Source of the DNA: Reclinomonas americana ATCC 50394
Taxonomy: Eukaryota
Direction of reading: 5' to 3'
DNA length: 39,713 nucleotides
Assembly: GCA_048213135.1 (NCBI GenBank)
Contig: PS015314.1
Span: forward strand, 32,515 to 72,227
This document shows positions 1-39,713 of this stretch, one piece after another. The translations under genes and the position numbers were made by a program. A model generated the notes under the pieces. That model was given only the letters and a program-made list of their open reading frames with translations. It was not told the origin of the DNA and did no database searches. Positions within the stretch are counted from its first letter, which is position 1, and every line of letters begins with the position of its first letter.

Positions 1-19
1 AGAGAGAGAGAGAGACGAG

Positions 20-79
<60 letters not shown>

Positions 80-117
80 GCGCAAGTAACAAGATTTGCA
101 AGCGCAATCTTTCTCAC

Positions 118-1839
118 CAATGGCACCGGCAGACACCAACTTGAAGACGCGGACGGCCTTGGTCTGCCCGAGACGATGCGCACGGTCCTACTCGTAGCAA
201 AGTGAGATGCAGCTCAGCAGACACACCGCAACCATCACCACCCACCTGTGCCTGCAAATCGACTTGCGGATTCCAGTCCGTGTCATCTGTGAAGGCAACA
301 GTCAGCACCTGGTATGCTCAATGGCAGCCAGTAAGACGCACAGAACACGACCACATCTGCAACGAGAACAATCAGCAACATGAAGAAACACCACAGCCGT
401 TCCTCCCTCACACGTACCGGCGGCAATCAAGTTCAGACCGACGCCTCCAGCGCGCGTGCTCAACAGAAACACAAATGGCACATCGTCGCCACTGGCATCA
501 GCGGAGGACTTGCCCTTGCCGGCGCCGCCGTCGAGGGTCATTTGCCGCGAACGCTTTGGTGCATCGCTGTCGGCGGCAGGTGAGGCCGGTGAGGCGGCTG
601 CGGTGGTGGTGGTGGCGGCTCTTGGTGTGGAGAAGTGGGAGATGGCGGTGAAGCGCTCTTCGCCGCGGACGGATCCGTCGAGGCGCTCGTATCTGCGAAG
701 GAGGGAAGGGAATAGAGAGGAGATGAGAAGGAGAAGAGGAAGGGGAGATGAGAAGGAGAACAGGAAGGGGAAAAGAAAGGTGCGAGTGGAATGCCTGAGA
801 CATGCAACCACGACAGCAGCAACAAGCGGTGAACACGCAACTTCCACCGACGCAGATGCAAGTAGTCCTGCAAAATGTCGAGCATGGCGGTGAACTGCGA
901 AAACAGCTGCACCGAGATGTTCAGCTTTGTGGCGAACACACATAGCACGAAGAAGGGTGACAGTACACACCAGAACGCGATGGCCGGCGCGCTTCAGTCG
1001 CATGAGGAGCTTGTCGAGGATGATCACTGCAAGCCATCATCGTTAGGAATCGCGTGCACACACACAACGACCATGACATGCACGCAACGCTTGGTGGAGG
1101 CCACAACGAGGTGCTCGCCGAGTCGGAACGGCTCCGGCTCCACGCCCTCGAAGAGGTACGGGTGACCGGCGCACTTGCGCAGTTGCATGACGACTGCGCA
1201 CGGAGAGTGAGTTCAGCACAAGAACACTCATTCACAAATGCAACATCACCGTTCAGCATGTTGGCCTTGCTGGGACCCGTCAGCAGCTCCGGGAGTGTGC
1301 GCTCGAGGATGCTCTTGTAGATCTTGCGTTGTAGCGCGGTGAGGGGGGCGCGGAGGGTGTACTCGGCCTTGGGCGGGAGCGTGAGGTCTTTGCCGACGTC
1401 GATTTTGCGGCGGCGGAGGAGGAAGGGGCGCTGAGCGAGGGAAAGGGTGAGGGGGAGAAGGGGGAAGGGGGAGACAGGGGAAAGAGGGAGGGGTGAAAGG
1501 GGAAGGGGTGACGGGAAAGAGAAGGCAGGGAAAGGGTGATGGGGAGAATGGGGAAAGGGTGAGGGGAGAGGAGGAAAGGGGATGGGAGAAGGGGGAAGAG
1601 AGAAAGGAGAAGTGCGAGGGAAAGCAGGGAATGGATGATGTATACTCTGCGATAAATTAACACAGAAAATAGGGGTAGCCGACAGTATCGTGTATTCAGC
1701 ACGGTGAGAGAGACGGACGGGCCTGGTAAAAGGCTGACAAGGGGAGACTGACAGACAGACAGGCAGACAGGCAGATAAAAAGACAGATAGACAGAGAGAC
1801 AGACAGCCAGACAGAGAGACAGAGAGTTTGAGAGAGAGT

Positions 1840-1877
<38 letters not shown>

Positions 1878-4800
1878 GAGAGAGAGAGAGAGAGACAGAC
1901 AGAGAGTGAGAGACAGACAGACAGAAGACCACAAGACAGACAGACAGACACAGACAGAGAGAGAGATACAGACACAGACAGAACGAGAGAAATGGTAGGG
2001 AGAAAAAGAAGAAAGAAACAGCGAGAAAAACAGTGAAAGACAAGGAGAGTCGCACACACGGACGGAGAGAAGAAGGGCGCGTCAATGATGGACAGATGAC
2101 ACATGAACGAGACAAGGGGCGATAGAGTCAACGAATGCGAGAGTGACTGAGCTACAAAGAGAGAATGGCCATCCACTGTCGACACGTACCAACACTTCAT
2201 GCAGCTCCTGCGCTCCCTCGCCACCGGTGCCCTCGTCGGCTTGCCGATATCTCCGTGAAAAGTCTCGCACATCGTAGAACCTGCACAAAAGGATATGAGA
2301 AACTGGTGTGCCCAGAGGCGACATTGGAGGAGTGCAGCAGCGACACGAGTGGAAGCACATGACAAAAGAAGAAGAATGCACTGACACCACAGGACTACAG
2401 CAACGATAGCAAGACATGAGGAGTGCACAGAAAACTATCACCGACAGAGGAGGAGGAATGCAAGAAAGAATACACCACGGACACAGAGGAAGAAGAGTGT
2501 AATGTCGACAGCGGAGAAGCGCAATACCAACGAGCGAGAAGTAAAGAAAGTAGAGCGAGAATGGAGGAGGGCACATGAGGAATGAAGCAATGGGGAAGTG
2601 TGCAGCGGCAACAAATGAGAGATAACTAAGGAGGAGCGTGCATGAAGGTCACGCAACTTGTTGTGATCCAAGAAATGCAGGATTGACCACAGCTCTGAAA
2701 AGACAAGTCAGGCAGCGCACCAACTAGAAACTGAACAACATGACGCACCGCCAATGTTGTTCTGCAGCGGCGTGCCGGTGAGGAGCACGCGCCGTGGCAT
2801 CTCGTACTCCTCCGTCAGCTTCTTGAAGAGCTGACTCTTGTGGTTTTTCAGTCGATGTGCCTGTCAAAGGTAAAACAGTTGGATCAGCGAAGGGAGACGA
2901 GAGAGAGAAGGAGCGTCACTGCTGGAAGTCGACTGTGTACGTGTGCGAGAAAGCAGGAGAGCAGCGTCAAGGGCAAGAACTGAGGAAGCTCAGGGGGTGT
3001 GCAGAATAGAGAACAGGGCAATTGTGTCTGCAGCGGGCAGCATAGTTGGGAAGGCCAGCACTGGTAGTGACGGGCAAGAACTGATGGTGCGAGTGAGAAA
3101 GAAGGAGTATAGGAGGAGATGAGTGATTGCAACTGCGTCTGCGGTGAGCAGCCTAGTGGTACAGTCAACACGGGCAGTGACGGGTACGAATTGATGGCGT
3201 GTGAGACAGAAGGCGCAACGAGTGTGTGCCCAATGGGGACGAAGAGAGCAGCTATACCGCGAGGATAGAGAAGGAATGAAGACAAGCGAGAGGAACTGCG
3301 ACATAAATCGACAAAGGATGAGAAGGCACATTCGGCAACACGAGAGACAAACAACGAGAGAAAGAATGACGTCTCTCTCTCTCTCCCTCTTTCCCCATTC
3401 CTCCCCCTTCGCCACCCCGCCCACCTCATCCACCACCACCATCCTCCACATAAACCGACTGAGAAAATCGACCTCCAGCAAGCAATAATCGTATGTCGTC
3501 AGCAGCACGTCAAACGGCAGATCCGGATCCCGTCGCTTCTCTTTCGGCTGCTGCAGCACGCACCGCAGCACCTCCTGCTCCACGGCCTCGCGGTCCTTGC
3601 GCTCTCCCGCGTATGTCACCACGCGCAGAATGCCGGGGCTGAGTGTGCGCGAGAATTCGTCGCGCCAGTTGCGCAGCAGGGAGAGCGGCATGATGATGAG
3701 GAAGGGTGGGCGGATGTTGCATTCGCGGTAGAGGGCGGCGAGGAAGGTGATGGTTTGGATGGTTTTTCCGAGGCCCATTTCGTCGCCTGAAAAGGGGGGA
3801 AGGGAGGGGGAGAAAGGAAAGGGAGTGGGAAGGGAGGGAAGGGAGTGGGAGTGGGAGGGAGAACAGTGAGAAGGAGGGAGAGAAGAGCGTGAGACGGAAG
3901 AGAGAGATGGAACGAACAATAGAGGAGAAGAACAAAGAATGGATGAAAGGGAAAGAAAGTGAATTCTTCGTCCATTCTTCTCCTGCCTCTCCTCGTCCTC
4001 CTCGCCCTCTCAAACAGACACAACACACAGGTTGAGTGTCCCGATGTGAAGGAGACGAACGAACAGAAACACTGAGAGAGCGAGAACAAGAGGAGAAAGG
4101 AAGGAAAAGACTTTGCAGGCAGAAGCACACAGACAGGATGAGACGGAGACGAATGAGAAAGTAAGAGAGGCAACAGCGCGACAGAGGCACAGGGTGGCTA
4201 AAGAGACAAGGGAGAAAGAGGCAAGCATCAACCAAGAGAGAGAAAAGGAGGCAACGGGAGCAAAGGAAGAAGAAGAAAAAGAAGAACAAGAGCAATTGAA
4301 GAGGAGTGAGGAGGAGAAGAGTAAGGGCGAGGACGACGAAGAGCAGCGAGGAGGAGGAGGAGGGATGAGACAACAAGAAGAAGATGAAGAAGAGAACCGG
4401 ACCAATGAGGAAGAGGAAGACAAGTTGATGACAATGCAGAAGATGAACAACCCAAGAAGGAGAGGGAGAAGAGCAAGGAGAAGGAGAAGGGGAAGACGGT
4501 GAACAAGAAGAAGATGCAAAGAGAGGGACAAGACAAGAACAAGAACAATAAGGCGAAAGGAGAGCAAGGAGGCGGAAGAGGAAGACAGAGGGGTGGAATA
4601 AGAGGAACTTTAACAAGAAAGACGAACAAGAGGGAGAAGGAGAAGAGGAAGAGGAGAAGAACAAGAAGAAGAGACAGTCAAGAGAGACAACATGTGATGC
4701 TCTCCTTTCTCCGACATCAATGCACGCACACAATGCACACAATGCACAATGCACACTCACCCAACACACAATTGACTCCGCTCTGCACGCGCTCCAGCAA

Positions 4801-4959
4801 CCAGTTCACACCCGACAACTGATACGCCTTCAGTGTGATCGGAGGCGCATTGCCCTTCTCTCCACCACTCCCAATGTAATCCGGCTGGCGTGAGAGCTGA
4901 ATGATGGAGGCGTTGGTGGTGTGCCGAGAGACCCAAGGCGCAACAGCAGTGGAGGTCAT
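118..4959 (-). CDS. CHD1L: SNF2-family chromatin remodelling ATPase, CHD1L/ALC1-like (3' end runs off the window start)
   Basis: Phase-consistent GT-AG exons 4959-4761, 3786-3425, 2860-2749, 2694-2658, 2280-2190, 1430-1250, 1193-1089, 1026-971, 906-842, 692-418, 356-342, 286-246, 187-118. They give [113 protein letters not shown] and DGSVRGEER are CHD1L-type signatures; the macro domain would lie outside the window. Confidence 0.88.
1745..1990. repeat. (CAGA)n/(GA)n compound microsatellite in a CHD1L intron
   Basis: Visible acagacagac and gagaga tracts; source of spurious SVCL-repeat ORFs. Confidence 0.9.
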
Positions 4960-5830
4960 GTCTCTCTCAAGAAAAGAAACAAAAGGGAAATGCAAAGGTC
5001 GATGTCGAGGTCGATGTCGACTGTCGACAACCAGAGTGCGTGTGTCCGGTGGAGGCAACAACCGCAACAACTATGCTGATGCTAGCAGCAACACATAGCC
5101 GCATGATGGTGATCACCAGAGAAGGAGACATGACGATAAGTAAGCGAAAAAAGTCAAATAATTCGATCGCGATATCGATCTCTTTGCGGTTCGTTCTCCG
5201 AGCTTGTGTACAGTACCTTGCAATTGTCAATGTGTTACGGAAACCATGCACGCTGGCGACCAATGAATGCAACTGTTCAACCACGATTACTGCGGTNNNN
5301 NNNNNNNNNNNNNNNNNNNNNNNNNNNNNNNNNNNNNNNNNNNNNNNNNNNNNNNNNNNNNNNNNNNNNNNNNNNNNNNNNNNNNNNNNNNNNNNNNNNN
5401 NNNNNNNNNNNNNNNNNNNNNNNNNNNNNNNNNNNNNNNNNNNNNNNNNNNNNNNNNNNNNNNNNNNNNNNNNNNNNNNNNNNNNNNNNNNNNNNNNNNN
5501 NNNNNNNNNNNNNNNNNNNNNNNNNNNNNNNNNNNNNNNNNNNNNNNNNNNNNNNNNNNNNNNNNNNNNNNNNNNNNNNNNNNNNNNNNNNNNNNNNNNN
5601 NNNNNNNNNNNNNNNNNNNNNNNNNNNNNNNNNNNNNNNNNNNNNNNNNNNNNNNNNNNNNNNNNNNNNNNNNNNNNNNNNNNNNNNNNNNNNNNNNNNN
5701 NNNNNNNNNNNNNNNNNNNNNNNNNNNNNNNNNNNNNNNNNNNNNNNNNNNNNNNNNNNNNNNNNNNNNNNNNNNNNNNNNNTAGGCATGCACGCTTATA
5801 CGGTGAAGATCGCAGTTCTCGACTTGTTCG

Positions 5831-5964
5831 GAGCTCCGAGAGCGAACACACACACACACAAGGAACCCGCTGCTGCCTCAAGATTGGTGTCTGTGTTGAT
5901 GTTTTGGATATGGTTGAACTTGGGTCATCAAGACAGCTGTTGTTTGTTGGTGAATGAATTCTTG
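5831..5964 (+). repeat. Dispersed ~130-bp repeat, copy A (inverted copy B at 36076-36208)
   Basis: gagctccgag...cacaaggaaccc...ctgcctcaagattggtgtctgtgttgatgttttgg...tcatca...ggtgaatgaatt aligns by eye to the reverse complement of 36076-36208. Confidence 0.75.
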
Positions 5965-6099
5965 TTTCTTCGATATCTACTGCAGATCTCGAGCCAGCTC
6001 GTCAACGTGTATCTGCAGCGCAGCGCTTTCGTGCTTCATTCTGTGCGCATCAATGAAGTGGCTTCATGGTATCCGCCGAGCTTGTTAGAGCCCAACTAC

Positions 6100-6372
6100 A
6101 CCGAAACTGTCGTTGTGTAAATGCTTCGTTTACAGCATCGATCACAAATGTGCCTCCTCGTGTTGGCCATCGGCATGCACCCAAGTTCTCCTCCTCCACA
6201 CTCACCACTCCCCTCACTGTAGCACTCTCACACACCTCACACAATGCAGCACATTTCTGAACGTATCGCTTGTGTAGACGATCATTTACAGCTCGATCAC
6301 AATCACAAATGTGCCTTCTCGTGTTGGCCATCGGCATGCACCCAAGTTCTCCTCACCCCACACTCGCCACTC
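6100..6372 (+). repeat. Tandem duplication (~161-bp period) of TANGO2 5' flank, first exon and donor
   Basis: atcacaaATGTGCCTCCTCGTGTTGGCCATCGGCATGCACCCAAgttctcctc at 6141 recurs near 6302 with one synonymous change (CTC/CTT). Confidence 0.9.
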
Positions 6373-7532
6373 TGAAGCACCCACTCACACACTCCACACA
6401 GCATTCCCACTGGTGTTGGCCTTTAATCGCGATGAAGTACCAGTGCGTCTCTCCTTCCCTCACTTCTCCCCCACTCTCACTCACCCACTCACAGGGCCGC
6501 GACAGTGAACCCGCCTCCATCGACCCCTCCACAGGCATCCTCCGCCCACTCGACATCAAAAGCCAAGGCTCCTTCATCGCTCTCAACACCCATACAGGTC
6601 CACACACAGACACACACACACACACACACTCTCTCTCTCTCACTCTCGTGACTCAAAGGTCGCCTTGTTGCTCTCACCAATTACGACGATCGAGTGAGCG
6701 ATGTCGTGGCGCCACCTGCACCAGGCAGCGGAGCCCGATCGCGAGGACAACTCGTCGTGTTGAGTCTCTTTTCCCCGCACTCCCTCTCCTTCCATCTCCC
6801 TTCTCACTCACTCCCTCCTCACAGCAACATCGCCAGTGGAGACGAGTCGCCCGACGACATTGCCGAGTGGCACCGCTTCCACGGCTTCTCACTGACCACC
6901 TGCAACGTGTTTGCGCCTCTGGAGCACGAGGTCCTCGTCGTCACCAATCGCCCTCTTTCCACACACGACAATGAGGAGATCCCGCGACGCACTCTGCGCC
7001 CGCCTCTGCTGCTGGCCGTGTCGAATGGATCGGTGTTGGACGAGGCCACGCACGGACCCAAGACGCAAGTGGTGCGCGATGGACTGCAGCGTTTGCTGGA
7101 GTCACTGCAGGCGAGTGAAGAGGACGAGTCGGCACTGGTCGAGCAGCTGTGCGATGGCTTGGCGGAGCTCATGTTTCGTTGGTGATCTATAGGCAGCAAC
7201 GACACTGTGCTTTGCTTAACAAGGAGCGCAGGTCTGATGCCGATGCGCCACCTGTGGACGAGCGGATCCGCGATGCGACGCTCTTCCGACCCGGTGTGTA
7301 TCGCGACGAGCATGAGCTGGTGTGCTGTCAAGCGGTGTTTGTGCGCGGTCACGAGCCAGAGCACTTGGCGGCGTCGTTTTCGACCGTGTCGCAGACGATG
7401 GTGGTGCGCACGGCGTCGGGCAAGGTGGTGTGGTGGGAGCGGGAGACGCCGCCGGGGAGGGCGAGGAGTGAGTGGAGTGAGTGGCGGGTGGTGGAGGTGG
7501 AGGTGGTGCGGGGGAGGGAGTGTACGCCGTGA
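6309..7532 (+). CDS. TANGO2: TANGO2/NRDE (DUF833) family protein
   Basis: Exons 6309-6345 (or duplicate 6148-6184), 6402-6442, 6495-6597, 6659-6758, 6825-7172, 7232-7532. Product: MCLLVLAIG...LVLAFNRDE...GRLVALTNY...SRGQLV...AVSNG...FSTVSQTMVV. N-terminal MC, NRDE, TN, SRG and SN motifs match the family; the last donor (7173) is less certain. Confidence 0.88.
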
Positions 7533-8103
7533 GAAAAGAATGATGAAAAGGGTGCGACGTCGAGGTCCATCTTTATTTGTCCGACGCGTTTCGTTTTGCA
7601 CTTTGTCGGTGAGCTGCGGATGCACTCAGTGGGTGTGTGTGTGTGTGTGAGTGAGAGAAAGAGAGAGACACAACTGAGTCATATACGCGACTTTGTGAGA
7701 GAAGCGGTGATACGTGATGGAGATGAAAGCGGAAGTGAAATAGATTTCATCGCGCATTGTGTGGACAGAAGAACAGTGAGCGACGGGTTTGAGTTGCACC
7801 GCAACGCGTTGCTTGTTTCTCTGTGAGCGTGCATGTGTGGAGAATGCAAACGGAGTGCGATTACTGAACGGACTCATCATCTCAATCTGCCTTGTGCGTG
7901 TTTTCCCAACTCTCTCTCTCTCTCTCACTCGCTCGCTCGCTCGCTCTCTCAACATGAACGATGAATCTTCTGTGGCATATCAAGACGTCTTCATTTCAGC
8001 GCAGATTCTTTCCGTGCCTGCGTCTTTCTCTTTCCCCCTTTTTCCTTCCTCCCCTTTCCTTCCAGCTCTCTCTCTTTCTTTCTTCTTTCTTTCTTTCTTT
8101 CTT

Positions 8104-8159
<56 letters not shown>

Positions 8160-8276
8160 CTACTACTNNNNNNNNNNNNNNNNNNNNCCGTCGTCGTACG
8201 TACGTACGTACGTACGTACGTACGTACGTACGTACGTACGTACGTACGTACGTACGTACGTACGTACTACGTACTA

Positions 8277-8348
<72 letters not shown>

Positions 8349-8364
8349 TTTTTTTCTTCTTCTT

Positions 8365-8410
<46 letters not shown>

Positions 8411-8465
8411 CGTATGCACAGTCCTTGCTGATAATGATTCTCTCACCCACTCAGCTCCAATATTA

Positions 8466-11400
8466 ATGGCTGCCGCCGCCGATGCTGCATCTCCGTCTGT
8501 CACCGCCAGCTCGGATGGCATTCGCAGGTACTTTGTCATGCAGATCGCTCGCTGTGTCATCATCGCCATTTGCTCACCACCATGTTCTGCAGCGACGGTG
8601 AACTGCAAGCCGCGAGGTAGGTGTTTCTTTACTATCATGTGCGTGTGTCTTTGCTCATCCCTTGCATCACAGTACTGTGAACATGGGACTGGAGGTGACC
8701 GAGGCTGCTCTTCGACTGCGATGTCAACGTGCGCTGGCCGAGTTCAGTCGCACTCACATCGACTTTGATGTGCGCGCCTGGCTACCCAAGTACACACCGT
8801 CGTGCTGGAAGCCGGATGATCCGGCAGTGAAGGACTGGCGTCGACGGCACACACCTCTCCATCCGCAGTTTGTCAAGTTGGACGACAAGAAGCGTGATTG
8901 TGTCATGGAGTGGCGCAGTGCATTCGAGGCAGATCGCGATGCCGACCCGCCATGTCATGGCTTCGATACGACTGCTCTAACCTCCATTCTGCTGTACGGT
9001 GGATGGGTGGACGACAGTGGTCGTGCATTCATGCTGCTTGACGACGACAAGGAGCGCGAGGCCGTGAAGCAGATTCGCGCTTTACGCAACGAGGTGGCGC
9101 ACGAACTGTCGAATCCAAAGACGAGTGTGGAAGCTGCGGTTCTGCGCAATCTCGCCAAGGACGGTGCCTTTCTCCGTGTTCTTTCTGGCCTGTGTCTGGG
9201 CGACGACAGTGAGGCGTTCTGCGGGCGGATTCGCTGGGCACATCAACTGGCGCTGCGCCAGCTTGCCAGCGACACTGTCATTTTCAGAAACGTGAATCAG
9301 CTGGACGGGTTTCCGTTTCCCAGTCGCGTTGTCGAGGCCGAGCGACTTGCGGAGCGACTGCTTCAATGCGAAGTCGGTTTGTGGATGATGCACGTTCCTC
9401 TCTCTCTCTCGATTCGCTTGCTTACATTGTGCTCGTGGTGAGCAGGTGATACTCCCGGAGTGATTGTGCTCTCTGGTGAGGGAGGGAGCGGCAAGACCAC
9501 ACTGGCCGAGTTGATTGTGTCGCAGATGGAGCGGCGCGAGTGGCGTGGCTCAGCGGTCTACTCCGACATGCGCGGTCATACAGGCGATGAAGAGCAGTAC
9601 ACCTCGGTGAGTGCGCTTGTGCTTGTGGATTTGTGTAACGTGAAGCCCGCATTGTTGGTGGTCACGGCATGTGTGTGACACAGGCCATTGACATGCTCGG
9701 GAGTGCATTGCGAGGATTTGCAAGCGTCATGGCATCGGAACGATCAAAGACAGAGTTGCTGGCGCATATCGATCTGTGGGAGAAGGGCGGAGAGGTGGAA
9801 ATGATGCGCAAGCGCCTGGGCGATCTCATGGCGGACACTCGTGGAGTGTTGCTGCTGGATAATGTGGGCAGTGCAAAGCAAGTACTGGATATTATTCGAC
9901 CGTATCACGGTGTGTATGATTGTGCGTGCTCTTGACTTTGAGGTGTCAGTCTCACTCACCATCCACTGTAATGATGATGCAGGGACGCGCCGATTGACGG
10001 CATCGATGATAATTCTGACGACTCGATTCAACCGAGTTGCCGAGCAGCTGCAGCAATCGCCGGTGCTGGGCTCAGCCTCGGTCATGCGTGTGTCGGTGGG
10101 TGACGTGGAAGCCGACGATGTGGCGCAGTATGTGCGCCAGCAGATTGATGCACCGGAGGAGATTTGTCGTGAAGTGGCGGAAGCGGCTGCGGAGCAGCCA
10201 CAGGCTTTTCGCGTTGCTCTCTGCATGAGGTTTGTGTATTGTGTGTTGATCTTCTTGTGCACACATGGTGAGTGACAAGTATACACATGCAGCATGCTGG
10301 AACGAGAGCCTCTGGAGACATTGGCGAGCGATGAGTTGCATGTGCGTCTGGCGGAGACTCGAACACTGGCTCTGGAGGATCTGATGGCCAAGAATCTGTC
10401 CAGCTGCTCGCCGCTGATGCGACAAGTGTTGCTGCTTGTGACGGCACTGCAACAAATGCGGTTGCATAGCACGCGTCGTATGGTGATGCTGCTCGTGCTG
10501 GTGTTCGGGAGTGAGGTTATGTCGGAGTCGGGAGCTTGGGTGCGGCAACTGACGGAACGGTGCGAAAGTGAGATTACTGGTGGCTTAGGTGACGGCGACT
10601 GCAAGGGCGATGTGACACAGGCGCTGGAACTGTTGCGTCGGTCAATGCTGCTGCAGGCCAGGTCAACACTGTCGTGTGATGCAGTGTGTCGGATGGTGAC
10701 TGGTGACGAGTTTTCCATGGAGCAATCGAGATTGGAGTACTACGCGCACGATATCGTGATGGAGTGGCTGGTGTCTGGCGGGCGCGAGCGGGGTGCACTT
10801 GGGTGCTGTGATGCGATTACTGATATTGTTCTCAGTGGCTTGGCCTGTGTAGGCAGTGGTGAGATCGGCAATGTGACCGAGGACATGCTAATTGATGTTC
10901 GCCCGTGTCTGCAAGTTGTATGGAGCCAGTTGCTGTCGACTATGCAGCGTGGGTGGATGCAAGGTGCTTTGCCTGCCGCGATGTCGAAGATGCGATTTGT
11001 CGGTGTGCAGTGCCTGGCATGTTTGGCGGAGACGCGTCTCCCGGTCGGCGATTTTGGTGCAGATGTGGCGATAGCATGTGCTCAATGGCTGAGAGAGCGG
11101 CAACTGGATCAGACGGATCGTGACGTGTTGCACTGGAGAGCAGAATGTGTAGCGGCGCTGCTGACGAGTGCACGTCGTGACGATGAAGCAGCCGAGTATT
11201 TGAAAGAGTACCTTACCACAGTGGAAGTCACTGATGACAGAAAAATGATTGCAATGCTTCTGCATCGGTGCGGATGTTGTCTACAGACTGTAGGCAAACT
11301 TCCCGAGGCTGAGCGACTGTACCGCGAGGTGTTGACGTTTAGACGTGAGGTGCTAGGTGACAGGCATCCAGGTACGCTTGCATCCGTGAGCAATCTTGCT

Positions 11401-14100
11401 GCCTGCGTACAGGATAGCGGCAATGTGGTCGAAGCGGAGCGACTGAATCGGGAGGTGTTGGCGTTGCAGTGCGAGGTGCTTGGTGAAAGGCATGCGCACA
11501 CGCTGGCGTCCATGAGCAATCTCGCAGTCTGCATTCAGGCCCTCGGCAATCTCGCCGAAGCCGAGCGACTGTATCGGGAGGTGTTGACGCGAGAGCAGGA
11601 GGTCCTCGGTGATAGGCATCCGCACACAGTTGGAACCATGATCAATCTCGCCAACTGCATTCACGAGAGCGGCAATCTCGCCGAAGCCGAGCGACTGTAT
11701 CGGGAGATGTTGATGCTGAGACGCGAGGTACTTGGTGACAGGCACCCAGACACGCTTGTATCCATGAACAATCTCGCCATTTGCATCGAGGGAAGTGGAA
11801 ATCTCGCCGAAACCGAGCGACTGCATCGGGAGGTGTTGATGGGCAGACGCGAGGTGCTTGGTGACAGGCATCCAGATACGCTGGCGTCCATGAATAATCT
11901 TGCCAACTGCATTCAGGAGAGCGGCAATCTCGCTGAAGCTGAGCGACTGTATCGAGAGTTGTTGCTGTTGCAGCTTGAGGTGCTTGGTGGCAAGCACCCC
12001 AGCACGCTGGCAAGTATGAACAATCTCGCCAGCTGCGTGAAGGCAAGCGGTAACCTCGTCGAATCCGAGCGACTGCATAGTGAGGTGCTGGTGTTGATGC
12101 GTGAGGTGCTTGGTGACAGGCATCCAGATACACTGGCGTCTCTGGGCAATTTTGCAAACTGCATCCATTCGATTGGAAATGTCGTAGACGCCGAGCGGTT
12201 GTCTCGAGAAGTGTTGCGATTGAGGCGTGAGGTGCTTGGTGACAGACACCCAGACACGCTGGTGTCCATGAACAATCTCGCCAGCCACATCCAGGCTCGT
12301 GGCAATGCTTCCGAAGCTGAGCGACTGTTTCGGGAGGTGTTGGCGTTGAAGCGTGAAGTGCTTGGTCACAAGCATCCAGATACTTTGACGTCCATCAATA
12401 ACCTTGCCGTCTGCATCCAGGAGAGTGGCAATCTCGCCGAAGCCGAGCGACTGTATCGAGAGGTGTTGGCGCTGCGTTGCGAGGTGCTCGGCGGCAGCCA
12501 TCCAGACACGCTGACATCTATGAGCTGTCTCGCCGGCTGTGTCCAGGCCAGTGGCGATCTCGCCGAAGCCGAACGACTGTTCCGAGAGATGTTGGAATTG
12601 CAGCGCGAGGCGCTTGGTGAGAGACATCCAGACACACTGGTGTCCGTGAATAATCTCGCCGGCTGCATCCAGGAGAGAGGCAATCTCTCCGAAGCTGAGC
12701 GACTGTATCGGGAGGTGTTGGCGTTGCAGTGCGACGTGCTCGGTGACAATCATCCTATGCGCGGCAAACTTGCCGAAGCTGAGCGACTATGTCGTGAATC
12801 AATGGGGTTGCATCGTGTGGTGCATGGTGATAGACATCCGCACACGCTGGCATCTGTGAACAATCTCGCCAGTTGCGTGCAAGCGAGTGGCAAACTCGCC
12901 GAAGCGGAGCGACTGCATCGGGACGTGTTGGCGTTGAGGCGTGAGGTTCTTGGTGACAGGCATCCAGACACGTTGAATTCCATGCTCAGTCTCGCCACTT
13001 GCATGCAAGCCAGTGGCAATCTCACCGACGCCGAGCGACTAGTTCGGGAGGTGTTGGGGCTGAGGCGCGAAGTGCTTGGTGATCGACATACCGACACACT
13101 TTCATCCATGAACAGCCTCGCCATCTGCATCCAGGCGAGTGGCAATCTCGCCGAAGCCGAGCTACTGTATCGGGAGGTGTTGGTTTTGACACAAGAGATG
13201 CTCGGTGACAGACATCCACTCACGTTGACGTGTATGAGCAACCTCGCCAGCTGTGTCCGAGCGCGCGGCAATGTCGCCGAGGCCGAGCGTCTGTATCGGG
13301 AGGTGTTGACGTTACAAAATGAGGTGCTTGGTGACAGGCATCCCGACACGCTGGCATGCATGAACAGTCTCGCCGAATGCATCCATAGACGCGGCAATGT
13401 TGGCGAATCCGAGCAATTGTTTCGTGAGGTGTTGACGTTAAGGCGTGAGGTGCTTGGCGGCAGGCATCTGCAGACGCTGATGTCCATGAACAATGTTGCC
13501 TGCTGCGTGCAGGCGAGTGGCAATCTCGCCGAAGCAGAGAAACTGTATCGCGAGGTGTTGGAGTTGAGGTGTGAGGTGCTTGGCGACAGGCATCCGCACA
13601 CGCTTGTGTCCGTGAACAATCTCGCTAGCTGCGTTCGAACGCGCCGCAATCTCTCGCAACTGCATCATCGTGTGGAGGCGTTGGGGTTGCAGCGTGAGGT
13701 ACTTGGTGACAGCGATCTTAGTACGCTCGTGTCAGTTAACAGTGTCGCCATCACCATGAAGGCATGTGGCAATCTCGCTGAAGCCGAGCGACTGTGTCTG
13801 GATATACTGACGTTGAGGCGTGAGGTGCTTGGCGGCAGACATCCAGATACACTAGTGTCCATGAACAATCTCGCCGTTTGCACTCAGGCACGAGGCAATC
13901 TCGCCGATGCGGAACGGCTTTATTGTGAGGCGTTGGTGTTACTGCGTGAGGTGCTTGGTGACTGGCATCCGCATACACTGGCGACGATGTATAATCTCGC
14001 CAACTGCTTGCGCGCAATCGGCAATCTGGCCGAAGCTGAGCGACTGCATCGGGCAGTGTTGGCGTTGATACGTGAGGCGCTTGACAGTGGCGGGCACTAG
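8466..14100 (+). CDS. NLR-like STAND protein: HEPN domain + NB-ARC-like P-loop NTPase + TPR array (~1740 aa)
   Basis: Phase-consistent GT-AG exons 8466-8527, 8593-8616, 8673-9376, 9446-9606, 9684-9909, 9983-10229, 10293-14100. Motifs: FDTTALTSIL...AVKQIRALRNEVAH (Rx4H at 9085-9102), Walker A GEGGSGKT (9475-9498), Walker B VLLLDNV, sensor-1 IILTTR, MHD-like YYAHD (10738-10752), then 42-aa TPRs. Confidence 0.88.
11293..14100 (+). repeat. Coding tandem array of 126-bp (42-aa) TPR units, ~22.5 copies
   Basis: Consensus GNLAEAERLYREVLxLRREVLGDRHPDTLxSMNNLAxCxQxS (kinesin-light-chain/TPR_10-12 type); unit 12 is 14 aa short and unit 20 is divergent. Confidence 0.95.
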
Positions 14101-14531
14101 CATCGATATCGATGTCAGTGTGCTGTTCGGCCAACAGCGTCCTCGTGCGCCATGACTCCCGTACCAACAAGCCTAGCAACTTCTTCGTGCGGTTGGTGGC
14201 GACATCCAGCCACACTGCGGGTGATCCGAAACCTTTGCGCACTAAAGTTGCAGCGTTTTGCATGAATGTTCTCGTCTATCCACCTCAATGAAGATAGTTT
14301 TCATGTTCATAGCTTGTGGAACCCAGTTTCCTCTCCAGTCGCCCCTGCTTGCAGCTCCTCTTCCACCACGATCGTCGCCTTTACTAAAATGTAAAGAGTG
14401 CACGGCTGCAAAGAACAGGCTTCTTTATAGCTGCTCGGCACTTCGTGAAGGCACAGCTGTTCATCCCTCTCAGCTTCACTTACATGTGTCCTTGTGTCCC
14501 TGTAATTTGTGTTCACTTTTCGTTGTTTGTG

Positions 14532-14760
14532 ATGGAGCGAGGAAGCGCAGAGTTCCGCACTCTGCAAGAGTCGCGTCGCAAGCTGCCCATCTATGCAGGC
14601 ATGTGTCACAAAGAGAGGCACACACGCAGAGAGTGAATGCATGCGCTGACTCTCTCTCTCTCTCTGTCTTTGATTGCAGCGCGACAAGCGATTCTGGAGG
14701 AGGTGGCAAGACATCAGTGCATTGTGCTGGTGGGAGAGACGGGAAGTGGAAAGACGACTC
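14532..14760 (+). CDS. DHX33: DEAH-box RNA helicase DHX33/Dhr2-like, N-terminal exons
   Basis: Exons 14532-14598 and 14680-14760: [49 protein letters not shown]. Confidence 0.8.
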
Positions 14761-14806
14761 GTTGAGTGTGAATGAGAGAGAGAGAATGCATGACGGAATG
14801 CATGAC

Positions 14807-14918
<112 letters not shown>

Positions 14919-14948
14919 NNNNNNNNNNNNNNNNNNNNNNNNNNNNNN

Positions 14949-15931
<983 letters not shown>

Positions 15932-17116
15932 CANNNNNNNNNNNNNNNNNNNNNNNNNNNNNNNNNNNNNNNNNNNNNNNNNNNNNNNNNNNNNNNNNNN
16001 NNNNNNNNNNNNNNNNNNNNNNNNNNNNNNNNNNNNNNNNNNNNNNNNNNNNNNNNNNNNNNNNNNNNNNNNNNNNNNNNNNNNNNNNNNNNNNNNNNNN
16101 NNNNNNNNNNNNNNNNNNNNNNNNNNNNNNNNNNNNNNNNNNNNNNNNNNNNNNNNNNNNNNNNNNNNNNNNNNNNNNNNNNNNNNNNNNNNNNNNNNNN
16201 NNNNNNNNNNNNNNNNNNNNNNNNNNNNNNNNNNNNNNNNNNNNNNNNNNNNNNNNNNNNNNNNNNNNNNNNNNNNNNNNNNNNNNNNNNNNNNNNNNNN
16301 NNNNNNNNNNNNNNNNNNNNNNNNNNNNNNNNNNNNNNNNNNNNNNNNNNNNNNNNNNNNNNNNNNNNNNNNNNNNNNNNNNNNNNNNNNNNNNNNNNNN
16401 NNNNNNNNNNNNNNNNNNNNNNNNNNNNNNNNNNNNNNAGGAGAGGAGGGAAGGGTGAAGGGGGAGAAAGGAAATGGGAGGGAGGGGGGACAGGGGGGGA
16501 AGGGAGGGAGGAGAGGGAAAGGGAGGAGGCATAGCTTGCGAACAGTGTTCGTTATAGTCTGCATTCTGCGCTTGAATTCTCTTTCTGCTGTCTCTCATGT
16601 TCATGTGAGTATTCTTAGTTGACTGCCTTTGCATTAGAGGAGGCGAGATTGGAGAAGAAGACAGAAGGGAAGAGAGAATGCGTTTGCATCCTGCTGTTGA
16701 ATGTTAAGTAGCGTACACGCACTCTCTCTTTCCTCTGCAGCCTCTTTTTACGTCTGCTTTGTGTACGCTTGCATTCAAACCTTCAACTTTGTCTGTATGG
16801 GTCTTTAAGTGTTTCGTGTTGAAGTAACATTGTGAGCCGCAGTCTGTTGATATTCGGGTAGCATTTGCGCACTCTGTTCGTACAACTGCAGTCTCCTTTT
16901 TCTTCTATTTTGTCTTCCTCTTCGCTCTCGCTCTCTGATTTCTTCGCGCGCTCATATTTGATTGCTCTAGATGTCGATGTGCATTTTGTCTCCCTTGTTC
17001 CTCCGATTCATCACTGTTTCTCGCGCTCTCGTTTCCCATGTCTGCGCTGCATGCTCTCTTTCTCTCTATCTCTCTGGCACCTGGCCCGAATTGATGTTTG
17101 TTTGCAGAAGCCTGCT

Positions 17117-17147
<31 letters not shown>

Positions 17148-17447
17148 TCGTACTTTCTTTCGTACCGCTTTCCAGTTGCTGTCTGCAGTGCATGTCACCG
17201 TTCTCTCATCTTCTCTCGTTCTCTTCGCCCCCTCGCTCGTTCCCTCCTGCCTTTCTCACTTTTCTATTCTCTCGCCTCACCTCTTTTCTATCTATCTATC
17301 TATCTATCTCTCTCTCTCTCTCTCTCTCCGAAGTTTCTTTCGTATCGCTTTCCAGTTGCTGTCCGTTTCGCAGTCATGTTTATCTGTCGTCCCTCTCGTT
17401 CCCTGCTGGCTTGTTCTCTTCTATCTATTCACACGCCTCTCTCCCTC

Positions 17448-17478
<31 letters not shown>

Positions 17479-17661
17479 TCACCTTTTTCTCATTCTTTCG
17501 TGCTCTCATTTGTTCAGTCTCTCGTGTTCTCTCTTGCAATTCACTGTCTCTCATTCTCTCTCTTTCTCTCGCTGTCTGTCTGACAGTCTCTTTCTCCCAT
17601 TCGCCCCTCTCTTTCCCTCTTGCTTTTCTCCTTGTCACTATTCAGTCACCTCCCTCCTTTT

Positions 17662-17693
<32 letters not shown>

Positions 17694-17824
17694 CTCACCC
17701 TTTCCCCCTTCCTCCCCTTCCCCTTTCCCCTCCCCTCCCCCTCACCCTTCCCTCCAACCCCCCTCTCCCCAATTTCCCCCTGTCTTCCCCTTCTTTCCCC
17801 TTCCCCTTCTCCTTCTCCCACCAG

Positions 17825-18607
17825 GCGACCACCTCACCCTCCTCAAAATCTACCGCGAATACCGCTCCCACAAGCGTGAACGCGGCTGGTGCACGAGGAA
17901 TTTCATCAACTTTCGCTCCATGGCGAAGGTCTGCCGCTTTGCCCCCATTCCCCCCTTCCCCCTTCCCCTGTTGACCGCTCCACAGGTCGACGACGTGCTG
18001 ACACAACTCAAGGACTTTTGCCGGCGCCTCGACATCAACTGCGAGGCCTCACTTGACGATCCCGACACCCTCTGTCGGTGCCTGTGCGCCGGCTTTTTCC
18101 AAAACACTGCACGCCCCACTGGTCTCTTTTGCCTTTTTCAACTCGCGCTATCATTGTCCCCGCTCACCGACTTGTTGTTGGTGATGGCGCAGGAACACCG
18201 GGCAAGTTCCGCACGCTGCTGGATGGCGTGGAGGTGGCCGTACATCCTTCCTCGGTGCTCTTCAACAATCGCACACCGTCGTGGATTCTGTACAACGAGC
18301 TGGTGGTCACCGGCAAGGCGTACTTGCGCGACGTGACCATGATTGATCAGTCGTGGCTCACCGAGGCGGCGCCCGACTTTTTCGTGTCCACCGGCACCGT
18401 GGACGTTGCGTGTGCTTGCCTGGCTTATTGCACCCTCCTCATGTATGCTTATGATGGTTGCCGTTGCAGGTCACGGATACTGGTAACCAGTCTGCGGCGG
18501 GCGGTGTCGTCACTGGCCGACAACGCGTCAAGGCCGTGGTCAATCGTGCAACTGGTGGCAGCAGCAGCAGCAGCAGCAGCGGTGGTCGGAGTCCTGCAGG
18601 GAGATAG
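17825..18607 (+). CDS. DHX33: DHX33-like helicase C-terminal (HA2/OB-fold) exons
   Basis: GDHLTLLKIY...WCTRNFINFRSM, LCAGFFQNTA, VHPSSVLF...ILYNELVVTGKAYLRDVTMIDQSWLTEAAP; last exon 18470-18607 ends in TAG. RecA2 exons are presumably in the N-gaps. Confidence 0.82.
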
Positions 18608-18677
18608 CCTCGCTTCTTTTCATTACCAAATAACAATAGAGAATCGCATAGACAATCTTCACGTGCGTGTCTCTTGC

Positions 18678-21600
18678 TCAGTAGGTCTGCAGAAGAGTGA
18701 CACTATTGAGTGTCGAGAGAGTCGACACTCACGAGACACGCATGACGCAACGGCTTTCTCGGCGTCGGACATTTCCTTCCAGGCCTGACCCAGGAGTTTC
18801 ACAATCACCGAGGCCGGGCGATCCGGATGCTGCACAACAACAATCAGTTGACAAGGAACACCACAGCACCACAAACGCCCCACAAAACCTTCGCTTTGAA
18901 CTCCTCCTGCTTCGCACGCGCGAATCGCAGGAACGGGTTGAGGGGGCGGTCGATTGCATCGTCGCTGACTTTGCCTTTTGGAGGGACAGGAGCAGCAGCG
19001 GCAGCAACGGCGGCGACGGCAGCCGGAACAGCAGCACCACCACCGAATCCAACGGCGTCTGGGCGTGAGGGCGGAGCGAATCCGGCGATCAATTGACCAG
19101 CACGCGGATCGTCGAAACCTGCGGCTGGATTCGCAAACCCACGGGCAGCAGGGTATTCCCACTTCGGCATTGCCGGTACCTTCTTGGGCGCATTTCCGTT
19201 CCCCGCAGCATCCGACTTATTCTTGACGGGGGCAAGCTTCGCAGCCGCCGCCGCCGGTGGAGCATCGGGAGAGCCGAACAGACCGGCAAGTTTCGCCGGC
19301 ACTTGTGAAAAAGCGTCGGCGGGACCAAATGCAAACGGACGTGGCGGTTCCGCAGGCGGAGGCGCACTGAACTTGAATCCACCGCCGGCGGCCGGGGCAG
19401 GGGCGGCAGCAGCAGCGGCAGCGGCACCAAATCCAAAGCCGCCGCCGGCGGGCGGGTTTGCCAGTTTGAAACCAGGTTGTGCAGGTTGTGCAGCCTGCGC
19501 AGCACCACCACCAAATCCAACAGCAGGTTGGACCTGTGCGCCACCAAATCCGAAACCAGGTTGCGCAGGTCGTGCAGCCTGCGCAGCCGCAGGGGCGCCA
19601 CCAAAGCCGAAAGCAGGCTGCGCAGGTTGTGCAGCAGCAGCCGACTCACCAAAGCCAAAACCAGGTTGCGCAGGTTGTGCAGCAGCAGCAGCAGCGGCCC
19701 CAAACCCAAATGCGGGCTGTGCAGCCTGCGCAGCAGCAGCCGACCCACCAAAGCCAAAACCAAGTTGCGCTGGTTGCGCAGCAGCAGCGGCGCCACCAAA
19801 TCCAACAGCAGGTTGGGCCTGTGCGCCACCAAATACGAAAGCGGGTTGTGCAGGTTGTGCGGCCTGCGCAGCAGCAGGGGCGCCACCAAAACCAAAACCA
19901 AGTTGCGCAGGTTGCGCAGCAGCAGCGGCACCACCAAGGCCAAAACCAGGTTGCGCAGGTTGCGCAGCAGCGGCGGCGCCACCAAAGCCAAAAGCGGGTT
20001 GTGCAGCCTGCGCAGCACCAACGCCACCAAATCCAACAGCGGGCTGGGCCTGTGCGCCACCAAATCCGAAAGCCGGTTGCCCAGGTTGTGCAGCAGCAGC
20101 AGCGGCCCCACCAAAGCCACATGCGGGCTGTGCAGCCTGCGCAGCCGCGGCGCCACCAATGCCAAAACCAGGCGGTGCAGGTTTCAGATGCGGGTACGCT
20201 CTGGCAGCTGCCGCGGCCGCTTCAATTGCTGCAACCATCGGACTTGGCGCAGGTGCTGCAGCACCGAATCCGAAACCAGCCGCTGCTGGCGGAGGAGCAC
20301 GCTGCGGAGACACAGCTCGTTGTCCGAACCTAACCGCACGCGCTTCCGCCTTGAATCCGAAACCACCCTCCGCTGGCGGCGGAGACGGAGCAGGCGACAC
20401 AAATTTGGCCGCAGCTGGTTGTGCAGGTACACCTAATCTGAACGCGGCTCGTTGTGAGAGCGAAGCCGCACGCGCCTCCGCGGGCACTGCAGCAGCAGCA
20501 CCGAATGCGAAGCCACCCGCTGCAGGCTGCGGCGACGCCCTGATTCGAACACCATCTGCAGGCGGAAGCGGAGAGGCCGAGCCATCTCCAACTTGGGCAG
20601 AAACCACAGGCTGCTCTGCTGGCTGCCGATGCAAGGGCACGCCGAACACGGTGACGCCAGAGTAGGCGAGAGGGGGAGGACGAGCAGCGGCAGCTCGCGC
20701 ATCGGGAGACTCGACTAGCGATTTGAGACGCTTCTCACTGATGCCGGCCAAGGCACCTGCGCGGCACGGAGGGTGTCAGTGGCAGTTTCGCACAACCCTT
20801 TTTTTATAGCAACTCACCTGCCAGCATGTCCGCGGCCGACGTCTGCGCCACGGGCGAGGCTGATACGCGCACGAAGCGATTGATAGAGTCGCCGTCGGCG
20901 GTCACAGAGTGGGCGACACGAACGGCGGAGCGCACACGCTCGAAATTCTCCTGCAAGTCCTGTGTGCGTGGTGCGGCAGAAAATGATGAGCAACACACGA
21001 AGTCTGTCGGTGACGTGAGAAAGGCAGCACGAACCACCAGAGTCTTGTCCAGCGACTCCCAGCGCGCAATGTCAAGTCTCTGCAAGTACTCGCTGGTGGG
21101 ATTGAGCTCCGCCAGTTGTCGGTTGGCGCGCAACAAGAATTCTGTGAGGCCAATCAATGAAAAACAACAAGAAATAACAAGAAAAGGAGGAGACCACGTG
21201 CGCACCCTGTTCACGCTGAATGGCGAGCTGGCGAGCTCGCACCTCCTGTGCCACGAAGTCTTGCAGCTGGTGCCGGAAGAGGTCCACCAGGCGATCAATC
21301 TCCGCCTGCAAGGGGTGAGTGGTGCGCGAAGCGGACAACGGGGAGAGGTAGGCGGGGGCGCACGCAACAGGATCCTCGGCGGCCGCGAGCGCCGTCTTCA
21401 TCGCCTCCACGTTGCGTGAGCGCTCGGCCACCGCCACTCGGAGTTTGCTGGTGGCCACTTGCACGTAGTCTCGCTACACACGCAGGGAATATATTAGGAG
21501 AAGGGCGATAAGGGGGAAAGCGAAGGGGAGGAGAAAGAAAGGGGGAAGGGAAAGGGGAAAAGGAAAGGGAGAGAGAGAGAGAGAGAGAAGCAGGTGACCA

Positions 21601-23441
21601 TGAAGGACAAGAAAGACAGAAGAACACATTCGCCAACATCTACAAACTTATCAGACGGGCGGTACTGCATTCCATCTGCCAAGCGAGTGCTGTGTGCAAA
21701 GTCCTCTGACAACCTCCCCTATGCCCAACCGTGACACACACCACCTGCCAGGCACTCACCGTTGCGCGCACATTCGTGCGAATCTGCGCCGCTGCGTCGT
21801 CGTCGGCCTTGACCAGCGTGTATTGCTTTGGCGCGCTGTGTGCTTATCGAGTTAACGCAACTTCAATAGAAACGCGCGCAGCACCATCACCAACCTCGCC
21901 GCACACTGCTCGCACAACGGCGACATGGATTTGAGGTCGACGAGGGTCAGTGGAGCACGGTGCAGTGGGCATAAATGGCTGGCGGCGTCGTGCTTGTCAA
22001 AAACGCCCTCCGCACCATCGCGACTGTCACGGAAAAATGAGCACCGCCACCAAGCTGCAACAATAGAAGAAGAAACGCGAAACTTGCGCTTCAGTTGAAC
22101 CGGCGAGAGGCACACAAACTCGTGAATGTCGCTTCCACGGCGCACCACCGACTCCTGCATTGAAGGTCAGCGAAAGTCTCACACGCTCCACACAAAAATA
22201 CGCACCGCCGAGCAACAAGTACACTTGAAACATGCGTCGGCGGCCTGCAATGAATGCAACTCCGCCTCGTAGTACGCGCTGCGTAGAGAAGATGGTGAGT
22301 CAAGACACGTGGGAAGATGACACGGCGAGCAGAAACTCACGTGAAGCAGCCGTAGCAGAGGGGGTGTGGCGTCAGGCACTCGGGCAACACAATGTACTCG
22401 AACGTCTGATCGTGGCAGAACATGCATTGCACGCGCTCAATCTGGGACAGAGCGATGATGGTGAGGAATCAAGTCGCACACCAGGCGCTTCACACAGCAC
22501 GCACCTCAAAGATATCCGCGACGGCCAGCGGGGCGCCAGGCGACCGCACCGACGCCGCCAACTGCTCCTGCTCCTCCTTGTCGTCCCCCGGCATCTCCTT
22601 CTTCTCCTGCTCCTTCTCTTCAGCCGCCGCCTCCACCTCCTTCTTCATCTTGCGCGCCTGCTGATGCTCCACGTCATCCTTCTCCTCTTCTTCGTCCTCT
22701 TCCTCATCATCGGCATCATCGTCGTCATCAACATCATCATGCAGGTACGACGGGAAGCCGGCGGCGGCCATGACGGCATCCAACTCGCGCGCCAGCTGCA
22801 CGACGAGATGCTTGAAGGGATCCGCCACCTCCTTCAGCTGGAACGGAGCAGCCGGTGGCGGGAACGGCGGCAAGTGCTGCAGTGGCGGCAGCGGTTGTAG
22901 TAGATCGGCGGGTCTCATCAGCGGCATCGCCATGCGGAGGGGTCTTGCGAGGCCGGATTTGCGGGCGGGAGCCAGGGGCTGTGGTGGGAAGGAGGGAAGG
23001 AGGGAAGGCAAAGGAGAGAGAGAGGAGAGGAGAAAAGTGAATGAGAATGCGTTGGGACTGGTGAAGAGAGAAGGCAATGGTGCGCTGCGATGCTCACGCA
23101 TTGTCACAGTGAGTGATAGAGAGAGAGAGAGAGCAAGAGAGGAGAGGAGATGAGGGGCTCAGAGACTGCATCACGGCGAGCGAGGAGAGGACATTGGAGA
23201 AGAAAGAGAGAGAGCATGTCAGTGAGTAAGAGAGGAGAGGAAATGAGCAACTCAGTGACTGGAATGAGGAAAAGTTGGGCGAGTGGGAGCTTGGTGAAGA
23301 GAGAATGCATTGTGTCTTGCACTATGCAAGCAGAGCCACAGTGACTGTCAGTGAGTGAGTGGAGAGCAAGTCAGTGAGTGAGTGGAGAGCAAGTCAGTGA
23401 GTGACGAAGGAGAGGAGATGAGCAACTCAGTGAATGCCACA

Positions 23442-23487
<46 letters not shown>

Positions 23488-23780
23488 AAGAAGAGAGCGT
23501 CGTAGATATAGAGAGATGACAGTGACAGTCGACAACAACTAACTACCTACCTTCCTTCCTTCCTTCCTTCCTTACCTACCAACCAACCAACCAACCAACC
23601 TACCNNNNNNNNNNNNNNNNNNNNNNNNNNNNNNNNNNNNNNNNNNNNNNNNNNNNNNNNNNNNNNNNNNNNNNNNNNNNNNNNNNNNNNNNNNNNNNNN
23701 NNNNNNNNNNNNNNNNNNNNNNNNNNNNNNNNNNNNNNNNNNNNNTCGTACGTTACGGTGTACGGTCGGTACGTCGTAGT

Positions 23781-23817
<37 letters not shown>

Positions 23818-23847
23818 ACGTCGAGACGACGACGAGACGAGAGAGAG

Positions 23848-23895
<48 letters not shown>

Positions 23896-24288
23896 AGGAG
23901 AAACGAGGAAGCGCGTTCGGATATATGAGAATGCATGCATGCACACAATCACTCTCTCTCTCTCTCACACACACACACTCACCTCCACGCGCTTCTTCTT
24001 CTTTGGCCTATTCAGCTCCTCCTCATCAACCTCCGCCTCCGCCTTTGCCTCCTCATCATCATCATCATCTTCCGCGGAAGGCGCGGGAAACCTCACCGCT
24101 TGTTGCTGCAGGAATGCAAATGGAGCATTCACAGAGGCCATTCCACGCACACGAAGAGGCGGAGAGCGAGAGCGAGAACGAGAGGAAGAGGAAGAGTGAG
24201 AAGACGCATCGTCGTCTTCTAATTCTTCGTCGTATTCACTCTCACTCTCGCTCTCGCTGTAGTGGTGGCGGTTGTTTCGATTGTGCAT
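18678..24288 (-). CDS. RING-B-box-coiled-coil (TRIM/RBCC-like) protein with FG-repeat region and C-terminal HMG box (~1210 aa)
   Basis: Phase-consistent GT-AG exons 24288-23983, 22978-22505, 22441-22341, 22278-22206, 22154-22084, 22023-21895, 21835-21760, 21473-21369, 21305-21206, 21141-21035, 20959-20818, 20756-18889, 18829-18752, 18686-18678. Features: NLS-like PKKKKRV; C3HC4 RING CMFC-x12-CLTPHPLCYGC-x20-CTCC; B-box-like CPLH-x7-D-x7-CEQC; helical segment; GFGFG repeats; IDRPLNPFLRF...HPDRPASVIVKLLGQAWKEMSDAEKATY*. A small gap lies in intron 1. Confidence 0.8.
19320..20520 (-). repeat. Coding FG-repeat array (GFGFGGAAAAAQPAQP-type units)
   Basis: Repeated ccaccaaa(g/t)ccaaaaccaggttgcgcaggttg units on +; about 30 FG dipeptides with A/Q/P/G spacers and almost no charged residues. 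Confidence 0.9.
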
Positions 24289-24574
24289 CTTGCTCTCTCT
24301 CTCTCACACACACACACTCTCACTCACACACACTCTCTGTGTTGAGTTTGCGTCGTGTGTGCGAAAATAGCAATTGATTGCATTGCACCAGGACTGTGAC
24401 GGAATTCCAAGTGTACTCTTGTTGCGTGCTGCACTATAACGAGTACACGTTGTGTTGCTCACAAAACACCGCTGCAAGCTGAGTGCGTGCGGAAGAGAAA
24501 TTCGAAATACTGGATCCGAACGTCGCGGTATCAATTTTTTGTGTGGTTGCTTGTTGTGTGGCGTGTTGCTGCGC

Positions 24575-24715
24575 GAATGCAAACGGAGCATTCACAGAGG
24601 CCATTCCACGCACACGAGGAGGCGGAGAGCGAGAGCAAGAGGAAGAGGGGAGAAGAGCGAGAAGAGTGAAAATCTTCCGTCGACGTCTTCTTCTTCGTAT
24701 TCTCTCGTGCTCTTG
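24575..24715 (-). pseudogene. Degenerate upstream duplicate of part of exon 1 of the RBCC-FG-HMG gene
   Basis: gaatgcaaacggagcattcacagaggccattccacgcacacgaggaggcggagagcgagagc matches 24112-24175 and encodes SRSPPPRVRGMASVNAPFAF; the upstream acidic segment is in another frame. Confidence 0.7.
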
Positions 24716-25091
24716 ATGCCTCTGCGTTCTCTGCAACTACTTGTACGTAGTGCACACTCCACAGTTACACTTCTGTCAAACGGGGTCGAAAGCTCGTTCG
24801 CAGTCGATCAACGTCGTCCGATATCAACGTCGACACGCTTCAACCGTGCAAGCTGCATCGACAAACTAACGATCACCTTGTTGTGAGAGGAGGAGTGCAT
24901 CTGCAGCAACGAACAGAGAAGAGAGAGAGGGAGACATTCATTGCATCTCGTGTCCTGCGACAACTTGTCTCATTCTGTTGCAGCATCCGTCATTCTCACA
25001 GCGCGCAAGTCAGTGTTGTTGTGTGTGTGAGAGAGTGGGACAAGAGTGTGAGAGAGTGTGAGAGAGTGAGTGTGTGTGTGTGAGAGGGGAG

Positions 25092-25549
25092 ATGAGCGAC
25101 ATGTCGACTGAGGGTGCAGCAAGTTCTGTGGAACAAGTGCGCGCCTTGTTGGAGCAGTGTGTGGCTGGCGATGATGATGGTGCGGGTGAAGTGATTGTGC
25201 ATGGTGGAGAAGGTGAGGAGAGAGAGGGAGAGAGTGAGAAGAGAGAGTGTGTGTGCGTGTGTGTGTGTGAGAGAGAGAGAGAGAGTGTGTGAGAGAGAGT
25301 GTGTGTGAGAGAGAGAGAGAGAAGCAACATCCTCTCATCGAGACAGGAGCAGATGCATTGTTGTCTTGTCTGATGCCTGAATCACGCTCTCCCTCTCTCT
25401 CCCACTGTCACACACGCACACACACACACATTCTCACTCACTCACTTACTCAATCACTCAATCACGCACGCTGATACATGCATTGACTCGCCTCAATCAC
25501 TCTTCCTGTTTCTTGCACACTCTCACACGCACTCACCCACCCACCCTCC

Positions 25550-25605
<56 letters not shown>

Positions 25606-25651
25606 GTCGTACGTACCGACGACGGTACGTACGTACGGTACGTACGACGAC

Positions 25652-25693
<42 letters not shown>

Positions 25694-26742
25694 AGANNNN
25701 NNNNNNNNNNNNNNNNNNNNNNNNNNNNNNNNNNNNNNNNNNNNNNNNNNNNNNNNNNNNNNNNNNNNNNNNNNNNNNNNNNNNNNNNNNNNNNNNNNNN
25801 NNNNNNNNNNNNNNNNNNNNNNNNNNNNNNNNNNNNNNNNNNNNNNNNNNNNNNNNNNNNNNNNNNNNNNNNNNNNNNNNNNNNNNNNNNNNNNNNNNNN
25901 NNNNNNNNNNNNNNNNNNNNNNNNNNNNNNNNNNNNNNNNNNNNNNNNNNNNNNNNNNNNNNNNNNNNNNNNNNNNNNNNNNNNNNNNNNNNNNNNNNNN
26001 NNNNNNNNNNNNNNNNNNNNNNNNNNNNNNNNNNNNNNNNNNNNNNNNNNNNNNNNNNNNNNNNNNNNNNNNNNNNNNNNNNNNNNNNNNNNNNNNNNNN
26101 NNNNNNNNNNNNNNNNNNNNNNNNNNNNNNNNNNNNNNNNNNNNNNNNNNNNNNNNNNNNNNNNNNNNNNNNNNNNNNNNNNNNNNNNNNNNNNNNNNNN
26201 NNNNNNNNNNNNNNNNNNNNNNNNNNNNNNNNNNNNNNNNNNNNNNNNNNNNNNNNNNNNNNNNNNNNNNNNNNNNNNNNNNNNNNNNNNNNNNNNNNNN
26301 NNNNNNNNNNNNNNNNNNNNNNNNNNNNNNNNNNNNNNNNNNNNNNNNNNNNNNNNNNNNNNNNNNNNNNNNNNNNNNNNNNNNNNNNNNNNNNNNNNNN
26401 NNNNNNNNNNNNNNNNNNNNNNNNNNNNNNNNNNNNNNNNNNNNNNNNNNNNNNNNNNNNNNNNNNNNNNNNNNNNNNNNNNNNNNNNNNNNNNNNNNNN
26501 NNNNNNNNNNNNNNNNNNNNNNNNNNNNNNNNNNNNNNNNNNNNNNNNNNNNNNNNNNNNNNNNNNNNNNNNNNNNNNNNNNNNNNNNNNNNNNNNNNNN
26601 NNNNNNNNNNNNNNNNNNNNNNNNNNNNNNNNNNNNNNNNNACTACCGACCGTACGTACGTACGTACTACGTACTACTACGTACTACTCCTCCTCTCTAC
26701 TCTCTCTCTTCTCTCTACCTCACACCACCCCACCTCCTCCTC

Positions 26743-26802
<60 letters not shown>

Positions 26803-28070
26803 CCACTCTCACACACATTCCACGTACACTGATGCATGAATTGACTTGCGCTTCCATCACTCTTCCTGTTTCTTCCCCACTCCCCTCCTTCTCTCTCTCT
26901 CTCTCTCTCTATCTATCTAACTATCTGTTCATGTCTCTGACAACTCTCCTTGTGCATCTCGATTTCCCAGGTGTTCCTGCGCCTGTTGTGGCCGCGCCGC
27001 AGCCGTGGGTGGATGTGACGGCGCAGATGCAGAGTGCGATTGCAGGTGGATATAAAAGAGACTTGTCTCTTGCAGGGCGTGCTTGTTCACAGTTTGTTTG
27101 TCTCCACCTTCTTTGTCTATCCTCTTGCGTCTCTCCGCTTATCTTGTGCTCGTCTCTTTCTCTTTCTTATCCTCCTTGTTCTTGTTCTCCTTCCTCTTCT
27201 TCTTATCCTTCTCCCCTTCTCTGTCCCCCATTCTCTCTCACTCTCTCCTTTCCCCTCCTCCCCCCTCCTCTCACCCCAGAGCTCAAAGTCGGCGAAATGG
27301 TGCACTCATCCGGCTTCACCCTGGCCGAAGCCATGACGGCCCTGGAGGTTGCGCACTCTTTTTCCTCTTCTCCCCCTTTCCTCTCTCTCACACCACCTCA
27401 CCGCAGCTCATGGACCCCAAGATGGACCCGGGCATGAACCGACCGCACGAAGCAGGCGTCAGTGACGCCGAGGCCGCCATGACCGCGGAGGAGGTGGTGG
27501 CCTTGGAGGCGTCGCTCACGCCGCACGAGATTTTGGTGGTGTTGGATGCGCTCATGGTAGAAGAGGTGCTGCGTTGTCGCTTCGCCCTCTGTGTGTGCAT
27601 CTCTCCTCTTTGCTGACGAAAGGGTGGATGCAGATCAAGTTTTTGGAGGGCTTTGCGCTGGCGCAGACCGTGTTCCAGTCGCACTTTACACGGCGTTGGG
27701 AGGCGCTGCGATCGCCCTTTTTGTGCGGCAACATTTTGTTCATGCTTCGTTGCTGCAGCGAGGCGCGTCGTGTGGTGGCGCTGGCGCGGGTGCATGAGGT
27801 GTGGTGGATGAATGAGAAGGGAGGAGAGGGAAAGCGCCAGACTCACTCTTTTGCAGGAGGAAGAATTTTGCCTCAACTACCCAACGTACAGCATGGCCGA
27901 CGATGTACCAGTGACAGAGCTGCTGGCTTGGCGACGAGGTGAGTCCCGTGGTGTGTCTGTTGACGGTCGTCGCCGCTCATGCATCGCGTGTGTGCACAGT
28001 CGTGTCGGAAGGAGTGCAGACGATCCTTTCATCCAGCACTGCATCAGGTGCGGAGTCCACGCAGCGTTCG

Positions 28071-28114
<44 letters not shown>

Positions 28115-28135
28115 TCTTCTTTCTTTCTTTCTTCT

Positions 28136-28204
<69 letters not shown>

Positions 28205-28369
28205 GTACGTACGTTACGTACGTACGTACGTCGTACGTCGTACGTCGTACTACCGTACCTACCNNNNNNNNNNNNNNNNNNNNTAGGTACGGTATCGACG
28301 ACGTACGTTCTCTACGCGTACTCGTACGTACGTACGGTCGGTCGGACGTACGTACCGTCGTACGTCGTC

Positions 28370-28418
<49 letters not shown>

Positions 28419-28446
28419 CTTTCTTTCTTTTCTTTTCTTTCTCCTA

Positions 28447-28483
<37 letters not shown>

Positions 28484-31400
28484 TCCTCTCTACCTTTCGT
28501 GTGTTCTGTTTTCTCTTTCTCTCTTCATGTCCCAGTCTGTCTGTTGTGTTGTGAATGCATCTGTCATTCTCTGTGTCAGCATCCATCTTTCCCTCTGTGT
28601 GAACGCCCGTGTTTCCCTCTCTGTGCGTCCCTTTTTCTTTCTGTGAATACGTCTCTGGCTCTGGCTCTCTTTCTTTCATTGTGCGCGTCACTTTTGCGCT
28701 CTCTCTCTCTCTCTCTCTCTTTTTCTCACTCTCTCTTGTGTCTGTCCTTCTCTCGCTGTGAGTTTCTCTCTCACACACCTCTCCCCCTTTTCCCTTTCCC
28801 CCTTCCCCTCTCACTTCCAGAGCAAGACAAGACCGCCGCCGCCGGCATTGAACTGCGCATTGTCTACCGATGCGCGCTGGCCGAGGGATTCGGATTGCTC
28901 GGTGCGCGGACACCCGAATACGAGGCTGCAAAGGAGTGCTTCCATCGCGGTATGTCTTGCAATGCTCTCACAACTCAGCGTCGCTGTGTTGTTCATTGTG
29001 CGCGTCGACGACAGCCGAATCGCTGCTGCAACGCATTCTGGACGCCTTCCCGTCTGAGCAGGAGCTTGAGAACGCCAAGGGCCGCGTACTGGCCTCTGCG
29101 CGTGGGCCATCAAGTATCGGACCGATTGCGCCGGCGGATGTGATTCTCTCACCGGTGCGCAGTTGATTGATTGTTTGAAGGGGAGGTATTTCGACGACGT
29201 GCTGACTTGTGATCACCCCAGACTCGCCGCACAGTGCTGGTGAACCATGTTCGCGATCTGGCGCGCATGTGTGACGTGTACCGCTGTGGCACCATGCGCG
29301 ACTGCTTTGCGTTCCTCGACACCTACTCAGCGTCGCAGCCGAGCATCGTCGCGCGCAGTTTGTTGAATGTTGCGTGAGGGGAAGAGATCGGGGAATCGAA
29401 TTGCTTGATGTGATTAAGGGTCAGAAGCATGCAACCTTTCTGCCACTTGAGGATTCCCGTTCATGTCCGTGTTCAGCAAGTCTCGCGCACGCATCATTCC
29501 TCACTCGGTTTCCCATCAATACCGTGCATTCTATGTCCCCTGTAGGTGTTTTTCTCGTTTCCACACTTTCTTATCTCGCTTCAATCCATCTTCTGAGGCG
29601 CTTGCACAATGCGTACTGCTCCTCATCCCTGCTCAGCGTAAACCCTTTAAGCTTTAGCTTCTCCAACTCTCTTGCTCCTCTGTTATTATTCCTATTCTTC
29701 TCCTCTTCTCCATCGCGCGCTCTCTCTTTCTCTCTCTCTCTAATCTCTCATTTCTCGTCATCTTCTCTCTCCTCTTCTCCCTCATCCTTCCTCACTCTCC
29801 TCACACCCTCCCTCCCCCACTCCCGTAGAACCTCTTCATGATCCACGACCTGGTCCTCGGCCTGCACACCCTCGGCGACATGCTCTTCACCATCCTCCCC
29901 CTGCCACGCGAGACGTGGGAGCGACCGGAGGCGGCGGACTGGTTGTACTTTTTCCGCCGCTTTTTCCGCGACTACGTCAAGGCCTACTGCTCCAATCGCG
30001 CGCTGCTGCGGCGTCGCATCGGCAACATCTTCCGCGAGTACGACAATCTCCAGTCGGCGAGCCTGGAGGTGGATCGTGTGGCGTTTGATGAGTTTGAGGA
30101 TGCAGCCAAGTTTCTGCAGGGCGAAGGAGTTGCGCGCGCGTGTGTATTATTTCTTTCTCGTGAGATATCTCACCAACTGCGACAGACCACCATGGAGAGA
30201 CCGATTTGTTCATTCTTCTTTACCGTCGATGTGGCCGCCACGCTCATGCAACAATACCTGTTCCTCGGGTTTGAGTTGGATCTGTACTCGGCCGAGGAGG
30301 TTCCATTCATTCTGTGGTTTGTCTCTCCCTTTCGCCCACAAGCACACATTTGCACCGTACTCTCTGTCGCCCTCTCTGTCCTCCCTTGACGCACAAGAAG
30401 ACATCGTACAACGATGTAACAGATGGTCGCACCTTGTGCGATCTCTTGCTCTCGTTGCCCTCTCTCTTGCTCTCGTTCTCCTCCCTCTTGCTCTCGGTGT
30501 CCTCCCCTTGCTCTCGGTGTCCTACCGCTTGCTCTCTTTGTCTTCCCTCTTGCTCTCGTTCTCCTCCCTCTTGCTATCGTTGTCCTCCCTCTTGCTCTCG
30601 TTCTCCTCCCTCTTGCCATCGTTGTCCTCTCTCTTGCTCTTGTACTCTCCCTCTTGCTCTCTTTGTCCTCCCTCTTGCTCTCGTCTCCTCTCTCTTGCTC
30701 TCGTTGTCCTCTCTCCTGCTCTTATTGTCTTCCCTGTTGCTCTCGGTGTTCTCTCTCTTGCTCTCTTCGCCTTTCTCTTGCTCTCGTTCTCCTCCCTCTT
30801 GCTCTCTTTGTCCTCCCTCTTGCTCTCGTTCTCCTCCTTCTTGCTTTCATTGTCTTCTCTTTTGCTCTTTTTGTCCTCCCTCTTGTTTTAGGTGTCCTTC
30901 CTCTTGCTCTCGTTCTCCCTTCTCTTGCTCTCTTCGTCCTCCCTCTTGCTCCTCTTGCTCCTGGCAGCTGATACTCACATCGTTGTTGTCCGTGCAGGTA
31001 CATTTCCTATGTAGCAGCGGTGCGCGGGCACTATTTCATCATGGCCGACCGCATCCTGCAAGCGTGGAGCACCAAACTCAAGGAGCTGGACGAGAGAGGT
31101 TTGTGTCGTGTGAGAGCTGATATCTCGTCCATATATTCACCGTCGACTTGCAGGCGTGCTGAACGCCAAGCACGGTCGCACTGGCGGCGGCAAGCAAAAG
31201 AAGAGCAAGGCCAAGAAGAAGAACAAGAGCGTGTTGGCGCAGCGGCTGGAGAAGCTGGAGCGGTTAACGGTGTTGTCGACCATGTTGCCGATTGAGGAGG
31301 TGGAGCGGACGACCGAGTTGGCCAGCGCATTGCAGCAGGTGTGGCGATGGAGAGGAAGAGGAGGGAAAGGGGAAGGAAGAGCGTTTGTCTGAACTCGTGC

Positions 31401-32265
31401 ATCTGCAGATGCTGCAAGGCATGTTTATTGCAAAGCAGTACAAGCTGCGCGAGTTTGCCTTTGGGAGCGACGAGCTGCGCTACATGCACCGACTGGACAA
31501 ATTTGCCGGCGTCAAGGTCCCCAATCTGTTGTCGTTTGACAATTATTTGAGCCGCGGTCCGTTGCAGCAGATCCCACCTGAGGCCACGGTGAGCTGACAG
31601 AGGGGAGGGGGGTTTGTGGCAGTGATGCTGGGTGGTGATTCTATCGGGAAAGGGTTCTCTCTCTGACTCTTGCATCTCTGCACGTGTACTCGCTCTTTGC
31701 TCGCTGAGTTGGATTTTATTCGCGTCTCTTGTGTACACTTGTCGCTGCTCACACATTGCCTTCATTCACATCGGGGTACTTCACGCCTCACCTACCTCAT
31801 GTTCATTGTTTTGCATGAATCGAACGCCTGTGTGCTTCTTGTATCCCACCCACTCTCTCCCTTTTCTCTTTTCCAACATCCTTCCCTAACTACCCCTTCC
31901 CCTGTTGTCGCGCAGGCCGCCGAGGCCTTCGCCAGAGCACAGGAGCGCTTCGAGCGCTGCAAGTCCTCCATCGAGCGCTGGGATGCACACACAAGAGCAG
32001 AGAGGCAGGTGTTGGAGGCGCGTGGCGAGTTGCGATTCACGCAGAAGCGGCTGGTGAATTCCCTGGCGTCGCTGAAGAAGGTGTGTGCTCATTTCTCGCA
32101 AGAGTGTGAAAGCTGATGACTGACGAGTCCCTGGTGCAGCTGGCGGAGCACTTGAGCGTCTCCACTCGCCTCTTTGACATGTTCCACCAGCGGAGCATTC
32201 CAGTGGGATACTCGTTCGACATGAGTGATGGCGGGCCGTTGCCGGCGCTCAACATTGAGAGATAA
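25092..32265 (+). CDS. NAA35: N-alpha-acetyltransferase 35, NatC auxiliary subunit (Mak10)
   Basis: Spliced exons from 25092-25212, 26971-27045, 27280-27347 onward give WVDVTAQMQSAIAELKVGEMVHSSGFTLAEAMTALELMDPKMDPGM, FLEGFALAQTVF, HEEEEF, PSIVARS, YCSNRALLRRRI, LFLGFELDLYSAEEVPFILWY; stop TAA at 32263-32265. These match the Mak10 family pattern. Confidence 0.92.
30445..30960 (+). repeat. Intronic minisatellite, ~21-bp unit (cctcttgctctcgttctcctc), >20 degenerate copies
   Basis: Directly visible periodicity inside a NAA35 intron. Confidence 0.88.
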
Positions 32266-32334
32266 TGCTATGAGGCCAGCAAAATTGATGCCAAATACAT
32301 ATATACACTTGTCTGCGCGCAAAAAATGTGCATG

Positions 32335-33689
32335 TTACCTGGCGTCGGGGGAGCGGTCGTGGGACGGCGCTGGCGGTCCCAGTTCCATGTCTGGATGCAA
32401 GTCGCGCAACTCGGCCCACAGACGAGCTGCGTGAGGGTGTTGTGTGAGCAAGTGTGTGTGGCGTAGCATGGCAGAGAACAGCGCACCTGCAAGCTCGTTC
32501 TCGGGCGCCTCGGTCGACACTTCGCTCTCGAACGGCGATGACACGAGCTGCAAACTAACAGTGAGGAGAGAGGGGTGGGTGAAGCGTGGAGCACGCCTGC
32601 AGTCGACCCACCTCGTCTGCCTCACTTCGAATGGGAGCAAAGTACTCGTGAGCCAGTGCCTGGTCGGCGGCGATGCGATGATTCGGGTGGAAGCGCAGCA
32701 GCTTTTGCATCAAGTCAATGGCTGCAAAAGTAGAGAAGTGAGTGCGGTGCGATGTGCGGTGAGGAGAGGGACGAGCTGACCTGCAGGAGGAGCGTCAGGG
32801 AAGAGACTCTTGAAACTGCGGCCGACGAATCGAGGCTGGATGATGGTGCTGAGATAACGCAGGGCCTGTGCATGGTGCGGTTCTCTTCAGCTTGGTGGGG
32901 AGGAGGAAGTGAGTGCGGCAATACGCACGTCGCCCGTGCACACGTCGGCCACCTCGTCTTGCTGCGGCGTGCCAATGACTTCAAAAATGCAGCGCAGTTG
33001 CGTCAAGGCTGCGCACAGAGATGTAAGTCTCAGACAGAGGGAATTCTTGAGGTGCAACGCAACGTGGTCCTTGCACTGGCTCGAAGAGCATCTTCTGCAA
33101 GTACATTTCTGCAAACACGCAGCCGATGCTCCACATGTCGAGTGAACGTGTGAGTCAAGGAGTTCCAGATGAGGAGGAGAGCGCGGGGACGAAGAGCTGA
33201 GGGTGAAGGATATTTGCATCGGAATAGTATGGACTCTCGAGAATGAGCTCCGGTGCTGTCGGCGGAGAGTCAGAGACTACAATGAGGGGAGAGCGAGCGG
33301 AAGGCAACGGCAAACCTCGATACGGTCGTGAGATGACGTACATGGTGAGAGTGGGGTCTTGGGCGCGACGGCGGTCGGAGCGAGCGAGGCCAAAGTCGCA
33401 AAGCTGACAGGGGGAGGAGGTGGGAAAAGGGATACAGGGAAAGATAGAACGAGGGCGAGAGAGAGAGAGAGAGAGAAGAGTGACACCAGACGCGAGCGAG
33501 AGGAAGAGAGACGGAAAAACAAAGTATACGCTCACCTTGGCACTGCCGTCGGAGCTGATGAGAATGTTGGCTGGTTTCCTGTGGCACTGCAGTGTGAGAT
33601 AGAATCCTGAGGCTCCGAACTTCCCTAATGCTCTCTCTTTCTCTTTGTCTACCTGTCTGTATGTCTGCCTGTGTGTCTGTCTGCCTGTG

Positions 33690-33732
<43 letters not shown>

Positions 33733-33755
33733 TTCTCTGTCTGTCTGTCTCTCTA

Positions 33756-33794
<39 letters not shown>

Positions 33795-35078
33795 GCCTGC
33801 CTGCCTGCCTACCTGTCTGTCTGCCTGTCTATCTGCCTGTCTATCTGCCTGTCTGTCTGTCTGTCTGTCTGTCTTTCTGTCTGTCTCTATGTCTCTCTGT
33901 CAGTCTGTCTATCTGGCTTGCTGGCTGACTGGCTGGCTGGCTGTCCGTATGTCTGTGTGTCTTTCTGTGAGTGTGTGTCTCTCTCTCTCTTTCTCTCTGT
34001 CTCTCTGTTTCTCTATCTGTCTGTCTGTCTGTCTGTCTGCCTGTCTGTCTGTCTGTGTGTCTCTCTCTCTCACACACACTCAAACTCTCTGTCTCTATTT
34101 GCCTGTCTCTCTGTCTTTCTATCAGTCTGTCTGTCCTGTCTCTCTGTCTGTCTGTCTGGCAATGGTCATCTTCTCACTGCTATTTTCACGTGAACGACGG
34201 ACGCAACAAATCACGGTGCAGCACATTGCAGGCATGCATGTAGTTGACGCCCTTGATGATGTCGTACAGCAGACGACGGCGCTCCTGCTCAGCGAGCGGT
34301 CTCTGACGCAGCAGGCTTGTCGCGCACACGCGAGATGAGCAGCAATGATAATGATAAAGTAATGCAGACAAGCAAGCGCACCGATGCAGATCGGTGCTGG
34401 CCCGATCAAACACAAAATACACGTCGCGGAAGCGCGAGAAGCGCGAGGAGTTGGGGAAGGCGTCACGCAGTCGCACCAGCTGCACTCTCACAAAAGTCAG
34501 CCGGGCGACAAACAATCGCGGCAAAGGCGCGCAACATTAGGATGACTGAGATGCCGCAACAGGATCAACTCCCTCGTAATCCTACAGCGATAGCACAGTG
34601 AATGAACTGTCCCACGCAAACGAGGCAAGAGGCAGGCCACCTCGCACCGTCTCAAATACGTTGCGCTGCGTCGCACCTCGGGGCACCTCTGCATCGCAAC
34701 GGTAAGCACCTGGTGATAGTGGTTGAGAAGGAGGCAGTGGGAGAGACCTTGATGGCCACCACCTCCTGCGTCTTGGCGTCGAGTGCCGACACCACAGAGC
34801 CGTACGTGCCCGTGCCCAGGTGGCCCTTGTCAAAGAGGCGGTAGCATGTGCGCACGATCCAGTCGCTGGCCACTGCGGTGCGACCGATCTGCGGGGGGAG
34901 GGAAAGGGAGGGAGGGAGGGGGGGAGAAGGGAAAAAGAGGGAGGGGAAGGGAAGGGGGGGGTGAGGAAGGGAAGAGAGAGACAGATGAGAGAGAATGGGC
35001 GAGGAGAAGCGAGACTGGGCAGAGAGCCTGCTTGGAGGCAGAGGTGACACAGCGAGGCTGACGGAGAGGCTCAAAGGC

Positions 35079-35114
<36 letters not shown>

Positions 35115-35490
35115 TCAAGAAAACCTGAGAGAAGCACGAGAGAGACTGAGGAAGAGGGAGACTGAAGAAGAGGGATGCTGAGGAAGAGGGACGCTGACAG
35201 CGAGGCTGACAAGCACAAAGAGGCAGCGAGAGAGTGAGATATACTGAGAGAAACGGAGGGAATGCACAAGAGACTGAGGAAAAACAAGAGAGAGCGAGAG
35301 CGACAGAGAGTGACTGAGAAAGAGGGGAGGCTGACTGAGAGGCTCATGAATGAGGCAAAGAGGCAGCGAGACTGTGCGAGACTGAGCGACACTGAGAGAA
35401 GCCAAGGAAGAGCGAAGGGAGAGAAAGAGAGACGGGAGGGAGAGGGAGGAGAGCAAGGATTTACTCTCCGTGTTATTCTGCCCGTCTGTG

Positions 35491-35521
<31 letters not shown>

Positions 35522-35910
35522 CATCTCTCTCAAACACGCACTCTCCCTTCTCTCTCAAACACACACTCTCCCTTCTTTCTCTTTCCCCTCCTCCTCCATC
35601 TCGCTTTCCATCCTCTCTCTTTCCATCTCTCTCTCCCTTCCACCTTCCCCCTTTCCTCCCTTCCCCCTCTACCTCTCCCCCTTTTCTCCCTCTCTCTCAC
35701 CTGCCTGGGCAACTGCATCGGCACCGTCACCCTCTGCACATGATACCCCTCATCGACCTCCACCTCCTCGCCTCCTCCACTCACACGCATCCCGCGCATC
35801 ATTCCCGCCAGCATTCCACTCGACGAGGAAGAAGCGGGCGCAGAGGATGATGATGAAGAAGAAGAGGCGCCTTCTCCACTGCTGCTCTCTTGGCCACCTC
35901 CTGCGCTCAT
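32335..35910 (-). CDS. Mitogen-activated protein kinase (CMGC), TMY activation motif
   Basis: Spliced product: LGTGTYGSVVSA...VAIKRCPEVRRSATYLRRITRELILLRHLSHPN, TDLHR, HRDLKPANILI, LCDFGLAR, LTMYVISRPYRAPEL, YSDAIDMWSIGCVFAEM, IGTP, HPNHRIAADQALAHEYF. First exon 35910-35701; stop at 32335. Confidence 0.92.
33142..33213 (-). other. U12-type (minor spliceosome) AT-AC intron, 72 nt
   Basis: 5' ATATCCTT (33213-33206), branch site TCCTTGAC (33161-33154, A about 13 nt from the end), 3' terminal CAC. Removal restores YSDA-I-DMWS; retention hits an in-frame stop, and no AG lies near the acceptor. Confidence 0.93.
33630..34160. repeat. (TCTG)n-type microsatellite filling a MAPK intron
   Basis: Visible ctgtctgtct tracts; source of spurious SVCL/TDRQ ORFs. 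Confidence 0.9.
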
Positions 35911-36075
35911 CACATACACAATGAAAGAAAACGTTGATTGATAGAAACCGAACACCAGACAGCGGACACAACATGCAAGGGAGAGGAAGAGGAGGATGGA
36001 GAAGAACAGAGACGGAGAGAGGAAGGAAGTCGACGAGAAAGAGAATGGGAATGATTCAGAGAGAGAGAGAGGATG

Positions 36076-36208
36076 CAACAATTCGTTCACCACATCGTGC
36101 AGCACTGCGCGTCTTGCAACTGATGACCAAGTCCAAGCCCAAAACATCAATGCAAACACCAATCTTGAGGGCAGTGGAGGGTTTCTTGTGTCAGGCTTCT
36201 CGGAGCTC
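36076..36208 (-). repeat. Dispersed ~130-bp repeat, copy B
   Basis: Reverse complement reads gagctccgag...cacaagaaaccc...ctgccctcaagattggtgtttgcattgatgttttgg...tcatca...ggtgaacgaatt, matching 5831-5964. Confidence 0.75.
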
Positions 36209-36758
36209 GCACAGAGATCTATAGATTTCGTCGATCGCGACGTCATGATCGATATCGTGTTTACGCACGCGCGCAGCAGCACTTGGACCGCGAAGGCAAT
36301 GGCACTCTGCTCAAACAGTGCGGTCCGGATTTCCCCACACTCCCAACATTGCAGGTAGACCTGCGTAAAGCGGATTCGATATCGACTTCGCAGCAAAACC
36401 CCACCGCAAGATCTCCGCTCAAAGGTGATCAAGGTGGTCGGAGATCAACGCCCAGCTTGGTACCGGAGCTCCACAGACAGACTGTGCTTTGTGGCACCTG
36501 CAATCGAGCGAGCTCGAGATCAGCAGTTGCAGGACATCGGTTCTGATCAAGATGCTCAGATAAGAAGCTGCGCGTAAAAGGAGTGAGATCACTCTGATCA
36601 AGAACTACACACACACTCTCTCTCCCTCCCTCCCTACCCCCTCTCCCTCCCTCTGAAGTCAATCTAATTTCGACGTCGCGTTTGACTGCACTTCGCGAGC
36701 ACCATCTCACATCATCGATGCCAGTGGAGCACACACACAGCACCCGCACACCACAACC

Positions 36759-37088
36759 ATGAGAAGCGCCAACATGCGCTCATTATCCTCATCCTCGCTA
36801 TCAACAACAACAAGAAGAAGAGGATGGACACTTCTCGCGACTCTTCTCACCATGATGACACTCTCCACAATGATGACAATGATGATAATGGGAACAGGGG
36901 GAGTGGAGGCGCAAGTGGTTCCTGCGGGAGCAGCCTGTGCAGAGGGAATGTTTCTCAATCCAGTGGTGCTGTTCGCCTCGGCGGCGGCCAATGCGGCAAC
37001 TGCGGGACCTTGTAACACTCTGCAGACTGCGTGGTGAGTGTGGTGTCTCTCTCTTTCTCTCTCGCACACACACACACACACACACACA

Positions 37089-37124
<36 letters not shown>

Positions 37125-39687
37125 ATGATTGTTATGATTACTGTCAGTGTCGATCTCACTCACTTTGTAACTCTTCCTCTCTCGCACACANNNNNNNNNN
37201 NNNNNNNNNNNNNNNNNNNNNNNNNNNNNNNNNNNNNNNNNNNNNNNNNNNNNNNNNNNNNNNNNNNNNNNNNNNNNNNNNNNNNNNNNNNNNNNNNNNN
37301 NNNNNNNNNNNNNNNNNNNNNNNNNNNNNNNNNNNNNNNNNNNNNNNNNNNNNNNNNNNNNNNNNNNNNNNNNNNNNNNNNNNNNNNNNNNNNNNNNNNN
37401 NNNNNNNNNNNNNNNNNNNNNNNNNNNNNNNNNNNNNNNNNNNNNNNNNNNNNNNNNNNNNNNNNNNNNNNNNNNNNNNNNNNNNNNNNNNNNNNNNNNN
37501 NNNNNNNNNNNNNNNNNNNNNNNNNNNNNNNNNNNNNNNNNNNNNNNNNNNNNNNNNNNNNNNNGGGGCGAAAGGGGCGAAAGGGGGGAAAGGGGGAAAG
37601 GGGGAAAGGGGGAAAGGGGGAAAGGGACAAGGAGAGGGGTGAAGGAAATGAGAGGAGGACAGAGACATGAGAGAAGGGAACAATAATGGAGGGAATTGAA
37701 GGATATGTAAAGTGACCGAGAGGGAGTGTGGAAATACAGAGCACGGAACGGAAGAGAGGGAGGGTGAGGAGAGAGGAGTGGGAGGAAGAGATGTCCTTGA
37801 AATGAGTGAGCACTTTCCGACAGTGAATGTGATAATTAGGAGGCGAGAGAGAGAGAGAAAATATCGGAGAGGCGAGTGAAAATAGTCGTGAGACACTGTC
37901 TATGAACTGAAACAGGCATCTTGTGTGGTGCTTGCCCACCGGTAGCAACACTCAGTGCAACATGACAAAAGCTATAAACAAAGATTGTGCGTGTGAGAAA
38001 GGAGATACGATAATCAGACAGGCGAGAGCACGTTAAGGACCACGTGCGCGAATATTGAGACAGGCATCCTGAGGTACGCGCGCATTCTCTCATACACATA
38101 CACACATGCAGAGACTGAGCGCCTCGCTGCGTACACTAAATACAAACAAAACAGAGACGGGAGCTTCCGAACACACTCTCATAAATCAGCGCGAGAACTC
38201 TCCAAAATGCACTCGCAAACTGACTGCTCACAAACACTCTGGCTGACACACACACACACACACACACACATGCAGAGAGGTACACACAAGCACGCAACAC
38301 ACGCATTCTCTCGCACACATGAAAAAAAGACACACATGACAAAGTAATGATAAAGATGTCACTGTCTCATTGCAATTGCAGAGTGTGAATCGAGCGCAGA
38401 GTGAGTAAGAGAGTGAGCAAGAGGAAGAGTGAGAGAGAGGAGGGGGAGAGATCGTCATTGACAGTGGTCAGGAGTCTGTGTGTGTGTGTGGTGTGCGTTN
38501 NNNNNNNNNNNNNNNNNNNNNNNNNNNNNNNNNNNNNNNNNNNNNNNNNNNNNNNNNNNNNNNNNNNNNNNNNNNNNNNNNNNNNNNNNNNNNNNNNNNN
38601 NNNNNNNNNNNNNNNNNNNNNNNNNNNNNNNNNNNNNNNNNNNNNNNNNNNNNNNNNNNNNNNNNNNNNNNNNNNNNNNNNNNNNNNNNNNNNNNNNCCC
38701 CTTTCCCCTCTTTCCCCCTCTCTCCCCCCTTCCCCCTTTCCACCCTTCCCCCTTTCCACCCTTCCCCCGTTCCCCCTTTCCCCCCTCCCCCCTTCCCCTT
38801 CCTCATCCTTCTCCTTTCCCCTCGCAGCACCCTGGCCACCGCCACAAGTCTTATCCCGAACAGCTACACGGCATCCTCCGTCATCTACCTCACTCCCGGC
38901 AACTACACCCTCACGCAAACGCTGACCATGGTTGCGCCGGCCGCCGGCTTTGGGTTAATCAGCATGGACCCCACTCCGGGCGCGGTGGTACTCAAGCCAG
39001 CGCCGTCGGCCTCCGCAACCTTTGGCGCGGCCGTCTCCCTGGTGGACATTGTGACTGCCTCGATGGTACCGCTGGTGGGACCGATGTGCGTGTCGGGATT
39101 GACGGTGTTGGGTCCGGGACCACTGTCTCTCCACGTGGTCACCTACAGTGCGGGTTTCACCACGCCACTTGCCATCCCCGTGCTGGTCATGTCCAGCACG
39201 TTTCTCGGTTCGGGTGTCGGTCGTGGCCTGGTCATGGGTGAGAATCTGATCTCATTCGTTTTTTTCTATTCTGCACCTGCTCTGCGTTTCATGATTTTGT
39301 TCTCCTTGTGCATAGAATTCATTTCTACATTTGGCGGCGCTGTCAATGTCACGCTCGCCGCATTGTCGTTCACCAACTACGAGACCGGAACGTGGCTCTT
39401 CGCCCTGCAGGGCGGCAGCGTGCTGATCTACAACGTGACGTCGACCGGCAACACCATCAACGTTGCCAATCCGCCGGCATATCCGTCTCGTGTCGCCGCT
39501 TTTGCCCCTTACGTTACCGTCAATCCGGGCGTCGGCGGCGCCGGAATGCGTATCCAGGGACCTTCACTCATCGCCGTCGTCAACTCGATAATCAACAACA
39601 ATGCAATCGTCGGCGAGGCAGCCGTTTTGCCCATCTCCGTTGCCGGAGCTGGTCTGCTGCTGGATGTTAGCACCATTATGCCATCGG
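36759..39687 (+). CDS. Secreted/surface protein, probable parallel beta-helix (pectin-lyase-like/PMP-like); 3' partial
   Basis: Exons 36759-37033, 38828-39237, 39316-39687 join in phase. Basic then hydrophobic leader ending VEA|Q, then GPCNTLQTA...VIYLTPGNYTL, later GGAVNV, GGAGM and NSIINNN with several N-x-S/T sites. Gaps in intron 1 could hide extra exons. Confidence 0.62.
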
Positions 39688-39713
39688 TACGCTTTCAGCC
39701 GTACCTTCTCCCC

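Follow-up and report, generated by a model that had tools for sequence, protein, structure and literature searches.

A predicted NLR-like gene joining a possibly HEPN-related helical head to a P-loop NTPase and about 22 TPRs

Within the window, the 39.7-kb stretch of DNA that we analyzed, positions 8466 to 14100 of the plus strand can be read as a single gene of seven exons with six predicted GT..AG introns of 56 to 77 nt. The coding sequence of this model is 5232 nt long (1743 codons and a TAG stop) and places a helical head, a P-loop NTPase and approximately 22 TPRs in one predicted spliced frame, bearing out the three-part layout proposed in a first-pass annotation of this DNA. As that annotation had also stated, the domains are divided over separate open reading frames: five stop-to-stop plus-strand ORFs (8602-9441, 9442-9678, 9639-9935, 9805-10275 and 10276-14100) become one frame through predicted GT..AG introns at 9377-9445, 9607-9683, 9910-9982 and 10230-10292. 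The frame, its motifs and repeats, and their physical fusion are seen in the DNA itself.

Table 1. Features of the predicted gene, with positions in the window
Feature	Position	Strand	Details
Exon 1, tentative	8466..8527	+	ATG 8466-8468; 20 codons + 2 nt; frame-consistent GT donor at 8528
Exon 2, tentative, 24 nt	8593..8616	+	AG acceptor 8591-8592; GTAGGT donor at 8617
Exon 3, orphan helical head, 231 aa from ATG 8683	8673..9376	+	279-codon open frame; all-helical prediction
RNEVAH, Rx4H with Asn after Arg, candidate HEPN catalytic motif	9085..9102	+	model residues 167-172 = head residues 135-140
Intron 3, 69 nt, GTTTGT..GAGCAG, predicted, between head and NTPase	9377..9445	+	in frame; TGA at 9439-9441
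Exon 4, Walker A	9446..9606	+	GEGGSGKT at 9475-9498
Exon 5, Walker B	9684..9909	+	VLLLDN at 9846-9863
Exon 6, sensor-1-like IILTTR (10009-10026) and degenerate GxP-like QPQA	9983..10229	+	
Exon 7, first part, helical linker or winged-helix-like region with AHD (10744-10752)	10293..11301	+	
Exon 7, second part, ~22 TPR_10/TPR_12 repeats of 42 aa	11302..14100	+	TAG stop 14098-14100

Splicing in this model is predicted from sequence logic only. Exons 1 and 2 are guesses, the second of them speculative, and ATG 8683 could be an alternative translation start in place of ATG 8466. From 8617 onward, retaining any intron results in a stop or a frame shift. Exons 3 to 7 have a codon-position GC pattern in common (GC1 0.62-0.71, GC2 0.39-0.52, GC3 0.59-0.69), and the GC content of the introns is 0.41-0.53.

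An alternative is that the fusion is artefactual, with head and NTPase-TPR region on different transcripts, or with a pseudogene or mis-assembly at this locus. The assembly stretch is indeed gapped, with nine N runs, and a small contig nearby appears mis-oriented; the guessed exons 1 and 2 and the two TPR units that are shortened or degenerate also fit such a reading. However, the gene lies entirely inside one gap-free stretch, flanked by N runs at 8168-8187 and 14919-14948, and its 1743 codons contain no internal stop. Each of four successive short GT..AG introns, as predicted, brings the next exon back into frame, and the NTPase motifs stay in order. Moreover, the Walker A exon begins 4 nt past the point where the head ORF stops, and it lacks an in-frame ATG upstream of its P-loop, so that no separate protein with an intact P-loop would come from that exon. 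We regard an artefact as very improbable and one single fused gene as very probable.

The repeats were recognized by Pfam as TPR_10 (E = 5.6e-192, 617.6 bits), with 21 stretches in 11401-14097 and a further one in 10276-11400, and TPR_12 (E = 4.2e-186), and TRF reported a tandem period of 126 nt with 11.5 and 10.1 copies, in agreement with the earlier count of about 22 TPRs. The units are 42 residues long, except for one shortened to 28 residues and one that is degenerate, and share 70-74% DNA identity. The array is of the kinesin-light-chain type. TPR_NPHP3 also matched (164 bits, cut-off 100), and NPHP3_N was among the matches of the P-loop (E = 2.8e-4). These two families fit a housekeeping or regulatory P-loop-TPR scaffold, like nephrocystin-3 or the MalT/AfsR-type STANDs, with a head that binds RNA or protein without cutting, but TPR_NPHP3 is also a precomputed family of the TPR proteins that we retrieved, so its match probably reflects the repeat type, and NPHP3_N scored 21.5 bits, short of its cut-off of 24.8, and covered the P-loop exon only. 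The neighboring genes, which are ordinary, are compatible with a scaffold: an SNF2-type helicase adjoins, and nearby fragments resemble a DEAH-type helicase by eye, without Pfam support. No paralogues or clusters of similar genes were found within the window, and some eukaryotic HEPN domains, such as that of Swt1, are inactive binders (PMC3710099). Yet the R, N and H of the RNEVAH site are all present, and an orphan, fast-evolving sequence with long, recently homogenized repeats would be usual for a conflict gene. Overall, we consider a scaffold role unlikely.

The predicted NTPase carries motifs in STAND order: GEGGSGKT at model residues 274-281, VLLLDN at 372-377, IILTTR at 402-407, QPQA at 464-467 and AHD at 626-628. 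All five fell in the same columns as the corresponding motifs of six Pfam-positive NB-ARC-TPR proteins, with VLLLDN aligned by MAFFT to their LL[VI]FDN. At the motif level only, Walker A, Walker B and an hhhTTR sensor-1 appear in NB-ARC order; QPQA and AHD, judged by eye against the consensus, resemble degenerate versions of the GLPL and MHD motifs of the ARC subdomains. In Pfam, the Walker A exon matched only generic P-loop families, all below cut-off, including nSTAND3 (E = 2.8e-5) and NB-ARC (PF00931; E = 2.3e-4, 20.9 bits against 23.5, residues 3-30 of the exon). Similar matches (nSTAND3, AAA_16, AAA_22) were obtained with a helicase P-loop exon. With PADLOC models, too, the Walker A exon matched only as a generic P-loop. 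No Pfam family matched exon 5 or exon 6; the first part of exon 7 matched no Pfam or PADLOC family and has TPR-like helices according to the language model.

When the NTPase was compared by hhalign with the NB-ARC regions of the six proteins, the P-loop alone aligned (probability 51%). An HMM built from those regions scored the NTPase minus its P-loop at -0.4 bits, which was equalled by 85 of 1000 shuffles, and its best local match was IILTTR, at a score that was not significant. NB-ARC membership beyond the P-loop is unproven, and this label of the first-pass annotation is not supported. Its broader description of a STAND NTPase is supported at the level of motif order, Walker A, Walker B, IILTTR and AHD occurring in STAND order, with the MHD-like and GxP-like motifs degenerate. 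A STAND-type switch with a TPR sensor is, in our judgment, quite likely.

For the head, a Pfam search with four sub-ranges and E-values up to 10 reported four distinct families, three of which we take to belong to the HEPN clan: DUF4145 (E = 0.0012-0.0052, 17.3-19.3 bits against a Pfam cut-off of 23.1), HEPN_Swt1 (E = 0.054-0.14, 12.9-14.2 bits against 27.5) and HEPN_RiboL-PSP (E = 0.24, 11.7 bits against 28.4). These matches all fell on head residues 121-146 and, within each profile, on a late portion that carries the motif. HEPN_DZIP3 (PF18738) gave no match at E-values up to 10 in this search, in which HMMER filters discard most weak matches. Among ten control ORFs, three matched unrelated families at E-values similar to those of the head (0.0003-0.0034), and none matched a HEPN family. 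In the ESM Atlas, the top cluster for the head (score 0.92, 172 shared features) has HEPN_Swt1 in 20% of its members, and 17 of the 30 hits belong to the HEPN_Swt1-carrying set; a HEPN_DZIP3 cluster (score 0.88, PF18738 in 11% of members) is a lead only. The Atlas and the sub-threshold Pfam search thus both point to HEPN_Swt1, although the two signals may share one source, the same motif of about 10 residues. The Atlas recognition value of the head was 2124, below the 2300 reached by 91 in 100 known-family proteins.

Searches for relatives and folds were negative. We found no homologues of the head among 1.84 billion representatives, and none in further searches, one of which returned two chance-level rows; these searches also related the gene to no prokaryotic protein by sequence, and the head, exons 5 and 6 and the linker were without a PADLOC match. 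AlphaFold2 models of the head had pLDDT values of 42.6 and 51.5, and fold searches with the second of these gave noise, the top hits being at E 1.5 in Foldseek and Z 5.5 in VIA.

The HEPN superfamily is marked by an Rx4-6H motif in which the Arg is usually followed by a polar residue, frequently Asn. The bare motif is uninformative in a head with 24 Arg and 6 His: it occurs four times in the head itself and, not above chance, in 86% of 20,000 head shuffles. The extended pattern RN..[AG]H, picked after the fact, occurs in 0.19% of the shuffles. A predicted helix, preceded by an insert and followed by a loop and another helix, carries RNEVAH at its end. In PMC3710099, the HEPN fold is described as a four-helix core of two alpha-hairpins, in which an insert separates helices 2 and 3 and the motif ends helix 3; the predicted helices of the head (68-85, 96-104, insert, 121-142 with the motif at its end, and 149-165) would fit this description. 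Rx4H with Asn after Arg is also the commonest form in oyster DZIP3-HEPN (PMC9646362).

Alternatively, the STAND-TPR protein is real but its head is a different helical domain, an effector or adaptor specific to the lineage, with RNEVAH arising by chance in an Arg-rich helix. This would be in keeping with HEPN matches that are below cut-off and limited to 20 to 30 residues, with control ORFs showing unrelated matches at comparable E-values, with the Arg and His content and the four bare motifs, and with the lack of homologues, of a confident fold and of an Atlas recognition value at the usual mark. Set against these points, two different methods named HEPN_Swt1, no control ORF had a HEPN family, the extended motif is rare in shuffles and is predicted to occupy the expected helix-3 position, and HEPN is documented as a head of STAND proteins. 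We consider a non-HEPN head doubtful and lean toward placing the head in the HEPN superfamily, a plausible reading. The first-pass HEPN assignment is suggested by RNEVAH, by the sub-threshold Pfam matches and by the HEPN_Swt1 and HEPN_DZIP3 language-model neighbors, with every HEPN family in Pfam short of its cut-off; as for a HEPN fold, the predicted helix order would fit, at low pLDDT values and with noise from the fold searches.

Together, these data suggest a 1743-residue NLR-like (STAND-type) protein with a helical head, a P-loop NTPase switch and about 22 TPRs, in which the head would most likely be a very divergent HEPN domain with an intact RNxxxH site; we give this combined explanation an even chance. 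Models for STAND/NLR proteins come from Apaf-1, plant and animal NLRs, and Avs. HEPN RNases are metal independent and depend on paired HEPN domains, and RNase L, Ire1, Cas13 and Csm6 require two adjacent ones. By analogy with both groups, a ligand captured by the TPR array would lead to nucleotide exchange and then oligomerization by the NTPase, which would bring the heads together to form a composite HEPN site that cleaves RNA, and the outcome would be a cell-autonomous defense or death response. The odds of an immune or conflict role are about even.

The HEPN-STAND-TPR layout is not new, and the novelty claimed for it at first was overstated, since both bacterial and animal HEPN-STAND/NLR fusions have been published (PMC3710099, PMC9646362, PMC10236652, PMC8662601). 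In bacteria, Swt1/Abi2-clade HEPN domains are joined to a STAND ATPase and TPRs in Npun_F6454, MED222_16016 and Desac_1927 (PMC3710099, Table 1), and HEPN is among the effector domains of bacterial NACHT proteins (bioRxiv 10.1101/2022.07.19.500537). In animals, DZIP3/hRUL138-like HEPN domains (PF18738) lie N-terminal to NACHT or NB-ARC with LRR, TPR or WD40 repeats (PMC3710099, Table 1; PMC9646362; PMC10236652; PMC8662601); the same sources record an expansion in Capsaspora alongside animal DZIP3-HEPN with NACHT or TPR.

With the animal HEPN-NLRs, the present gene shares the order of head, NTPase and repeats, the Rx4H form with Asn after Arg, TPRs among the repeat types and an RNA-directed immune role that is a proposal in both cases. 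It differs in that PF18738 is absent at E-values up to 10 and appears in one language-model cluster (0.88), in that its NTPase is not recognizably NACHT or NB-ARC beyond the P-loop, and in that our searches returned no sequence relative. Its DNA (56% GC, introns of 56 to 77 nt) is presumably also unlike that of the animals in those papers. With the bacterial Swt1/Abi2-clade proteins it shares the three-part layout with TPRs and HEPN_Swt1 as the family named by the Atlas and the sub-threshold Pfam search, but it is eukaryotic, has predicted spliceosomal introns and showed no sequence relation to prokaryotic proteins in our searches; the bacterial proteins sometimes have an S1 or cold-shock domain, and this gene has neither.

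Fungal NB-ARC-TPR NLR-like proteins, the six used above (P0009, P0010, P0015, P0025, P0038 and P0043), have similar TPR_10/12 arrays (42-50% identity in the best BLASTP alignment, over about one-third of the query) and, by eye, matching Walker A, hhhFDN Walker B, hhhTTR, PLA-type and H-x-hV columns; their heads, however, are HET or patatin, and the NTPase similarity is not significant without the P-loop. The antiviral Avs/AVAST STAND proteins of bacteria, Avs7 and its relatives (PMC13581612), are alike in principle: their sensor is made of repeats, a STAND module acts as the switch, and oligomerization activates an enzymatic effector at the N-terminus. This gene is not an Avs/AVAST member: PADLOC models left its head, exons 5 and 6 and linker unmatched, and its Walker A exon matched as a generic P-loop only.

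What the prediction describes is an NLR-like tripartite protein, with head, STAND-type NTPase and repeats on one predicted polypeptide through four frame-restoring introns. It is possible, if on balance doubtful, that a non-animal, probably unicellular eukaryote has its own HEPN-STAND-TPR receptor, whose head and NTPase have diverged so far that about 15 billion predicted proteins include no detectable relative of either. Such a receptor would be an independent assembly of the RNase-armed NLR design known from bacteria and invertebrates, or else a very ancient relic of it. If true, RNA-cleaving NLR immunity would reach a new eukaryotic branch. As the layout of head, NTPase and TPRs has already been described in animals and bacteria, the gene is probably one more candidate immune-type receptor.

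As read from the sequence, the head (an N-terminal helical domain), a P-loop NTPase and a TPR array are fused in one spliced gene that is present in the DNA. Five successive stop-to-stop ORFs lie on the forward strand (8602-9441, 9442-9678, 9639-9935, 9805-10275 and 10276-14100) and are joined by four short introns of GT..AG form. Joining all seven exons, including two tentative upstream ones, yields a 5232-nt coding sequence of 1743 codons with zero internal stops, followed by a TAG at 14098-14100. This bears out the observation, made in a first-pass annotation, of one spliced frame spanning 8466-14100. Introns across the model measure 56-77 nt, and reading through any of those from 8617 on leads to a stop or a frame shift. 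Codon-position GC follows one pattern in exons 3-7, and GC content is lower in the introns. The best sequence-level case for a true fusion comes from the Walker A exon, which starts 4 nt past the stop of the head ORF. Upstream of its P-loop this exon lacks an in-frame ATG, so it could not code for an NTPase by itself.

Coordinates of the gene's features and of neighbouring helicase-like pieces
Feature	Position	Strand	Basis
Small tentative upstream exons (two)	8466-8527, 8593-8616	+	GT..AG and frame consistent; guesses
Head domain, 231 residues	exon 3, from ATG 8683	+	open frame
GT..AG introns joining the ORFs, frame restored by each	9377-9445, 9607-9683, 9910-9982, 10230-10292	+	DNA reading
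Motif-I-like exon GETGSGKTT, helicase-like	14637-14765	+	by eye; in the gene's gap-free contig
Helicase-like pieces (a 12-residue stretch and SAT)	14950-15931	-	by eye

The gene lies entirely inside gap-free DNA bounded by N runs at 8168-8187 and 14919-14948. A further 5' exon could be hidden in the first of these gaps, and the upstream exons are guesses; an artefactual fusion, or a pseudogene at this locus, nevertheless appears very improbable when set against the stop-free frame and the Walker A exon. Long (TC)n/(GA)n tracts and short-period tracts flank the gene at 7980-8440 and 14800-14920 and adjoin the N runs, and are probably the source of the assembly gaps.

Downstream of the gene are pieces that we take, by eye and from helicase motifs, to belong to a DEAH-type helicase. 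Those on the reverse strand sit in a 985-bp contig between the N runs at 14919-14948 and 15934-16438, and a Pfam scan of the two gave no family at E up to 0.01. This contig is probably scaffolded in the wrong orientation; if so, the helicase gene begins about 0.5 kb downstream of the gene on the same strand. Elsewhere in the window, an SNF2/CHD-type chromatin-remodelling helicase gene of several exons occupies about 400-4000 of the reverse strand (SNF2-rel_dom, E 1.3e-24). Its best relatives are two EukProt entries (47-48% identical), which gave no clean intron calibration when mapped on it. At 19000-21000, a block of 64% GC has long ORFs on each strand (643 aa, reverse; 522 aa, forward), for which Pfam gave no family at E up to 0.001.

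The C-terminal module consists beyond doubt of kinesin-light-chain-type TPRs. Pfam places TPR_10 on the last ~930 residues in 21 stretches (E 5.6e-192), and the array has a tandem period of 126 nt (11.5 and 10.1 copies, 70-74% identity), with a repeat unit of 42 residues, one unit shortened to 28 and another degenerate. The first-pass count of about 22 TPRs is correct. Matches to a query of ORF residues 1-510 were dominated by TPR proteins, and a search of genomes with the array itself returned no match. Antisense to the array (11353-13664, reverse strand) are long ORFs of 477, 304 and 250 aa; a Pfam scan of the latter two gave weak, unrelated rows only. These ORFs look like a by-product of the repeat codon pattern rather than genes.

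The motifs of the middle module follow one another as would be expected of a STAND NTPase: GEGGSGKT (residues 274-281), VLLLDN (372-377), IILTTR (402-407), QPQA (464, degenerate) and AHD (626). Alignment by MAFFT to six NB-ARC-TPR proteins, all Pfam-positive, puts these motifs in shared columns as judged by eye, and this holds for the unusual Asp-Asn Walker B too. The first-pass assignment to NB-ARC is not supported beyond the P-loop. Pfam recognizes the P-loop only, with NB-ARC at 20.9 bits (cut-off, 23.5), and hhalign against the six NB-ARC regions aligned 40 P-loop columns at a probability of 51%. An HMM built from those regions gave -0.4 bits with the P-loop removed, matched by 85 of 1000 shuffles; with the P-loop kept, the real score was reached in 1 of 1000. 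The Walker A exon had nSTAND3 as its top Pfam match (E 2.8e-5), and a neighbouring helicase-like P-loop exon, used as a control, gave similar matches (nSTAND3 at E 0.0011, AAA_16 and AAA_22). Because the control matches alike, matches of the Walker A exon to nSTAND3, NB-ARC or NACHT are uninformative on STAND membership, and we rejected them as proof of it. The linker between the NTPase and the TPRs found no match in metagenomes, and with it the ESM Atlas, a protein-language-model cluster search, returned TPR-like clusters and nothing else. We therefore class it as a STAND-like P-loop NTPase and leave the family assignment of the module at that level.

No relative of the head was detected in the collections searched. 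A phmmer search of 1.84 billion representatives gave 0 matches at E up to 0.001, and a word-indexed search of longer proteins found none. PDB sequences yielded chance rows alone (E above 1), NCBIfam, PADLOC and PHROGs yielded 0 families, and tblastn against plasmids yielded two chance rows. No relative was found in metagenome, genome or viral contigs, and no paralogue within the 39.7-kb window.

Family-level signals point to HEPN. With the head and four sub-ranges of it, Pfam at E up to 10 returned DUF4145 (E 0.0012-0.0052), HEPN_Swt1 (0.054-0.14) and HEPN_RiboL-PSP (0.24); the sole other family was the unrelated DUF1847. Placement of DUF4145 in the HEPN clan is supported by the accessible text of PMC3710099. 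Each of the three HEPN-clan matches covers head residues 121-146, in the late, motif-bearing part of the profile. Among ten control ORFs from this window (antisense or non-coding), three matched unrelated Pfam families (E 0.0003-0.0034), which counts against HEPN, although none matched a HEPN family. In the Atlas, the first match of the head was a HEPN_Swt1-bearing cluster (0.92, 172 shared features), 17 of 30 matches came from that set, and a HEPN_DZIP3-bearing cluster stood at 0.88. The motif itself, RNEVAH, has Asn following Arg and four residues between Arg and His, the form given in the available part of PMC9646362 as commonest among oyster DZIP3-HEPN domains. A bare Rx4-6H was rejected as evidence, since 86% of head shuffles contain one; the head itself has four.

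Against HEPN, every HEPN-clan match lies below its cut-off and the Atlas recognition value, 2124, falls short of 2300, the customary mark; one common ten-residue stretch may also underlie both the Pfam and the language-model signals. Two single-sequence AlphaFold2 models (pLDDT 42.6 and 51.5) are too poor for a fold test. In favour of HEPN, in both of these low-confidence models the motif closes a long helix at 121-142, after an insert, and is followed by a loop and a further helix; the end of helix 3 is the motif's position in HEPN, according to the text available from PMC3710099. Foldseek and VIA on the second model gave weak helical rows alone, one of which (Z 4.7), the ITS2 pre-rRNA processing complex 7y17, was not distinct from the others. 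Weighing these points, we consider the head probably a HEPN domain, and rather unlikely to be something else. The first-pass interpretation is supported in part: its three-module layout stands and its HEPN reading is plausible, but NB-ARC is not shown.

HEPN RNases require two HEPN domains side by side. By analogy with STAND/NLR switches, the TPR array would hold the protein in a closed state in the absence of ligand, and nucleotide exchange at the NTPase would drive oligomerization once ligand is bound; as in HEPN RNases, this would pair the heads into a composite R/N/H site that cuts RNA. This mechanism, put forward in the first-pass annotation, is inferred from established knowledge of those two systems and is analogical throughout; nothing in the analysis contradicts it. 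That the gene instead encodes a non-immune scaffold or regulator seems improbable. An RNase-armed NLR in a non-animal eukaryote, whether independently assembled or a relic, is a tentative and somewhat doubtful reading. If the head were a working HEPN RNase, a non-animal eukaryote would be added to the lineages in which NLR-like switches are armed with an RNase, which would bear on whether this design was inherited, transferred or reinvented. The gene would also offer a compact case, with one gene and a single-exon head, for oligomerization-gated HEPN activation.

The architecture of the gene is already published. In the accessible text of PMC3710099, Table 1 joins Swt1-clade HEPN to 'STAND-ATPase, TPR, S1' in bacteria and DZIP3-type HEPN to 'TPR ... 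NACHT ATPase ... LRR' in animals, and lineage-specific expansions of the DZIP3 type are described in Nematostella, oyster and the unicellular Capsaspora. The available parts of other reports describe HEPN-headed NLRs in nine invertebrate taxa (PMC8662601); DZIP3-HEPN heads on over 50 NACHT proteins of oyster, C-terminal TPRs also being possible in oyster NACHT proteins (PMC9646362); many N-terminal DZIP3-like HEPN domains on coral NACHT and NB-ARC proteins, with TPRs in most of the NB-ARC ones (PMC10236652); and HEPN among the effector domains of bacterial NACHT proteins (bioRxiv 10.1101/2022.07.19.500537). In the papers found by full-text search, at the level of titles and abstract openings, no HEPN-STAND protein is described outside animals and bacteria, and supplements may list protist cases. 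Unlike the published HEPN-STAND proteins, the gene has a head and an NTPase that are both orphans. The DNA of its eukaryotic host, with 56% GC, introns of 56-77 nt and (TC)n tracts, has a composition and introns that we take to be unlike those of the animals in the HEPN-NLR papers.

Follow-up and report, generated by a model that had tools for sequence, protein, structure and literature searches.

A predicted minus-strand gene combining a RING finger, a helical region, FG repeats and an incomplete HMG box

Exon structure and splice signals of the predicted gene

The window, that is, the whole stretch of DNA analysed here, is 39,713 nt long and belongs to a draft scaffold that is interrupted by nine runs of N. 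On its minus strand, we joined 13 phase-consistent exons by inspection into one reading frame, which starts with an ATG at 24288 and closes with a TGA stop ending at 18678. The limits of the preliminary description (18678-24288) match this stop and ATG exactly, and its count of 14 exons became 13 on rejoining. The spliced minus-strand frame of 3,699 nt contains no internal stop or frameshift and encodes a predicted protein of 1,232 aa. The exons, in the order of translation, are:

Exon 1 (tentative), 23983..24288, minus strand: holds the start codon, a low-complexity stretch rich in Ser/Glu/Asp and the NLS-like PKKKKRV; GTGAGT donor
Exon 2, 22505..22978, minus strand: Pro-rich, then strongly acidic; strong polypyrimidine/CAG acceptor
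Exon 3, 22341..22441, minus strand: first six RING ligands, C-x2-C-x12-C-x3-H-x2-C-x2-C
Exon 4, 22206..22278, minus strand: second RING loop and final Cys pair, x17-C-x2-C
Exon 5, 21895..22154, minus strand: Cys/His-rich, with a degenerate B-box2-like C-x2-H-x7-D-x7-C-x2-C
Exon 6, 21760..21835, minus strand: helical region begins
Exon 7, 21369..21473, minus strand: helix (AlphaFold2, heptad score)
Exon 8, 21206..21305, minus strand: helix (AlphaFold2)
Exon 9, 21035..21141, minus strand: helical region
Exon 10, 20818..20959, minus strand: helical region ends, linker; GTGAGT donor
Exon 11, 18889..20756, minus strand: 1,868 nt with disordered linker, FG domain, unique tail and first HMG-like helix
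Exon 12, 18752..18829, minus strand: HMG-box helix 2 region
Exon 13, 18678..18686, minus strand: two codons (Thr-Tyr) and TGA stop

All 12 introns have GT..AG borders, with CAG as the acceptor in 11 and TAG in one. Ten of them are 51-75 nt long, the exceptions being intron 1 (1,004 nt) and intron 6 (286 nt), and their sizes are akin to those of the three introns (57, 71 and 86 nt) of the neighbouring helicase gene. A branch-like YTNAY was found 5-40 nt before the acceptor in 10/12 introns, compared with 15% of 5,000 exon control windows. GC is lower in the introns than in the exons, except in intron 7. From the helical exons to the FG exon, the introns measure 61-75 nt; in the 61-nt intron opened by the exon 10 donor, CTGAC lies 20 nt upstream of the acceptor. 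Introns 7 and 9 are in frame and free of stops, and may be retained. A 31-nt candidate intron within exon 5 was discarded because it lies far below the 51-nt minimum observed in this gene. No N occurs between the RING exon and the HMG exon (18678-23604). The joins were made on these splice signals, and a single mRNA with all exons is a prediction of the model.

Codon usage, a weak test, favoured the proposed frame over the other two forward frames in 11 of 12 exons. When all six frames were compared by the same weak test, it was strictly best in 6 exons, shared the top score in 2 and was outscored in 4. The FG exon's own frame is its lowest-scoring one, and the GC3 of this exon is 0.45, against 0.64-0.85 in exons 2-10 and 12. 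In the exon-level profile search, no Pfam model reached its cutoff on any exon.

Domains of the predicted protein

The NLS-like PKKKKRV and the acidic tracts described earlier were both found in exons 1-2. The former occupies aa 95-101 (23986-24006), and acidic residues (D+E) account for 26/102 positions in exon 1 and 39/158 in exon 2, for which a Pfam search revealed no family above noise. The intron of 1,004 nt between these exons contains an N gap (23605-23745). An 88-nt piece of exon 1 (24098-24185) is duplicated at 24561-24648 with 90% identity, and alternative in-frame Met codons follow the ATG, both within exon 1 and in exon 2.

Splicing of exons 3 and 4 across a 62-nt intron (GTGAGT..CAG) yields the complete spacing of the proposed C3HC4 RING, which emerges only by this join and is confirmed as a pattern. 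All eight ligands of the predicted finger are present at aa 266-316 (C-x2-C-x12-C-x3-H-x2-C-x2-C-x17-C-x2-C), and the pattern arose by chance in 2/20,000 composition-preserving shuffles of aa 256-435. With the domain split by the intron, exon 3 gave noise-level Pfam hits only (zf-RING_14, E=0.072; SNAPC3, E=0.065), and none of its three phmmer matches in PDB was a RING protein.

A B-box2-like motif was located at aa 380-402, and 5/20,000 shuffles gave the same pattern. It keeps five of the eight ligand positions and lacks the terminal His pair; the full B-box2 consensus expression had no match in the predicted protein. We found no Pfam family and no PDB sequence (phmmer) for this exon at E<=10, and no usable match in the ESM Atlas. 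A word-indexed search of longer proteins with its frame returned 101 candidates, none at E<=0.01, and the AlphaFold2 model of the exon had a mean pLDDT of 52.4. Scanning metagenomes with the exon gave 247 pattern matches, two of which passed tblastn with 40% identity over residues 29-81. One metagenome match (L001) was judged by eye to be spurious, since it lies in a frame of 108 aa, overlapped by one of 732 aa, on a GC-rich contig with bacterial-looking long frames. With three ligand positions gone and no recognition by Pfam, PDB, Atlas or AlphaFold2, the B-box claimed earlier is less well supported than it was presented. According to Sardiello et al. 2008 (PMC2533329), the B-box is the defining domain of TRIM proteins. 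Because it is here unrecognised by any tool and retains only 5/8 ligands, the label "TRIM-like" is not established.

The following segment, approximately aa 401-550 (~150 aa), has the top heptad score in a crude measure of our own. AlphaFold2, applied to the piece from exon 7 through intron 7 to exon 8 (21207-21473), predicted helices at residues 2-32 and 54-88. The pLDDT of the exon 8 helix was 91-95 in its last three blocks, and the translated, in-frame intron 7 (63 nt) stayed below 50. The long helical segment of the preliminary description is therefore predicted here as well, with two of its exons modelled as helices.

Exon 11 holds the FG-repeat domain (~19273-20646), which includes a tandem array at 19469-20164, and ends with the first HMG-like helix (18889-18960). 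We counted 34 FG motifs in aa 619-1152. The 48-nt tandem unit corresponds to units of ~16 aa built from GFGFGG and Ala-Gln-Pro, and only 12 K+R and 5 D+E residues occur over 350 aa (aa 761-1110). The 643-codon frame stays open through non-repetitive flanks of ~200 aa and ~130 aa, and is the sole frame open through both. Since it has no Met within its first ~190 codons, upstream exons are needed. Because of the repeats, both strands carry long open frames, such as a 522-aa plus-strand ORF at 19097-20665.

A phmmer search of 1.84 billion representative proteins with this exon gave 48 matches at E<=1e-3, all of which peak inside query residues 117-525. Three of the 10 best matches bear Nucleoporin_FG, Nsp1_C or Nucleoporin_FG2 and align in their FG regions, and such regions of nucleoporins are the sole significant database relatives of the exon. 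P0001, also among the 10 best, contains no FG motif, so some of the similarity amounts to low complexity and nothing more. The FG/AQPAQP stretch noted earlier is real and, as judged by its motifs, resembles nucleoporin FG regions. Among the 1.84 billion proteins, no orthologue of the exon was found, the similarity stopping at the repeats. Orthology to a known nucleoporin, set beforehand as a refutation of the earlier proposal, was not found in this search; the exon matches other proteins by its repeats only. Nucleoporin_FG, Nsp1_C and other nucleoporin Pfam families were detected on no exon, and the 643-aa frame matched no family at E<=1.

The C-terminus had been described as an HMG box. Exon 12 alone matched Pfam HMG_box (PF00505) at positions 23-48 of 69 with E=8e-4 and 20.2 bits, under the cutoff of 25.4, and 21 of its 23 PDB matches are HMG-box proteins, with SOX-18 at the top (E=0.0025). 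Helix 1, at the end of exon 11, weakly matched residues 3-23 of the SMARCE1 HMG box. Both helices are colinear on one solved chain, 7cyu_A (residues 3-23 and 26-49 of 71). Thus, ~48 of 69 profile positions are covered, and helix 3 (positions 49-69) is absent. No helix-3-like motif was found within 1.7 kb downstream, and none of the alternative 3' ends tried (other donors or acceptors, retention of intron 12, further downstream exons) restores it. Any exon placed beyond this end would cross, in antisense, the last coding exon of the convergent helicase gene, whose CDS ends at 18607; the two stops are 70 nt apart, and helix 3 is missing because the frame stops at this distance from the helicase gene. 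The earlier HMG box therefore stands for helix 2 and, weakly, for helix 1, and its loss of helix 3 could reflect decay. Without helix 3, DNA binding cannot be assumed, and nothing in the analysis speaks for the suggested sensing of incoming DNA.

The neighbouring SNF2 exon had its best matches, at 47-48% identity, in one EukProt protein and in plant CHR10-type helicases. A neighbouring TPR frame met only generic TPR clusters in the ESM Atlas.

Proposed function and competing explanations

Observed in this DNA are the motifs and the order in which they occur, the splice signals, and a resemblance of the repeats to the FG regions of nucleoporins. The order proposed earlier (RING, Cys/His motif, helical region, FG repeats, HMG-like end) is recovered in one phase-consistent model, from which a single transcript can be proposed. 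Based on these features, we consider it about an even chance (probability roughly 0.5) that one 13-exon minus-strand gene in a GC-rich, short-intron genome encodes a nuclear RING-type E3 ubiquitin ligase of ~1,232 aa that carries a disordered domain of the FG type. Its activity as a ligase, its oligomerisation, its behaviour in FG phases and its localisation are predictions of this reading. The C3HC4 RING would recruit an E2, and the ~150-aa helical region may mediate oligomerisation, as in RING/coiled-coil and TRIM-type ligases. The ~450-aa uncharged GFGFGG/Ala-Gln-Pro domain would resemble a cohesive nucleoporin FG domain; by binding transport receptors, by entering the FG phase of the pore or of nuclear bodies, or by both, it might position the ligase there. 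The HMG remnant, with helices 1 and 2 only, would contribute at most a weak, non-specific contact with chromatin. A bolder version, to which we give little credence, is that the ligase's own FG domain dissolves into the pore barrier or builds FG nuclear bodies on chromatin, as a germline counterpart of FG-plus-DNA-binding fusions. There, it would mark cargo, stalled receptors or chromatin inside the FG phase.

The exons could instead belong to two neighbours on the same strand, a RING/Cys-His protein made from exons 1-6 with read-through into intron 6, and a helical/FG/HMG-like protein starting at an in-frame Met in exon 7. Read-through of the intron 6 donor reaches a stop after ~42 codons. 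With its 286 nt, this intron is four to five times as long as is usual here, and a gene boundary could lie within it; the genome is compact enough to place convergent stops 70 nt apart. However, the donor of intron 6 is a consensus GTGAGT, a CTAAT stands 21 nt ahead of the TAG acceptor, and the phase is 0 at either border. The helical character is continuous from exon 6 to exon 7, and both a terminator and a promoter would have to fit within 286 nt. We regard two genes as unlikely. If the single-gene model fails, the locus would come down to a RING protein next to an FG-rich protein, both of them ordinary.

It is also conceivable that no functional protein of such architecture exists, the locus being either a decaying set of a repeat exon and HMG remnants or an assembly in which the array is collapsed or chimeric. 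The absence of HMG helix 3 from a frame whose last exon stops after two codons, the three lost ligand positions of the B-box-like motif, the atypical GC3 of the FG exon, the repeats open on both strands (as in the plus-strand ORF above) and the gapped draft scaffold would fit this explanation. A spliced frame of 1,232 codons without internal stop or frameshift, intact splice signals in 12/12 introns and a 643-codon frame open through both non-repetitive flanks argue against it, and we hold it to be distinctly improbable. Just as doubtful is a structural FG nucleoporin with an accessory RING, anchored in the pore scaffold by its helical region like the coiled coils of Nsp1/Nup62. The FG similarity to nucleoporins, one of them with Nsp1_C, and the position of the helical segment next to the FG domain agree with this idea; yet no Nsp1_C, Nucleoporin_FG or other nucleoporin family lies on any exon, the matches never reach beyond the repeats, and we found no RING-bearing nucleoporin in the literature searched.

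Comparison with known systems

In the searches made, the predicted combination of a RING module, a helical stalk, an FG tail and a partial HMG box was not met elsewhere, and we found no description of a RING, FG-repeat and HMG protein in the open-access full-text literature. As in TRIM/RBCC ligases, a C3HC4 RING, here with a second loop of 17 residues, is followed ~64 aa on by a Cys/His motif spaced like a B-box2, with a long helical region immediately after it. In contrast to them, the B-box has no second zinc site and is recognised by neither Pfam nor PDB nor Atlas, the RING comes after an acidic region of 260 aa, and FG repeats take the place of MATH, SPRY or any other TRIM C-terminal domain. 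The preliminary description called TRIM ligases best known from animals, which needs a qualifier, since a TRIM37-like subfamily A has been reported outside animals (Marin 2012, PMC3503706).

The HMG-like end resembles HMG-box proteins (best solved: SOX-18, TFAM, SMARCE1) at positions 23-48 (PD..., ...LG..WK..S..EK), colinear with a weaker first helix, and differs from them in its missing third helix and a score below the Pfam cutoff. Fusion oncoproteins of the NUP98-homeodomain type are somatic animal chimeras whose repeats are of the GLFG kind and whose DNA-binding domain is intact. The predicted protein shares with them an FG domain on the N-terminal side of a domain of DNA-binding type within a single polypeptide; it differs in having only part of an HMG box and in its additional RING module.

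Dozens of FG motifs, regular short units and uncharged spacers are shared with the Nsp1/Nup62 and Nup1/Nup2 FG nucleoporins. Unlike these, the predicted protein has spacers rich in Ala/Gln/Pro, not Ser/Thr/Asn, has no pore-anchoring family domain and leaves the Pfam Nucleoporin_FG model silent. As a rule, FG domains are anchored to the scaffold of the pore, and hardly any enzymes are known to act inside the FG phase. RanBP2/Nup358 is an FG nucleoporin with SUMO E3 activity, which has no RING and carries other zinc fingers and Ran-binding domains. No sequence relation to the predicted protein was seen, and the likeness lies in the combination, at the pore, of FG repeats with a ligase activity, which is predicted in our case. 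If the proposed reading is true, FG domains would have been recruited for non-transport jobs in some protist or algal lineage, and a RING ligase with ~450 aa of cohesive-type FG sequence would be a natural tool to ask whether ubiquitination works within the pore barrier or FG condensates.

Exon structure and coding frame

The window is clearly eukaryotic in content. Reading the minus strand from 24500 to 18400 in reverse complement, we found that GC-rich coding blocks alternate with short GT..AG segments. The exons of the predicted RING/FG gene were assembled from landmark positions, which gave the following model.

Exons of the RING/FG gene
24288-23983, minus strand, exon 1
22978-22505, minus strand, exon 2
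22441-22341, minus strand, exon 3
22278-22206, minus strand, exon 4
22154-21895, minus strand, exon 5
21835-21760, minus strand, exon 6
21473-21369, minus strand, exon 7
21305-21206, minus strand, exon 8
21141-21035, minus strand, exon 9
20959-20818, minus strand, exon 10
20756-18889, minus strand, exon 11
18829-18752, minus strand, exon 12
18686-18678, minus strand, exon 13

The spliced frame is 3,699 nt (1,232 codons) long and is not interrupted by any stop. Both its ATG and its stop codon are those of the preliminary description, but the exons number 13 and not the 14 claimed there. All 12 introns are GT..AG, with the acceptor CAG in 11 and TAG in one. From intron 1 to intron 12 they measure 1004, 63, 62, 51, 59, 286, 63, 64, 75, 61, 59 and 65 nt, and 10 of the 12 are 51-75 nt in size. 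Three introns read from the sequence of the neighbouring helicase gene are also short (57, 71 and 86 nt), indicating that short introns are usual in this genome. A branch-like YTNAY lies 5-40 nt upstream of the acceptor in 10/12 introns, compared to 15% of 5,000 control windows drawn from exons, and the stricter CTRAY was found in 4/12 introns compared to 3% of the controls.

Several features count against the model. Introns 7 and 9 preserve the reading frame and contain no stop, and exon 1 is set apart from exon 2 by an N gap and a 1-kb intron. The window holds nine N runs, one of which (23605-23745) falls within the gene. Long introns and intergenic stretches (for example 23830-23960, 21500-21640 and 33600-34200) are rich in (GA)n/(TC)n and (GTCT)n-type microsatellites, often next to N gaps. 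Part of exon 1 (24098-24185) recurs 463 nt upstream at 24561-24648 as an 88-nt direct repeat with 90% identity; the duplicated codons include that of an internal Met and those of the short hydrophobic stretch after it. The repeat may represent a second copy of the first exon, an alternative first exon, or a remnant.

Codon usage, trained on the single long TPR frame of the window, was a weak test. The proposed frame ranked top of the three forward frames in 11/12 exons; when all six frames were compared, it won outright in 6 exons, tied in 2 and lost in 4. The FG exon gave its worst score in its own frame, and its GC3 was 0.45 compared to 0.64-0.85 in exons 2-10 and 12. Elsewhere in the window, an uninterrupted 1,274-codon frame at 10276-14097 (plus strand) consists almost entirely of near-identical TPR_10/TPR_12 repeats (TPR_10 E=1.9e-198, 22 stretches; TPR_12 E=2.6e-188, 19 stretches). 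The frame is similar to the repeats of kinesin-light-chain type in NLR-like proteins, and the Atlas places it near generic TPR clusters from bacteria and ascomycetes.

Domains of the spliced product

The N-terminal features proposed earlier were recovered. Acidic tracts are present (D+E 26/102 in exon 1 and 39/158 in exon 2), as is PKKKKRV at aa 95-101, which we take to fit the classical monopartite NLS pattern. The C3HC4 RING, C-x2-C-x12-C-x3-H-x2-C-x2-C-x17-C-x2-C at aa 266-316, is formed by splicing exons 3 and 4, and its spacing recurred in 2/20,000 shuffles of aa 256-435. Profile and PDB searches used unspliced window translations exon by exon, and did not see the RING because an intron divides the domain: Pfam gave zf-RING_14 at a noise-level E=0.072, and PDB returned only cytochrome-type CxxCH matches.

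Exon 5 encodes C-x2-H-x7-D-x7-C-x2-C at aa 380-402, a pattern picked post hoc from the sequence and found in 5/20,000 shuffles. It fits the B-box2 consensus spacing and hydrophobic positions in the first part of that domain. At the second zinc site the residues are Asp, Ser and absent. This exon matched no Pfam family at E<=10, no PDB sequence by phmmer, no usable Atlas entry and, in a word-indexed search among longer proteins, no sequence, and AlphaFold2 gave it a mean pLDDT of 52. It is therefore classed as at most a degenerate B-box-like motif. An apparent metagenome relative of this exon, at 3527-3676 of contig L001, was rejected as a chance match; it was seeded by a single eight-residue pattern and occupies an alternative frame, and the long frames of this GC-rich contig look bacterial to us.

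Our own crude heptad score peaks at about aa 401-550. AlphaFold2, run on the contiguous stretch from exon 7 through intron 7 to exon 8, predicted helices at residues 2-32 and 54-88 (pLDDT up to 95), and the 21 residues encoded by intron 7 sit in the coil between them, where residues 38-49 have pLDDT <50. This predicted structure fits a helical stalk and a genuine intron 7.

The FG repeats were also confirmed, with 34 FG motifs at aa 619-1152, in most of which GFGFGG precedes Ala runs and QPAQP. The array, at 19469-20164, has a tandem period of 48 nt (9.5 copies at 19565-20017), and only 17/350 residues are charged within aa 761-1110. A phmmer search with the 643-aa FG frame against 1.84 billion representative proteins found no orthologue of the FG exon; it returned 48 proteins at E<=1e-3, of which 6 reached E<=1e-10 and none reached E<=1e-30, and the best stretch of every match was confined to query residues 117-525. 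Among the 10 best of the 48, three contain Nucleoporin_FG, Nsp1_C or Nucleoporin_FG2, no family was recognised in six, none carries a RING, B-box or HMG family, and one match, P0001, is an unrelated repeat protein with zero FG. The whole spliced model aligned to the 48 matches gave no significant stretch beyond the repeats. Opposite the array, a 522-aa frame is open at 19097-20665 (plus strand), and other minus-strand phases are also long-open; these frames arise because the repeat is poor in stops and are not separate genes.

HMG-like end and the convergent helicase

The terminal HMG box of the preliminary description was found in part. Exon 12 (26 aa) matches profile positions 23-48/69 of Pfam HMG_box at E=8e-4, with 20.2 bits, below the 25.4 cutoff. 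HMG-box proteins are 21/23 of its PDB matches at E<=10, led by SOX-18 (E=0.0025). For the C-terminal 30 aa of exon 11 the sole PDB match (E=1.6) is the SMARCE1 HMG box 7cyu_A at residues 3-23, and exon 12 aligns with residues 26-49 of the same structure, indicating that the two halves are colinear across the 59-nt intron. Exons 11-12 match the positions of helices 1-2, helix 1 only weakly. Helix 3 is absent: after exon 12 the frame ends Thr-Tyr-stop, and helix 3 is supplied neither by any splice alternative nor by a motif within 1.7 kb downstream.

The convergent plus-strand neighbour encodes a DEAH-type helicase, whose exon at 18210-18383 matches OB_NTP_bind (E=2.4e-16). It ends in a stop codon at 18605-18607, and only 70 nt separate this codon from the stop of the RING/FG gene (both within 18605-18680), leaving no space for further coding sequence at the 3' end of the latter. 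The 3' UTRs of the two genes therefore overlap or are extremely short.

Alternative readings and relation to known proteins

Overall, the preliminary description was confirmed in part, and its interpretation is supported in part. The best-supported reading, to which we give a probability of about one half, is a nuclear E3 ligase of RING/helical type that carries an FG-type disordered domain and the vestige of an HMG box. The length of intron 6 (286 nt) suggests the alternative of two genes divided there, which we consider unlikely. In favour of the gene model, exon 11 lacks Met in its first ~190 of 643 codons, and the 61-nt intron leading into it has a GTGAGT donor and a branch-like CTGAC, so it cannot begin a gene alone. 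A decaying or mis-assembled locus is improbable. Two domains of the protein are degenerate. Also in favour of the gene model, the segment 18678-23604, covering the RING through HMG exons, has zero N, and these exons therefore contain no scaffolding join.

That the protein is a true structural nucleoporin whose RING is an accessory, a reading that overlaps the ligase one, seems just as improbable: the FG domain resembles the FG regions of nucleoporins in kind, but it lacks any anchoring family, and the Pfam Nucleoporin_FG model does not match the FG exon. Under the ligase reading, the protein is predicted to work like a RING/coiled-coil ligase. From the roles of such modules elsewhere, we infer that it may have ligase activity, oligomerise, partition into FG phases and localise to the nucleus or pore.

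The best relatives of an SNF2-family ATPase exon at 3419-3787 (minus strand), namely plant CHR10/CHD1L-type helicases and one EukProt protein, share only 47-48% identity with it. This distance shows a poorly sampled source lineage, and also accounts for the failure to find an orthologue of the RING/FG gene.

In Sardiello et al. (2008, PMC2533329), the tripartite motif is held to be exclusive to metazoans, with the B-box as its defining domain. The label "TRIM-like" was not sustained on that definition, as the B-box is not recognised by Pfam, PDB or Atlas, so the protein is not classed as a TRIM. A RING/B-box/coiled-coil protein outside animals would be nothing new in itself. No RING-FG-HMG protein was described in the open-access full texts searched. 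If it lies on one transcript, the architecture would be that of an already known kind of protein, a RING E3, whose FG tail is without precedent.
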